DNA of 64,000 nucleotides from an uncultured Bacillota bacterium (lineage in GTDB: Bacteria; Sysuimicrobiota; Sysuimicrobiia; Sysuimicrobiales; Segetimicrobiaceae), in the NCBI GenBank assembly GCA_963804645.1, contig CAWDRG010000001.1, positions 1-64,000 on the forward strand, read 5' to 3'. Made by a program: the position numbers and the translations under genes. Shown piece after piece: positions 1 through 64,000 of this stretch; positions within the stretch are counted from its first letter, which is position 1; every line of letters starts with the position of its first letter. Under the pieces are notes generated by a model. The model saw nothing but the letters and a program-made list of their open reading frames with translations, ran no database searches and was not told the DNA's origin.

Positions 1-177
1 ATGCATCTAAGACTGCCTTTGTGCAAGTGCGGTTGTGCCGAGTGCTAAAGGTCCCGAGAGAGCACAAGCGGGCTTTCGGGGAGTTATCGGGGAGGACCCC
101 ACCGACGGAGGAGGGCAGACGTCTAAACGGAACTCTCCATCTACATCGAACCGGCGAGGCGGGGGCAGAGGTGAAAC

Positions 178-531
178 ATGCGAAGAGGACTTTCCGGACT
201 GATCGTTCTCGGACTGGTTGCTGGCTCAAGCGTAATCGCCTTGGCAGCGAATCTGGACATCAGTCTCGTGTCCAACAATTCCCCAGTACACCATGGAGAG
301 CAAGTAATCATCGTCATCCAGACCGAGCCGGGGGCAACGTGCACGGCGCACGTCTTTACAACGTATGTGAGTTACAACCTCGGTCCACGTAAGACAGGAC
401 CAGATGGGCGGCTGACTTGGACACTTAGAAGCGCTGGAGGAGGGACGAACGTATCGGGGCAGGTTACCACAACGTGCAACGTGGCAGATCGACAGGGGAC
501 TTTGACCACGCCGTGGGAAGCACAAGCGTGA
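178..531 (+). CDS. Hypothetical secreted protein, beta-rich
   Basis: 117-aa ORF with GAGGTG RBS and an N-terminal signal peptide (MRRGLSGLIVLGLVAGSSVIALA); lies in a visibly lower-GC stretch. Confidence 0.65.
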   Translation: MRRGLSGLIVLGLVAGSSVIALAANLDISLVSNNSPVHHGEQVIIVIQTEPGATCTAHVFTTYVSYNLGPRKTGPDGRLTWTLRSAGGGTNVSGQVTTTCNVADRQGTLTTPWEAQA

Positions 532-887
532 GTCAAGAGGCGTGTTCCATATACTTCCGTCAACGTTCGCCGGAGTGTGAGACTCCCCTTACGGGTGCGG
601 GTGTTGCGCCGCTTCCCTGCGCTCTCGTTGTTCCCCGGACACATTGTTTGAGATTGTGCGCGGCTCGTCGGAGACGTCAATCAGTCTTACCGTTTTTCTC
701 AGCGAGCGCGTGAGGTACAACCGCCTAACGGACTGATAACGGGCGTGTCGAAACGACCCGTAAAATCCCGGTGATCGTCGCGAAACTATTTCTCATATTT
801 ATTGCTAGGCAAAGCTTCCGCGGTGATCGTCACGACACGACGTTGAGGTGCCCGTCGAACGATGTCTTCGCCACGCGGCGACTCGCG

Positions 888-1751
888 CTACACGCGGAAC
901 TCGCCGCGGCCGACGATCACGGCCGCACCGCCGACTTCGACGGCGCTGAGCCGTTCTGGGCTGCCGAGCACCCGCGCATGCAGTCGGGATCGCCGTCCGA
1001 TCTCGACGCCCTGGGTGATCTCGAGTTCCTCGCCGAACGCGGCGCGTGCGTGTCGGCACAGGTGCACGGCAAGTGGACCGGCGGCGGACCCCGTCGCCGG
1101 ATCCTCCGCGACCCCGTGCCCGGGGACGAAGCATCGCGTCTTCCACCGCTGGCCCTGTCCCGCGAAGCAGTTGACGCCGTGGTCGGGCGCGAGCCGCGCC
1201 ACCGCTGAGAGATCTGGCGACAGGCGCGCGACCGCATCCTCGGACTCCAAGCCGACGTAGACGTGCTTGATGCCGTTGTCGTACAGCTCGATCGGCAGCG
1301 CCGACCGGCTGACGCCGAGTGCGGCGAGCAACGGGGCCGGATCGGGCCACGGCGAGACGGTGGGAAGCGGCTGACTCATCCAGCCGAACGCCGTCCCTGG
1401 ATGGTCCAGACGCAGGCGCACGGGCACCAGGCCGCGCCCGGTCTCAAGGCGGATCGTATCCCCGTCCAGCGCTGAGGCGCCGAGGTGGGCGGCGAGGACG
1501 CACGCGGCACCAAGGACCGGGTGGCCCGCGAACGGCACCTCGCGGGCCGGCGTGAAGATCCGAATACGGGCGTGGCCCCCGCCGCTCGGGGGATAGGCGA
1601 ACACCGTCTCCGAATAGTTGATCTCCCGGACGAGCGGCGCGAGCCGGGCCTCGGGAATCGCGCGTGCGTCGACGAACACGGCGAGGGGATTCCCCGCCAG
1701 CGGCGTGTCTGTGAACACATCGCAGATCTCATACGCGTACCGGTCGGTCAC
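888..1751 (-). CDS. PhzF family (diaminopimelate epimerase-like) isomerase
   Basis: Motifs DVFTD..GNPLAV, NYSETVF, RIFTP.EVPFAGHP, EDPATGSA; GTG start at 1751 with GGGGAGG RBS. Confidence 0.9.
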   Translation of the reverse strand: MTDRYAYEICDVFTDTPLAGNPLAVFVDARAIPEARLAPLVREINYSETVFAYPPSGGGHARIRIFTPAREVPFAGHPVLGAACVLAAHLGASALDGDTIRLETGRGLVPVRLRLDHPGTAFGWMSQPLPTVSPWPDPAPLLAALGVSRSALPIELYDNGIKHVYVGLESEDAVARLSPDLSAVARLAPDHGVNCFAGQGQRWKTRCFVPGHGVAEDPATGSAAGPLAVHLCRHARAAFGEELEITQGVEIGRRSRLHARVLGSPERLSAVEVGGAAVIVGRGEFRV

Positions 1752-1927
1752 GGCAGCCTCCCCGTCTTCGTCGCATGGACTGACGTCGCTGGCGCTGACG
1801 ATTTCGACGACGTCATCCGGAGCCCTTGGCAGGCGTGATCGAAACACAGTCAGCCGCGATGCACGATGACGTTTCGGGATCATACGCGCCTGTCTGCACG
1901 GTCACACGCCGCGTCCACGGCCGGGCG

Positions 1928-2428
1928 CTATGCGGGAGGCGCCGGGCGGCGATCCGGCCACACGAGCGCCATGCCGAGCCCCACGGCGATGCCGATCGCG
2001 ACCTCAATGAACCGGTGCGCCGCCCCGATCCACGCCGGCTCCTGGCGGGCCACCAGCATGACAATCGCCAGCGTCACGCTGGCAAAGCGGTACGCCGTGC
2101 GCTCCAAGTGGAGCGCCGCGCACGCCAGCCCCAGCACAAACACGCCGGCGCCGAACACGAGCACGGTCGATCCGACGGACGACACCAGGAGCGCGCCCGC
2201 GAGCGCGCCGAGCGTGGTGCCCACCAGCTGCTGCCCGGCGTTGGCCACCGTGGCGGCGAGCGTCGACTGCATCACGATCAGCGTGGTGATGGCGGCCCAA
2301 TAGACCTCCGGCAGCTGCAGGGTGCGCGCGATGCTCAGCGACAGGACCGCGGCGACGGCCGTCTTCGTCGTGTGCTCGAGCGACGGGACGTTGTCTCCCC
2401 GCAGGCCCCACTGCGTCAATCGCCCCAT
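1928..2428 (-). CDS. FUSC family / aromatic acid exporter membrane protein
   Basis: Hydrophobic 166 aa; YWAAITTLIVMQ...GTTLGA...RFIEVAIGI pattern. Confidence 0.75.
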   Translation of the reverse strand: MGRLTQWGLRGDNVPSLEHTTKTAVAAVLSLSIARTLQLPEVYWAAITTLIVMQSTLAATVANAGQQLVGTTLGALAGALLVSSVGSTVLVFGAGVFVLGLACAALHLERTAYRFASVTLAIVMLVARQEPAWIGAAHRFIEVAIGIAVGLGMALVWPDRRPAPPA

Positions 2429-2498
2429 GCCCTCGCCTCCGCCGGGTGTGCCGTGGTGCCGGCGCGCGCGCCGAAGCGGCCGGCGGGTCCGCCGCAGC

Positions 2499-4298
2499 CT
2501 ACCCCGCCGCGTCTGCGGCGGCGAGCGTCGGCGTGTTGGAGAGGAGCTCGATTGTGTACGGGTCGCGCGGTCGGTCGAGCACGTCCGCCGCCGCGCCCTG
2601 CTCGACGAACCGGCCGTCGCGAATAATGACCACGCGGTCCGCGATCGTCCGCACCAGCGCGAGGTGGTGAGTGATGAACAGGATCGTCAAGCCCATGTCG
2701 CGCCGCAGCCGGCCGAGCAGCTCGAGAATCGACGCCTGAATCGAGACGTCGAGCGACGAGGTGATCTCGTCGCAGATGAGGAGACGCGGCTCGGCCGCCA
2801 GCGCCCTCGCGATCGCGACCCGCTGCCGCTCCCCGCCGCTCAGCTGGCTGGGATAACGCGACTCATAGGCGGGGTCCACGGCCACGCGTCCGAGCAGCTC
2901 CCGCACACGCGCACGTCGATCCGACGCGGCGAGTCCGAAGATCTCGAGCGGCAGCGCGATCGCCCGCCCCACGCTGTGCCGGGGATTCAGCGACGCGTAG
3001 GGGCTCTGGAAGATGTACTGAATGCTCCGGCGCAGCTCCGCAGACCGCTGCTTCGCGGCGAGCAGGACCTCCTGACCGTCGAACAGGATCGCGCCGTCGG
3101 CGCGGCCGACGTGCAGCCCGCTGATGCAGCGGGCGAGCGTCGTCTTCCCGCTGCCCGACTCGCCGACGAGCGCCAGGCACTCGCCCTCCGACACGGCGAG
3201 ATCGACGCCGCGCAGCACCGGCCCGCGCCCGTACGACGCCGAGAACGTGCGCACTTCGACGACGGGGGACCGGCTCGCGGGCGCGCCCCCGAGGCCCCAC
3301 AGCGCCGAGTCCAGCGCCGAGGTCTGTGCGGCGAGCGCCTGCACGAACGCACCCCGGAGGCAGCGCGCCCGGTGATCGGGCTCCACCGGCTCGAACGCAG
3401 GAAGCCGCTCGGTGCAGGGCGGCTCGACAAATTCGCACCGCGCGGCGAAGGGACACGCGTCCTGACGGTCCCGCGGGCTGAGCGGCGCGCCGACGATTCC
3501 CACGAGGTTCCGGCGCTCGCGCACGCTCGGGGTCGCAAGCAGCAGCCGGCGCGTGTACGGATGCGCCGGCCGCCCGACGATCACGTCGGCCGCCGCCTCC
3601 TCGACCAGCATCCCGGCGTACATCACGCCGAGCCGGTTCGCGAACCCCGCGATCACGGCGAGATCGTGCGTGACGTAAACGGCGGCCGCTTGCTCGGCCG
3701 CGATCAGCTCGCGGATCGTCTCCAGCACGTGGCCCTGCGTCGTCACGTCGAGCCCCGTCGTCGGCTCGTCGAGCACGAGCACGCGGGGCCGGCAGAGCAC
3801 CGCCATCGCGATCGCCACGCGCTGGAGTTGGCCGCCGGAGAGCTGGTGCGGGTACCGGCCCCGAAACTCCCGCGACGTCGGCAGATGCACCTTGGCGAGC
3901 ACGTCATGGATGCGGGTGTCGCGGGCCACGTTTCCGCCGGCGTGCGCCGACAGCGTCTCCCGCAGCTGCACCCCGATGCGAAGCGCCGGATTGAGCGAGG
4001 CGGTCGGATCCTGGGGCACGTAGGAGATCAGCCGCCCCCGCGCCCGCCGGCGGGCGGACTCGTCGGCGCCGATCATCTCGACGCCGTCCACCATCACCGA
4101 GCCGCTGAGGTGCGTCCCCGGGCGCGGGTACCCGAGGAGCGCCAGCGCCACGGTCGTTTTCCCGGACCCCGACTCCCCGACCAGCCCGAACACGTCGCCG
4201 GGCCGCAGCGCTAGATCGATCCCCTCGACGATCGCGTACGGGCGCACGCCCCGCACGACGACGCGGAGGCCGGCCGCGCGCAGCACGTCGCCGGTCAC
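2499..4298 (-). CDS. Peptide/nickel ABC transporter ATP-binding protein with two fused ATPase domains (DppD/DppF-like)
   Basis: Two GESGSGKTT Walker A motifs, two LSGG(Q/E) signatures, HPYT and CPFAARC motifs; GTG start overlaps the upstream stop (GTGA). Confidence 0.92.
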   Translation of the reverse strand: MTGDVLRAAGLRVVVRGVRPYAIVEGIDLALRPGDVFGLVGESGSGKTTVALALLGYPRPGTHLSGSVMVDGVEMIGADESARRRARGRLISYVPQDPTASLNPALRIGVQLRETLSAHAGGNVARDTRIHDVLAKVHLPTSREFRGRYPHQLSGGQLQRVAIAMAVLCRPRVLVLDEPTTGLDVTTQGHVLETIRELIAAEQAAAVYVTHDLAVIAGFANRLGVMYAGMLVEEAAADVIVGRPAHPYTRRLLLATPSVRERRNLVGIVGAPLSPRDRQDACPFAARCEFVEPPCTERLPAFEPVEPDHRARCLRGAFVQALAAQTSALDSALWGLGGAPASRSPVVEVRTFSASYGRGPVLRGVDLAVSEGECLALVGESGSGKTTLARCISGLHVGRADGAILFDGQEVLLAAKQRSAELRRSIQYIFQSPYASLNPRHSVGRAIALPLEIFGLAASDRRARVRELLGRVAVDPAYESRYPSQLSGGERQRVAIARALAAEPRLLICDEITSSLDVSIQASILELLGRLRRDMGLTILFITHHLALVRTIADRVVIIRDGRFVEQGAAADVLDRPRDPYTIELLSNTPTLAAADAAG

Positions 4299-5188
4299 GA
4301 CTCGACCTTCCGGTCGACGCCGGCGACGGCGCGGCCGAGCCCGTCGGTGACGAGGTTGCTGCCGACGGTCACGAGCGCGATCACCAGCACGGGCAGGAGG
4401 ACCGCCCACGGGGCGACGTTCAGGCCGGGCTGGTTCTCCTGGATCATCAACCCCCAGTCGGCCGCGGGCGGCTGGACGCCGAACCCGAGGTAGTCGAGGC
4501 TCGCGATCAGGCCGATCGAGTACGTCAGCCGCAGCCCAAACTCGACGGTCAGCGGAGCGACGACGTTCGGGAGGACCTCCCCGAGCAGGATGCGGAATCG
4601 GGGGACGCCGATGCCCTCGGCGTACTTGATGAAATCGAGGTCGCGGACCTGCAGCGTCGCCGCGCGGATCACGCGCGCCGTCGGCGGCATGTAGGAAATG
4701 CCGACCACGAGCACGATCACCCAGAGGGCGGGACCGATGATGGTGATGCACATGAGGACGAGGACGATCGACGGAAACGCGAGCAGGAGATCCATGCCCC
4801 GCATCAGCACCTCGTCCGCGGCGCGCAGCGTGTAGCCCGCCACGAGGCCGACGACCGTCCCCGTGGAGACGCCGATCATCGTCGAGACGAGGGCGAGGAC
4901 GAGCACGGCGCGGCCGCCGTCGAGGAAGCGGCTCAGGACGTCGCGCCCGAGGTAGTCGGTCCCGAGCGGCGCCGTGTGCGACGGCGGCGAGAAGGGGACG
5001 CCCACAAAGCCCGTCGCGCTGCGCGGGGCGACGGCCGGCCCGATGAACGCCACCGCGACGACGAGCCCCACGATCCCGAGGCCAACCCGGGTGCGGCCGA
5101 ACCGAAGGGCCTGCAGCAGCTGCTGCCCCCACGTGTCCGTCCGGCGCGGCGCGGCCGCCGGCGCCGCCTGGGACGCGACGGCGCTCAC
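4295..5188 (-). CDS. Peptide ABC transporter permease (DppC/OppC-like)
   Basis: LGTDYLGRDVLSR, EAA-like loop, LGFGVQPPAADWGLMI. Confidence 0.92.
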   Translation of the reverse strand: MSAVASQAAPAAAPRRTDTWGQQLLQALRFGRTRVGLGIVGLVVAVAFIGPAVAPRSATGFVGVPFSPPSHTAPLGTDYLGRDVLSRFLDGGRAVLVLALVSTMIGVSTGTVVGLVAGYTLRAADEVLMRGMDLLLAFPSIVLVLMCITIIGPALWVIVLVVGISYMPPTARVIRAATLQVRDLDFIKYAEGIGVPRFRILLGEVLPNVVAPLTVEFGLRLTYSIGLIASLDYLGFGVQPPAADWGLMIQENQPGLNVAPWAVLLPVLVIALVTVGSNLVTDGLGRAVAGVDRKVES

Positions 5189-6150
5189 GACCGTTCCCCC
5201 GCTCCCGAGGCGCGCAGGCGCGGGGTCACGAGGATGACCAGCAGGTCCGCGACGAGGTTCACGGTCACGTAGAACGCGGCGAGGATGACGGTCAGCGTCT
5301 GGATCAGCGGGATGTCGCGGTCGTTCACGGCCTCGACCAGCGTACGGCCGAACCCCGGATAGTCGAACACCGTCTCGACGACGACGACGCCGCCGGCGAG
5401 AAAGAGGAGCGTCAGCGCGGTCGCCTGGATCGTCGGCGCGATCGCATTCGGCAGCGCGTGGTAGAGGACGACGCGGCGCTCCGGCAGTCCCTTGAGGCGG
5501 GCCATCAGCACGTAATCGCTCTGCAGCACTTCCAGCATGCTCGCCCGGATCATCCGGATCGGGTAAGGCACGACCCCGAGCACCAGTGTCAGGATCGGCA
5601 GCACCGCCACCGTCAGCTGCTGCCAGATCGACCGGGACGGATCGATGATCGATGCCGGCGGCAGCACGTGCAAGACGCTCGTCGCGAGCACGTAGATGAG
5701 CGCGATCCCGATCACAAACGCCGGCACCGCCGCGAGCACGAGCGTGAGCACCGAGATGATCGGATCGATCCGGCCGTCACTGCGCAGCGCGCTGAGCGTC
5801 CCGACGGCGAGCGCGAGCGGGGTCGCCACGAGGGTCGTCCCCGCGGCGAGAATCGCGGTGTTCTCGATACCGGCCGAGACGATCTGGGAGACGGGCTGCT
5901 GTGACACGAGCGATGTCCCCCACCGGCCGGTCACGAGCCCGGCCAGCCAGTGCCAGTACTGGACCGGTGGGGGCTCGTCGAGGTGCATCTGCGCGCGCAG
6001 CGCGGCCACCGACGCCGGCGTTGCGTAGCGGCCGAGCAGGTTCTGGGCGGCGTCGCCGGGGAGGAGCTGCGTCGCGATGAACACCAGCGCCGAGGCCAGC
6101 CACAGGATGAGGACCCCGGCGCCGACGCGGCGGAGGATCACGCGTGTCAC
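5185..6150 (-). CDS. Peptide ABC transporter permease (DppB/OppB-like)
   Basis: LPGDAA..LG, DYVLMARLKGL, VETVFDYPGFG, RDIPLIQ. Confidence 0.92.
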   Translation of the reverse strand: MTRVILRRVGAGVLILWLASALVFIATQLLPGDAAQNLLGRYATPASVAALRAQMHLDEPPPVQYWHWLAGLVTGRWGTSLVSQQPVSQIVSAGIENTAILAAGTTLVATPLALAVGTLSALRSDGRIDPIISVLTLVLAAVPAFVIGIALIYVLATSVLHVLPPASIIDPSRSIWQQLTVAVLPILTLVLGVVPYPIRMIRASMLEVLQSDYVLMARLKGLPERRVVLYHALPNAIAPTIQATALTLLFLAGGVVVVETVFDYPGFGRTLVEAVNDRDIPLIQTLTVILAAFYVTVNLVADLLVILVTPRLRASGAGERS

Positions 6151-6265
6151 CCGGACCCTCCGCCCATCATCGTGGGGTTAGCGGAGCCCGCCGGTGCGGC
6201 GCGCCGCGAAGACGCACCGCACCGGCGGGTGGACGACCTGTGCACGTGCCGACATCGGATCACTC

Positions 6266-7795
6266 CTACCGGAACGACACCTCACGGTAGCGGTACTGCC
6301 CGAGGCTCCAGCCCGTCGACGCGTCGGGGACCACCCCGTCCAGATTGGCGCTGTAGGCGTCGACCGTCGCCCGGAACGACGTGATGATGTCCCCGCCGCT
6401 CTCGTGCAGGATCTTTTCGACCGCCGTGAGCTTCTCGTTCCGCCGCGCGACATCGGTTTCGGTCAGCGCGTCCCTGTACAGCGCGATCGACTTCGGATCG
6501 CTCCAGTGGGTTTCGTTGAAGATCCCGCCCGGGACGTTCCGCAGGGCGAACATGATCCCAAACGGCTTGTCGCCGTAGTAGCCCTGGCTGAACTGCCACA
6601 GCGTGAACTTCGAGCTGTAGACCGCGGGCTGGACGACCTCCACGTTCACGGTGATGCCGGCGGCTTTCGCGTTCTCCGCGAACACCTGGGCACCGGCCAC
6701 CAGCCCGGCGTCCACGTCCACGGTCACGAAGTTGATCGTCATGCCGGACTGCCCCGCGGCCTTCAGCAGGGACTTCGCCTGATCGAGATCCTGCACGCGC
6801 TGCGCCACGTCGGCCGGGTACGCCGGGTCGTGCGGGCAGGGCATGTCGTTCCCGACCGACCCGTAGCCGCTGTACACCTGCTGGACCGTCTGCGTCCGGT
6901 TGGCGATCAGCCGGAATGCCTGGCGGACGCGCACGTCGGTGAACGGCGGCAGATCAACCCGCATCGTAATCGGCTGCAGGTAGCCGGCCTTGGCGGTCAG
7001 CACACGGAGGTTCGGCCGGGCTTGAACCACCGGGATCTGCGCCTGCGGCAGCCCGTCGATCGCGTCGACCTGCCCCGCGAGCAGCGCGTTCACCTGCGAC
7101 GTGGGGTCCGGGAAGTCGATGATCACCAACTGATCGAGCTTCGGCTGGCCGCTGATCCAGTAGCGCGGGTTGCGCACGAACACGCTCCGCTGGCCCGGCA
7201 CGAAACTCTGGAACATGAAGGGGCCGGAGCCGACCGGCTTCGTCGGATCGAACCCGACCGGGACGATCGCGGCCTGCGGAATATAGAAGCGCTCGGCAAC
7301 GATCGCGTCCGGATAATTCAGGGCCAGACTCACGGTCCGCGCGTCCACCTTCGTAAGCCCGTTCGCGTTGATCGACCCGAGGCTCTTGGCCGCCCGGCCG
7401 GGATTCTTCGGGTCGAGAATCCGCTGAATGGAGAAGATCAGATCGTCGGCGGTGACCGGCTTGCCGTCGTGCCACGTCGCGCCGCTGCGCAGCCGGATCG
7501 TGGCGACGGTCGCCGTCTTGTTGAGCTCGATCGACTCCGCGAGCCCGTACTGAAGCGTGAAGTCCTTGTGGTCGAAGTAAGTCAGCGTGTCGTAGAGGTT
7601 GAACATCCGCTGCAGATCGATGTTCGACTGGCTGAAGTGGCAGTCCAATGTATCCTTCGGGCTGCCGAGACTCCCCACCCTCAGCGTGCGCGCAGAGGCC
7701 CCCGCAAACGCATCCTTCCCCAGCGCCAGCCCACCGACCGCGGCAAGACCCGTAGAGACGAACCGACGTCTCGTCAGCCTAGTGAAGTCAGACAA
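6266..7795 (-). CDS. Peptide ABC transporter substrate-binding protein (family 5), Tat-exported
   Basis: TRRRF Tat signal; LRSGATWHDGKPVTADD, GSGPF and VRQAF motifs. Confidence 0.9.
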   Translation of the reverse strand: MSDFTRLTRRRFVSTGLAAVGGLALGKDAFAGASARTLRVGSLGSPKDTLDCHFSQSNIDLQRMFNLYDTLTYFDHKDFTLQYGLAESIELNKTATVATIRLRSGATWHDGKPVTADDLIFSIQRILDPKNPGRAAKSLGSINANGLTKVDARTVSLALNYPDAIVAERFYIPQAAIVPVGFDPTKPVGSGPFMFQSFVPGQRSVFVRNPRYWISGQPKLDQLVIIDFPDPTSQVNALLAGQVDAIDGLPQAQIPVVQARPNLRVLTAKAGYLQPITMRVDLPPFTDVRVRQAFRLIANRTQTVQQVYSGYGSVGNDMPCPHDPAYPADVAQRVQDLDQAKSLLKAAGQSGMTINFVTVDVDAGLVAGAQVFAENAKAAGITVNVEVVQPAVYSSKFTLWQFSQGYYGDKPFGIMFALRNVPGGIFNETHWSDPKSIALYRDALTETDVARRNEKLTAVEKILHESGGDIITSFRATVDAYSANLDGVVPDASTGWSLGQYRYREVSFR

Positions 7796-7986
7796 GGATC
7801 CTCTCCCCTCCCCTCGGGACGGATCTGATTGAATAAACCATGACGAATGACGCGTTAGACGAGTGTTAAGGAGGGGTGGTTCCGTTCCCCGCCCAGGAAC
7901 TCCTGCCGGGCGGACGCGCGGAGCCCGCCTCGTGCCGCACGGGGCCCCGGGAATCTACAAACGTGGACGGCCCAATTCGGGGGCCC

Positions 7987-8016
7987 GTTACACATTTGTG
8001 ACGAAATCGTGACGAA
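7987..8016 (+). promoter_or_regulatory. Three 11-bp-period direct repeats, Pho-box/OmpR-family-like operator
   Basis: GTTACACA (7987), GTGACGAA (7998), GTGACGAA (8009) upstream of the response regulator. Confidence 0.5.
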
Positions 8017-8114
8017 TGCCCAACACGCGTGCGCCACCATCAAGGGAGCCGCACCAGGGGAGGGCTTACGTGACCGTTGGAGAAACGACCAGGCTACATC
8101 CGTCGAGGTTGCCG

Positions 8115-8885
8115 ATGCTGGACGCGCACGCGAGGGACACGCACACGAAGGAGAAAGGAAGCGCACCCCCGACCAAGCGGGAGCGGCCGGCGGGCGGCCG
8201 GATTCTCGTCGTCGACGACGAACCGCATATCGTTGAACTGGTCAAGTACAATCTGGCCCAGGAAGGGTACGAGGTCGTCGTCTCGTACGATGGGCGCGAC
8301 GCCCTCGAAAAGGCCCGTGCCATCGGACCGGATTTGGTGGTGCTGGATCTGATGCTGCCGTACGTGGACGGGCGTGAGGTGTGCCGCGCGCTCCGGCGCG
8401 AATCGTCGGTGCCGATCCTCATGCTGACGGCCAAGGACACCGAGCAGGACCGCGTGCTCGGCCTGGAACTCGGGGCCGACGACTATGTGACGAAGCCGTT
8501 CAGTCCGCGAGAGCTGGTCGCGCGCGTGCGCGCGATTCTCCGCCGGTCGGCCCACGACACCTTCCCGTCCGAGGAGATCCCGGTCACGGCGGGTGGGCTG
8601 CTCCTCGACCCCAAGACGCACGAGGTGCGTCTAAGCGAGCGGCTGATCGAGCTGACGACCAAGGAGTTCGACGTTCTCCGCCTGCTGATGAGCCACCCGA
8701 ACCAGGTGTTCACGCGGGACTTCCTGCTCGAGCACATCTGGGGCTACGAGTACTTCGGCAGCACCCGCACCGTGGACATGCACATCAGTCGCCTGCGCGA
8801 GAAGATCGAGGACGATCCGATCGCGCCGACCTTCATCATGACCGTCAGGGGCGTGGGCTACAAGTTCAAGAAAGAGGCCGAATGA
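8115..8885 (+). CDS. OmpR-family response regulator, PhoB/PhoP-like
   Basis: Receiver domain (VVDDE, LDLMLP, KPF) plus winged helix (RTVDMHISRLREKIE, TVRGVGY); start uncertain. Confidence 0.9.
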   Translation: MLDAHARDTHTKEKGSAPPTKRERPAGGRILVVDDEPHIVELVKYNLAQEGYEVVVSYDGRDALEKARAIGPDLVVLDLMLPYVDGREVCRALRRESSVPILMLTAKDTEQDRVLGLELGADDYVTKPFSPRELVARVRAILRRSAHDTFPSEEIPVTAGGLLLDPKTHEVRLSERLIELTTKEFDVLRLLMSHPNQVFTRDFLLEHIWGYEYFGSTRTVDMHISRLREKIEDDPIAPTFIMTVRGVGYKFKKEAE

Positions 8886-10661
8886 GGCGGAGCCTTCGCT
8901 GGAAGCTGACCGGTAGCTATCTGCTGCTCGTCGTCTTTTCGCTCGCCGTCACGGCCGCGTACCTGATCCCGGCGATCACGCGGTTTTACCTGACGTCGTA
9001 TCAGCGGGACGTCCTCAACCAGGCGGAGATGGTCGCCCGGATGCTCGAACGTCCGGGCCTGCGGCATACGCCCCTCTCGACGCTCGATAAGATCGCGGCC
9101 ACCTTCGCGTGGCGCAACCAGGTGTACATCGGGGTGCGCGACGCGAGCGGGCACACGCTCCCGACGAGCGCGTCGGATGGCCCCAGCCCCGGCCCGGTCG
9201 GGCCCGAGGTCGCGTCCGCCGCGCAGGGAGAGCCGGCCTCGAGCGTGCGGTACGGCGGGCCGGGCGGCGAAGCGCGCGTCTTCGCCGCGGCTCCCATCCT
9301 CGACAGCGGGAAGGTCCGGGGCGTCGTGCAGGTCAGCCTCCCGAGAATTTGGGTGGACCGAGCGCTTCTGCCGGCCTGGTGGGCGCTCCTCACCGCGCTG
9401 GTGCTCGGCACGATCGCGGCCTTGGCGCTCGGCACGTGGCGCGCGCGCGCACTGTCGTGGCCCGTGCTCGAGCTCGCGCACGCGGCCCAGGCCATCGCGG
9501 CGGGGGACCTCACCAAGCGGGTGAGCGTGCGGGGCGAGGACGAGATCGCGCAGCTGGCCGCGTCCTTCAACACGATGGCGGCGGAGCTCCGACAAAAACT
9601 CGCGGCGGTCAACGAGGAGCACGCCCGCGTCGAGGCGATCATCTCCAGCATGAACGACGCGGTGGTCGCGGTCGACGCCCAAGGCGTGATCCTGCTCGTC
9701 AACCGTGCCGCCGGCGACCTGCTCGGGCTCGGCGCCGCCACGCGCGGCAAGCCGCTGCGCCCGCTGCTGGGGGCGCACCCGCTCTGCCGGTTTATCGACG
9801 CCACCGCGGCGCAGGGTGCGGTGGTCGAAGAAGAAGTCAGCCTCGGCCCGCCGGACGAGCGCCTGCTCGAGGTGCACGCGACCCCGCTGCGTCCGCCCGG
9901 GGCGAGTGCCGGCGGCGTCGTGGCGGTCGTCCGCGACGTCACGGAGCTGCGGCACAGCGAGCGGCTCCGCCGGGAGCTCACCGCGAACGTGTCGCACGAG
10001 CTCAAGACGCCGCTGACGTCGATCAAGGGGTTCGCGGAGACGCTGCTCGCGGGGGCGATGGCCGATGCGACCTCGTGCCGCCGGTTCCTCACGATCATCG
10101 ACGACGAGGCGTCCCGCCTGATGAAGCTCGTGGACGACTTGATGAGCCTGTCCCGACTGGAATCCCGCGCCGTGGCGATCGAGCCGGCGCCGGTCCGGCT
10201 CGATCAGCTCGCCGACGAAGCGATGGGCCGGATGCGGCCGCAGGCCGAGCGCCGCCGGATCACGCTGCGCGCGAGCGCGCTCGAACCCGAGCTCGTGATG
10301 GCCGACGCGCGACCAGATTCTCCACGTGCTGACCAACCTGCTCGACAACGCCATCAAGTTCACGCCGGAGGGCGGCACGGTCGAGGTCGCGGTGCGCCGG
10401 AGCGCCGGCGGCGCCGAGGTGCAGGTCTCCGACTCCGGGCGCGGCATCCCCGACGAGGCGCTGCCCCGGATCTTCGAGCGGTTCTATCGGGTCGAGCGGT
10501 CCCGCAGCCGCGAGGCGGGCGGCACCGGCCTCGGACTCGCGATCGCGAAGCACATCATCGATGCGCACGGCGGGCAGATCAGCGTCGGCAGCCGCGTGGG
10601 ACACGGCAGTGTCTTCACCGTGCGTTTGCCGGGCGTGGCCCCGGCCCCGGCGGAGACGTAG
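8882..10661 (+). CDS. PhoR-like sensor histidine kinase (TM-HAMP-PAS-HisKA-HATPase) with a single-base frameshift near 10307
   Basis: ANVSHELKTPLTSIKGF H-box; NLLDNAIKF, DSGRGI and GGTGLGL continue in another frame; one extra base in GCC GAC G CGC GAC CAG. Confidence 0.88.
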
Positions 10662-11535
10662 CCGGCAGGACCCGCCGGCCGGCCGCGGTCGCGGCGATCC
10701 CCGCGAGCACGAGGCCGGTCCCGATCCAGAACCAGGCGCCCAGGGCGTCGCCGAACAGGGCGGCCGACGCGCCCACACCCACGAGCGGCTGCAGATACTG
10801 CAGCGCCGCGGCCACCCGCACGGGGAGACGCGAGAGCGCGCCGAACCAGATCCAGAGCCCCAGCACCGTCACCAGCAGCGCCAGGTAGAAGACCACGGCC
10901 ACGCCGAGCACGCTGGGATGGACCGGGGTGCGGCGAAGCTCCCACCACGCGATCGGCACCAGCCCCGCCGCCCCCGCGAGCGATGTCAGCGCGGCGACCG
11001 TCACGACCGAGTACCGGGTGACCAGCGGGACGCTCAGCACATAGTAGAGGGCGACCGCCACCGCCGAGAGCACCATGAGCGCGTCTCCCCGCCCGCGGTC
11101 CGTGCCCGCGAGCGACGCGAGCGAGGCGAGCCGGCGCGGGTCCCCGGTCGCGACGAGCGCGACGCCGGCAAACGCGACGGCGAGGCCGAGCACCTGACGG
11201 CCGCTCAGCGGCTGGCGAAGCCGCACGGCCCCGATCGCGACGACGAGCACGGGGATCAGCGCCGAGATCACGGTCGCCACCGACGCGGACGTGTCCGCGA
11301 CCCCGAGGGTCTGCGCCACCTGCCCCACGACGATCCCCAGCACGCCGAGACCGGCGGCCTGGGCCAGCACCCGCGGCGGCGGCAGCGGGCGGCCGCGCAG
11401 CATGGCGAGAAAGAACGGGGCCGCGACAAGGTACCGCAGCGCGGTCAGCGTCAGCGGGGGAAACGACCGAAGGCCGAGTTTCGTCAGCGGCACGCTGCCG
11501 CCCCAGATCACGGCCAGCACCACCAGCACGCCCAC
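10615..11535 (-). CDS. DMT/EamA family transporter
   Basis: Two EamA repeats, about 10 TM segments; 3' end overlaps the kinase 3' end by 47 bp. Confidence 0.85.
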   Translation of the reverse strand: MGVLVVLAVIWGGSVPLTKLGLRSFPPLTLTALRYLVAAPFFLAMLRGRPLPPPRVLAQAAGLGVLGIVVGQVAQTLGVADTSASVATVISALIPVLVVAIGAVRLRQPLSGRQVLGLAVAFAGVALVATGDPRRLASLASLAGTDRGRGDALMVLSAVAVALYYVLSVPLVTRYSVVTVAALTSLAGAAGLVPIAWWELRRTPVHPSVLGVAVVFYLALLVTVLGLWIWFGALSRLPVRVAAALQYLQPLVGVGASAALFGDALGAWFWIGTGLVLAGIAATAAGRRVLPATSPPGPGPRPANAR

Positions 11536-11569
11536 CGCTCCGGGCAGGGTGCGCGCGGGTGGAGCGACG

Positions 11570-12284
11570 CTAGAGTTCGCCGAGGTAACTCTTGCGGACG
11601 AGGTCGTTCTCCCGGAGCAGCTCGGCGCGGTCTGAGAGCACGACCCGGCCGGTCTCGAGCACGTACCCGCGCCGCGCGACCGCGAGGGCCATCAGCGCGT
11701 TCTGCTCCACGAGCAGGATGGTCACGCCCTGGGCGTTGATTTCTTGAATCGTCCGGAAGATCAGCTCCACGAGCACCGGCGCCAGCCCCATCGACGGCTC
11801 GTCGAGCAGCATGATCTTGGGCCGGGCCATCAGGCCCGCGCCCGATCGCCAGCATCTGCTGCTCGCCGCCGGAGAGCGTGCCCGCGACCTGGGTGAGCCG
11901 CTCGCGCAGACGCGGGAACAGCTCGCAGACGCGCTCCAGATCCTCCGCGATCGCCTGCGTATCGGAGCGCGTGAACGCCCCCATCCGGAGGTTGTCGAGC
12001 ACGCTCATCCGCGGGAAGATCCGCCGGCCCTCGGGCACGAGACAGATTCCGCGCCGCGTGATGTCGTGGGGCGCCAGCCCGCTGATCAGCGCCCCGTCGA
12101 GCCGGACGGTGCCCGGCCGCGGACGGAGAAACCCCGAGATCGTCTTGAGCGTGGTGCTCTTGCCGGCCCCGTTCGCGCCAATCAGCGTCACGATCTCGCC
12201 GTCGTCGACGGTGATCGACACCCCGTGCAGCGCGTGGATGTGCCCGTAGTACGCGTGGACGCCGTCGACGACGAGCGAGGCCAT
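11570..12284 (-). CDS. livF: Branched-chain amino acid ABC ATPase, frameshifted near 11835
   Basis: GANGAGKST and [13 protein letters not shown], then [11 protein letters not shown] in a shifted frame. Confidence 0.9.
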
Positions 12285-13114
12285 CAGAGCGCCGCCTTCC
12301 CGAGGTACGCCTCGATCACCCGCGGGTCCCGCTTGATCTCGTCGGGGGTGCCCTCGGCGATCTTCTCGCCGTGGTCGAGCACCGTGACGCGGTCGGCGAC
12401 GCCCATCACGACGCGCATCTGGTGTTCGATCAAGAGGACGCCCAGCCCGAGCCGCTCACGGAGCGCCCGGATGAACTCCATGAGGCGCCGGGCCTCCTCG
12501 GGGTTCATCCCGGCGGCCGGCTCGTCCAGCAGGATGAGGCGCGGGCGGAGCGCCAGCGCACGCGCGATCTCGAGCCGGCGCTGATCCCCATACGGCAGGT
12601 TCTTTGCGAACTCGTCGTCACGCCGCGTCAGCCCCACGTACGCCAGCAGCTCGTGCGCCGCGTCGTGCGCCGCGCGCTCCTCCACGGCGACTCCGCGGCT
12701 CCCGGCGACGATGCGCAGCGGGCCCGCAGTGAGGCGCGTGTGCATCCCGATCAGGACGTTCTCCAGGGCGGTCATATTGGCGAAGATCCGAATGTTCTGG
12801 AACGTGCGGGCGATCCCCAGGCTCGCGATCTCGTGCGGTTTGTGGCCGGTGATGTCTCTCCCGGCGAACGCGATCGTCCCCGCAGTCGGATGGTAGAGTC
12901 CCGCGACCACGTTGAAGAACGTCGTCTTGCCGGCACCGTTCGGCCCGATCAGGCTCACGATGCCGCGCTCCGGCACCGTGAAGTCGACGCTGTTGACCGC
13001 GACGAGTCCCCCAAACGCCTTGGTCACGCCCCGCGCCTCCAGCAGGACGCCCCCCGGCGCCGTCCCCGCGCCCGGGGCGGTCACGATCTCGAGAATCCGC
13101 GCGTCCGCGCTCAC
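12284..13114 (-). CDS. livG: Branched-chain amino acid ABC ATPase
   Basis: [38 protein letters not shown]. Confidence 0.93.
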
Positions 13115-14203
13115 GCGTCGGCCCCCGGCGGCGCGACGATCGGCTCATCGCCGACCTCGACGCTTTCCAGCGTCTCGTGCTGGGGCTCCGCGATCAGCAG
13201 GCGGATTCGCCGCGCGGGGAACAGCCCCTCGGGCCGCAGCAGCATCAACAGGATCAATCCGAGGCCGTACAGCAGAAACTTGAGGCTGACGAAATCCAGC
13301 TGCGTCAGGAGCGGCACGTGCCAGGCCACGCCGATGCTGTGCGACCACTGCGTCAGGTCGGCCAGGAACAGCGTTTGGAACAGGTACAGAATGGCGGCGC
13401 CCGCGATCACGCCGAACACGTTGCCCATCCCGCCGAGCACGACCATCGCGAGCACCGTGAACGAGACCGTGAAGTTGAACTGGTCGGGGCTGACGATCCC
13501 GAGCTTGGCGACGTACAGCGCCCCGGCGAACCCGGAGAAGAACGCCCCGAACGAAAACGCCATCAGCTTAGTCGTCGTCAGGTTGATGCCACTCGACGCC
13601 GCGGCGATCTCGTCCTCCCGGATCGCGAGCCACGCCCGCCCGAGCCGCGAGTCCCGGAGCCGCAGGATCGCGACGACGGACAGCGCGATCACGACGAGCA
13701 GGGTGTAGTAATATGGCGTCGGGTTGTACCCGAACTGGTAGCCGAACAGCGTCGGCTGGTAAATGCCGGGGACGCCGTTCGTCCCGCCGGTGTACTTCGG
13801 CAGATTCAGGAACACGGTCGGCACGATCTCCCCGAAGCCGAGGGTGACGATCGCGAGATAGTCGCCGCGCAGCCGCAGCGTCGGGAACCCGAGCAGCGCC
13901 CCGAAGACGCCGGCGATGATCGCGGCCGAGGATCATCATCGGCCAGAACGGCATGTGCAGCCCGTAGAACGGCGACGCAGACAGGGCATACGTGTACGAC
14001 CCGATCGCGAAGAACGCCGCGTACCCGAGGTCGAGCAGGCCGGCGAACCCCACGACGATGTTGAGGCCCAGGGCCAACAGCACGAACACCGCGGCGTCGG
14101 CCGCGTTGCTGATGTGGCCGGCGTTGCGGTCCCACAGCGGAAGGGTGACGAGCCCGACGCCGAGCAGGAGGAGCAGGACGAACCGGGCGGCCCGCCGCGC
14201 CAC
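13111..14203 (-). CDS. livM: Branched-chain amino acid ABC permease, frameshifted near 13925
   Basis: GLNIVVGFAGLLDLGYAAFFAIGSY, then RLRGDYLAIVTLGFGEI and AIREDEIAA in the next frame. Confidence 0.9.
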
Positions 14204-14209
14204 GAACCG

Positions 14210-15127
14210 CTACGCTCGCTCCGAGAGCTGCTGACCGAGGATGCCGGTGGGCCGGAACACGAGCACGAGGATCAGCACCGAGAAGATCGTGACCTCCGCC
14301 CACTGAAAGCCGACGTACTGCGCCGTCATCACCTCGACGAACCCGATGACGAAGCCGCCGAGCGCCGCGCCGGTGGTGTTGCCGATCCCGCCCAGCACGG
14401 CCGCGGTAAACGCGATCAGCCCCGCGCGGAACCCGTTGATGAACCACACGTTCCCGTAGTACAGGCCGGTGATCACCCCGGCCGCGCCGGCCAGCAGCGA
14501 GCCGATAAAGAACGTCAGCGCGATCGTCTTGTTGATGTCGATGCCCATGATCTCCGCGGCCATCCAGTCCTGCGCGGTCGCGCGCATCGCCTTCCCCAGC
14601 TTCGTCCCCTGGACGAAGAAGTGGAGGGCGAGCATCATGATGAGCGAGGAGAAAATCACGACGAGCTGCATCTGGCCGACGCTGATCTGGCCCAGGGCGA
14701 AGAACGGGTTCGGCACGAGCTCGGGGAACGGCACGGGCGACGGCCCGTACCAGATCTGGAGCAGGTTCTCGATGCTGAACGAGACGCCGATCGCGGTCAG
14801 GAGCGGCGCCAGCCTCGGCTTCCCGCGCAGGGGCCGGTACGCGAACCGCTCGATCACCACGCCGGTCGTGCCCATGATCAGCATCGTCAGGAGGAACGTG
14901 ACGATCAGCGCGAACACGATCCCCGCCGCCGCGCTGTGCCCCGTCACGCCGAGCCCGGTCAGAAGCGCGAGCGCGACAAACGACCCCGCCGTGTATACGT
15001 CCCCGTGGGCGAAGTTGATGAGCTCGACGATGCCGTAGACCATCGTATACCCGAGGGCGATGACGGCATAGATCGCCCCGAGCGACAGCCCGTTGATCAG
15101 CTGCTGAACGAGCAGGACCCAGTTCAC
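14210..15127 (-). CDS. livH: Branched-chain amino acid ABC permease
   Basis: GYTMVYGIVELINFAHG, AFTAAVLGGIG, RPTGILG. Confidence 0.93.
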   Translation of the reverse strand: MNWVLLVQQLINGLSLGAIYAVIALGYTMVYGIVELINFAHGDVYTAGSFVALALLTGLGVTGHSAAAGIVFALIVTFLLTMLIMGTTGVVIERFAYRPLRGKPRLAPLLTAIGVSFSIENLLQIWYGPSPVPFPELVPNPFFALGQISVGQMQLVVIFSSLIMMLALHFFVQGTKLGKAMRATAQDWMAAEIMGIDINKTIALTFFIGSLLAGAAGVITGLYYGNVWFINGFRAGLIAFTAAVLGGIGNTTGAALGGFVIGFVEVMTAQYVGFQWAEVTIFSVLILVLVFRPTGILGQQLSERA

Positions 15128-15191
15128 GGATAGGGAGGGAAGGGGCGGCGCCCGCCGCCCCCTCCCCGCTCCTCGCGCGTCAATTCAGCGA

Positions 15192-16448
15192 TCAGGCGCC
15201 AAAGTTGACCTGGTCGACCCAGGTCCACTTCCCGCTCTCGACCTTGTACACGCTGATGATGCGGTTGGTGGTATCGCCGTTCGCGTCGAAGCCGAACGTC
15301 CCGAGGATGCTCGAGTAGGCCTTCTGACCGGCGACCCACGCCCGGACCTTCTCGCGGTCGGGGCCGACGGCCTTGACCGCCGCGATGATGAGGTTGGCGC
15401 ACACGTAGGCGTTCGCGCTGTACGCGCCCGGATCGTCGTTGTACTTCGCCTTGTAGGAGCTCAGGAAAGCCCCCGCGGCCGGCACCTTCGTGGCGTCGAT
15501 CGCCGCCACGGTGCCGTAGGAGTTCGCCGCCGCGTCGCCGCCGACCTTAAGGAACTCGTCTTCCACGATGCCGTCGCCGCCCATGTACTTGATCGCCGTC
15601 ATGCCGACGTCCGGCATCTGCTTGCGGATCAAGCCGCCGCCGGTCGTGGTCACGCCGCCGAAGAAGAGCGCATCCGGATTCTCGGACTTGATCTTGGTGA
15701 GGATCGCGTGGAAGTCTTGGGTGCCCTTCGGGATCCCGTCGTGGCTCACGACGGTGCCGCCGATCTTCTTGAACTCCATCTCGACCTGGTCCGCGATGCC
15801 CTTGCCGTAAGTCTCCTGGTCGTCCAGGATCGCGAGCTTCTTCACCCCGAGCTTCCGGAACATGTAGTCCGCGGCGACGGGGCCCTGCAGGTCGTCCGTC
15901 GCGCACACGCGGAAGTAGTTGATCTTGGTCGGGTTCGCCTTCCGCAGCTGGAGCGCAGCCGGCGGCTTGGTGAGCGTGGGGTTCGTCTGCGACGGGCTGA
16001 TCTGGACGATGCCCGCGGCGTTCGTGATCGGAATGCTCGCCTGCGCGACGTTGCTGTTGAAGTTGCCGACGATCCCGACGACCGACGTGTCGGCGATCAG
16101 CTCCTGCACGTTCTTGGCGCCCTGCGCCGGGTCGTGGACGCCGTTGACGGCGTCGTCCTTGAGCGACTCGGAGAAGTTGTAGCTCCCGCCGGCCTTGTTG
16201 GCCTCGTCGATCGCCATCAGCACGCCGTTGTTCGTCGGCACGCCGTTCGGGGCTTCGCCGCCCGACATCGGCAGGTCCACGCCGATCTTGACGTCGGTCA
16301 TCGCCGCGGCGCTCGCCGAGCGCAGTCCGAACCCGCCGAGCACGCTGAGCGACAGCCCGAGCACCGTCGCCTTCGCAATCAACTCACGACGGGAAATCTT
16401 CCCCGCCTGGAACGCTTGCAGCAGGTCTCTGGCCTCCCGATCCCCCAT
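15192..16448 (-). CDS. livK: Branched-chain amino acid ABC substrate-binding protein, Tat-exported
   Basis: ISRREL Tat-like leader; YFRVCATDDLQG and ETYGKGIA; first gene of the liv operon. Confidence 0.88.
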   Translation of the reverse strand: MGDREARDLLQAFQAGKISRRELIAKATVLGLSLSVLGGFGLRSASAAAMTDVKIGVDLPMSGGEAPNGVPTNNGVLMAIDEANKAGGSYNFSESLKDDAVNGVHDPAQGAKNVQELIADTSVVGIVGNFNSNVAQASIPITNAAGIVQISPSQTNPTLTKPPAALQLRKANPTKINYFRVCATDDLQGPVAADYMFRKLGVKKLAILDDQETYGKGIADQVEMEFKKIGGTVVSHDGIPKGTQDFHAILTKIKSENPDALFFGGVTTTGGGLIRKQMPDVGMTAIKYMGGDGIVEDEFLKVGGDAAANSYGTVAAIDATKVPAAGAFLSSYKAKYNDDPGAYSANAYVCANLIIAAVKAVGPDREKVRAWVAGQKAYSSILGTFGFDANGDTTNRIISVYKVESGKWTWVDQVNFGA

Positions 16449-16588
16449 ACTTCCCACCCCCTACGATTCTCGAGCCCCCTGTGGGGCTGCGTCAGGCGTT
16501 CGGATCACTCATCACCGCGTGCCGCGGTCCCTCGCGCCTGCGACTTCCCGGTCGTCGGTCACGAGACACTGCCAGATGTTCACACGCC

Positions 16589-16605
16589 TGTAACGGATTC
16601 TTACG
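16589..16605. promoter_or_regulatory. Possible GlnR/TnrA-like operator
   Basis: TGTAA-N7-TTACG, one mismatch to TGTNA-N7-TNACA, upstream of the liv operon. Confidence 0.3.
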
Positions 16606-16889
16606 TTCGCCCTGCCCGGTAAAGTTCCCTCTGCGACCCCCAAGATAAGACGGTACTTTTACCGCGCACCCATATCACGGAGACTGCGCCGTGCAACGGC
16701 TCCCGAAGATGCTCGGCGCGTCTGGCGGGACAGTGGAACGGCTACACACGGCATCCGGGCGAAGAGGTACGCGTACTGCGGAGGGTTCGCGATAGCGATC
16801 AGGCGTTCGCGATCCCGCCAGCGTCGGGGATCCGGTCGTGTCGGCGGCCGTGACCTGGATGTCGTGCCGGCCGCCGCGCGATGAGGCCG

Positions 16890-18161
16890 TCAGGGATAGA
16901 TGCCGCGCGTCAGGAGGGCGTCGGCCACCCGGCCCACCGCGCGGACGAGCGCGCCCGTCCGCATCTCGATCTTCTTCTCCTGGGACACGGCGAGGACGTC
17001 GCGGAAGCTGCGCACCAGGATCCGCTCCAGCCGCTCGTTGATCTCTTCTTCCGACCAGAAGAACGACTGCAGGTCCTGCACCCACTCGAAGTAGGACACG
17101 ATGACGCCGCCCGCGTTCGCCAGAATGTCGGGGACGACAAAGACTTTGCGCTCGCTGAGGATCTCGTCGGCCTCGGGGGTGATCGGCCCGTTCGCCCCCT
17201 CGACGACGATGCGCGCTTTGATCCGGGGCGCGTTCTCGGCCGTGATCTGCCCTTCCATCGCGGCGGGCACCAAGATGTCGCAGGGCAGTTCCAGCAGGTC
17301 GGCGTTGGTGACCGCGTCGCTCCCGCGATACCCGGCGACGGTGCCCGCGTGCTGCTTGTGGCGGAGCAGGTCCTCGGGATCGAGCCCGTCGGCCTGGTAC
17401 ACGCCGCCTCCGCTGTCGCTGGCCGCGATGATCCGGCACCCTTGGGCGTGCAGCGTCTGCGCCGCGATGGAGCCGACATTGCCGAACCCCTGCACGACGA
17501 CGCGCGCGCCGGCGAGCGGCAGCCCGAGATGACGGGCGGTCTCGCGGGCGACGATCATGACCCCGCGCCCCGTGGCCTCGATGCGACCCGCCGAGCCGCC
17601 GATGGAGATCGGTTTGCCCGTGACCACGGCCGGCACCGAGTACCCGTGGTGCATGCTGTACGTGTCCATGATCCAGGCCATGATCTGCGGGTTCGTGCCG
17701 AGATCCGGCGCGGGGATGTCGCTCTCCGGTCCGATCAGCATCGCGATCTCCGTCGCGTAGCGGCGGGTCAGGTGCTCCAGCTCCGTGGGCGACAGCGTCT
17801 TCGGGTCGCAAATGACGCCGCCCTTGGCGCCGCCGTACGGCAGTCCCACCACCGCACACTTCCAGGTCATCAGCATGGCCAGCGCCCGGATCTCGTCGAG
17901 CGTGACGTCGGGGTGGTACCGAATGCCGCCCTTGGTCGGCCCGAGGACTGTGCTGTGGTGGATCCGGAATCCGGTAAACACCTGCACCGACCCGTCCTCG
18001 CGCTGGACCGGAAAGTTCACCGTGAGCTCGCGCTTTGGGTGGATGAGGAACTCGCGGATGCCGCGCTTGAGGGACAGCAGGTCGGCCGCCCGCGCGAACT
18101 GCTTCAGCGCAACCTGCCACGGATCCGCCTGCGGCGCCGTCTTCACCGCCTTAAGTGCCAT
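16890..18161 (-). CDS. gdhA: Glu/Leu/Phe/Val dehydrogenase (glutamate dehydrogenase)
   Basis: [46 protein letters not shown]. Confidence 0.93.
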
Positions 18162-18233
18162 CCGCTTCGCCTCCCGATGACGCGATCTCCGGACCCCCAC
18201 GACAGCCCCGCAGCGGCCCGGGCCGCGGCGGGG

Positions 18234-19133
18234 TCACACGCGCAAGTATCTCCGGACCGCGAGCAGGCTGCCCGCGACCCCGATCACTATACCCCAGACG
18301 AAGAGTTTCCAGGACAGATCCAGCGCGACCTCCTGCGGGGTGGGGAGCAGGAGAAACGGCAGCGAGGCATGGGCGCGTCCGGCGAGGACGGCGTACGAGC
18401 CGGCGACCAGCAGGAGCGCCGCGAGCGCGCCGCACGCGCCCGTGACGGCGCCCTCGACCACGAACGGCCACCGCACAAACCACGCCGTCGCCCCCACGAG
18501 ACGCATGACCTCGATCTCCGCCCGCCGGGCATACACCGTCAGCCGGATGGTGCTGGCGATCACCACGAGGGCGATGAGCGCGAGCACGCCGCCCGCGGCC
18601 GCGCCGAATCCGCGCACCGCCTGGGTCAGCGCGACCAGCCGCCGTACCGTCTCCGCGCTGTAGCTGACGCTGTCGGTCCACGGCAGGCGGGCCGCCGCGG
18701 CGGCGATCGCCGGCAGCCGCCCCGGGCGGTCCGCCGTCACGACGAACGAGGCGGGCAGCGGGTTGCGCGCTCCGAGGTCCCGAAATTCCCCGCCACCGCC
18801 GACGGACCGCCGGAGCTGTTCCAGCGCCTGCTGTTTCGAGACGTACGTGACCCGGGTCACGCCCCCGAACGCGCCGAGCCGTTTGCGCGCCGCGGTGATC
18901 GCCGCGGGCCTCAGGCCGTCCTTGAGATAGACGACGACCTGCACCTGCGCCTCAAGCTGATGGGCGATGTAGCCGAGCGCGCCGGTCACCACGAGCGCGC
19001 TGCCGAGCGCGATCAGCGTAACGACCGTGATCGTCACCGCCGCGAGGCTCATGAGGCCGTTCCGACGAAACGCCTGCAGCCCTTCGGATACCAGGTAGCG
19101 CGCGTCGCCCGGCGCCGCGCGGTGCCCCGTCAT
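18234..19133 (-). CDS. ftsX: Cell division permease-like protein FtsX
   Basis: RNGLMSLAA, NPLPASF, TIRLTVYARRAEIEVMRLVGAT.WFVRWPF; ATGA overlap with ftsE. Confidence 0.93.
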   Translation of the reverse strand: MTGHRAAPGDARYLVSEGLQAFRRNGLMSLAAVTITVVTLIALGSALVVTGALGYIAHQLEAQVQVVVYLKDGLRPAAITAARKRLGAFGGVTRVTYVSKQQALEQLRRSVGGGGEFRDLGARNPLPASFVVTADRPGRLPAIAAAAARLPWTDSVSYSAETVRRLVALTQAVRGFGAAAGGVLALIALVVIASTIRLTVYARRAEIEVMRLVGATAWFVRWPFVVEGAVTGACGALAALLLVAGSYAVLAGRAHASLPFLLLPTPQEVALDLSWKLFVWGIVIGVAGSLLAVRRYLRV

Positions 19134-20188
19134 GGGCCGTCGTACGACCCGCACGGCTCGTCGCGCACGATGACGCCCGCTTGGATCGCCACCACGCGGC
19201 GGCGCAGCCCGTCGACGATCACCTTGTCGTGGGTGGCGACGACGACGGTCGTCCCGGCCTGGTTGATCCGGGAGAGCAGCTGCATGATCTCCCACGAGGA
19301 CTCGGGATCGAGATTGCCCGTCGGCTCGTCCGCCAGCAGCAGCGACGGGCGGTGCACGAGCGCCCGGGCGATGCTGATCCGCTGCTGCTCGCCCCCGGAG
19401 AGCTGGCCCGGCAGCGCGTCGGCGCGCGCAGCGAGCCCGACGACCTCGAGCGTCTCGTCGACGCGCGGCGCAATCTCCGATCCGGGCGTCCCGGTCACCT
19501 CCAGCGCGAACGCGACATTCTCCCACGCGGTCTTGCGCGGCAGCAGCTTGAAATCCTGAAACACCACGCCGAGGCGGCGCCGCAGGAACGGGATCTGCCG
19601 CGCCGGGAGGGTGGTCACGTCCGTCCCGTACACCAGGACGCGTCCCGCCGTGGGGAGTTCCTCGCGGTAGATCATCTTCAGCAGCGTCGACTTCCCCGTG
19701 CCGGTCCGGCCCACGATGAACACAAACTCCCCGGGCTCGATCCGTAGCGACACCCGGTCGAGCGCGGTCATGCCCTTCGGGTACGTCTTCGTCACCTGAT
19801 CCAACTCGACCGCGGCCTCCGCGATCGGGGCCGCATCCGCCTCGCCTTCACGGGGCTGACGATCGGACGGCTCCTCCTCGGACACGGTGCCCGCCCCGTC
19901 GAGCGCCGGCAGCGCCGCCGCCGGGAGGGGCGGCACGGGCTCAGGGACGAGGGCCGCCTCGGTGTCCGGCACGGCCCCGTTCCCGTCCGGCGTGAGCACG
20001 GGCGCGACGGGCATCGCCTCGCCTGCTTCGCCCCCCGGCGCTGCGAGGAGCGGGTCCGACACGAGCCACCCCGCGGCGCCCGGGTCGGCCGACGGCGCGC
20101 CCACGGCGGGTGCCCCGCCGGGCGGCGCCGCATCCGCGGCCCCGGAGGGGACGCCTGCGGTTACGCTCGGGGGACGGTCAGATTCCAT
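19130..20188 (-). CDS. ftsE: Cell division ATP-binding protein FtsE with long Pro/Ala-rich N-terminal extension
   Basis: GRTGTGKST, GVVFQDFKLL, LSGGEQQR, ADEPTGNLD; ATG at 20188 preceded by GGAGG. Confidence 0.9.
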   Translation of the reverse strand: MESDRPPSVTAGVPSGAADAAPPGGAPAVGAPSADPGAAGWLVSDPLLAAPGGEAGEAMPVAPVLTPDGNGAVPDTEAALVPEPVPPLPAAALPALDGAGTVSEEEPSDRQPREGEADAAPIAEAAVELDQVTKTYPKGMTALDRVSLRIEPGEFVFIVGRTGTGKSTLLKMIYREELPTAGRVLVYGTDVTTLPARQIPFLRRRLGVVFQDFKLLPRKTAWENVAFALEVTGTPGSEIAPRVDETLEVVGLAARADALPGQLSGGEQQRISIARALVHRPSLLLADEPTGNLDPESSWEIMQLLSRINQAGTTVVVATHDKVIVDGLRRRVVAIQAGVIVRDEPCGSYDGP

Positions 20189-20931
20189 GTGCGAACCTCC
20201 GACGCGAGCCCGGAGTCGGTCATGTCCAGGCGGAGCGGCGTGACCGAGATCCTCCCCTCCGCCACGGCCCGGACGTCCGTGCCCTCGGCCTCCTTCGCGG
20301 CGTCCGGTGTTCCGGTCACCCAATAGTAATCGCGGCCCCGCGGATCGGCGCGCTTCTCGAGCCGGTTCACGTAGCGCCGCTGCCCCTGCCGGGTAATCTC
20401 GACGCCGCGCAGCGATGCCGCAGGAAGGTTCGGCACGTTCACGTTGAGGAAGGAATCGGTCGGCAGACGGTGCTGCGCCACCTGCCGCACCAGCGTCTCC
20501 GCGAACTCCACCGCGGGCTCCCAGTGAATGTCGTGAAACGCGGCGACCGACAGCGCGATCGCCGGGATGCCAAACAACACCGCCTCGACCGCCCCGGACA
20601 CCGTCCCCGAGTAGATCAGGTCCATGCCGAGGTTGGCGCCGACGTTGATGCCGGAGACCACGATGTCCGGCGCGGCGCCGATCAGATCGAGGACCGCGAG
20701 CACCACGCAGTCGGCCGGCGTGCCGTTGGTCGACCACCCCGGCACGTCCGTGTCCCCCACCCGCACCCGGGTGGCGCGCAGCGGCTTGTGCAGCGTGATC
20801 GCGTGGCTCGCCGCGCTTCGCTCGTGTTCCGGTGCGACGACAAACGTCTCGGCCACCCGGCTCAAGCCGCGCGCGAGCGCGATGAGACCGGGCGAGGTCA
20901 CCCCGTCGTCGTTGGTCAGCAGAACGCGCAT
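20161..20931 (-). CDS. surE: 5'/3'-nucleotidase SurE
   Basis: MRVLLTNDDG, GTPADCV, SGIN.GANLG, YSGTV, SVTPL. Confidence 0.96.
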   Translation of the reverse strand: MRVLLTNDDGVTSPGLIALARGLSRVAETFVVAPEHERSAASHAITLHKPLRATRVRVGDTDVPGWSTNGTPADCVVLAVLDLIGAAPDIVVSGINVGANLGMDLIYSGTVSGAVEAVLFGIPAIALSVAAFHDIHWEPAVEFAETLVRQVAQHRLPTDSFLNVNVPNLPAASLRGVEITRQGQRRYVNRLEKRADPRGRDYYWVTGTPDAAKEAEGTDVRAVAEGRISVTPLRLDMTDSGLASEVRTWNLTVPRA

Positions 20932-20959
20932 GCCCGCTCCTCGTCTTCGCGCCGACGCG

Positions 20960-21506
20960 TCATGCCACCGCCTCGAGGGCGGCTCGAAACGCGTCGTACG
21001 CCGCCGCGTCGTACAGGGCGAAGATGACCTCGTCGAGCCCACTGCCGGCGCGGAGGTGGGCGACCGTCTCCTCGAGCATCGCGGCGGCCGCGCGATCGAG
21101 CGGAAACCCCCCGACCCCGGTGCCGAGCGCGGGAAACGCCACCGACCGCAGCCCGAGCGACTCGGCCGACGCGCAGCGCGCTGCGCGTCGCCGCCCGGAT
21201 GTTGCGCTCGCTCGTCACGAGATCCTGGCCCATGGTCACGGCGTGAATCACGTGACGGGCGGGCAGCCGCCCGGCTCCCGTCGCGACGGCCCCGCCGATC
21301 TGCACCGGGCCGAGGGCCATCGCGTCCCGTTCGATCTCGGCTCCGCCGCGGCGCTTGATCGCCCCCGCGACGCCGCCGCCCATCCACAGCCGGTCGTTGG
21401 CCGCGTTGACGACCGCATCAACGGCCAAGCCCGTAAGATCACCCTGACACAGCCGGATGCGGGTGGACCCCACCCGGCGCTCGGCGGGCGGATCGCCCGC
21501 CATCAT
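20960..21506 (-). CDS. Macro domain protein (YmdB-like ADP-ribose hydrolase), frameshifted near 21165
   Basis: GDLT, DAVVNAAN, GGGVAGAI, VIHAV, then SVAFPALGTGVGGFP in a shifted frame. Confidence 0.88.
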
Positions 21507-21552
21507 GCGCGTCGGCAGGAGCCCCCGGACGCGGGGGCGGCCTCGACGATCG

Positions 21553-22722
21553 TCAATCCTGGTCGCGCCACCAGTCCGGGGACACGTCCTTCTTCTTGTA
21601 CGTCTTGACGACGGGCCGGGTGCCCGCTTTCTCACGGGCGACGCGCTTCCGCAGTTCCTCGTACTCGTGCAGATTGGTCAGCATCTTCAGCGCATCCCAG
21701 ATCGCTTCCTCGACCTGCCCCCCGTCCTTGAGCAAGAGATCGATGAGGGGCTCGATCACGCGCTTGTCCCGCAGCTTGCTGAGCAGCCGCACCGCGAGCC
21801 GCCGGACGTCGGGATCGTCATCCGCGAGATAGCGGAGCAGCGGCTCGAACGACGCCTCCCCGAGCAGCCCGTACAGCGCCTTCAGCGCGAACCGCCGGAC
21901 TTTCCCGCTCGGATTCTCCATCGCGCCGTAGAGCGCCGCGAGCACCGACTCCCGGTCCCCCTGCGCGAGCGCGTGGACGACCTCCGCCGGCAGCAGGGCG
22001 TCGCGGTCGCCGGTCGGCATCGCCAGCACGCCGCGCTCCTCGAGCCGACCGATCGTCCCCACCGCGGTCTCCTGCAGCCGAGGATCGGTGAGAAACGTGT
22101 GCAGCATCGGGCCCACGACGCGCACGTCGCCGACGCGTCCCAAGATCGTGAGCGCGGTCAGCCGCACGTAGTAGTTCTCATCATCGAGGACCGCCAGCAA
22201 GGGGTCGATGATCCGCGGGCCCATGTCGGTCAGGAGCCGCCATACCTGCGGCCCGATGCGGCGCCGCAGGTACCGATCCTTAAACGCCTCCATGAGCGCC
22301 GGGACGGCGTCCGGGCCGATGCGCGACAGCGCCTCGGTGGCGGCGGACACGAGCGAGCGTTCGCGCCGCGCCAGCACCTTGATCAGCGCCTCGACGGCGC
22401 CGCTGTCCCTGAGCTCGCCGAGCCCCTTGACCGCCTGCACGCACACCTGTTCCGACCGGTCGGCGAGCGCCGCCCGCATCGCTTCCATCGCCGCGTGCCC
22501 GCCGATCCGCCGCAGCGCCATGACCGCGCTCTTGCGCACATACTCGTCCTGATCGCGCAACGCTTCCGCCAGCGCCGGGACGGCCCGCTCATCCGCGAGC
22601 TTGCCGAGCGCGTGCGCGGCGTCGCTGCGCAGCGTCACGTCGGTGCTGCGCAGCTCCTGTACCAGTCGCTGAAGCTCATGATCTGCTCCCGGCTCGGGCC
22701 GCGGAGCTGGCGTCATGCTCAT
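21553..22722 (-). CDS. HEAT/PBS-lyase repeat protein
   Basis: Repeated ~31-aa units such as VRxxAAxALGxxxDxxAVPAL. Confidence 0.88.
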   Translation of the reverse strand: MSMTPAPRPEPGADHELQRLVQELRSTDVTLRSDAAHALGKLADERAVPALAEALRDQDEYVRKSAVMALRRIGGHAAMEAMRAALADRSEQVCVQAVKGLGELRDSGAVEALIKVLARRERSLVSAATEALSRIGPDAVPALMEAFKDRYLRRRIGPQVWRLLTDMGPRIIDPLLAVLDDENYYVRLTALTILGRVGDVRVVGPMLHTFLTDPRLQETAVGTIGRLEERGVLAMPTGDRDALLPAEVVHALAQGDRESVLAALYGAMENPSGKVRRFALKALYGLLGEASFEPLLRYLADDDPDVRRLAVRLLSKLRDKRVIEPLIDLLLKDGGQVEEAIWDALKMLTNLHEYEELRKRVAREKAGTRPVVKTYKKKDVSPDWWRDQD

Positions 22723-22776
22723 GGGACAACTCCTCCCACGTTCGACGAGACGTTCGCCGCTTGGCAGAACCTCTCC

Positions 22777-22805
22777 TTGATTAATGGTACACCGGCGTCT
22801 ATACT
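22777..22805 (+). promoter_or_regulatory. Sigma70-type promoter for the 22842 gene and hpt
   Basis: TTGATT-N17-TATACT. Confidence 0.6.
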
Positions 22806-22841
22806 AACTCCAGAGCCGTACTTGGGAGGATCCACCCGGCA

Positions 22842-23204
22842 GTGAAGGGCTCGCGTGACGACAACGCCGGATCGGTGCATTTCGCGCACGAGAGCGAGGC
22901 CGAATTCGCGAAGATCCTCGATTTTTACGGGATTCGCTGGGAATACGAGCCCCAGAGCTTCCCGCTCCGCTGGGACGATCAGGGCCGCGCAATTGAAAGC
23001 TTCAGCCCGGACTTCTATCTCCGCGATTTGGATCTGTACATCGAGCTGACGACTCTCAAACAGAGCCTCGTCACGAAGAAGAACCGCAAGGTCCGGCGCC
23101 TGCGCGAGCTGTATCCGCACATCCACGTCAAGATCTTCTACGGCCGGGATTTCCGCCAGCTGCTGCTCAAGTACGGGCTCGAACCCACCGCGGTCGCCCC
23201 GTGA
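22842..23204 (+). CDS. Hypothetical protein, PD-(D/E)xK endonuclease-like fold
   Basis: SEAEFA..LD..GIRWEYEP...FSPDFYL...LYIELT resembles small PD-(D/E)xK nucleases; GGGAGG RBS; GTGA overlap with hpt. Confidence 0.7.
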   Translation: MKGSRDDNAGSVHFAHESEAEFAKILDFYGIRWEYEPQSFPLRWDDQGRAIESFSPDFYLRDLDLYIELTTLKQSLVTKKNRKVRRLRELYPHIHVKIFYGRDFRQLLLKYGLEPTAVAP

Positions 23205-23782
23205 ACGACGCCGCCCGGGACGTCGCGGCGGTCGTCCTGACCACGGAACAGATTGCGGCGAAGGTGAGCGAGCTCGCCGCGGCCATCTCGCGCGACTACG
23301 TCGGCCGGGTGCCGCTGCTCGTCTCGGCGCTGAAGGGCGCGGTGTACTTTCTGACCGATCTCACGCGGGCGATCGACATCCCGGTGGAGATCGACTTCAT
23401 CGCGATCACGCGCTACGGCAGCGCACGTCCGCAGAGCGGCGTCGTGCGCCTCATCAAGGACCTCGACGTCGAGATCACGGGGCGCGACGTGCTGCTCGTC
23501 GAGGACATCATCGACACCGGACTGACGGCCGGCTACCTGCTGCGGCTGCTCGGCGCGCGCGCCCCCGCAAGCCTGCGCATCTGCACCCTGCTCGACCGGC
23601 CGCACCGGCGCATCCTCGACACTCTTGAAATCGCGTACCGGGGCGTGGAAATTCCCGACCGCTTTGTCGTCGGCTACGGGCTGGACTACCGCGAGCAGTA
23701 CCGGCATCTGCCGTTCATCGGGATCCTCAAGGACGAGATTCTGCGGGGCCCTGTCGCCTCGACCTCGGACCGCTCCACGTAA
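23201..23782 (+). CDS. hpt: Hypoxanthine phosphoribosyltransferase
   Basis: LKGA..FLTDL, LLVEDIIDTGLT, FVVGYGLDY.EQYRHLP. Confidence 0.94.
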   Translation: MNDAARDVAAVVLTTEQIAAKVSELAAAISRDYVGRVPLLVSALKGAVYFLTDLTRAIDIPVEIDFIAITRYGSARPQSGVVRLIKDLDVEITGRDVLLVEDIIDTGLTAGYLLRLLGARAPASLRICTLLDRPHRRILDTLEIAYRGVEIPDRFVVGYGLDYREQYRHLPFIGILKDEILRGPVASTSDRST

Positions 23783-23897
23783 CACGACGGGACGCCGTGC
23801 GTCCCATGACGCACCCCGTGCGCGTGCCCTGCGCCGCCGCGACGTCTCTTACGCTCGGGACGCGCCGAGCGGGGCGGTCCGACCCCGAGCGGCGCCG

Positions 23898-24362
23898 CTA
23901 GACGTGCGAGACGATCCAGATGGAGCCCGCGATCGCGACCACGTCCTCGAGCACGGCCACCACGAAGTCCGGCGTGCCGAGTGCCCGCACCAACCGCGTG
24001 CGGGCCTGATAGCCTCCGAAGCAGCCCGCCACCCCGCCGACCGCCCCGAGGATCGCCCCGCCCGCGGGGCCGTGCGCGCCGGCCGCGGCGACGCAGGCGC
24101 CGGTCAGCGCCCCCATCACGAGGCGGGCGCTCAGGCCCGCCGCCCCCGTGCGGTTCGGCGTGCCCGGCAGCTTATCGGCCGCGAGCTCGCCGAGCGCGAG
24201 CAGCGAGACGATCGCGACGGCGGGCGTCGTCCCGATCCAGGACAGGAGGCGCGGCAGCCGGAGCCATCCGAGGTGCGCGGCCCACGCGGCCGCCGCCGGC
24301 GGCGTCAGCGAACGCAGACCGACCAGCACGCCGGCGAGCAACGCCAACATCGGCACCGGCAT
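23898..24362 (-). CDS. DUF4126-like membrane protein
   Basis: GLRSLTPPA, GELAADKLP.TP.R, VAVLEDVVA. Confidence 0.75.
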   Translation of the reverse strand: MPVPMLALLAGVLVGLRSLTPPAAAAWAAHLGWLRLPRLLSWIGTTPAVAIVSLLALGELAADKLPGTPNRTGAAGLSARLVMGALTGACVAAAGAHGPAGGAILGAVGGVAGCFGGYQARTRLVRALGTPDFVVAVLEDVVAIAGSIWIVSHV

Positions 24363-24413
24363 CGAGCGGCCCTCCCCCGCATTCCGATCACGCCCGGCCC
24401 GCCGCGGCGGGCG

Positions 24414-25076
24414 CTAGCGCTGGCCCTGGATGCTCCGAATCGCGTCGGCTTCACCACCGCACCAGGCCGATCCCTTCGCATCCAGCTCGGCGAGCGTGGC
24501 CGCGTAGAACATCACGCAGGCGCGGTCGTGCGACGATTGGAACCCAAACGTGAATCCCAGCTGCCGGCGCAGGATCTTGCGGTACCGGTCCGCGCTGAGG
24601 GTCCCGTCGTCGCTGTGCAGGCGCGCCACCGACACCACGGAGTCGCGCCGCGCGTCGGTCGTGGCGAAGACGTAGCTGCTGCCGCGCGCGAAGAGGTCCT
24701 GGTTGGTCACACCCACGAGCCGGACGGACGCGCCGGCCGGCAGCCGCTGGAGCACCATCAGCAGCACGTCGACGTTGAATTGCCGCCGGGTCCGGTCGAA
24801 CGCGGCCAGCGGCAGCGGCAGGGGACGGTCGAGCGTGATCGCGATGTGCGGGAAGTCCTGCCGGAGCACCAGCAGGATCTGCTCGAGATCGCCCGGCGGC
24901 ACGAGGCCGAACGGAATGACGCGAATCTGCGTCACGGCGTAGGGGATCGGCCCCGGCCGCGGGGCCTGCCGCGCGATCAGGAGGGACACGACAATCCCCA
25001 CGATCCCGATCGCGCCGAGTACGATCAGGATGGTCGGGAGCGTGCGGCCTGGTGCCTGCGGGGTGCCTGGGTGCAT
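24414..25076 (-). CDS. Membrane-anchored archaemetzincin-like protein with degenerate Zn site
   Basis: AFDRTRRQF, VGVTNQDLF...YVFA, VVSVARL and CVM...LDAK..WC match the archaemetzincin layout; HExxH is replaced by RQLGF. Confidence 0.65.
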   Translation of the reverse strand: MHPGTPQAPGRTLPTILIVLGAIGIVGIVVSLLIARQAPRPGPIPYAVTQIRVIPFGLVPPGDLEQILLVLRQDFPHIAITLDRPLPLPLAAFDRTRRQFNVDVLLMVLQRLPAGASVRLVGVTNQDLFARGSSYVFATTDARRDSVVSVARLHSDDGTLSADRYRKILRRQLGFTFGFQSSHDRACVMFYAATLAELDAKGSAWCGGEADAIRSIQGQR

Positions 25077-25134
25077 CGGTGGCGTCGCCGTCGAGTCTCC
25101 CCCCGCGTCGCGCGCGAGATCACGCGCCGTGCCG

Positions 25135-26345
25135 TCAGTCCTCCACGTCGGCCAGCCGGGCCTGACGTAGGGTCCGCTCCCCGAACCGGGTGTTGATCGC
25201 GTCCACGACGCGGTCGACCCGCGCCCGCCGGTCGCCGTCGCCGAACAACAGCGTCTGCCGCGACCCCGCCGGGGCCAGCCGGGACGCGCTCACGCCCAAC
25301 AGCCGGATCGGACGCGGCAGCGGCAAGAGCCGCTCCCACGCCCGCCTCACGGCGTGGTGCAGGTCCGCCCCGGTGTCGGTTGGCCACGCCAGCATAACAC
25401 CGCGCGTGATCGTGCGGAAGTCGTCGTACCGGACCTTCAGCGTCACCGCGCCGGCGAGCACCCCCTCGCGGCGAACGCGGTGGGCCACATCCTCGGCGAG
25501 ATCGAGCAGGACGCGTCCCAACGCATCCAGATCGGCGGTGTCCCGCCCGAAGGTGCGCTCCCGGCCGATCGACTTCGCGTCCTGACCCCCGCCGACCGCG
25601 CGGTCGTCGAGCCCGCGGCTGAGCCGCGCGAGCTGCTCCGCGACCGACCCGACCGAGGCGCGCAGCGTCGAGACCGGCGTGCGCCGCAGCGCGCCCACGG
25701 TCGCTATCCCGAGGGAGACGAGCCGCTGGCGCGTCTCATCCCCCACCCCCCACAGTGCGGTCACCGGCAGCGGGTCGAGCACCGCCACGGCCTCGCCCTG
25801 ATGGATCCGCCGCAGCCCGTCGGGCTTCGCCAGCTCGCTGGCCAGCTTTGCCAGGAACTTGTTGGGGGCCACGCCGAGAGACGCCGGCAGTCCGAGCACG
25901 TCGCGGATGCGGGTCTTGATCGCCGACGCGATCGCGCGGCCGGGATGTCATCCAAGACGGTCCCGGCGGGCACCGGACACCCGGTCAGATCGAGAAACGC
26001 CTCGTCGATCGACAGCGGCTCAATCAGCGGCGTAAACGTGTCGAGCAGTTCGAAGAGCTGCGTGGAGACGGCGTGATACTTCTCCATGGCCACGGGAAGA
26101 AATACCGCGTGCGGGCAGCGGGCCTTCGCTTCGCGCGACGGCATCGCGGACCGGATCCCGAATCTCCGCGCCTCGTACGACGCCGCGGCCACGACCCCGC
26201 GGGCATCCGGGGGCGCGCCCACCACCACCGGCTGCCCGCGGAGCGCGGGGTTATCGCGCACCTCGATCGACGCGTAAAACGCGTCCATGTCGACGTGGGC
26301 CACGACCCGCGTGTCGATCTCCGGCCGTTTCTCGTTGTGGCGCAC
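25135..26345 (-). CDS. dinB: DNA polymerase IV, frameshifted near 25940
   Basis: [47 protein letters not shown] and IRLLGV in the second frame. Confidence 0.93.
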
Positions 26346-26361
26346 GGTGGCTCCGCACTGT

Positions 26362-26375
26362 CGAACTGTTGTTCG
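26362..26375. promoter_or_regulatory. LexA (SOS/Cheo) box
   Basis: CGAAC-TGTT-GTTCG palindrome between the -10 element and the dinB start. Confidence 0.85.
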
Positions 26376-26380
26376 TGTCG

Positions 26381-26410
26381 ATTCTACCGCCCGGGGAGCG
26401 ATCGGGTCAA
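26381..26410 (-). promoter_or_regulatory. Sigma70-type promoter of dinB
   Basis: TTGACC-N18-TAGAAT on the minus strand. Confidence 0.7.
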
Positions 26411-26476
26411 GCGGGCGAGCGGGGCCGCGCGGGGTCGGTCGAATCGCCGCCGGCGGCGGTCCGCGCCGAAGCGGGG

Positions 26477-27346
26477 CTAGCGGCAGATCGGATCGAGCGC
26501 GCGCCTCGTCATGGCCAGCCCGGAGTTGCGAAAGCCCCACGCGAACACTCCGACCACCTGGTTGTGGACGTTGATCACCGGCGAGCCGCTCGCGCCGGGT
26601 TCGGGATCCGTCCCGAGCCGCATCGCGACGAGCCGTGTGCCGTCGCGCGCCTTGTCGAAGCCGCTGACGCGGCCGTCGTTCTGCTGCTCGTGCGGGAACA
26701 GCGTCCCGAAGTCTCCGTACGACACCACCCGCACGCTGTCGCCCACGCGTGGATCGGGGCCGGCCGCCAGCGACGGAAACGTGGGCAGCGGTCCCCGGTG
26801 GGCCACGGCGTACAGCACGCCCGAACGCTTCAGCACGTTGAACTGGAAATGCGGCGGAATCAGATGGATCTCCGCGAGATCGCGCTGCGGTTCCACCGCC
26901 ATGTCGGCATTGCCCAGCACCGCCGGGGGAAGCTGACTCGCGCACAGCACCGTCGCACCGTAGAACTCCCCGTTCCAGACCGCCAGCAGCTCGTAGGTCT
27001 TCGGGTACTCGCGCGCCGGAAACACCACGTGGCTGTTGGTCAGCGCGATCCCGTTGGTCCCGATGAAGAACCCGGTGCCCTCACGAAAGTCCACCCAGCG
27101 GCGCGGGCCCTGGGCCAGCGCGCCCGGCCTCGCGAGCACCATCACCTCGAAGATGCCCCGCAGCGGCCGCGTCTCGGCGCCGACCGGCAGGATGAGGGCC
27201 GCGGCGATCAGGGCCACGAGCCCGCCGGCCAGCGCCCGCGCCCGCCACGCGCCGGCCGGCCGGCGTGACCCGCCCGGCGCCGTGCCGCGATCCGGCACGG
27301 ACTCGCGGTGCGGGCCGGGGGTGCATGCGTGCGGTGGGATCGACAT
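26477..27346 (-). CDS. Secreted trypsin-like serine protease
   Basis: GTGFFI, LTNSHV (His), RDLA (Asp), PGASGSP (Ser); signal peptide; start uncertain. Confidence 0.85.
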
Positions 27347-27564
27347 CGTCCTCGCGCTCCAACCGCGGCCACAGTCGTGTACTGCCTGCACCGCGGTCCC
27401 CTCTAGCATAGACCGCCCCGCCACGGCGCGCCATCGGACTTTGGGACGATCCGGCGTCGCGCATCGGAACTAGGTCGGAACGCCGCACGTGTGACGGCTG
27501 TCCGTCACAAGTATACCCGCAACGGTCGTCGCACAGCGCACGCGGCCGTCTCGACGCGGGGCTG

Positions 27565-28461
27565 CTAGAGGACGCGCATGCGGGGGTCGAACGCGTCACG
27601 CAGGCCGTCGCCGAGCAGATTGAACGCCATAATCGCGAAAAAGATCGCGAGGCCCGGAAACAGCGCGATGAACCACGACGACAGGAGATAATTGACCGCG
27701 TCGCCAAGCATCGTGCCCCATTCCGGCGTCGGCGGGCGCACGCCGAGACCGAGGAACCCGAGGCCGGCCGCCGTGAGAATCGCGAGCCCGATCTGCAGCG
27801 AGGACTGGACGATGATCGGGGCCGCGGTGTTGGGCAGGACGTGGCGCAGCATGATTCGCCAGTCGCGCATGCCGATCGACCGCGCGGACTCCACGTAGGT
27901 GAGCTCGCGGGTCGACAGCGTAACGCCCCGGATCAGGCGCACGTACACCGGGATCGACGAGATCCCCACGCTCAGGATGACGTTGGTCAGCCCGACCCCG
28001 AGCAGGCTGATCAGCGTGAGCGCGAGCAGGAACCCCGGAAACGCCAGCATCACGTCCATCACCCGCTGCACCACGAGATCGAAGAACCCGCTGTAGTAGC
28101 CCGACATGAGCCCGAGCGGCACGCCGACCGCGGCGGCGAGCGCGACCGCGATGACGCCGATGAGGAGCGAGATCCGCCCGCCGTACACCACGCGCGTCAG
28201 CAGGTCGCGCCCCAACTGGTCGGTGCCAAACGGGTGGGCGAGGGTCGGCGGGTGCAGCGCGTTGTCGAGGTCCGCGGCGTTCGGATTGTACGGCAGAATC
28301 GCCGGCGCGAGCAGGGACGACGCCACCATGCCGAGCAGAATCACGAGGCCGGCCACCGCGATCTTGTTGCGCCCCAAACGGCGCAGGACCGCGAGGGGAT
28401 GATGGAACTCCCGCTCCCGGGCGAGGTCAGCTGTACTTAATGCGGGGGTCGATGTAGCCAT
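27565..28461 (-). CDS. Peptide ABC permease (DppC/GsiD-like)
   Basis: HPFGTDQLGRDLLTR, PPTPEWGTML, NLLGDGLRDAFDP. Confidence 0.92.
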   Translation of the reverse strand: MATSTPALSTADLAREREFHHPLAVLRRLGRNKIAVAGLVILLGMVASSLLAPAILPYNPNAADLDNALHPPTLAHPFGTDQLGRDLLTRVVYGGRISLLIGVIAVALAAAVGVPLGLMSGYYSGFFDLVVQRVMDVMLAFPGFLLALTLISLLGVGLTNVILSVGISSIPVYVRLIRGVTLSTRELTYVESARSIGMRDWRIMLRHVLPNTAAPIIVQSSLQIGLAILTAAGLGFLGLGVRPPTPEWGTMLGDAVNYLLSSWFIALFPGLAIFFAIMAFNLLGDGLRDAFDPRMRVL

Positions 28462-29359
28462 AGAGGATGTCCACGAGGAGATTGATGACGAGAAACGTGA
28501 GCGCGAACAACAGGACCACGCCCTGGATCACCGGGTAGTCGCGCGCCTGAATCGAGTTGACGAGCAGGGTCCCGATGCCGGGCCACGAGAAGGTGCGCTC
28601 GGTCAGAATCGCCCCGCCGAGCAGCGTCGCGGACTGCAGGCCGATGATCGTGACGACCGGAATCAGCGAGTTGCGCAGCACGTGGCGGTAGACCACCCAC
28701 CCTTCTGCGAGGCCTTTGGCGCGGGCCGTGCGGACGTAGTCCTGCCGCAGCGTCTCGAGCATGCTGCTGCGGGTCTGCCGCTCGATGATCGCGAGGCTGA
28801 ACGCGGCGAGCGCGATCGACGGCAGAATGAGGCTGAGGGGGCTCGCGTCGCCGCCGGCCGGGAGGACGTGGAGGCCGACTGCGAACACCATCATCAGCAT
28901 CAGCCCAAGCCAGAACACGGGGATGCTGATCCCGGCGAGCGCGAGCACGGTCACGACGTAGTCGGTGGACGTGTACTGGCGCGTGCTCACGATCAGCCCG
29001 GAGGCCACGCCGAAGAGCACCGACAGGACCGTGGCGGTCGCCGCCAGCAGCGCCGTGGCCGGGAGCCGGACGCCGATCTCGTACATCACCGGTGCCTGGG
29101 TCACGGTCGACTTCCCGAGATCGCCGCGCGCAAGGCCTGCGAGGAAGAGCGCGTACTGGACCGGGACCGGTTTGGTCAGGCCGAGCTGCACGCGAATGCG
29201 GTTCACCTCGTCCTGCGTCGCCAGCAGCCCGGCGAGCAGCCGGGCGGGGTCGCCCGGCAGCATGCGCACCATGAAGAACACAATCAGGGTCACCCCGAAC
29301 AGCGTCGGGATCGCCGCCAGCAGCCGGCGCACGGCAAATCCGACAAACCCTCCAGTCAC
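28427..29359 (-). CDS. Peptide ABC permease (DppB/GsiC-like)
   Basis: LPGDPA, QDYVRTARAKGL, RDYPVIQG, IDPRI. Confidence 0.92.
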   Translation of the reverse strand: MTGGFVGFAVRRLLAAIPTLFGVTLIVFFMVRMLPGDPARLLAGLLATQDEVNRIRVQLGLTKPVPVQYALFLAGLARGDLGKSTVTQAPVMYEIGVRLPATALLAATATVLSVLFGVASGLIVSTRQYTSTDYVVTVLALAGISIPVFWLGLMLMMVFAVGLHVLPAGGDASPLSLILPSIALAAFSLAIIERQTRSSMLETLRQDYVRTARAKGLAEGWVVYRHVLRNSLIPVVTIIGLQSATLLGGAILTERTFSWPGIGTLLVNSIQARDYPVIQGVVLLFALTFLVINLLVDILYGYIDPRIKYS

Positions 29360-29411
29360 GGCGCCTCCTGCCCCTTCAACGCTGCTGCCCGAGGCTTATG
29401 CGTTCAATATG

Positions 29412-30611
29412 CTACGGGGCCTCCGGCTCCTGCTGTGCCGGCGCGAGTCCGCGCACGGCCAGCGCACAGACGCCGAGGAGCGCCGCCGCCATCGCGAACA
29501 CCGGCCGGATCCCGAACAGGGCCGAGCACAGCCCGCCGATGAGCGGCCCGAGCAGCCCCCCGAGCATGATCGCGCTGCTGGTGATGCCCATGATCCCGCC
29601 GAGGCGCTCAGGCGGAGCCAGCCGGGCCACGAGCGCGTAGAGCGGCGGCAGAAGGCCGCCGATGAAGAAGCCCAGCAGGACTCGAAACACCAAGAGCGTG
29701 TACGTCGAGTGGACCGCCGCCTGCAGGGCGTACGCGACGCAGGCGCCGACGAGGACCAGGACGATCACGCGGCTCTGGCTGGCGCTGTCGGCCAGCCGGC
29801 CCCAGATCGGCGCCCCGATCATCGACGCGATCCCGGTCGCGGAGAAGAGAAACCCAGAGATCGTCGCGACGTGCGCGGCCGGCACCCCGAGGGTCTCGAC
29901 GTACAGGGGAAACATCGGCTCCACCGCCAGCACGGCGACCTGGCTCGCGCACAGCAGCAGCGCGATCGTGCGCAGCGACGGCGAGCGGAAAAAGTAGGCC
30001 AGGTTCTCGCGCACGCCGCTCTTGGCGGTGTGCGCGGCCTCGCGCGCCGGCTCGCGGACCCCCCACAGCACCACCGCGGCCGCGACCCAGCACATCAGCC
30101 CGTTGATCACGAAGACGCGCCGGTACCCGGTGAGATCGGCGAGCGCGCCGCCCACGAGCGGCCCGACCACCGCGCCGGCGGTGAGCGAGGTCTGCAGCAC
30201 GCCGAGCACCGCGCCGAGCCGGTCGCGCGGGACCGACGACGAGATCAGCGCGTTGGTCGCCGACACGAAGCCGCTGACGGCACCCTGCGCCCCGCGCAGG
30301 CCGAGCAGCTGCCACACGTTCGTGACGGACGCCGTCAGCAGGTTGGTGACGCCGATGCCCCCGAGCGCCCGCAGGATCATGACCTTCCGGCCGTACCGGT
30401 CGCCGAGCGCGCCCCACAGCGGCGCGGCGAGCGTCATCGCGAGAAACGGCGCCGCAAACAGGACCCCGCTCCACCGCTCCACCGAGGCGAGCCCGCCCAC
30501 GCCGAGCGTGCCGATGTACAGCGGCATGAACGGCACCACCAGCGACAGCCCGAGCTGCGCGATGAACTGCGCCGCCCACAGCGTATAGAGATTCCGCCGC
30601 CAGGACTCCAC
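29412..30611 (-). CDS. MFS transporter, MdtG/DHA1-like
   Basis: WRRNLYTLW, APLWGALGDRYGRKVM; about 12 TM; GTG start with GGAGG. Confidence 0.88.
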   Translation of the reverse strand: MESWRRNLYTLWAAQFIAQLGLSLVVPFMPLYIGTLGVGGLASVERWSGVLFAAPFLAMTLAAPLWGALGDRYGRKVMILRALGGIGVTNLLTASVTNVWQLLGLRGAQGAVSGFVSATNALISSSVPRDRLGAVLGVLQTSLTAGAVVGPLVGGALADLTGYRRVFVINGLMCWVAAAVVLWGVREPAREAAHTAKSGVRENLAYFFRSPSLRTIALLLCASQVAVLAVEPMFPLYVETLGVPAAHVATISGFLFSATGIASMIGAPIWGRLADSASQSRVIVLVLVGACVAYALQAAVHSTYTLLVFRVLLGFFIGGLLPPLYALVARLAPPERLGGIMGITSSAIMLGGLLGPLIGGLCSALFGIRPVFAMAAALLGVCALAVRGLAPAQQEPEAP

Positions 30612-30710
30612 TACCGCGGCCTCCGCGCGGCGCCGCACGGCAGGGGTTGCCGCACCGCCGCGAGAATCTCACGGAAGCATCCCCACATTCGGTTTCCGGA
30701 GGCCCCTCTG

Positions 30711-31400
30711 ATGTCCACGCTGCTCCCCGACGCGTTCGCACGGCTGCGCGCGATCCCGACCCCCGCGGTCTCGAACGGCATCGAGGTCTTCGACGTGCGT
30801 CCGCGCACCGCCGGGTTCATGTCGGCCGAGGTCCGCTGCATCCTTCCCGAGCTCGGCCCGATGCTCGGGTACGCGGTCACCGCGACGTGCCGGGCGGCCG
30901 AGCGGCCGCCGAAGGACGCCAACGAGCGGCGGATCGCGATGTGGCGCGCGATCGAGGCGATCCCCGCGCCCCGCGTGATCGTGATCAAGGACCTCGACAC
31001 CCCGCCGGGGATCGGCGCGTATTGGGGCGAGGTCCAGAGCAACATCCACCGCGCGCTCGGGTGCGTCGGCACAGTGACCAACGGCAGCGTGCGGGATCTC
31101 GACGAAGTGCGCGCGCTCGGGTTTCACTTCTTCGCCGGAAGCGTCGGCGTCTCCCACGCCTACGTCCACCTCGTCGGGTTCGGCGAGCCGGTGGAGATCG
31201 GCGGTCTCACCGTGCGGCCGGGCGACCTGATCCAAGGCGACCAGCACGGCGTGCTGTCGATCCCGCTCGAGATCGCCGCGCAGGTCGCGGACGGCGTCGC
31301 GAAGGTCGAGCGGGTCGAGCGCCAGATCATCGAGTACTGCCAGTCCCCGGGGTTCACGCGGGAAGGGCTCGAAGCCGTCTTCCGGAAGACACGGGGGTAG
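30711..31400 (+). CDS. RraA/HMG-aldolase family protein
   Basis: GYAVTA, WGEVQ, GTVTNGSVRD, VRPGDLIQGDQHGV. Confidence 0.85.
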   Translation: MSTLLPDAFARLRAIPTPAVSNGIEVFDVRPRTAGFMSAEVRCILPELGPMLGYAVTATCRAAERPPKDANERRIAMWRAIEAIPAPRVIVIKDLDTPPGIGAYWGEVQSNIHRALGCVGTVTNGSVRDLDEVRALGFHFFAGSVGVSHAYVHLVGFGEPVEIGGLTVRPGDLIQGDQHGVLSIPLEIAAQVADGVAKVERVERQIIEYCQSPGFTREGLEAVFRKTRG

Positions 31401-31407
31401 CGCGCCG

Positions 31408-33048
31408 GTGCTCGCGAAAACCGCGTTCTTCGAGATGCTGGGTCAGCGGGGCGTCCGGCACGTGTTCGGCAACCCGGGGACGACCGAGCTCAACTTCATG
31501 GAGATGTTCGCGGACTATCCGGACATCGGCTACGTCCTCGGCCTCCAGGACGCGATCCCCGTCGGCATGGCGTACGGCTACGCGATGGCCACGGGCGAGC
31601 CCGCCGTCGTGAACCTGCACATCACGCCGGGGCTCGCGAACGGTCTCGGGAACATCTTCAACGCGTACCGCGCCAAGGTTCCCCTGGTCGTGACGGCGGG
31701 CCAGCTCGACCGCCGGACGATTCTGCAGGACCCGAGTCTGTGGAGCGACCTCGCGGTCGTCGCCGCTCCATTTACGAAGTGGTCGTACGAGGCGAAAACG
31801 GGCGCCGACGTGCCGCTCGCCCTCGCGCGCGCGTTCAAGCTCGCGGCCGCTCCGCCCCAGGGGCCGGTGTTTCTGTCGCTGCCGATGGACTGTCTCGACG
31901 AAGAGGTCGACGGGCCAGCGCCCTGGACGGAGATCGCCGGCGGCTCGCGGCCCGGCCCCGAGGTGCTCGATCGGGTCGCCCGCGACCTGGCGGGGGCCCG
32001 CGAACCGGTCCTGATCGTGGGGGCGGGCGCGGCGACGGCCGAGGCGCGTACCGCGCTCGTCCGCATCGCAGAGGCGACCGGCGCGCGGGTGTACGGTGAG
32101 CGGCTGCCCGTGCGGTCGGCGTTCCCCACCGACCATCCTCAATATTTTGGCATGATCGGCCTGTCCCTGACGCAGCTGCGCCGCGAGCTCGGGAACGCGG
32201 ACCTGGTGGTGATCGCCGGGGCGCGCAAGTTCGCGGCCCTGCTGTACACGCCGCCCGTGGCCCTCGCGGACGGCACGACCGTCATCCATGTCGACACCGA
32301 TCCGTGGGAGATCGGCAAGAACATCCCCACGACGCTCGGGATCCTCGGCGACGCCGGCGCGATCTTTACCGAGATCGGCGCGCGCCTCGCCGAGCGCATG
32401 GACGCCCCACAGCGGGCCGCCGCGGCGGCGCGGACGGCGGCGGTGCGCCAGGAACGGACCCGTCGCGCGCAGGAGTGGAAGCAGGCGGCGAGCGTGCCCA
32501 AGCCCGGCGAGCGCATGACGATGGCCGCAGCGTACCGTGTGCTCGGGGAGATGGTCGACGACACGGTAACGATCGTCGATGAAGCGATCACCGCCGTGCG
32601 CATGATCGACCGGTACGTCCCGTTCCGCAGCGAGCGCTCGTACCTGGGGGTCGCGGCCGGGTCACTTGGGCTGGGCCTGCCGGCGGCGCTCGGCGCCCAG
32701 ATGGCGTGGCCCGACCGGCGCATCATCTGCACCGTCGGGGACGGGTCGATCATGTACACCATCCAGGCGCTGTGGACCGCGGCGCACTACCACATTCCGG
32801 CGACGATCATGGTCGTCGACAACCGGGCGTACCAGATCCTCAAGGAAGGCATGGCGCAGTACAAAGGGGCGCCGGTGGCGCCGGAGCGCCTCATCGGCAT
32901 GGACCTCAACGCCCCGGCGGTGGATCTGCCGGCCGTCGCGCGCGGCTTCGGCGTACAGGCACGGCTCGTCAGCGATCCCGGCGAGCTGCGCGAGGCCCTC
33001 GCCGAACGGAGCCCCGAGCCGCGGCTGCTCGACGTGCTCGTCGAGTAG
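31408..33048 (+). CDS. ThDP-dependent enzyme, benzoylformate decarboxylase-like
   Basis: VFGNPGTTEL, VNLH..PGLAN, GSLGLGLPAA, GDGS...N ThDP motif. Confidence 0.85.
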   Translation: MLAKTAFFEMLGQRGVRHVFGNPGTTELNFMEMFADYPDIGYVLGLQDAIPVGMAYGYAMATGEPAVVNLHITPGLANGLGNIFNAYRAKVPLVVTAGQLDRRTILQDPSLWSDLAVVAAPFTKWSYEAKTGADVPLALARAFKLAAAPPQGPVFLSLPMDCLDEEVDGPAPWTEIAGGSRPGPEVLDRVARDLAGAREPVLIVGAGAATAEARTALVRIAEATGARVYGERLPVRSAFPTDHPQYFGMIGLSLTQLRRELGNADLVVIAGARKFAALLYTPPVALADGTTVIHVDTDPWEIGKNIPTTLGILGDAGAIFTEIGARLAERMDAPQRAAAAARTAAVRQERTRRAQEWKQAASVPKPGERMTMAAAYRVLGEMVDDTVTIVDEAITAVRMIDRYVPFRSERSYLGVAAGSLGLGLPAALGAQMAWPDRRIICTVGDGSIMYTIQALWTAAHYHIPATIMVVDNRAYQILKEGMAQYKGAPVAPERLIGMDLNAPAVDLPAVARGFGVQARLVSDPGELREALAERSPEPRLLDVLVE

Positions 33049-33052
33049 CCGG

Positions 33053-33970
33053 CTACGGCACGGTCAGACCCGCGCGCGGCACGAGCCACGGCAGCGGGTT
33101 GACGGGCAGCCCGTTCACGTAGAGACCCCAGTGCAGCCCAGGGCCCGTGACCAACCCCGTCGCGCCGATGCGACCCACCACGGCCCCCTGCGCGATCCGG
33201 TCCCCTTCCCGCACCGCGAACGCCGACAGGTGGAGGTACTCCGTCAGGACCCCCTGCCCGTGGTCGATGACCACCGTGTTGCCGCCGAGCGGCAGCGCTC
33301 TCGCCAGCGCCACGATCCCGGCGCTGGCCGCCGCGACCGGGGCGCCCGCCGGCGCGTCAAAATCCACGCCGGCGTGCCACCACTCGCGCCGGCCGTTGTA
33401 GAAGCTCTGCTCGCCGTAAGGAGAGTCGATCGGCGCGGCGGACGGCCGCGCGAAGGCGCCGGTCCACCACGCCGTCGGCGTGCGCCGGCCGAGGACGGGG
33501 CCCAGCAGTCTCGCCTCGGTCGTGAGGTTCGCGGACGTGACGAGACCGATCGTCTGCGGCGGCAGTGTCAGGCGGCGCACCCCGAAGTGTCCCGAACCGA
33601 GGCGGATCGTCCGGACCACGCGCGTGTCCGCCGATCCCGGCCGCACGATCGCGACGCGCACGGTATGCGCGCCGACTCCCGTGTCCGGATCGGTACCGGC
33701 CAACGCCCGCCACACCCCCTCCGCGACGCTGTACGCGGGCACGGCCGACCCGTCGACGGTCACCGCGACGCGGGCGTCCGGCGGCGCGGCCACGCGTATC
33801 GCCAGCGTATCGCCCTGCACCGGCGCGTCCGGGGACACCTGCAGCGCATCGGCGCCCGTCTGCGACACTGCGGCCCCGGCCGGCGCGCCGGATGCCGCGA
33901 CCGCCACGAGAACCGCGCAGGCGAGGGCGCGCGTGCAGCGGCGCATCGCGCGCCGGTGAGCCTGCCGCAT
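33053..33970 (-). CDS. Secreted M23 family metallopeptidase
   Basis: HAGVD, IDHGQG, YLHL, TGPGLHWG; signal peptide; GGGAGGTG RBS. Confidence 0.88.
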   Translation of the reverse strand: MRQAHRRAMRRCTRALACAVLVAVAASGAPAGAAVSQTGADALQVSPDAPVQGDTLAIRVAAPPDARVAVTVDGSAVPAYSVAEGVWRALAGTDPDTGVGAHTVRVAIVRPGSADTRVVRTIRLGSGHFGVRRLTLPPQTIGLVTSANLTTEARLLGPVLGRRTPTAWWTGAFARPSAAPIDSPYGEQSFYNGRREWWHAGVDFDAPAGAPVAAASAGIVALARALPLGGNTVVIDHGQGVLTEYLHLSAFAVREGDRIAQGAVVGRIGATGLVTGPGLHWGLYVNGLPVNPLPWLVPRAGLTVP

Positions 33971-34145
33971 CGGGTCACCTCCCAACGATGGCCGAGCGCG
34001 ACCCGGGCCGCCGCGAGGCGCCGGGTGCGCAAGAGACGCGTTCGGGCCTGGTCGCGCAAGGGCCTCCACGATCGCCGGCCCCGGTGCGCCCGCGCGGCGG
34101 TGGATAGCGGGAATGCCGCCCGCGGCTGGCGCGTATACCTAAATG

Positions 34146-34483
34146 GATGCGGCCGCCCGCGATGTCGCCGAGGTAGCGGACGCGTCAGGACGGCAGTGAC
34201 CGGATGGAGGGAGAATCGCCGCGGCGTCGAATGCCGCGGTGAAAGGTCGAGGATCGGGGCGCGCCATCCCCGCCGGAGCCGGACGCGGATTGCCGAGTCG
34301 CCGCGTGTGAGCCTGGCCGCGTGCCGTCCTCGGAAAGAGCACACCCGTACTGGATGAGTGCCACGGCGCGGTCGCTTTGTGCCCGCGGCGAATGGCGTGG
34401 GTGTGCGTCTGGACTGCCTGCGCCGCGCGCATCGGGGGCACAACGTCCCCGGTGAAGACCGCGGGCGGGTCGGGAGGTGTCCC
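34146..34483 (+). ncRNA. Candidate large structured RNA / 5' leader of nadA (family unassigned)
   Basis: Nested complementary segments: 34153-61/34460-68, 34165-70/34450-55, 34171-76/34414-19, 34177-84/34404-11, 34187-95/34322-30, 34216-26/34232-42, 34342-46/34399-403; G-U pairs favour the + strand. Confidence 0.55.
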
Positions 34484-35542
34484 ATGGTCGTAGCGATGGC
34501 ACGCGAGACGTCCGCGGACGCGATGTACGCGGAGATGAAGGCGCGGCTCGAGCGCGTCGTGCCGGACGTCGAGCTGCGCCAGAAGGCGGTCCTCGCGTGC
34601 GAGATCAACCGCCTCAAGCGCGAGCGGAACGCGGTGATCCTCGGACACAACTACATGGAGCCGGCCCTGTTCCATTCGATCCCCGACTACACCGGCGATT
34701 CGCTGGAGCTGAGCCGCACGGCGGCCGAGACCGATGCGGCCCTCATCGTGTTCTGCGGCGTGCAGTTCATGGCGGAGACGGCGAAGATCCTCAACCCGAC
34801 GAAGACGGTCCTGCTGCCGGCCGCGCGGGCCGGCTGCTCGCTCGCGGCCAGCATCACCGCCGCCGACGTGCGGGCGTTGAAGCAGCGGTTTCCGGGCGTC
34901 CCGGTCGTCACGTACGTCAACACCTACGCCGACGTCAAGGCCGAATCCGACATCTGCTGCACCTCCAGCAACGCCGCGGCGGTCGTGGAGTCCTTGGGCG
35001 TCGACACGGTCATCTTTCTTCCGGACGAGTACCTCGCCAAGAACGTCGCCCGGGAGACCGGCAAGCACGTCATCTTTCCGAGCATCCTCAGCCAGCCGGC
35101 GGCGCCCGCCGGCGTCGACTACCAGCTGATCGGCTGGCACGGCCGGTGCGAGGTGCACGAGCAGTTCCAGGTGGGCGACATTCACGCGATCCGCCAGCAG
35201 TTCCCGGACGTCCTCGTCCTCGCCCATCCCGAGTGCAGCCCGGAGGTGGTGGCGGCCGCCGATTTCTCCGGCAGCACGACCGCGATGATCAAGCACGTGG
35301 AACGGAGCTCCGCGCCCCGCTACCTGCTGCTGACCGAGTGCGCGATGGGAGACAACGTCGCGGCGGCCAACCCCGGGAAGGAAATGCTGCGGCTGTGCAG
35401 CGTCCGGTGCCCGCACATGAACCAGATCACGATGGAGGACACGCTCCGCTCCCTCCAGCGCACCCAGTACGTGATCGACGTCCCCGAGCCGATCCGGGTG
35501 CGGGCGGCGCGCGCCGTCGAGCGCATGCTGGCGGTCGGCTGA
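34484..35542 (+). CDS. nadA: Quinolinate synthase
   Basis: ILGHNY, GDSLELS, FCGV.FMAETAKILNP, YVNT.A.VKA, AHPEC, CPHM; GGGAGGTG RBS. Confidence 0.96.
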   Translation: MVVAMARETSADAMYAEMKARLERVVPDVELRQKAVLACEINRLKRERNAVILGHNYMEPALFHSIPDYTGDSLELSRTAAETDAALIVFCGVQFMAETAKILNPTKTVLLPAARAGCSLAASITAADVRALKQRFPGVPVVTYVNTYADVKAESDICCTSSNAAAVVESLGVDTVIFLPDEYLAKNVARETGKHVIFPSILSQPAAPAGVDYQLIGWHGRCEVHEQFQVGDIHAIRQQFPDVLVLAHPECSPEVVAAADFSGSTTAMIKHVERSSAPRYLLLTECAMGDNVAAANPGKEMLRLCSVRCPHMNQITMEDTLRSLQRTQYVIDVPEPIRVRAARAVERMLAVG

Positions 35543-35580
35543 CCGGACGCCGGAGCGATCAGCCCGCCGACGGGAGCGCG

Positions 35581-36435
35581 ATGCCTGACGCACGCGTCAA
35601 CGGAGTGCGGCTCCACTACGCGGTGACCGGCGAAGGATTCCCGCTGGTGTTCGTCCACGAATTCGCCGGCGACGGCCGCAGCTGGGACCCCCAGGTCCGG
35701 TGCTTCGCCCGGCGCTACCGGGTCGTCACGTACCACGCGCGCGGCTACCCTCCCTCCGACGTGCCCGAGGATCCGGCCGCGTACTCCCAGGACATCGCGG
35801 TGGCCGATCTGCACGGCCTGCTGCGGCATCTTGGGATCGCGCAGGCGCACCTGTGCGGCCTGTCGATGGGCGCATCCACCGTGCTGCACCTCGCCCTCCG
35901 GCATCCGGAGATGGCGCGGGCGCTCGTGGTCGCCGGGTGCGGATCGGGGTCGGACGACCCGGAGGGATTCGCGCGCGACTCCGAGGCGCGGGCGCGGACG
36001 ATCGAGCGCGACGGCATGGAGGCGTTCGCCGCCGAGTACGCGCTGGGGCCGACGCGCCTCCCGTTTCGGCGGAAAGACCCGCAGGGCTGGGGCGAATTTC
36101 GCGACGCCTTCGTGCGGCACTCCGGGCCGGGCAGCGCCCGCACCCTTCGCGGCGTCCAGGCGCGCCGGCCCCCGCTGTACGCGGCCGAGCAGCCGCTCCG
36201 CCGCCTCGCCGTGCCGACGCTGATCGTCAACGGCGACGAGGACGAGCCGTGCCTGGCGCCGGGCCTGTTCCTGAAGCGGCAGATTCCGGGTGCCCGGCTG
36301 CTGGTGCTTCCGGACACCGGACATACCCTCAACCTCGAGGAGCCGGCGGCGTTTAACCGCGCGGTGCTCGACTTTCTGACGCTCGTCGACGCCGGTCGAT
36401 GGCCCGTCCCGGATCCGGCTCGGCAGCCTTCATAG
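35581..36435 (+). CDS. Alpha/beta fold hydrolase
   Basis: GLSMG nucleophile elbow, GDED, GHTLNLEEP. Confidence 0.88.
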   Translation: MPDARVNGVRLHYAVTGEGFPLVFVHEFAGDGRSWDPQVRCFARRYRVVTYHARGYPPSDVPEDPAAYSQDIAVADLHGLLRHLGIAQAHLCGLSMGASTVLHLALRHPEMARALVVAGCGSGSDDPEGFARDSEARARTIERDGMEAFAAEYALGPTRLPFRRKDPQGWGEFRDAFVRHSGPGSARTLRGVQARRPPLYAAEQPLRRLAVPTLIVNGDEDEPCLAPGLFLKRQIPGARLLVLPDTGHTLNLEEPAAFNRAVLDFLTLVDAGRWPVPDPARQPS

Positions 36436-36497
36436 CGAACGGGCGGGCGTCCCGAACCGGCCGGCCCGGGACAAACGAGCGGGGTGTCGGTCGCTGG

Positions 36498-36719
36498 TCA
36501 GTCCGTGAGTGCCCCGCCGTTCTCGCGCGGCTCGCTCCGGTCGTGCTCTTTCTCCGTCTTCTTGTCCGCCTTCTTCTCTTTGATTTTCTTCGACATGATG
36601 ATCCGGTCGCTCGTGGTCGCCTCGATCACGTAGCCGTCGGCCGCGTAGTGGTTCAGCGTGCTGGCCACTTCCTGGCCGCGCGACACCTCGATCTCGACGA
36701 AGTGCAACCGGTTCGTCAT
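36498..36719 (-). CDS. Small hypothetical protein (73 aa) downstream of tRNA-Glu
   Basis: ATG with AGGGGG RBS; protein-like composition with a Lys/Glu-rich tail. Confidence 0.55.
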   Translation of the reverse strand: MTNRLHFVEIEVSRGQEVASTLNHYAADGYVIEATTSDRIIMSKKIKEKKADKKTEKEHDRSEPRENGGALTD

Positions 36720-36772
36720 CGCGCCCCCTGCTCGAGCGCCCCGCGGACGCCGCCGTGAAGTAGAATGTTGGC

Positions 36773-36848
36773 TGGTGGCCCCAGGGGAATTCGAATCCCC
36801 GTTTCGGCCTTGAGAGGGCCGCGTCCTAGGCCTCTAGACGATGGGGCC
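36773..36848 (-). tRNA. tRNA-Glu (anticodon CTC)
   Basis: GGCCCCA...CT-CTC-AA...TTCGAATT...TGGGGCC-A-CCA cloverleaf, 76 nt, CCA encoded. Confidence 0.96.
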
Positions 36849-36870
36849 AGCGCGTGCGGAACCGATACAG

Positions 36871-36899
36871 AGTATACCAACTGGGATCGTACCAGGCAA
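36871..36899 (-). promoter_or_regulatory. Sigma70-type promoter of tRNA-Glu
   Basis: TTGCCT-N17-TATACT with TG extension. Confidence 0.65.
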
Positions 36900-36957
36900 A
36901 CCGACCGTGTCCGGCGTCCGTCCGGCGCGGCACACACCACGCGTGGAGGCGTCGCCG

Positions 36958-37785
36958 ATGCCAGCATCCCTGCAGTCGACGGTCACCCTGAACAATGGGG
37001 TCCCGATGCCGATCCTGGGCCTGGGCGTCTGGCGGCTGGCGCCCGGCGCCGAGACGATTCGGGTGGCGTCCGACGCGCTCGCGCTCGGGTACCGGCTGCT
37101 CGACACCGCAGCCGGCTATGACAACGAGCACGACGTCGGCGTCGCGCTGCGCGGCAGCGGGATCCCCCGCGGCGAGGTGTTCGTGACGACCAAGCTTCTC
37201 ACCGACGATCATGGGTACGACTCGGCGCTGCGCGGATTCGACGCCTCGCTCGGCCGGCTCGGCTTGGAGTACGTCGATCTCTACCTGATCCACTGGCCGC
37301 GCTCCGCCAAGCGCGGGGACAGCTGGCGCGCGATGGAACAGATCCTGGCCAGCGGGCGCGCGCGCGCCATCGGCGTGAGCAACTACGCGGAGCGGCATCT
37401 CACCGAGCTGCTCGAGCACGCCGGCGTGGTGCCCGCGGTGAACCAGGTGGAGTTCTCCGTCTTCCTCTACCAGCGCCGGCTGCTCGAGTTCTGCCGCGCG
37501 CGCGGCATCCAGCTCGAAGCCTACGCGCCGCTCACCAAGGGGCGCCGGCTCGAGGACCCGCGCATCGGCACGATCGCCCAGCGCCACCGGCGCACGATTC
37601 CCCAGGTCATGATCCGGTGGCTGATCGAACACGGCGTGGTCGCGATCCCCAAGACGTCGCGGCGCGAGCGGCTGGTCGAGAACGCGCAGACGGTGGAGTT
37701 CGAGCTGACGCCGGACGAGATGACGGCCCTCGACGCGCTCAACGAAGACTACCGCACCACCACCGATCCCGAGACGATCCCGTAG
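36958..37785 (+). CDS. Aldo/keto reductase (AKR5-like)
   Basis: GLGVW, DTAAGYDNE, FVTTKL, YLIHWP, IGVSNY, AIPKT. Confidence 0.93.
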   Translation: MPASLQSTVTLNNGVPMPILGLGVWRLAPGAETIRVASDALALGYRLLDTAAGYDNEHDVGVALRGSGIPRGEVFVTTKLLTDDHGYDSALRGFDASLGRLGLEYVDLYLIHWPRSAKRGDSWRAMEQILASGRARAIGVSNYAERHLTELLEHAGVVPAVNQVEFSVFLYQRRLLEFCRARGIQLEAYAPLTKGRRLEDPRIGTIAQRHRRTIPQVMIRWLIEHGVVAIPKTSRRERLVENAQTVEFELTPDEMTALDALNEDYRTTTDPETIP

Positions 37786-37855
37786 GCGCCCGGCCGGCCC
37801 GACCCGCCGCGTCCCGGAGAGGGAGCGCGAGACCGGAGGCGAATGCACACGCGAG

Positions 37856-38923
37856 ATGAGTGAGACGTCCGGGTCACGCACGCGCACGCTCCGCGAGCGC
37901 CTCGCCGGCGACGGCGCGGTCCTGTGCGCGGAGGGCTACCTGTTCGAGCTCGAACGACGGGGCTACCTGCAGGCCGGCGCGTACGTGCCCGAAGTGGTGC
38001 TGGACCACCCCGACGTGGTGGCGCAGCTGCACCGGGAGTTCGTGCGCGCCGGCAGCGACGTCGTCGAGGCGTTCACGTACTACGGCCACCGCGAAAAACT
38101 GCGCCTCATCGGCAAGGAAGATCGGCTCGAAGCCCTGCAGCGGAACGCCCTGGCGATCGCCCGCAGCGTGGCGGCGGAGCGGCACGGCGAACGTCCGCTG
38201 GTCGCCGGGAACATCTCGAACACGACGATCTACGCGCCCGGCGACGCGGCCGTGGCACGCGAGGTCCGCGCGATGTTCGACGAGCAGATCGCCTGGGCGG
38301 CCGAGGCCGGCGTCGACATGGTGATCGCCGAGACGTTCTCCTATCACGGCGAGGCGCTGCTGGCGCTCGAGGCGATCACCCGGGCCGGGCTGCCCGCGGT
38401 GGTCACGCTCGCGGTGCACCTGGAGGGCCTCCGCGACGCGGTGGACATTCGCGAGAGCGCCCGCCAGCTGGAACAGGCCGGCGCCGCGGTGGTCGGGCTC
38501 AACTGCGCCCGGGGCCCCGCGACGATGCTGCCGCTGCTGCGCGCGGTCCGCAAGGCGGTGTCGTGCCCCGTCGCCGGCCTCCCGGTCCCCTACCGGACGA
38601 CGCGGCGGCACGCGACGTTTCAGTCGCTCGAGGACCGGGCCCGCGCGGACCTGCCGGGGGGACGTCCGTTTCCGACGGCGCTGGATCCCTTTACCTGCAA
38701 CCGCTACGAGATGGCGACGTTTGCGCGCGCGGCGTACGACCTCGGTGTGCGCTACCTCGGCGTCTGCTGCGGCGGCGCGCCGCACCATGTGCGCGCGATG
38801 GCGGAGGCGCTGGGCCGCACGCCGGAGGCCAGCCGGTACTCCCCCGACATGTCGAAGCACTACGCGTTTGGGACCGACGCGCGGCTCCGGCAGCACAACC
38901 GCGCGTACACCAGCAAGCTGTGA
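37856..38923 (+). CDS. Homocysteine S-methyltransferase family, betaine-homocysteine methyltransferase-like
   Basis: EFVRAGSDVVEAFTYY, GLNC, FPTALDP, GVCCG Zn motif, HVRAMAEAL. Confidence 0.88.
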   Translation: MSETSGSRTRTLRERLAGDGAVLCAEGYLFELERRGYLQAGAYVPEVVLDHPDVVAQLHREFVRAGSDVVEAFTYYGHREKLRLIGKEDRLEALQRNALAIARSVAAERHGERPLVAGNISNTTIYAPGDAAVAREVRAMFDEQIAWAAEAGVDMVIAETFSYHGEALLALEAITRAGLPAVVTLAVHLEGLRDAVDIRESARQLEQAGAAVVGLNCARGPATMLPLLRAVRKAVSCPVAGLPVPYRTTRRHATFQSLEDRARADLPGGRPFPTALDPFTCNRYEMATFARAAYDLGVRYLGVCCGGAPHHVRAMAEALGRTPEASRYSPDMSKHYAFGTDARLRQHNRAYTSKL

Positions 38924-38960
38924 CGCTCCGCGCACGCCGCCGCACGCAAGGAGACCCGCC

Positions 38961-40290
38961 GTGGCGCTCCCGACCCACACGCGCTACCTGATCATCGGCG
39001 CCGGCGTCCACGGCCTCAGCACCGGCTACCACCTGGCACGGGAGCTTCGCGCGCGGGGCAAAGGGAGCGGCGCCGACATCCTGATCGTGGACAAGACCGA
39101 CGTCGCCGCCGGCGCCTCCGGGATCGCCTGCGGCGTCATCCGCAACAACTACTTCCAGCCCGCGATGCGGGCGCTCATGGCCCACAGCGTGTCCGTCTGG
39201 GAGAGCGACCCGGAGGCGCTGAGCTATCACCCCGTCGGCTACATGCAGATCAGCCCGGAGGTGATGCACGAAGGCGTCGCATCGATCCACGCGCAGCAGC
39301 GCGCGATCGGCTACCCGTCGGTGTTCATCGAAGGCGCCGCCGACTGCCTGGCCTACATGCGCGGCATCCTCCACGACTGGCAGGCGAAGGGCATCACCTC
39401 CGTGCTGCACGAGCAGAAAGGCGGGTACGCGAACAACAAGGCGGCGATGGCCGGCCTCGCGCGAAAAGCGCGGGCCGAAGGGGTCCGCATCGAGCCGGGC
39501 GTGCGGGTCCGGGAACTGCGGCTCTCCGGCGGAGCGGTGACCGCAGCGGAGACCGACCGCGGCAGCGTGTCCGCGGACCACGTGGTGGTCGGAGTCGGCC
39601 CGTGGATCCGCTCGCTGTGGGCTATGCTCGACCTCCCGATGGCGATCACCGTCCTGCATGAGGGCGTGCGCGCACCACGACGTCAAGATGTGGCGCTACA
39701 TGTGCCTGCAGGAGGGCACCCTCGGGGTGGACCCGACGCTGCAGCAGACCAACGACGGCCGGATGCCGCCCGTGATTCACGTCGACACCGACGCGCCGCT
39801 GCACGGCGATCCCGACGGCGCGCTGATCACCGACCAACTCTGGGGCATCTACTACAAGCCGGACTTCCTGTTCAACGGGGTCCAGGGCGGCGCCGCGCCG
39901 TATCTCGTGGACCACGACGAGGTCCGCATCGACCCCTACGGCCCGGCCTCCCCCGAGTTCGTCGTCGGCGAGGAGTTCGTCCGCATGTACTGCTCCGGGC
40001 TGGCGTTCTGCCAGAAGCGGTTCGAGGGGCAGTCCCACCTGTACCGGCGCGAGCCGTCCGGGGGCCTCGGCGCCTTCACGCCGGACAACTTCCCGGTGTT
40101 CGACGTCTTCCGCCAGAATTGCTACGTGATCGCGGATTCCAACCACGGGTACAAGATGATCGGGGTCGGCGCGCTAGTCGCCAAGGAGCTCTTGGGCGAG
40201 CCGAGCGCGATCCTCCGGCCGTTTCGGTTCTCGCGCTACGCCGAGGGGGCGCTCCACCCGGTCTCCGCCAGCCCGTTTCCCTGGAGCTGA
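38961..40290 (+). CDS. FAD-dependent oxidoreductase (sarcosine/dimethylglycine dehydrogenase-like), frameshifted near 39670
   Basis: IIGAGVHGLSTGYHLA, GASGIACG; C-terminal FTPDNFP and HGYKM in another frame. Confidence 0.85.
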
Positions 40291-40309
40291 CGCGCGGCGG
40301 CCGCGAGGT

Positions 40310-41185
40310 TCAGCGATCCGTCAGAAATCCGTGCCACATCGTGGACGAGTCTTCGAACTCCCCGATCATCCGACCGGCACTGGTCACCCCGCACCCGAGC
40401 GTCCCGATGGAGGCCGGCATCGAGAACGTGGTCACGACCCCGAGCCGCGTGCGGGAGAACGCGTGCCATTCGCTGCCGGTATCCAAGTACGCGCCGACGA
40501 TGTCCCCGCGGTTGTTGATGGCCGCGGCGTCGGTATGCGGCTGGCGGTCCACGTCGATCGTCGTCAGCCGGCCGGAGCGCGTCCGCACGTAGCCGTGGTC
40601 GACGTAGTTGGTGTCCACGAAGCTGCCCACGATGTCGCCGCCGTCGTTCATGCCCGCGGCGGTGGTGATCAACGCGCGGGGCACGTCCAGCGTCGTCACC
40701 GCCCCGTCCGGGGTCCGCGCGAACCCGTGGGTCTTGCCCGCCGCGTCCACGAAGTAGCCGACGATCTCGCCGGCCTTGTTGATGCCGAACGCGCGCGTGT
40801 CTGTGGCGCCCGCCACATCGATCGTCACGAAGGTCCCGTCGGGATTGCGCAGATAGCCGTGGGTGTGCTTGGCAGCGTCGACGAAGTGGCCGACGATCAC
40901 CCCGGCCGGGTTAACGCCGTGCGCGTACGTCGCGGCCGCCTCGGGCGCGTCAAACGTGGTCACCGTCCCGCCGACGCCCATCCGGGAAAATCCGTGCCAG
41001 CGGTTGTCCGGCGCCTGATAGTACCCTACGATCTCGCCGGCGTCGTTGATCCCGAACGCGTAGGTCCCGACCGCACCCGGCACGTCGATCAGGGAGGCGC
41101 CCGCGTACTGCGCGAGGCCCGCATGTGCGGCGCCCAGCACGAGCCCGGCGCTCACCACCAAGAGCCACAAGACGGTCGGGCGCAT
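40310..41185 (-). CDS. Secreted repeat protein (HAF-like repeats, probable beta-propeller)
   Basis: Signal peptide plus six ~44-aa repeats with the core GINxxGxIVG.. Confidence 0.8.
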   Translation of the reverse strand: MRPTVLWLLVVSAGLVLGAAHAGLAQYAGASLIDVPGAVGTYAFGINDAGEIVGYYQAPDNRWHGFSRMGVGGTVTTFDAPEAAATYAHGVNPAGVIVGHFVDAAKHTHGYLRNPDGTFVTIDVAGATDTRAFGINKAGEIVGYFVDAAGKTHGFARTPDGAVTTLDVPRALITTAAGMNDGGDIVGSFVDTNYVDHGYVRTRSGRLTTIDVDRQPHTDAAAINNRGDIVGAYLDTGSEWHAFSRTRLGVVTTFSMPASIGTLGCGVTSAGRMIGEFEDSSTMWHGFLTDR

Positions 41186-41491
41186 CCGGCACTCCGATCC
41201 GGAGCCGCGCCCGGCGCACAGCGTCGACGGCGCGCAGCCCCTCTCTCAGGATACGGGGTGCGTGGTGCCGATCCTGCCCGACCGACGGGCTCAACAGAGC
41301 CAGGATGCCGCGCACTGTCGTGCCGCCGATGCCCGGCACTGTAAGGGCTAACACGACACCGCGCGTCCGCGCGCTCACGCCGTAGGTTCTATCTAAAGAT
41401 AGATGATCGCCCCGCGCCGTATCGCTACACTGTCCCGCGACGGGACGGGCGCTCCACACTGCATGACGAGCACACTTCGACGAGGTGACCA

Positions 41492-42133
41492 ATGGCGAGC
41501 CCAGAGATTCGGGATCCGGTCGCGGACCCCTTGCTGACGCCGAAGAACGCGGCGCTGATCATCATCGACTACCAGCCAGTTCAGGTGAGTTCGATCCGCT
41601 CGATGGATCAGCACCTGCTTGTCGACAACATCGTCCGCGTGGCAAAGACCGCAACGCTGTACGGCCTGCCGATCGTGGTCTCGACCGTCAACGTCAGCAG
41701 CGGTCGGAACAAACCGACGATCGCGGAGCTGCAGAACGTGCTGGGCCCCGCCCAGCCGCTGGACCGCACCACCATCAATGCCTGGGAGGATCGGGAATTC
41801 GTCGCGGCGGTCAAGGCTGCGGGCCGCAAGAAGCTCGTCATGACGGCGCTGTGGACGGAAGCGTGTCTCACGTTCCCGTCTCTTGATGCGATGCGCGAAG
41901 GGTATGAGGTCTACCCGGTCGTCGATGCCGTCGGCGGGACGTCGGTCGAAGCACACCGGGCGGCGCTGGAACGCATCGTCCAGGCCGGCGCCAAGCCGAC
42001 GAGCTGGGTGCAGCTCATCTGCGAACTGCAGCGCGATTGGAACCGAACCGAGACGGCGAAGTCGTTCGCGGAGATTCTGTTCGACCCTCGCGCCCCGTTC
42101 ATGGCGGGACGCGGTGCGGAACACACGCAGTAG
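41492..42133 (+). CDS. Isochorismatase family cysteine hydrolase (YcaC-like)
   Basis: IIIDYQP, DRTTINAWED, LWTEAC, VVDAVGG. Confidence 0.9.
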   Translation: MASPEIRDPVADPLLTPKNAALIIIDYQPVQVSSIRSMDQHLLVDNIVRVAKTATLYGLPIVVSTVNVSSGRNKPTIAELQNVLGPAQPLDRTTINAWEDREFVAAVKAAGRKKLVMTALWTEACLTFPSLDAMREGYEVYPVVDAVGGTSVEAHRAALERIVQAGAKPTSWVQLICELQRDWNRTETAKSFAEILFDPRAPFMAGRGAEHTQ

Positions 42134-42518
42134 CACTGCCCTCGCCGGGGTGCGGCGCGGAGCCAACACGGCTGCGGATCATGAACGCCTCGGTCTACGA
42201 GACAGAGTACGCGCGGGCCGAGGCGCATCAGGCACCGGCGGTTCCCCAAGGATGATGGAGCTCGAAGCCCACACTCTTGGAGGTGTCGAGTTCCCCGTTA
42301 GAGGGTACGGTGTTTCGATCCTGCAGGACCCACGGGCTCATGCCACGATGGGGAACCCGGCGGGGGAGGGCCGCGAAGGACATCGATGCGCGCGTGACCG
42401 CCGATTCGGACGCGCACGAGCATGCGTGCGCGGGCACGCGGAGGCACAGCGGGCCACCGTTGGAAGGGAGATACCGTCTCGGGAGATCACGCCTCGCACC
42501 ATCGTGCAGCGCGGTGCT

Positions 42519-42592
42519 TGGCTGGGGGAGGAGGATTCGAACCCCCGCTAACGGGTCCAGAGCCCGTCGTCCTACCGCTAGACGATCCCCCA
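42519..42592 (-). tRNA. tRNA-Gln (anticodon CTG)
   Basis: TGGGGGA...CT-CTG-GA...GGTTCGAATCC...TCCCCCA-G-CCA, 74 nt. Confidence 0.96.
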
Positions 42593-42614
42593 GCGCGAAC
42601 GCAAGAACATCATC

Positions 42615-42644
42615 ATTATACTGACCCCCGGAGAAACGTGTCAA
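42615..42644 (-). promoter_or_regulatory. Consensus sigma70 promoter of tRNA-Gln
   Basis: TTGACA-N18-TATAAT with both hexamers matching consensus. Confidence 0.85.
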
Positions 42645-42699
42645 ACCAACCGGGCGCGCCCGGCGCGCCCCGACTGGGGGACCGGCGCGAAGACTTCTT

Positions 42700-44253
42700 T
42701 CACGCGCGGGTGTCTGGACGGTCGGGCCGAACGAGCGCGGAAGTCTCCGCGCCGTCGGCGTCGGGCGGGGGAAACGCATCGTGCCGTTCCAAGAGGCCGA
42801 TGGCGCGGTCAAGCCGAGCCAGCGTGCGGTCGCGGCCGAGCACCTCGATCAACTCAAACAATCCGGGCCCGACGGTCTTCCCCGTGAGCGCCACCCGCAA
42901 CGGGTGGATCACCGCGCCGCTCTTGATGCCCAACGCCTCCGCCGCGCCCCGCACCGCCGCCTCGATCGCGCCGAGGTCGAACGTTGGCGCGTCGGCAAGC
43001 GTCCGGCGCACCGTCCGAAGCGTCTCCCCGGCACCGGGAGCTTCGAGATACCGCTGCACCGCGGCCGGATCGTACCCGATCTCATCCCGGAAAAAGAAAT
43101 CCCCATACGCGAGCACGTCCCCCGGCACACGAAAGCGCTCGCCCATGATCGCGACCACCCGCCCCACATACGCCCGCTGCTCCCCGGTCACCGGCGCGTG
43201 CAGCACGTGCACGCGGCAGAGGTAGTCGACGACCAGGGACACGACCCGGTCGGGGTTCTGCCGGTACGTCTGCTGCATGTACACCCCGTTCATCCACATC
43301 AGCTTCTGCGTATCGAATACCGCCCCGCTCTTTCCCATCTGCTCGATGCGAAAGCGCTCGATCAGCTCGGGCACCGTGAACAGCTCGCGGCCGTCCTCAG
43401 GGTACCAGCCCATGAGAGCGAAAAAGTTGACGAGGGCCTCCGGCAGTATCCCCTGGGCGGCGTACTCACGCACCGCGGTATCGCCGTGCCGCTTGCTGAG
43501 CTTCTTCCGATCCGCGCCCAGCAGCACCGGGAGATGCGCCACGCGCGGCTGCGTCCAGCCGAACGCCTCGTACATGAGAAACTGGCGCGGCGTGTTGGAC
43601 AGATGCTCCGAGCCGCGCATCACGTGCGTCATCTCCATCGCGTGGTCGTCGACCACGTTGGCGAAGTTGTACAGCGGCGTACCGTCGGACCGCTCGATGA
43701 CGAAATCGTCCAGGTCGGCCGCCTGGAACTCGACGCGACCGAGCACCATGTCGTCGACGACGATCGGCGGGTGCGCCTGGGGCACCCGGAACCGCAGGCT
43801 CGACCGGCGCCCCTCGGCCTCAAACCGCGCGCGGGTCTCGGGGTCGAGATCGCGGCAGCGGCCGGAGTAGCGGTACGGCCGGCGCTCGGCCACCGCGCGC
43901 GCGCGCTCCGCCTCGAGTTCCTCGGGCGTGCAGTAGCACGTATACGCCGCCCCCGACGCGAGCAGGGCCGCCGCGCCCCGACGGTAGCCCTCGCTCCGCT
44001 CGGTCTGCCGGTACGGCCCGTAGGGACCGCCCACGTCCGGCCCCTCGTCCCAATCCAGCCCGAGCCAGCGGAGGTCCGCGAGAATGGCGGCTTCGTACTC
44101 TTCGGTCGAGCGCGTCCGGTCGGTGTCCTCGACGCGCAGCACGAACTGGCCCCGCTCGTGACGGGTGAACAGCCAGTTGAAGAACGCCATCCATGCCCCG
44201 CCGACGTGCAAATACCCCGTCGGGCTCGGCGCGTAGCGCATCCGCACGGTCAC
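42700..44253 (-). CDS. gltX: Glutamate--tRNA ligase
   Basis: RYAPSPTGYLHVGG, LRVEDTD, CYC Zn motif, KLSKRHG. Confidence 0.96.
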   Translation of the reverse strand: MTVRMRYAPSPTGYLHVGGAWMAFFNWLFTRHERGQFVLRVEDTDRTRSTEEYEAAILADLRWLGLDWDEGPDVGGPYGPYRQTERSEGYRRGAAALLASGAAYTCYCTPEELEAERARAVAERRPYRYSGRCRDLDPETRARFEAEGRRSSLRFRVPQAHPPIVVDDMVLGRVEFQAADLDDFVIERSDGTPLYNFANVVDDHAMEMTHVMRGSEHLSNTPRQFLMYEAFGWTQPRVAHLPVLLGADRKKLSKRHGDTAVREYAAQGILPEALVNFFALMGWYPEDGRELFTVPELIERFRIEQMGKSGAVFDTQKLMWMNGVYMQQTYRQNPDRVVSLVVDYLCRVHVLHAPVTGEQRAYVGRVVAIMGERFRVPGDVLAYGDFFFRDEIGYDPAAVQRYLEAPGAGETLRTVRRTLADAPTFDLGAIEAAVRGAAEALGIKSGAVIHPLRVALTGKTVGPGLFELIEVLGRDRTLARLDRAIGLLERHDAFPPPDADGAETSALVRPDRPDTRA

Positions 44254-44304
44254 GCGGCCAGCGTAACACAGCGCGGCGCGGGCGCGCAAACGGCGGCGCG
44301 CGAA

Positions 44305-45249
44305 CTAGAGAAGCGACAACCCGGCCGTGAACGTCGGGAAGGCGAGTTCGGGCAGCAGTTCCCGCGTCATGCGCGTGGTGTCGGACACGTAGGATGCCAT
44401 GCCGATCCGGATGAAGTCCCGCGTCAGCGGCGAGGCGGTGCCGAACACCGACGCATACGCCTCGCAGCACGACCCCGCCCAGTAGAACGACCACGCGGGC
44501 GCGCGCCACGGCTTCGGGTATCCCCAGTGCGCCGCGAGCGTGTCGAGGAACGCCTGCAGCGTCATCGGTTCGCGGTCGCCGAGGTTGTAGATCCCAGCGA
44601 CGCGTTCGCCTTCGATCGCGGCCTGGACGCACCGCAGAAAATCCGGGAGGGCGATCAGGTGGATCCAGGTGGGTCGCCGCCAGACCGCGAGCAGCCGGCG
44701 CCGCATCAACCACCGCGCCGCCTCGATCATCAGCACGCCTCGACCGTAGATCATGCCGGCGCGCAGGATCACCATTGCCGTCGGCCGCCCGGAGGCTGCG
44801 GAGGTCATGAGCTGCTCCGCAGCCAGGCGCGTCCGCGCGTGGACGGAGGTGGGATCTCCGCTCGGCCGCCCGGTTGCGGGCGCGGACGGCGACGTTTCAC
44901 CCTCCACGTGGGGAAAGCTGATCAGGATCATCTTGCGTACGCCCGCGGCCAGGGCGGCCGCGGTCAGGTGTCGGACGTATGCGACGTTCGTCGCGGGAAG
45001 AAACCGCTCGGGCCGGGGAGCGAACAGCCGACCCGCGAAGTGCACGATGCAGTCCACACCGGCGCACGCGGCTGGGAGCGTGGCGGGGTCGGCGAGGTCG
45101 GCCCAGACTATCTCCGCCCGACGCGATGCCGCAACCTCGGGCGGCGGCGTCCGGTGCACGAGGAGCCGCAGGTCGTGCGGGCCGTCCGAGAGGAAGTGTG
45201 CCAGGGCCGACCCGAGGTTGCCCGCCGCGCCGGTGATCAGCACCCGCAT
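44305..45249 (-). CDS. NAD-dependent epimerase/dehydratase family protein
   Basis: ITGAAGNLG Rossmann motif, ADLAD, IVHFAG; the YxxxK position reads HARTR. Confidence 0.82.
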   Translation of the reverse strand: MRVLITGAAGNLGSALAHFLSDGPHDLRLLVHRTPPPEVAASRRAEIVWADLADPATLPAACAGVDCIVHFAGRLFAPRPERFLPATNVAYVRHLTAAALAAGVRKMILISFPHVEGETSPSAPATGRPSGDPTSVHARTRLAAEQLMTSAASGRPTAMVILRAGMIYGRGVLMIEAARWLMRRRLLAVWRRPTWIHLIALPDFLRCVQAAIEGERVAGIYNLGDREPMTLQAFLDTLAAHWGYPKPWRAPAWSFYWAGSCCEAYASVFGTASPLTRDFIRIGMASYVSDTTRMTRELLPELAFPTFTAGLSLL

Positions 45250-45279
45250 CAGTGCACGAGCCCGCGCAGGCGGGAGCTG

Positions 45280-46215
45280 TCAGCCGAACAGTGTGCTGAC
45301 CGACTCGTTGAGGTGCACGTTGCGCATCGCGCGCGCAAACAGCGGCCCGGACGACAGCACCGTGACCTGATCGCGGCACTTCTCCGGGGGAATCGGGATG
45401 CTGTTCGTCAGCAGGATCTCGCGGACGTCGTCCCGGCACAAAGCGTCGACCGTCCCCTCCACGAGCACGCCGTGGGTCGCGCACACGAACGCCTCCGGGC
45501 GCGCCCCCTGCTCCCGGATGGCATCGAGCGCCGAACACATCCGGTCCGGTGTGTCCACGATGCGATCGATCAGCACCGGTACCCGGCCGGCGACCTCGCC
45601 GACGACCTGCGTCAGCATGCCGCCGCCGTACGGCTGTGCCCGCTTGAATACGACCGCGAGCGGCAGATGCAGACGCTCCGCGAGCTGGTACGCCGGCTTG
45701 ACCGCGCCGTCGTCGGGCGCCACGATCACGGCGTCGCTGAGATCCTTGCCCGAAAGGTACTCCGCGAACAGCGAGAGGGCCCGCAGATGGTCCACCGGGA
45801 TCTGGAAGAATCCCTCGATCTGGTCGGCGTCGAGGTCCAGCGCCAGCACCCGGTGCACGCCCGCGGCCTGCAGCAGGTCGGCCACGAGCCGCCCGGTGAT
45901 CGGCGCGCGCGGCGAGTGCTTCTTGTCCTGACGCGCATATCCGTAGTACGGCATCACGGCGGTGATGCGTCCCGCGGACGCCCGGGTGAGCGCGTCCACC
46001 ATCACCAGGAGCTCCATCAGGTTTTCGTTGACCGGAGGGCACGTCGGCTGGATGATGAACGCGTCGACCCCGCGCACGCTCTCCTCGAAGCGGGCGTAGA
46101 TCTCGCCGTCCTCGAAGCGCCGGATCGTCACCCGTCCCAAAGGAAACCCCAGCTCCGCGGCCACTTCCTCGCCGAGCGCCCGGTTCGCGGTGCCGCAGAA
46201 GACCTTCATCTCCAT
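45280..46215 (-). CDS. prs: Ribose-phosphate pyrophosphokinase-like protein with degenerate active-site motifs
   Basis: FEDGEI, ESVRG.D.F, NENLMELL, PYYGYARQDKK, ATHGVL, ESVSTLF; key motifs altered (see findings). Confidence 0.85.
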   Translation of the reverse strand: MEMKVFCGTANRALGEEVAAELGFPLGRVTIRRFEDGEIYARFEESVRGVDAFIIQPTCPPVNENLMELLVMVDALTRASAGRITAVMPYYGYARQDKKHSPRAPITGRLVADLLQAAGVHRVLALDLDADQIEGFFQIPVDHLRALSLFAEYLSGKDLSDAVIVAPDDGAVKPAYQLAERLHLPLAVVFKRAQPYGGGMLTQVVGEVAGRVPVLIDRIVDTPDRMCSALDAIREQGARPEAFVCATHGVLVEGTVDALCRDDVREILLTNSIPIPPEKCRDQVTVLSSGPLFARAMRNVHLNESVSTLFG

Positions 46216-46267
46216 CTCGGCCACGAACTGGTCGAGGTGCCGGCTGTCTCCGTGGCGCGGACTCAGC

Positions 46268-46531
46268 CTAGCGGGCCTGGACCAGGAAGCGGATGGCAGT
46301 CCGCTCTTCTCCGTCAATCTCCACCTTCGTGAATGCTGGAATGGCAATCAGGTCGATGCCGTTCGGCGCGACGAATCCACGACAGATCGCGATCGCCTTC
46401 ACGGCCTGGTTCACCGCGCCGGCACCGATCGCCTGGAGCTCCGCGCTCCCATGGTCCCTGAGGACGGCAGCGAGCGCACCCGCGACGGCCTTGGGCTTCG
46501 AGTCGGAGGAAACTTTCAGGACCTCCGCCAT
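46268..46531 (-). CDS. spoVS: SpoVS family protein
   Basis: VLKVSS.S.P.AVAGALA, QAIGAGAVNQAVKAIAI.RGF, IDGEERTAI. Confidence 0.95.
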   Translation of the reverse strand: MAEVLKVSSDSKPKAVAGALAAVLRDHGSAELQAIGAGAVNQAVKAIAICRGFVAPNGIDLIAIPAFTKVEIDGEERTAIRFLVQAR

Positions 46532-46619
46532 GCGAATGTGGCTCCTTCGTCCGCTGCCCGGGCGACCGCTCGGGCGCCTATTCCATGGGTTCCAGAGGAA
46601 CTCCTGCCCCTGGAGACCC

Positions 46620-47372
46620 TTACCGAGACGGACGCAGCCGCGCGATCGTCCGCAAGCGCTCGCCGTAGACGATCGCCATGAAATGAGGGATCGCGAGCTG
46701 CCGCCCAAACCGCCTGGGCTCCCGCGTGAGCCGGTAGCACCATTCGAGGCCCAACGTCTGCCACAGGCGGGGCGCGCGCCGGGCGCGGCCGGTCCAGACG
46801 TCCATCGCCCCGCCGATCCCCATCGCCACCGGGACGCCCAGGGCCGCCAGGTTCCGGGCGAGCCACCGCTCCTGCCGGGGCGCGCCGAGCCCAACGAGGA
46901 GGAGCGTGGGGGCCGCGTCGCGCACGGCGCGGACCACCTCGGCGTCGGAACCCCGGGCGAAATAGCCGTGGGAGACCCCGGCGATCACCAGGCCGGCATG
47001 GCGCTCGCGCAGGCGCTCCGCGGCGCCCGCCGCGACGCCCGGCCGTCCCCCGAGCAGGTACAGGCGCCAGCCGCGGCGGACCGCCTCCGCGCACAGCCGC
47101 TCCGCGAGGTCGATGCCGGGGACGCGGCCGGGCAGCGGCCGCCCGAGCGTCCGCGACCCCCAGACGACGCCCACCCCGTCCGCGACCACGAGCGACGCGT
47201 TCTGTAGAATCTCCCGCACCTCGGGCGTCCCTCGCGCCAGCATCACCATCTCGACGTTCGCGGTGACGATCAGGTGGGGATCGCGTCCCACGGCGAACGC
47301 CGCGATCCGCTCGACGGCCCCGTCGAGCCCGACCGGGTCGAACTCCACGCCGAGGATGTCGATCCGGCTCAC
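46620..47372 (-). CDS. WecB/TagA/CpsF family glycosyltransferase
   Basis: VTANVE, VADGVGV, RVPGIDL, HGYF, GLGAPRQE, GLEW.YRL. Confidence 0.93.
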   Translation of the reverse strand: MSRIDILGVEFDPVGLDGAVERIAAFAVGRDPHLIVTANVEMVMLARGTPEVREILQNASLVVADGVGVVWGSRTLGRPLPGRVPGIDLAERLCAEAVRRGWRLYLLGGRPGVAAGAAERLRERHAGLVIAGVSHGYFARGSDAEVVRAVRDAAPTLLLVGLGAPRQERWLARNLAALGVPVAMGIGGAMDVWTGRARRAPRLWQTLGLEWCYRLTREPRRFGRQLAIPHFMAIVYGERLRTIARLRPSR

Positions 47373-48442
47373 GGCAGCAGCTCCACCGCGAGCGACGCGG
47401 CGAGCGCCGCGCGCGCGCGGAGCGGCGACACCGCCGCGAGGAGGCGCGCCCGCGCCGCGCCTCCGGCCGCCGCCGTCTCGATCGCGGCCAGCAGCGCCGG
47501 GGCCTGCACGGACTCGATCTCCCCGGGCGCCGGTTCGCCGAGTTCACTCGCGAGCGCGCGGACCTTCGGATCGTACGCCAGCGGCACGATCGGCACGCCC
47601 TGCGCGGCCGCGAACACCAGCGCGTGGAGCCGCATGCCCACCATCACATCGACGGAGCCGATCAGCGCAAGGATCTCCCGGGGCCCAAACCCGGGCCGCA
47701 CGACGACGGCGCCGCCCCCGATCTCCGCGGCGACCGCCTCCGCGACGGCGAGATCCCCAGGCGGGTGCATCGGAAAGAGCGCCCACCGCACGCCGAGGCG
47801 GGCCGACGCGTCGCGCGCGGCCGCGGCCGCGGCCCGCACCGCGGTGCCCGATCCCCAGGGGCGCAGCGCCAGGCCGCACCATCGCCCCTCGCCCCACCGC
47901 GCCCGCTCCGCCGTGGCCGCCGGAGTCCACTCCGGCGTGAGGAGCCACGACGGGTCGGCGGCGACGACGATCCGCGGACGCCGGACGCCGAGGTCGGCGA
48001 GGACCGCCCGCGACTTGTGGTCCCGCACCGTGATGAGGTCCACCCGGTCGAGGACGCGCGCGATGCCGGCCCGCACGATGCGCCGCTTCGGCGTCTCGAT
48101 GCCCTGCGCGTGGACGGCCGTCCGGCGGGCGAAGCGCCGCCCGGCGCTCAAGACGGCGAGATAATACCAGGGACTGCGCCAGCTCGTGGCATCTTGAAAC
48201 AGGCTCCCGCCGCCGCACAGCAGCAGGTCCGCGCCGCGCAGCGCGGCGGCGACCGCGCCGGGCGCGGCGCGAGGTACGCTCTCGACGCCGTGGACGCGGC
48301 GCGTGTCCTCGGGCGACGCGGACAAGACGGTGATCCCGGCGTCGGGCCGCAGACGGCGCAGTTCCTGCACCGTCGCCGCCAGCACCGCTTCGTCTCCGAG
48401 GTTGTGAAACCCGTAGTAGCCGGACAGGACGATCCGGCTCAT
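47369..48442 (-). CDS. csaB: Polysaccharide pyruvyl transferase CsaB
   Basis: SGYYGFHNLGDEA, GGGSLFQDATS.RS..YY, VRD, MRLHAL, YDPKV. Confidence 0.93.
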   Translation of the reverse strand: MSRIVLSGYYGFHNLGDEAVLAATVQELRRLRPDAGITVLSASPEDTRRVHGVESVPRAAPGAVAAALRGADLLLCGGGSLFQDATSWRSPWYYLAVLSAGRRFARRTAVHAQGIETPKRRIVRAGIARVLDRVDLITVRDHKSRAVLADLGVRRPRIVVAADPSWLLTPEWTPAATAERARWGEGRWCGLALRPWGSGTAVRAAAAAARDASARLGVRWALFPMHPPGDLAVAEAVAAEIGGGAVVVRPGFGPREILALIGSVDVMVGMRLHALVFAAAQGVPIVPLAYDPKVRALASELGEPAPGEIESVQAPALLAAIETAAAGGAARARLLAAVSPLRARAALAASLAVELLP

Positions 48443-50528
48443 GCCATCGGGGACGCCCCGGGGGAGCCCCGCACCGGGCGCGACGCGCGTCCGGGGGGCC
48501 GCCACCACCAACGGCTCCACCACAGCAACCCGACCAGCACCGCACCCACCATCGACCCGATCACGAGGGCGTACACCGTGCGCGCGACCGAGTAAAACAG
48601 CGGCGTGTGAATGTGCGAGAACGAGTTGACGAGGCCGGCCTGGCCGATCGCCCCGATCATCGCGGCGGGCAGCACCCACTTGCGCAGGCCGAGGGCCGAC
48701 AGCGCGAAGGCGAGCACCATGAACGGATCGCCGACGAGGAACTCCTTCGTCCGGGGCCGCGCCACGAAGACGCGCTCCAGCACGACGCGGCTCTTCAACT
48801 CGAGCCCGCCGAGCAGCGGCAGCCCGGAGTTGCCGGTCCGGCCGAGCGCGAACGCGGCGGCGGTCCCGATCACGATGATCGCGATCCCGTACTCGAGGAG
48901 GAGCGGCTGCCGTGCCCACTCGCGCAGCCGCCGCCAGAGCTCGCCCGGCGGGGCCGAGGCGGCGGCGAGCAGCAGCCCGATCACGACCACCGGAATGACC
49001 AGCGCGAGCTTCACGCCGAGAAACTCGCGCACCTCCATCATGAACTCCCAGTCGCTGAGCAGCGCCGCCATGACGAACGCCCCAAGGGCGGTCACGGCCG
49101 ACACGGCCCACAGCCCGACGATTCCGCGCAGCGCGGCCTGGAGCCCGGTCGTCGCCTCGACGTCCGGCGCGGGCACGGCGGCATCGCGCCGCCGCGCGCC
49201 GGGGATCAGGTACATCATCGCGAGCGTCGGGAACGCGAGGGCGGCGAGGAGCGCGAGCGCCTGGCGCCACAGCGTCACGTGGTGCACCGCGAGCACGCCC
49301 AGCGTGGCGAGGAGTCCGAGCGCGACCCCGAGGTGGAGCGAGCGGACGGACACGGGATGCGACAGCGCGTCGGACACATCCCCGACGGCGATCGCGGCGG
49401 CCGCGAGCGTCCCGAGAGCCGCGAGCCCGAACAGCGGGGCCGGCGTGCTCAGCACCGGCATCGGCACCGCCTTGTCCAGCTTGTAGCCGGCGCGCGTCAG
49501 CTCGTCGCTGATCGACGCCACGTAGTCCAGATTGGTCTGCATCTCGCCGACGCCCGCCGTGGTGGTGAGAAACGGCCGGACGTACAGGATGCGGTCGTTG
49601 CGTTCGCGCGCCGCGAGGACAAATTTGTCGCGGGCGTCGTCGGGCGTCGATCCCGCGAGCTCCTCCGGCGCCATGCTGAACACGCGGATGACGTCGGGCG
49701 TCACCGCGGTGGTGAGCGCGTCCTCCCCCTTCTGCTTGCGCTTCGCCGTGAACACCTCGATGCGGCCGAACGTGAACCCGGAGGCCTTCATCTGCGCCGC
49801 CACGTCCGGGATCAAGGTGTCGTAGCCGAGCACCTGATCCCGGTCGAAGATCAGCGTGAAGGGGGCGCCGGCCTCGCGCAGCTGCGCGAAGAACGCATCC
49901 AGCCCGCCCGGCGCGACGTCGTGGAAGTTGATGACCCGCAGCTCCGCGGTCAGGTGGTCCGCGCGCAGCTGGGCGACGCGGTCGGGCATGACCCCAAGCG
50001 ACGCGTCTTCGAGCTCGCGTCCGCGGGCCGCGATCTCGAGGACGGGTCCGCTGCCGGTGCGCATCGTCGACGCGGCCGCGCCGAGCTGCTCGGCGAACCC
50101 GCGCTGGACCAGGCTCAACACCGGTGCCGGACCGAGCACGTACGTACTATCGGTGTGAATGCGCCCGTCTCGGGCCATGTCCGCGAGCGCCCCCCGAGCG
50201 CCCCGGTGCGCTCCGCGTTCACGACGTCGGCGCCCGTCATGAACGCAACTTCGCCGTTCTCGGACAGCTTGGTGAGCGAATCGGCGTAGAGCGTGACGCT
50301 GCGGACGCCGCGCTCGTAGAGCGCGCGGTACAGGGTGTCGCGGTCGACGCCGTCCCGGCGGGCGAGCGTCGTCCAGTCGTCGCCGTCCGCGGTGATCTCC
50401 ACTGTGTGGTACGCGCGCTCAAGGGTGAACCGCTGCACCAGGATCACGCAGGACGCCACGACACCGAGCGCCGCACACGCCGCCAGCACCGGGTACTTTC
50501 GGAAGAGCGTCCGCACCATCGAGATCAT
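48439..50528 (-). CDS. DUF5693-like membrane protein, frameshifted at a G-run near 50190
   Basis: AARERN.R.LY, F.GVKL, RTGN, RPRTKEFLVG.P, NSFSHIHTPL; the N-terminal 50115..50528 ORF joins 48439..50178; directly upstream of csaB. Confidence 0.8.
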
Positions 50529-50546
50529 CTCGCCACCCGCCCGCCC

Positions 50547-51293
50547 CTACTGCGAGCCCGCCGCCGCATCCAGAATCACCTCTCCATTGGTCACCCGTAC
50601 GGCCCGCAGCTGGAGCCCGAACGGCAGCGCGCCGATGTCCAGCACGGGGTTGACCGCCGCGCTCACCCGCGCCGCCACCGGGTCGGGGAGCGGGACCCCG
50701 GCGACCGCGATGCGGTCAAACACAAGATCCACCGCCGTCCCGCCGCGGAGCGCCAAGCGTCCGTCGCCCGCCACCGGGAGCGACGCCCCGAACAGGGACA
50801 CGGTCGCCGCGAGCCGCACCCGCCCGTCCGCGAGCACCACCCCGACGTTCCGGATCGAGGGGACTGTCGCAAGCGCCTGCGCGAGCGCATCCTGCCGGAC
50901 GGTGACCTCGGCGGCCGCCGACCCGAGCGAGCGAATCACTACGCGGCGCTGGACGTACAGCGCGGCCGGGTCGAACCGCAGCCCCCGGAACGTCGCGTCG
51001 AACGTCTCCGTACGCACCGTTCCCACGCGCAGCCCGAGGGCGTGCACGCGCAGGACGTCCACCCGTCCCCACCACAGCGCCGGCGGCGGCCACGTGACGA
51101 CGCTGACCTCCACCGGACCCCCGGCCACGTCTCCCGCGATCGCGGTGTTGAGCGCGGACGCCGCGGCCCACGGCCCGGTCACGCTCGCGAGCACCGCGAC
51201 GAGCAGCAGGCCGACCGCGCCCCACCAGACGGCGACGATCGGGCTGCGCCGAGCGCGCGCCCGCGAGGACGCCTCGGAGGCGCCGGCGGACAC
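50547..51293 (-). CDS. DUF2993/LmeA-like membrane-anchored protein
   Basis: N-terminal TM helix, GRVD.L.V motif, LPFGLQL..V.V..G C-terminus; start uncertain. Confidence 0.65.
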   Translation of the reverse strand: MSAGASEASSRARARRSPIVAVWWGAVGLLLVAVLASVTGPWAAASALNTAIAGDVAGGPVEVSVVTWPPPALWWGRVDVLRVHALGLRVGTVRTETFDATFRGLRFDPAALYVQRRVVIRSLGSAAAEVTVRQDALAQALATVPSIRNVGVVLADGRVRLAATVSLFGASLPVAGDGRLALRGGTAVDLVFDRIAVAGVPLPDPVAARVSAAVNPVLDIGALPFGLQLRAVRVTNGEVILDAAAGSQ

Positions 51294-51295
51294 GG

Positions 51296-52460
51296 CTACG
51301 GTGACGCCGCGGGCCCGACCCCGCGGCCTTCTGCGCCGGCATCCGCGCCTCCGGCGGCCGGGACGGCCGCCTGATCGAGGCGGAGGTAGGCATCGATGAA
51401 CGAATCGAGCCCGCCGTCGAGGACGGCCTGCACGTTCCCGGTCTCGACGCCGGTGCGGTGATCCTTGACGAGGGTGTACGGCTGCAGGACGTACGACCGG
51501 ATCTGGTTCCCCCACGCCGCGTCGCGGTGCTCGCCCCGCAGCGCCGACATCTTCTGACGCTGCTCGTCTTCGCGGCGCTCCCAGAGGCGGGCCTGCAGCA
51601 GCTTCATCGCGGTGAGCTTGTTGGCGTGCTGCGACCGCTCGTTTTGACACTGTACGACGATCCCGGTAGGCAGGTGCGTGATGCGCACCGCGGTCTCGAC
51701 CTTGTTGACGTTCTGCCCGCCGGCGCCGCCGGCTCGGTAGGTATCCACCCGGAGATCGTCGTCCCGAATCTGCACTTCGGCGGTCTCGATCTCCGGGACG
51801 ACATCGACGAGCGCGAACGACGTGTGCCGCCGGTGCGCCGCGTCGAACGGCGAGATCCGCACCAACCGGTGCACCCCGCGCTCGCCGCGGAGATAGCCGT
51901 ACGCGTTCGGCCCGTAGAGGATGACGGTCGCGCTCTTCACGCCCGCTTCCTCGCCCGGCGAGACGTCGACGAGCTCGGCGCGGTACCCGTGCGTCTCGGC
52001 CCAGCGCAGATACATCCGGAGGAGCATTTCGGACCAGTCTTGGGACTCAGTGCCGCCCGCGCCCGCGTGCACGGACAGAATCGCGTTGCGGGCGTCGTGC
52101 TCGCCGGACAAGAGCGTCGCCAACTCAAACCGGTCGAGCCGCTGGCCGAGGGCGACGATCTCCCGTTCCACATCCGCGAGGGTCGCGGAGTCCTCTCCCA
52201 CGGCGAGGTCGACGAGCTCGCGGAGATCGGCCACCTCGCGCTCGAGGTGTGTCAGCTCGTCGATCCGATCGCGCAGGCCCGCGAGTTCCTGCGAGACCCG
52301 CCGGGCCTGCTCCTGCACATCCCAGAACCCCGGTTGCTGCACCTGACGTTCGAGCTCTGCGATCCGGGCACGCTGCCGGGGAACGTCAAAGATGCCTCCC
52401 GATGCCTCGGAGACGCTCCTCGTACCCATCCAGCGCGCGCCGCAACTCCTCGATCGTCAC
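51296..52460 (-). CDS. prfB: Peptide chain release factor 2 (programmed +1 frameshift)
   Basis: SPF and GGQ motifs; upstream 24-codon [27 protein letters not shown] ends in CTT TGA C. Confidence 0.96.
52385..52400 (-). promoter_or_regulatory. prfB +1 frameshift cassette
   Basis: GGGAGG-CAT-CTT-TGA-C: internal SD 3 nt before the slippery CTT TGA. Confidence 0.93.
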
Positions 52461-52630
52461 CCACGAACCCCCGACCCGCCGCATTCGCGATCACGCGGCG
52501 CCGTCTTCGCCATTATACCGAAAAGGGACTGGCAGCGAAATACGCGTGGCGCGGCAACTCGCGCCGCACGCGACCGCCATGGCGCGTTGCCAATGACTCC
52601 TGCGGCAGCGCGCACCGCGCCGCCTGGGAT

Positions 52631-53398
52631 CTAGCGAGTCGCCACGAAGAACAGCCTCGGAAACGGCAGCAGCACCACGCCGTCGGCCTGCGCGGGATAG
52701 GCGTGCACCAGGGCCGCCTGGTATTGTGCGAGGAACTCGGTCTGTTCCGCGTCATTCAGCGGCCCAAGAAACGGCCGCAGCCCCGTCCCCTTGAACCACT
52801 CCACCAGCGCCGCATGGTTCACCAGCTGGTGATAGTACGTCGTCCGCCAGATGTCGACCCGTCCGCACCGGCCCCGCAACAGCGCGTAGTACCACTCCGC
52901 GGTGTGCCGCTCCCCATGGGCCAGCTCCGCCCCCGCGAGCTTGCCGCTCCAGGCGGCCGTGTGCGCCAGCGCCCGCATCTCCCGATGCGCCGGTTCCTCG
53001 AGATTGTCCGGCACCTGGACCGCCAGGCTCCCGCCGAGGGCAAGCTTGCCGAGCAGCGTCGGCAGCAACGCCGCATGATCCGGGACCCACTGCAGCACGG
53101 CGTTGGCCAGGATCACACCGAACGGCCCCGGATCGTCCCACCGCGTGATATCGACCAGGGCGAACCGCACCTGCGGCAGCCGCGTGCGCGCCGCCTCGAT
53201 CATCTCCGGCGAACTGTCGAGCCCGGACACCACGGCGCCGGGATAGCGCGCGGCGAGCACCTCCGTCGAATTCCCGGGCCCGCACCCGATATCGACGGCC
53301 CGGCGCACCTCCGCGTCCGGCACGGCGGCAAGCAGGTCGCGCACCGGCCGCGTGCGCTCGGCTTCAAAGGCGACGTATTGCGCGGCGGACCAGGTCAT
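52631..53398 (-). CDS. tam: Trans-aconitate 2-methyltransferase
   Basis: ERTRPVRDLL, DIGCGPGNST, ANAVLQW.PDH, GTGLRPFL, LLPFPRLF. Confidence 0.94.
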   Translation of the reverse strand: MTWSAAQYVAFEAERTRPVRDLLAAVPDAEVRRAVDIGCGPGNSTEVLAARYPGAVVSGLDSSPEMIEAARTRLPQVRFALVDITRWDDPGPFGVILANAVLQWVPDHAALLPTLLGKLALGGSLAVQVPDNLEEPAHREMRALAHTAAWSGKLAGAELAHGERHTAEWYYALLRGRCGRVDIWRTTYYHQLVNHAALVEWFKGTGLRPFLGPLNDAEQTEFLAQYQAALVHAYPAQADGVVLLPFPRLFFVATR

Positions 53399-53420
53399 CG
53401 GCGGTTCAAGATTATAGCAC

Positions 53421-55430
53421 TCACCACGGTGGAAGCAAAAAGCCCAGCAGGACCACGCCGACGCCGTGGGCCAGGGCGAGCGCCGGCACTTGCGCCCACC
53501 GCGCGCGGATCAACCCGAACACCGCACCCGCGCACAGGCTCCACACCATCGCCTCCGCGCCCAGCGGCACCGCGGCGGCGACGCCGAGGAGGGTCGACCA
53601 GCAGACGGCGGTCCTCCAGCCGCGCCAGGCGGACGCCGCGTCGAACACGAGCCCCCGGAGCCACCATTCAAACGTCAGCCCCACCACGAGCACCGCGGCG
53701 GCGCTCCCCACCCACCAGCCGCCGGGAGGCGGGGTGAGCACCACCGGCGCCCGGTGCGAGGCGAATCCCTGCAGCGCGAGCCAGTACAATGCGCCGACAG
53801 CCGCGAGCGCCGCGGCGCCGGCCGGCACACACCCCCGGAGCTGCAGCCCGAGGCGCCGAAGCGGCAGGCCGCGGCTAAGCGCCGCGGTCGCGCCGAGCGC
53901 GGCGAGCACGGGAATCAGCGCGGCCGCCCCGCCCCCGGGGCCGAGCGCGTGCACCGCCCACCGGACGGCGCCGAGCACGGCCAGCGGCACCAGCGATACC
54001 GCGATCAGGCGGCTAAACGGCGCGCCCGCCGGACCGCGGAACTCGTCGGCGGCCCTCGGGACGAGCAGGAGCACCGCCGCGAGGAGCGCGGCCCAGCCCA
54101 CCACGTCGCCGACGCGCGCGTAGATCGTGAGAGCGGTCTCGGCCGCGACGGGTGCCTCCGCGACGCCGGACAGCCCCGTACCCAGATGCGAGAGCACGCG
54201 GCCGCGCGGATCGATGATCTCGCTCACCCCCCGGTTCGCCGCGCGCAGCACGTAGCGCCCTTCCTCGATGGCGCGCAGCGGCGCGATCGCCGCGTGCTGC
54301 TCGGCGGCCCGCGGCCCGGCAAACCACTGGTCGTTCGTCTGCACCGCGAGCAGGACGGCCCCGTCGCGGACGCTGCGACGGGCCAGGTCCGGGAAGATGC
54401 TCTCAAAGCAGATCGCGATCCCGATCGGGCCCTCGGGGGTGGGCAGCACGCCGGGGCCGGTCCCGGCCCGCTCGCCGAACTCCGCGAACGGCACGAGCCG
54501 CGTCTTGTCGTAGCGTCCCGCGAGGAATCCGTCCGGAGCGAAGGCGAACGCGGAGTTGGTCACGCCGCCTTCGAGACTGCTCGCCACGAGCGCGATCCGG
54601 CCGTCACGGGCCCACCCGCCGAACTGCATCAGCGCCTGCGGATTGCCGGCGATGTCCACCGGCGATGCGGTCTCGGGCCACACGACGAGTCGCGCGCCGA
54701 TCCGCACCGCCTGGCGCGTGAGCAGCTCGAGCTCAGCCAGTCGGGCCGGCCCGTCCAGCGCTGCCCGTCCCGGCGTCGTCTCGTACGCCGTCTGCACGAC
54801 GGCTGCCAGGAACGGCGGCGACGCGCCGCGCATCGCCGCGGGCGACTGCAGCGTCTCGGTGCCCCACCCCCAGGCGAGCGCCAGGACGGCGGCGCTCGCG
54901 AGCACGACGGTGGGGCTCACGCGCAGCACAAGCAGCCGCGCGAGCACGACGTTGGCGAGCACCACGAGGAACGTGAGGCCGAAGACGCCGCCGATCGATG
55001 CCACCTGCGCCACGGCGAGCGCGGCGTGCTGCGATTCCCCAAGCAGCGCCCACGGAAACCCGAGCGGGCCCTGGCTGCGGAGGAACTCGGCCGCGGTCCA
55101 GAGCACGGGGATCCACAGCACGTCGGCGGGACGGCCGCGGTCGGCCCACGCCGCGACGCCGAACACCGAGGCCGGGACGAGCGCGAGCAGGCAGGCGGCC
55201 AACGCCCACGCGCCCACGCCGAACGCGGTCAGCCACCACAGGACGGCGCCGAACGCGACAACACCCCACAGGTAGCCGAGCCGGAACGCCGCGCGGGGCG
55301 CCGCGTCCAGCACGGCGAGCACGAGGGGCACGAGCGCCACCCACGCCAGCCATCCGAGGTCGTACGGGGGGAACGCCGCCGCGAAAGCGGCGGCCGAGAC
55401 GGCGGCGGCGAGCGCGCGCCGCCAGGTCAC
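53421..55430 (-). CDS. lnt: Apolipoprotein N-acyltransferase with extra C-terminal CPBP/Abi-like membrane domain
   Basis: GFPW, WPET, YDK.RLVPFAE, ICFES, TNDQWF, RAANRGVS; about 200 extra hydrophobic residues at the C-terminus. Confidence 0.9.
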   Translation of the reverse strand: MTWRRALAAAVSAAAFAAAFPPYDLGWLAWVALVPLVLAVLDAAPRAAFRLGYLWGVVAFGAVLWWLTAFGVGAWALAACLLALVPASVFGVAAWADRGRPADVLWIPVLWTAAEFLRSQGPLGFPWALLGESQHAALAVAQVASIGGVFGLTFLVVLANVVLARLLVLRVSPTVVLASAAVLALAWGWGTETLQSPAAMRGASPPFLAAVVQTAYETTPGRAALDGPARLAELELLTRQAVRIGARLVVWPETASPVDIAGNPQALMQFGGWARDGRIALVASSLEGGVTNSAFAFAPDGFLAGRYDKTRLVPFAEFGERAGTGPGVLPTPEGPIGIAICFESIFPDLARRSVRDGAVLLAVQTNDQWFAGPRAAEQHAAIAPLRAIEEGRYVLRAANRGVSEIIDPRGRVLSHLGTGLSGVAEAPVAAETALTIYARVGDVVGWAALLAAVLLLVPRAADEFRGPAGAPFSRLIAVSLVPLAVLGAVRWAVHALGPGGGAAALIPVLAALGATAALSRGLPLRRLGLQLRGCVPAGAAALAAVGALYWLALQGFASHRAPVVLTPPPGGWWVGSAAAVLVVGLTFEWWLRGLVFDAASAWRGWRTAVCWSTLLGVAAAVPLGAEAMVWSLCAGAVFGLIRARWAQVPALALAHGVGVVLLGFLLPPW

Positions 55431-55461
55431 TTGGTGGAGCGCCTACATCCGAGCCGGCCGA

Positions 55462-58140
55462 TCACTCGCCGCGGCCGTGGCACTTCTTGTATTTCTTGCC
55501 GCTCCCGCAGGGACACGGATCGTTGCGCCCGACCTTCGCGACGTGCACCTGGGTCGCGGTCCCGCCTCCGCGGCTGGCCGGCCGCGGACGCTCCGCGTCG
55601 CCGGCGCCGCGCTCGCCCGTCACCCGGTACGCCGGCCGTTCCAGCTTCCGCAGGGGGGCCGCCGCGGGCGCCTCGTCCGTCCGGGCCGCGGCGGGGAGCG
55701 GCTGCACCTGCACGAGGTACAGGAACCGGACGGTCTCTTCCTGAACCTCCTGCTTCATCTGCTCGAACAGCGCGTAGCCTTCCTTCTGATACTCGATGAG
55801 CGGGTTCGCCTGCCCGTAGGCGCGCAGCCCGATGCCCTCCCGCAGCGCGTCCATCGCGTACAGGTGGTCGATCCACTTCCGGTCCAGGGTCTGCAGCAGG
55901 ATGATGCGCTCAAGCTCGCGCATCGTCTCGGGGCCGACTGTCTGCTCCTTCGCTTCGTACGCGGCCAGCGCCGCGGCGACCAGCCGCTCGGAGATCTCCC
56001 CGGCGCTCGCGCCGCGCAGCGACTCCGCCGTCACGTCGTCCGCCAGCGGGATGATGACGCGGAGCTCTTGGACCAGCCCGTCGAGATCCCACTCCTCCTG
56101 CCGCATCTCCGTCGAGCAGACGCTCTGGACGAGATCGTCCACGAGCTGCGCGATGAAATCCATGATGTTGTCGCGCAGGCTCGCGTCCTCGAGCATCTTG
56201 CGCCGCTCGCCGTAGATCACCTGGCGCTGGACGTTCATCACGTCGTCGTACTCGAGCACGTGCTTGCGGACGTCGAAGTGGTACGACTCGACCTTCTTCT
56301 GCGCGTTCTCGATCTGCCGCGTCACCAGCGTGGCCTCGATCGGGACGTCGTCCTCGATCCCGAGCCGCTCCATGATCCCGGCGATCCGCTCGCCGGCGAA
56401 CAGGCGCATCAGCTCGTCGTCCAGCGCGACGAAAAACCGCGAGGAGCCGGGGTCGCCCTGGCGCCCGGCGCGGCCGCGCAGCTGGTTGTCGATCCGCCGC
56501 GCCTCGTGCCGCTCGGTGCCGACGATGTGCAGACCGCCGAGCGCCCGCACTTTCTCGCCGTCGGCCGGATCCGGCGGATTGCCGCCGAGGATGATGTCCA
56601 CGCCGCGCCCGGCCATGTTGGTCGCGATCGTGACGGCCCCCGACCGGCCCGCCTGGGCGATGATCTCCGCCTCCTGCTCGTGGAACTTCGCATTGAGGAC
56701 CTTGTGCGGGATGCCGCGCCGGCGCAGCATGCCCGCCACAGCCTCGCTCTTCTCGATCGACCGCGTGCCGACGAGCACCGGGCGGCCCTTCTGATACCAC
56801 TCCGCGATCTCGTCGGCGACCGCCTTCAACTTCGCCTTCTCGTGCTTGTAGACCAGGTCGCCCGTGTCCTTGCGAATCATCGGCCGGTCCGTCGGGATCG
56901 TCACGACCGGCAGGTTGTAGATCTGGGTGAGCTCGGCCTCTTCGGTCTTTGCCGTACCGGTCATACCCGCCAGCTTGTCGTACATCCGGAAGTAATTCTG
57001 GAAGGTGATCGTCGCGAGGGTCTGGCTCTCCTTCTCGATCTTCACGCCTTCCTTCGCCTCGATCGCCTGGTGCAGCCCGTCGCTGTACCGGCGCCCGAGC
57101 ATCAGGCGGCCGGTGAACTCGTCGACGATGATCACCTGGCCGTCCTTCACGACGTACTCGACGTCGCGGTGGTACAGCGTGTGGGACCGGAGGGCCTGCT
57201 GGGCATGGTGCATCAGCTCGATGTGCTCGGGATCGGTCAGGTTGTCGATCCCCAGCATCCGCTCCAGCTGGTTCGTGCCTTCCTCGGTGAGCACCGCCGT
57301 CTTGAGCTTCTCGTCCACGTGGTAGTCCCGCTCCTCGACGAGGCGCGGGATCAGCTTCGCGAACTGGTAGTAGGCCTCGATCGACTGCTCGACCTGGCCC
57401 GAGATGATGAGCGGCGTCCGCGCTTCGTCGATCAGGATGAAGTCGACCTCGTCGACGATCGCGTACCGCAGCTCGCGCTGGACCAGATCCTCCCGGCGGA
57501 CCACCATGTTGTCGCGCAGATAGTCAAACCCGAACTCGTTGTTGGTGCCGTACGTGATGTCGGCGAGATAGGCCTCCCGGCGGGACGCGGGGCGGAAGTG
57601 CGTCACCCGCTCGTCGCCGTGGTGGCTTGAGTCCGTGTACGTGGGATCGTAGATCCCGCCGAACTCGTGGGTGATCACCCCCACGCTGATCCCGAGCAGG
57701 TGGTAGATCGGCCCCATCCAGCCCGCGCCGACGCGCGAGAGGTAGTCGTTCGGGGTGACGAGATGGCCCCCGCGCCCTTCCAGCGCGTTGAGCGCGAGCG
57801 GCAGCGTCGCGACGAGCGTCTTGCCTTCGCCGGTCTTCATCTCGGCGATCTTGCCGCTGAACAGCACGGCGCCGCCGATCAGCTGGACGTCGTGATGCCG
57901 CTGGCCGAGCGTCCGCTTGCCGGCCTCGCGCACGAGCGCGAACGTCTCCGCCATCAGGTCGTCGAGGGACTCGCCGTCCCGGGCGCGCCCGCGCAGCTCG
58001 TCCATCTTCGCCCGCAGCGCCTCCGCGGACAGACCCTCCAGCTCCGGCTCGAGCGCGTTCACCTCGCGCACGAGGCTGTCGCGGAGCCGCTTGACAATGC
58101 GCTCGCTGTTATCGCCGAGCAGATTTTGGAACAGCTTCAT
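55462..58140 (-). CDS. secA: Protein translocase subunit SecA
   Basis: [35 protein letters not shown]-terminal [18 protein letters not shown]. Confidence 0.98.
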
Positions 58141-58322
58141 CGATCATCGCTCCCGCACTCTGGGCGATCGCCCGACGTCCCTACCTCTATAGCTTACGAC
58201 TTCTTAGTATAACGCAGATGGGCGCGGGGATACTCCAGAAAACCGCGTGTCGGACACGACGACCCGGGCCCGGGACGCGGCCGCCCACGCCGGGCAATTC
58301 GGAGACGGTGACGCGACCGTGC

Positions 58323-58979
58323 CTAGCGGGAGCCGAGCCACCCCACGGTCCTGTTGACGGCGTTCAGGGCCGCGCACACCACCGCTTCGCGGGGTTCCTC
58401 GTGGACCACGGCCGAGCCGCTCAGCAACTCCTCGCCGGGTCCCAGCCACGACACCACGACCACGGCGATCTGGTGTGACGCGACCTGCACGATGGACGCC
58501 GACTGCAGAAGGAACAGCGCCTCGGCCCGGAGGTACGTCTCGACCGCCTTCAGCGTCGCCTGGCCGACCAGCTCCAAGAAGTGCGACGCGGCACCCGGAC
58601 CCGACGCGGCGCCTTCATAGATGAGCCCTTTGTGCTCCAACTGCACCCGGACGTCGGCGGACGTCCGCAGCCGCGACACGGCGAGCCCGACGAACTTCAG
58701 GCGGGACCGCACGCCAGGAACCGCCGGATCCGGAGGGCCGCTGCGCTGCGCCGCCACCCGCACCTGGCCCGGCTCCAGGCTGAGGCCGAGTTCAGAGGCG
58801 AGCGCCGCGACCACGTCACCGACGATCACCCGGGGCGTCCGCTCGGCCGACGCGAGCACATGCAGCTGTGCGATCTTGCCGTCATCGCTCAGGTCGACCC
58901 GCACCGCGGACACGCCCCGGAGCCGTCCGACGATCTCTTCCGCCTCACGCGCCAACGACTGATGCCGAGCCTGTTCCAT
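58323..58979 (-). CDS. Hypothetical protein
   Basis: 218-aa ORF with AGGAGG RBS and host-like codon usage; two apparent alpha/beta domains joined by a Pro-rich linker. Confidence 0.7.
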   Translation of the reverse strand: MEQARHQSLAREAEEIVGRLRGVSAVRVDLSDDGKIAQLHVLASAERTPRVIVGDVVAALASELGLSLEPGQVRVAAQRSGPPDPAVPGVRSRLKFVGLAVSRLRTSADVRVQLEHKGLIYEGAASGPGAASHFLELVGQATLKAVETYLRAEALFLLQSASIVQVASHQIAVVVVSWLGPGEELLSGSAVVHEEPREAVVCAALNAVNRTVGWLGSR

Positions 58980-59134
58980 TGCCCCCTCCTATCCACCCGG
59001 CGTCCCTGCGGGGCACCGGTGGTGCTGGCACATCCACAACGCTCCGCACCCGGGCCCAGAACACGGGCGGGGACGGAATGGCCCTAATGATTCATCCTCC
59101 TGGGGCGCCGCTCCTGTCTCGTGCCGCCGATATC

Positions 59135-59968
59135 TTACAGATGCCAGCGTTCGCGCAGGCGCGCCAGTCCACCGTTCTGTCCGAGCTGCTGCAGCGCATC
59201 GGCCACGAACCCCGCGAGGTCCGGCGCGCTCTCCGGCGCGATCACGACGAGGGGCACGGTCGCGCCCCCGGCCCCGGCGACGGCCAACCCGCCATGATCG
59301 GCGGCATAGTCTCGAGCCACCGGCTCGTCCACCACCGCGGCCTGCACCCGCCCGGCCTCGAGCGCCGCCAGCGCCTGCTCAGGCAGGTACAGCAGCTCCA
59401 CCGTCGACGCCCCCGCCTGGCCGGCCATTCCGGCGCCCGGACTTCCGGCCACCGCGGCCACACGGAGTCCCCGAAGCCCCGCGACCGAACTCACCGCACC
59501 GCGCCCGTGCGACACGATCGCCTGCCCTACCATCAAGTAGGGCGCGGAGGCGCGGCCGGGCACTGTGCCGGACGGCAGCGCGCCAAGCGCCAGGTCCGCG
59601 CCGGCCGGGACCCCGGCGTGGAGCACCGCGAGCGGCGTATCGACGACCGCGAGATGCACGCCGAGCGCCTGGGCGAGCAGCGTAGCCAGATCGACGTCAA
59701 ATCCTTTCGGCCCGGCGTCATCCCGAAACGCGATCGGAGGATACGACAGATCTGCGGCCACATGCAGCGTGCCGGCCCGCTGGATCCGGGCGATCGTCGG
59801 TCCGGAGGCGCCGACGTGAGGGGCCGGAGGCAGCGACGCGATGTGGGCTCCACATGACGCCAGGGCGAGCACGGCCGCGAGCCACGCCAGCGTCCGCCCC
59901 GCGGGGGGCCCCCACAACGCGCCCCAGCCGTGCCTCCGCCCCCGAACGGACTCGCCCGCCACGCGCAT
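59135..59968 (-). CDS. Family 3 (polar amino acid) solute-binding lipoprotein
   Basis: LALASC lipobox, SYPP..F, GFDVDLA, LEAGRVQA. Confidence 0.8.
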   Translation of the reverse strand: MRVAGESVRGRRHGWGALWGPPAGRTLAWLAAVLALASCGAHIASLPPAPHVGASGPTIARIQRAGTLHVAADLSYPPIAFRDDAGPKGFDVDLATLLAQALGVHLAVVDTPLAVLHAGVPAGADLALGALPSGTVPGRASAPYLMVGQAIVSHGRGAVSSVAGLRGLRVAAVAGSPGAGMAGQAGASTVELLYLPEQALAALEAGRVQAAVVDEPVARDYAADHGGLAVAGAGGATVPLVVIAPESAPDLAGFVADALQQLGQNGGLARLRERWHL

Positions 59969-60120
59969 CGACCGCTCTCCCGGGTTGGAACCTGCCTCCG
60001 CCCGATTGGACCCCAACGATTATAGTCTCCCCGTCCCGGGCTGACCAGCAGTTTTGGGCCCGGGAGACCCCGCGGGGCCCGGAGGTCTATTAGACGGCCG
60101 AGACGTGTATAGTATCGCGG

Positions 60121-60519
60121 ATGAGCGTCGCGATGCAGTCCAACAAGAAAGTCCTCTACGCGTGCCGCTACCACGTGGTGTGGTGTCCGAAATATCGGCG
60201 CCCCGTCCTCGTGGACGACGTGCGGGAGCGCCTGGTCGAGATTCTCCACCAGGAAGCGCGGGACCGACACGCCGAGGTGCTCGCGCTCGACGTGATGCCC
60301 GATCACGTGTCGTTGGTCGTCGACGCCGACCCCCAGTTCGGGATTCACCGGCTCGTGAAGCGCCTGAAGGCGCGGTCGTCGCACGATCTGCGCCGCGAGT
60401 TCCCCCACCTGCGGTCCCGCCTCCCGGCGCTGTGGACGCACAGCTATCTCGTGGTCACGATCGGGGGCGCGCGGCCCGCCGCCGTCCGGCGCTACGTCGC
60501 GGCGCAGCGCCACACATAG
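60121..60519 (+). mobile_element. tnpA: IS200/IS605 family Y1 transposase (TnpA), solo, HUH motif altered
   Basis: YHVVWCPKYRR.VL, MPDHVSL, LK..SS..LR.EFP.L, LWT.SY, VRRYV..Q; no tnpB adjacent. Confidence 0.85.
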
Positions 60520-60582
60520 GCGCGACGACGCGGGCGGCGGTCACGGAGGGACGGCCTTCGACGCCGCCGAACACCACCGGCG

Positions 60583-61206
60583 ATGTGGATCAACGTGACG
60601 GGACGCGCGTGGACTCGAGCCTGCGGCGTGCTCTGCGGGCTCGCGATCTTGGGCGTCGCCGGCGTGCTCACGCCTGCGGGCCAGGGGCAGGACACGGTGC
60701 CCTCCTACCCCCTCTACTATGCCTTCCAGATTCCCGCGACCAGGCCGTCGATCCAGATCACGAGCAACGGGTCGAGCACCTCGTACTCGGGCACGTTCAC
60801 CGGCACGCTGGGCGGGCTCCCCGTGAAGAGCGGCACGTTTCAATACGGCGGCACGACCGGCAGCCAGGTCGGCGGCGGCTTCTTCACGCTGGTCACCGAC
60901 GCGGGCGCGGTCCAGAATACCCAGCTGCTGATGTCGGTCGACGGCGCGAGGACGTCCGTGCTGTTCTTTGCCACCTATCTCGGCACGCATCTCGACTTCA
61001 GGCTCAGCGTCGTGGGCATGGCGCTGGGCGGGACGGGGGAGACCGATACCGGGCTGGCGGACACGGGGTTCGCGTCGCAGGACGCGTACGTCGCCGCGGT
61101 GCAGACGGCCGTCGCGTCGCTGCCGGAAGCCACGCGGCAGCAGCTGATCGCAGCCGCCAATACGAACGCGCTCCTGGTCACGCAATTTCAGCAGCGCTCC
61201 CGGTAG
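60583..61206 (+). CDS. Hypothetical secreted protein (Gly/Thr/Ser-rich beta region plus helical C-terminus)
   Basis: Signal-peptide-like N-terminus; coding-like third-position GC bias. Confidence 0.65.
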   Translation: MWINVTGRAWTRACGVLCGLAILGVAGVLTPAGQGQDTVPSYPLYYAFQIPATRPSIQITSNGSSTSYSGTFTGTLGGLPVKSGTFQYGGTTGSQVGGGFFTLVTDAGAVQNTQLLMSVDGARTSVLFFATYLGTHLDFRLSVVGMALGGTGETDTGLADTGFASQDAYVAAVQTAVASLPEATRQQLIAAANTNALLVTQFQQRSR

Positions 61207-61499
61207 GACATCACGGTCCCGCCTCGATCCGTGGCGGGCGAGGCAGGACGGTCCGGCATTCCTTCCTCTTGCCGCGGCCTCTGCGCGAGCGGCGAGCCCT
61301 CCAGACGCGACGGTCGAGGTCCAGGGACTGCGGGTCACGACCGATGGCGGTCTGATCGTTGTCCGGGCTGGACGGGCGGTTGGGCTCCAGCCGTCCTCGC
61401 ACAGGACATGAACGATCCGCGGGGGGCGACGGCGAACATGCCGCCCGCGCGGCGGCCGCACCGGGATACCCAGCGATCGTCAACCCGCTGCCGAGGTGA

Positions 61500-62498
61500 A
61501 TGGTGACGGGCGCCGCAGGACTGGTGCGACAACGGAGTGTCCAGGTGGTGATCGTCGTCTGGCTCGCCAGCGTCCTTTTTGTCGCGCTGCGCGGACGGAC
61601 GGTGCCCTTTGACTGGCCGAGCATGGTGGATATGGCCGCGGGCGCGCAGCTCATCAGCGCGAACGTACAGCTCCTGTGGGTGCTCTTCCTCATCGGGGTC
61701 GCCGTGTGGGTCACCCGACGGCGGGCGGTGATCGACCTGGCGTCGCGCGCACCGGCACCGGCCGCAAATCGCGCCGAACTGCTGTGGATGGCGGGGTATG
61801 CCGCGGCGGCCCAGGTGGTGGGGTTTGGACTCGGCCGCGTGGTCGGGGTCTATCCCATCAGCCTCCACTTGCCAGGGACGGTCTTCGGGATCAGTACATA
61901 CGTCTCACCGGTCGACGTGTATGCGTGGGTGGTCTACAACTTCGTGGTCTATGCATGCATCCCGTACGCGATGTTCCGAGCACGAGGCTACTCGAACGAA
62001 GCGCTCAACCTCACGTCGGCGGATCGCCGACAAGACCTGCTGCTGATCACGATCATCTTGGTCCTGGAGTCGGCCTTTGAACTGACCTTTATGCCGAAGA
62101 TCTTCGGCCTCAACCACCGCCAGCTGCTCGTCGGCATGCCGGCGACGTTCATCATCTACTTCGTCGGGACGTCGCTCCCCATCATGATCTTCATCTATGC
62201 CATCCTGCTTCCGAGGTACCTGAAGCTGACGGGGTCGATCGTCACCACGGTGATCCTCGGAGGCGCGACGTACGCGGTCCTGCATCTGTTCGAGGCCTGG
62301 ACGCTGTGGAGCTCGCCGAAGAATGTCGTCCTGTCGCTGATCTTCCTCATGTTCCAGTATTTCGGGCCGGGCATGGTCAAGTCCGTGCTCACCCTCCGCA
62401 CTGGGAATGCCTGGGTGCACGTCTGGTCGTATCACTCCCTCGCGCCGCACGTGTGGTTGGATACCCCACTGATCGTCAAGATCTTTCACATCAAGTAA
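61500..62498 (+). CDS. Polytopic membrane protein, divergent CPBP/Abi-like C-terminus
   Basis: About 9 TM helices; YAVLH and RTGNAWVHVWSYH motifs; GAGGTG RBS. Confidence 0.65.
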   Translation: MVTGAAGLVRQRSVQVVIVVWLASVLFVALRGRTVPFDWPSMVDMAAGAQLISANVQLLWVLFLIGVAVWVTRRRAVIDLASRAPAPAANRAELLWMAGYAAAAQVVGFGLGRVVGVYPISLHLPGTVFGISTYVSPVDVYAWVVYNFVVYACIPYAMFRARGYSNEALNLTSADRRQDLLLITIILVLESAFELTFMPKIFGLNHRQLLVGMPATFIIYFVGTSLPIMIFIYAILLPRYLKLTGSIVTTVILGGATYAVLHLFEAWTLWSSPKNVVLSLIFLMFQYFGPGMVKSVLTLRTGNAWVHVWSYHSLAPHVWLDTPLIVKIFHIK

Positions 62499-62568
62499 CA
62501 CGAGCCGGGGCACGCACGTAGGATGTCGTGCCGCGGTCGCGGCGGCGGGACGGGCGAGTCCGAGGCGC

Positions 62569-62889
62569 TCATCCGGACGCGTCTGACGTCACGCGCCGCA
62601 GAAACGTCCGTTCTTCCGCCACGATGAATCGCTGCGCTTCGGCAGTGCGGAAGTTCGCGAGACCGGCGGCGTCGGTCCGGAGACGGGCCCGATAGGCCTC
62701 ATAGGCCGCGAGGCTCTCAAACGAAATCAACCCGTACGCGATGTTGTTCGTGCCCTCGTGGGGGACCCAATAGCCGATCAGATCGCCGCCGCACTGCGGA
62801 ATGATCGTCAGCCAGGCGCGCGCGTAGGCTTCGAACGCGTCCCGCTGGTACGGGTCGAGTTGGTACCGAATGAACACCGTGATCTCCAT
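62569..62889 (-). CDS. NIPSNAP family protein
   Basis: [29 protein letters not shown]. Confidence 0.88.
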
Positions 62890-62963
62890 CCGAGCCTCCT
62901 GTCGCCGGTGAGCGTCTTCGCGCTCCCGGGAGTATCGTACGGGACCCCGCAGCGGCGCCGCGG

Positions 62964-63638
62964 TCAGCCCACCTCGGGCGTCGTCACCGGCGGATGATAC
63001 TGCGGCGCCTCCGCACGGTCCACCATGCTGTAGTCGCGAATCACCCGCACCATCCGGTGGCGGTCCGCCGCTGACGCGGCGGCGAGCCATGCGCGGGCCG
63101 CCTCCGCATCCCGCCACCAGCGCAGCCACAGGCGCGTGCCGGCATCGGCGAGCCCGTCGAACACGTCCCAGTCCACGAGCCCGGAAGGCGTGCCGCCGCG
63201 GTGCTCGTCGAGGGACGCCGCGCGCGGTTCCATCCCCGAGGCCGGTGCGCGGACAAGGGTCCGTTGGGTGACCGTCACGACCTTGGCGCTCCCCACGGCC
63301 GTCGCATCGAACCGCTGCCCGGGTGGGACGTGCCCCTGCGGCGCGGCCGTGTCGGCGGCGACCTCTCCGACGCGCAGATGATAGTCGTGAAACACCTCCG
63401 CGCGCCCCCGTTCCTGCATGCCGTGGTGCGCCGCACGCGTGCGCCACCGGATGAGGGCTTTTTCATCCCGCCACGTCGAGACCGAGACCACCCATCCGTC
63501 CCGCCGTCCGCTCCGGAAGCGCTCGTTGGCGAGAAAGCCGTCGACCTGCTCCAGTTCCGGCGTCAGCCATCGCGCGGAGCGCAGATAGTCGTCCCAGCGC
63601 TCGGGCTTCGGTTTGACTTCGAAGATCACCATGAACAC
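62964..63638 (-). CDS. Antibiotic biosynthesis monooxygenase (ABM) family protein
   Basis: [43 protein letters not shown]. Confidence 0.85.
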
Positions 63639-63694
63639 GTTGGGGCCCTCCCCGAGCGACGCGCGCACCGGTGAGCGCCGACCCGCGACACGGA

Positions 63695-64000
63695 TCACGC
63701 GGATCTGTCGGCCGCGTGCGACGCGCGCACGCCGAACACGCGGCCGATCGCCCGCCGCCCGCGATCCGTCAGCCGCACCGCGCGGTCCTCACGGCGGCGC
63801 ACAATCCAGTCGTGGGCAAGGAAGCACTCCTGCAGGGCCATGCCGAGACTCCCCGCGAGGTGGGGCCGCCGCTCCGTCCAATCCATGCACGCCCGGGCGA
63901 GCGGACGCCGCCGCCCGCGCAGCGCGGTCACGTCGATGCCGAGACCGTCGAAGAACCGCTCGCCGCGCGGCGTGACGCGAAACTCCGTGGCCTCGGCGCG
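63695..64000 (-). CDS. C-terminal part of an ArsR-like winged-helix regulator (truncated by window edge)
   Basis: RACMDWTERRPHLAGSLG...RAVRLT..G motif; ORF remains open to the window end. Confidence 0.75.
   Translation of the reverse strand, partial: RAEATEFRVTPRGERFFDGLGIDVTALRGRRRPLARACMDWTERRPHLAGSLGMALQECFLAHDWIVRRREDRAVRLTDRGRRAIGRVFGVRASHAADRSA

Follow-up and report, generated by a model that had tools for sequence, protein, structure and literature searches.

Organization of the nadA leader

The window, a 64,000-nt stretch of DNA with a G+C content of 70%, contains the quinolinate synthase gene nadA and, divergent from it, a gene for an M23 peptidase (Table 1). The nadA product matches the NCBIfam models NF006878 (345 bits) and TIGR00550 (322.7 bits), each above its cut-off, and its N-terminus is kept in G002, G004 and G005, three other species of the genus. 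The M23 reading frame is open up to 34069, and the ATG at 33970, which follows the ribosome-binding site GGGAGGTGA (33983-33975), is its likely start. With this likely start and the nadA ATG, the two genes are indeed separated by about 510 nt, as the first-pass annotation had described.

Table 1. Features of the nadA leader and its flanking genes in the window.
Feature	Position	Strand	Basis
M23 peptidase gene, divergent from nadA	33053..33970	-	Pfam PF01551, E 1.5e-28
AT-rich patch TATACCTAAAT, possible -10 region for the nadA leader	34133..34143	+	Sequence; not conserved in G004
5' box GGAUGGAGGGAG	34201..34212	+	In 4 of 7 leaders (window, G004, G005, G002), from alignments
Accessory hairpin P0, loop GUCGAAU; 11 bp in the window	34216..34242	+	Alignments
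P1 5' strand UCGAGGAUCGGGGCGCG	34247..34263	+	Unconstrained MFE; covariation
Invariant 8-nt bulge CCAUCCCC	34264..34271	+	Same in all seven species; left unpaired by the MFE in five of the seven cores folded alone
P1a, internal loop and distal hairpin	34272..34317	+	Covariation
Distal hairpin, hypervariable loop	34283-34288 with 34301-34306	+	
P1 3' strand CGCGUGCCGUCCUCGG	34318..34333	+	Covariation, MFE; pairs with 34247-34263
Conserved tail AAAGAGCACACCCGUAC, family pattern GGAAAG..GCA(N)CCCG	34334..34350	+	Alignments
P3, GCACACCC (34339-34346) with GGGUGUGC (34399-34406), variable insert between	34339..34406	+	Also possible in G004
nadA ribosome-binding site GGGAGGTG / GGGAGGUG	34472..34479	+	Sequence; same in G004
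nadA, quinolinate synthase (352 aa)	34484..35542	+	Start ATG 34484; NCBIfam and N-terminus conservation

Four runs of a single peat study yielded metatranscriptome contigs over the leader (34156-34370, 34158-34339, 34271-34495 and 34290-34516), and the last of them crosses the nadA start codon and extends 33 nt into the coding region. None of the RNA contigs falls on 33800-34155. Two begin 13-15 nt past the AT-rich patch, at 34156 and 34158. This is a weak hint of a promoter there, since the end of a contig is no proof of the end of a transcript and DNA may be present in the libraries. Because two-hexamer promoter scans returned no site in the window and none across the four leaders scanned, the candidate TGCTATAAT, located 5' of P1 in G001 and G003, is given here as a by-eye reading only.

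A bulged hairpin of the leader is conserved within one genus

What is conserved in this leader is a bulged hairpin, about 87 nt long and with short flanks, at 34247-34333 on the + strand. BLAST-type searches with the leader DNA, which covered 41 relatives and 23 genomes of the family, found it in one further genome, G004 of the same genus, with 80% identity over 34077-34700; the host genome has one copy only. These two species are 100% identical over 34236-34285 and about 80% identical in their nadA DNA. An exact 20-mer of the invariant block was found in two metagenome contigs of the same species (L032 and L033, 98-99% identical) and, among genome contigs, in G004 and in three chance matches of 21-33 nt from unrelated organisms.

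A covariance model, R1, was built on 34200-34362 from the window, G004 and two strain contigs and searched across the order, which in this sampling equals one class and the whole phylum (94 genomes, including the unpublished G034 and G062, used for negative counts only). It recovered new copies in G006 (38.9 bits) and G005 (33.3 bits), and a pattern scan followed by unfiltered cmsearch with R1 added G003 (24.4 bits), G001 (20.8 bits) and G002 (17.5 bits). The loose pattern used, GCGCCATCCCCG..CCGCG, matched 69 of the 94 genomes, mainly at coding or chance sites, and provided new members only in G001, G002 and G003; candidates in G000 (C9), G001 (C10), G016 and G018 were dropped, as cmsearch scored them at 13 bits or less. 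A second model, R2, built from the seven cores, found one copy in each of the seven genomes of genus g1 at 87-108 bits, these hits being its own training rows, and none in the remaining 87 genomes of the phylum. The known range of the element is seven related uncultured species of one genus.

At the gathering threshold, Rfam returned two tRNAs for the whole window and nothing else. The Rfam search, a check that the first-pass annotation had put forward, was empty for 33950-34600 at E<=10, and so were the element positions in cmscan of the leaders L040 and L041 at E<=10. In the accessible part of the literature searched, no NAD+-III class, NCS1-linked riboswitch or Firmicutes variant of an NAD+ riboswitch was found. 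The element is a structured leader RNA that has no match in Rfam 15 or in that literature.

The core fold covaries on the + strand

The alignment of the seven sequences contains 24 pairs, at which 87.5% of cells are paired, and half of the pairs (12/24) change on both sides. None of 500 shuffles reached the observed covariation, a statistic that is inflated by relatedness, as the family consists of seven related species of one genus; slid controls were 35-46% paired and contained 1-3 such pairs. P1a (GCCGG 34272-34276 with CUGGC 34313-34317, 5 bp), which encloses an irregular internal loop, is paired in 100% of cells, with both sides changing at three of its five pairs. Since 19 cells of the core alignment are G-U, which would be A-C on the opposite strand, the strand is fixed as +. 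Between the window and G004, the inner hairpins change only in pair-preserving ways. Variants among strains and RNA contigs either lie in a loop (34293, 34294 and 34299) or keep their pairs (34313 C>T, 34314 T>C and 34324 C>T, which stays G-U).

The bulged fold is the unconstrained MFE in five of the seven isolated cores; in G005 and G002, a slipped alternative beats it by about 1 kcal/mol. The z-scores of the seven isolated cores are -1.53, -2.55, -4.59, -1.49, -1.28, -4.53 and -2.74.

In all seven leaders, the 5' arm of the outer P1 is GGAG-like and pairs with a 3' arm that is CUCC-like. In the window, the outer 5' arm resembles a ribosome-binding site (GAGGA), and the CCUC of the outer 3' arm could, judging from base complementarity, serve as a partner for the ribosome-binding site. 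The 5' box is similar to a ribosome-binding site as well, and it contains GGAUGG, the complement of the bulge bases CCAUCC; a regulatory part for this box is conceivable. Hairpin P0 shows one compensatory GU-to-CG change in G004; it is larger in G005 and G002 and is not aligned in G006, G001 and G003. The inner five of the eight P3 pairs (34342-34346 with 34399-34403) are 95% paired among the window, G004 and the strains.

The larger nested fold is specific to the window

The first-pass annotation had interpreted 34146-34483 as a 338-nt, strictly nested, multi-helix RNA. All ten helices listed there are present in the window, with 70/70 pairs standard, and the closing stem and helix H2 belong to the MFE. 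The + strand is favoured by G-U pairs, as had been stated, and by fold energy (z -1.80, versus -0.68 for the - strand). However, the MFE of the segment, -182.7 kcal/mol at this z of only -1.80, was equalled by 5 of 100 dinucleotide shuffles, so that the fold is not better than chance in the very comparison with shuffles that had been suggested as a check. The annotated structure alone reaches -113.2 kcal/mol, and the best fold with the outer helices H1-H5 forced (-170.4 kcal/mol) lies 12 kcal/mol above the MFE.

Conservation likewise argues against the nested unit. When G004, the only orthologous leader, was aligned with the window and the two strain contigs, 14 of the 38 outer pairs proved to be broken in it (3/9 in H1, 3/6 in H2, 4/14 in H3 and H4 together and 4/9 in H5), although double-sided changes affect one pair each of H1 and H3 in this species. 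The stop codon of a + strand ORF of G004 (GC3 0.87, weak ankyrin matches), a TGA, aligns to 34197-34199, and the 5' arms of the outer helices (34153-34195) are therefore coding DNA in G004. It is suggestive only, from a tblastn match with E 0.4-0.5 and an in-frame stop, that 34107-34190 of the window is the decayed 3' end of this ankyrin-like ORF. As RNA contigs begin at 34156-34158, the same arms are probably mostly transcribed in the window. The outer helices are nonetheless window-specific: the five leaders of permease genes described below have no counterpart arms, and H5 (34187-34195 with 34322-34330) competes with the conserved stem P1. A further annotated hairpin, 34255-34272, has no family support, and its bases include the unpaired bulge of the family consensus.

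Thus, the proposal of a novel leader RNA holds for the element, which is conserved, covarying, specific to the + strand and without match in Rfam 15, and does not hold for the 338-nt nested architecture. The comparison of homologues, likewise suggested in the first pass, gives the same division, with covariation of the core of about 87 nt in seven species and broken outer helices in G004.

The element precedes nadA or an NCS1 permease gene

The gene downstream of the element, always on the same strand, is nadA in two of the seven species (G000, the host genome, and G004) and one NCS1-family permease in the other five (PF02133, E about 1e-42 in G005 and G006; the same permease in G001, G002 and G003). 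This arrangement follows the NAD gene content of the genomes. G000 and G004 have nadA and a strong nadC match, and the permease was not found in them at E<=1e-10, G004 being only 65% complete. G002 and G005 have nadA, a strong nadC match and the permease; here nadA lies behind a nadC-like gene at a distance of about 60 nt and is devoid of the element, which stands before the permease. The search for nadA (TIGR00550) found nothing in G001, G003 and G006, whose genomes are 94-97% complete; these three have no strong nadC match, and their sole copy of the element sits on the permease. In another genus, g5, nadA abuts another gene.

The strong nadC match is confined to the four nadA genomes, and a QRPTase-like paralogue is present in six genomes; in the two checked, G001 and G006, this paralogue scores 450 and 443 bits against NF006415 (cut-off 243). 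G001, G003 and G006 carry a nicotinate phosphoribosyltransferase, model-scored in G001 and G006, and no PF04095 nicotinate phosphoribosyltransferase was found among the seven genomes. Since genes for de novo synthesis were not found in them, G001, G003 and G006 must import a pyridine precursor. The NCBIfam matches of the permease (ncs1, CytX, cytosine permease) are all below cut-off, and in G001 a gene of the polysaccharide-deacetylase family lies downstream of it. The permease may carry niacin or a related precursor, and the gene associations of the element point to NAD metabolism. A conserved, covarying structure in the 5' leaders of genes of one pathway is what generally identifies a riboswitch, and the element is such a structure.

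Comparison with known NAD+ riboswitches

According to the cited accounts, each domain of the NAD+-I riboswitch is a stem with a ACANCCCC bulge (PMC6859854, PMC7297122). Domain 1 comprises P1, the 8-nt bulge, a conserved P1a of 7 bp, an AGYG loop in the 3' strand and P1b, and this AGYG/GYG internal loop on the 3' strand of P1a pairs with the C-stack (PMC6859854, PMC7297122). The penultimate P1 pair, C:G, touches the ligand, G16:C45 opens P1a, and A8, with which the bulge begins, stacks on the adenine of the ligand (PMC7297122). Domain 2 has a like bulge, and its P1' holds the ribosome-binding site; the domains are described as always tandem, located only before nadA, in Acidobacteria (PMC6859854, PMC7297122). 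Domain 1 binds only the ADP half of the ligand, and binding to domain 2 was, in that account, never observed (PMC6859854).

The element resembles such a domain in several respects. It is a bulged stem-loop upstream of nadA, and the 8-nt bulge of its 5' strand ends in CCCC and contains CANCCCC in all seven species. The penultimate P1 pair is C-G (columns 22-81) and the first P1a pair G-C (columns 32-79), each in 7/7, and a further internal loop and a distal hairpin follow, without a terminator. The first-pass remark that no NAD+-I consensus is visible here was half right. The NAD+-I model RF03013 (Rfam gathering threshold 37.5 bits) gave no match at the element in G000, G001, G002, G004 and G006 at E<=10, and the matches listed lie away from it and reach 20.3 bits at most; the bulge at 34264-34271, on the other hand, agrees with ACANCCCC at seven of eight positions.

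There are also differences. Unlike the bulge of NAD+-I, that of the element begins with C in 7/7 species, in place of the ligand-stacking adenine (A8). The element is a single domain, with CANCCCC once per leader in all seven; the looser CANCCC also occurs in the tail of three leaders. Instead of the clean 7-bp P1a, G001, G002, G003 and G005 have 5 bp and then an unpaired A, and the window, G004 and G006 have 7 bp interrupted by a bulge. At the position of AGYG, the 3' strand reads GUGA, UUGA, GAGA or GCGA (GNGA). P1 is far longer, at 13-17 bp, and the 5' box, hairpin P0 and the tail are additional. Finally, whereas NAD+-I is found only before nadA, this holds for 2/7 copies of the element, the other 5/7 preceding the NCS1 permease, and the host belongs not to the Acidobacteria but to a small phylum outside them.

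Some of these differences have a precedent. The ubiB motif is described as a variant of nadA domain 1 in Nocardia (PMC6859854), that is, a domain-1-like structure outside Acidobacteria, before another gene; as far as that account goes, it lacks a second bulged domain and keeps its ribosome-binding site in a separate hairpin. It retains the 7-bp spacing and the domain-1 loop, with few positions changed, whereas the element, which can be compared with it by published description only, diverges more. NAD+ class II (pnuC motif) controls a transporter of NAD precursors, as proposed for the five permease copies; its architecture, a pseudoknot in the cited accounts, is unrelated to the element (PMC7749635, PMC10085692).

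Possible level and direction of control

Since intrinsic terminators are absent from the + strand of the four leaders scanned, control of translation appears likeliest; the one terminator-like site of the window is on the - strand, at 34356-34342. The strongest predicted partner of the ribosome-binding region is the P1 5' strand together with the bulge in the window (-25.4), G004 (-29.5) and G003 (-27.7), and the CUCC-like outer 3' arm of P1 in G005 (-30.7) and G006 (-27.0). Any C-rich loop would be expected to be complementary to the ribosome-binding site, as the bulge is. Whole-leader MFE folds differ between species in the 3' half, so that neither a shared expression platform nor the direction of switching can be derived from the folds. 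From the analogy with NAD+-I and from feedback logic, an OFF switch is proposed.

Discussion

With moderate confidence, we interpret 34247-34333 (+) as the aptamer-like core of a cis-regulatory RNA, a single-domain relative or look-alike of an NAD+-I domain, that would control translation. The element would govern a gene of pyridine-ring supply, either nadA for de novo synthesis or the NCS1 permease for the presumed import of niacin or another precursor. A metabolite of the NAD pathway (NAD+/NADH or a precursor) could dock at the junction of the bulge and P1, and docking would alter which C-rich segment pairs with the GGGAGGUG ribosome-binding site, so that translation initiation would be off at high cofactor. 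A more specific and tentative possibility is that the element constitutes a new riboswitch class, which would keep the CANCCCC pocket of NAD+-I in one domain, retuned by the exchange of the bulge A for C, by another loop and by extra elements, and would respond to NAD+ itself or to a pyridine precursor.

Given the universality of the cofactor, NAD+ riboswitches are strikingly few, and a lone domain with a changed base at the ligand-stacking position is a useful case for comparison. If the interpretation is true, a natural single-domain version would inform the long-standing question of the purpose of NAD+-I domain 2. The reach of the finding is so far limited to seven species of one genus, within which the element swaps between a biosynthesis gene and a transporter gene according to the NAD route of the genome. 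This yields a functional prediction for an orphan NCS1 permease, namely uptake of niacin or a related pyridine. The element would then mark an unrecognised NCS1-family importer of niacin or pyridines in a poorly known, uncultured peat-soil phylum, with a bearing on NAD acquisition in a group represented by 94 species genomes.

It is conceivable, although we consider it doubtful, that the element is a genuine cis-regulatory RNA but resembles NAD+-I by coincidence; as a new fold, it might respond, for example, to nicotinate, NaMN or another pyridine precursor, to a nucleobase-like substrate of the permease, or to a protein or a tRNA. Such a coincidence would account for the silence of RF03013, the missing tandem domain, the different internal loop and P1a length, and the C in place of the adenine that, in the structural account cited, stacks on the ligand (cf. 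PMC7297122). It would also account for a 5' box, a P0 with its GUCGAA loop and a tail that are conserved here and have no place in NAD+-I, and for the five of seven copies that lie on a transporter whose best family matches are nucleobase/HMP permeases. Nevertheless, the length and strand of the bulge, CANCCCC in 7/7, the flanking C-G and G-C pairs and the nadA target are much to share by chance, and the complementary pattern of nadA versus permease with nicotinate phosphoribosyltransferase fits NAD supply.

If there were no regulatory RNA, the block could be a conserved GC-rich DNA element, for instance the operator of an NAD regulator; alternatively, it could be a neutral relic in which the pairing follows from a GC content of 70%. 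The GC content of 70-72%, the modest z-scores of three of the seven cores and the restriction to one genus agree with this view. We nonetheless consider it unlikely: compensatory changes affect 12/24 pairs and slid controls collapse, the G-U cells would be A-C on the other strand, the orientation relative to the downstream gene is fixed in 7/7 and the core precedes two unrelated genes. Besides, a length of about 87 nt far exceeds that of an operator, and 34236-34285 is fully identical between species whose nadA genes have diverged.

That the whole of 34146-34483 is one large functional RNA, closed by 34153-34161 with 34460-34468, is highly improbable in view of its energy and of the outer helices broken or missing in the relatives. 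A small ORF or leader peptide could be rejected, since G004 does not share the 12-codon ORF at 34203 and the leader shows substitutions without 3-periodicity, with indels of 2 nt and 6 nt in its 3' half.

Alternative pairing and upstream sequence of the leader RNA

In some cores of the bulged-hairpin leader RNA, the 3' arm of P1a, the 5-bp stem beyond the bulge, has the sequence GUGGC and two possible partners, namely the 5' arm of P1a and the GCCAU at the start of the invariant bulge. This choice is present in G005 (locus L041) and G002 (L072), two species of the same genus, as well as in other cores. The minimum free energy structure in both G005 and G002 is the slipped form, in which the P1a 3' arm pairs with GCCAU of the bulge, favoured by about 1 kcal/mol. 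The slipped pairing may represent an alternative state of the switch.

Upstream of the long stem P1, two congeneric species, G001 and G003, have GTTGCTATAAT in common, about 10 nt 5' of P1 (L073, approximately 1968-1978; L074, minus strand). It contains a perfect TATAAT with a TG upstream and, judging from its sequence, could be either a promoter or part of the RNA. If it is a promoter, the transcript would start at the aptamer. No promoter was predicted by a two-hexamer scan.

The last ~30 codons of an ankyrin-like plus-strand ORF of G004, another congener, aligned to window positions 34107-34199 (tblastn E only 0.4-0.5), where the window copy carries an in-frame stop. This stretch is possibly the degraded remnant of a gene end, left behind as the M23 gene took up its place upstream.

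A 79-nt stretch opening with GCGCCATCCCCG is near-identical in two species of another genus of the phylum (G016:C7:39781-39859 and G018:C241:1219-1297); it was rejected as a family member, having no member-level score with the covariance model R1.

Genomic context

Across the genus, whose seven genomes were all searched, the usual PF04095 model detected no nicotinate phosphoribosyltransferase. A QRPTase-like type of this enzyme is encoded in G001 and G006, in both cases immediately downstream of pgk-tpi. Beside the permease preceded by the candidate riboswitch, a PF01522-family gene lying 3' on the same strand was found in G001 and not in G002, G005 or G006.

Features located in the window and in loci of related genomes
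Feature	Location	Strand	Genome	Match
Polysaccharide-deacetylase-family gene	L087 365-1291	as permease	G001	PF01522
Nicotinate phosphoribosyltransferase, QRPTase-like	L098 1822-2862		G001	NF006415
Nicotinate phosphoribosyltransferase, QRPTase-like	L099 1804-2844		G006	NF006415
tRNA gene 1 of 2	window 36776-36848	minus (given for the pair)	G000	Rfam
tRNA gene 2 of 2	window 42522-42592	minus	G000	Rfam

Downstream of nadA and on its strand lies an alpha/beta hydrolase (PF00561, E 1e-20), matched by residues 389-623 of the plus-strand frame 34477-36435. A fusion of the nadA region with the hydrolase in this long ORF was rejected, the ORF being an out-of-frame, high-GC open frame. The two tRNA genes are the sole Rfam matches across the window.
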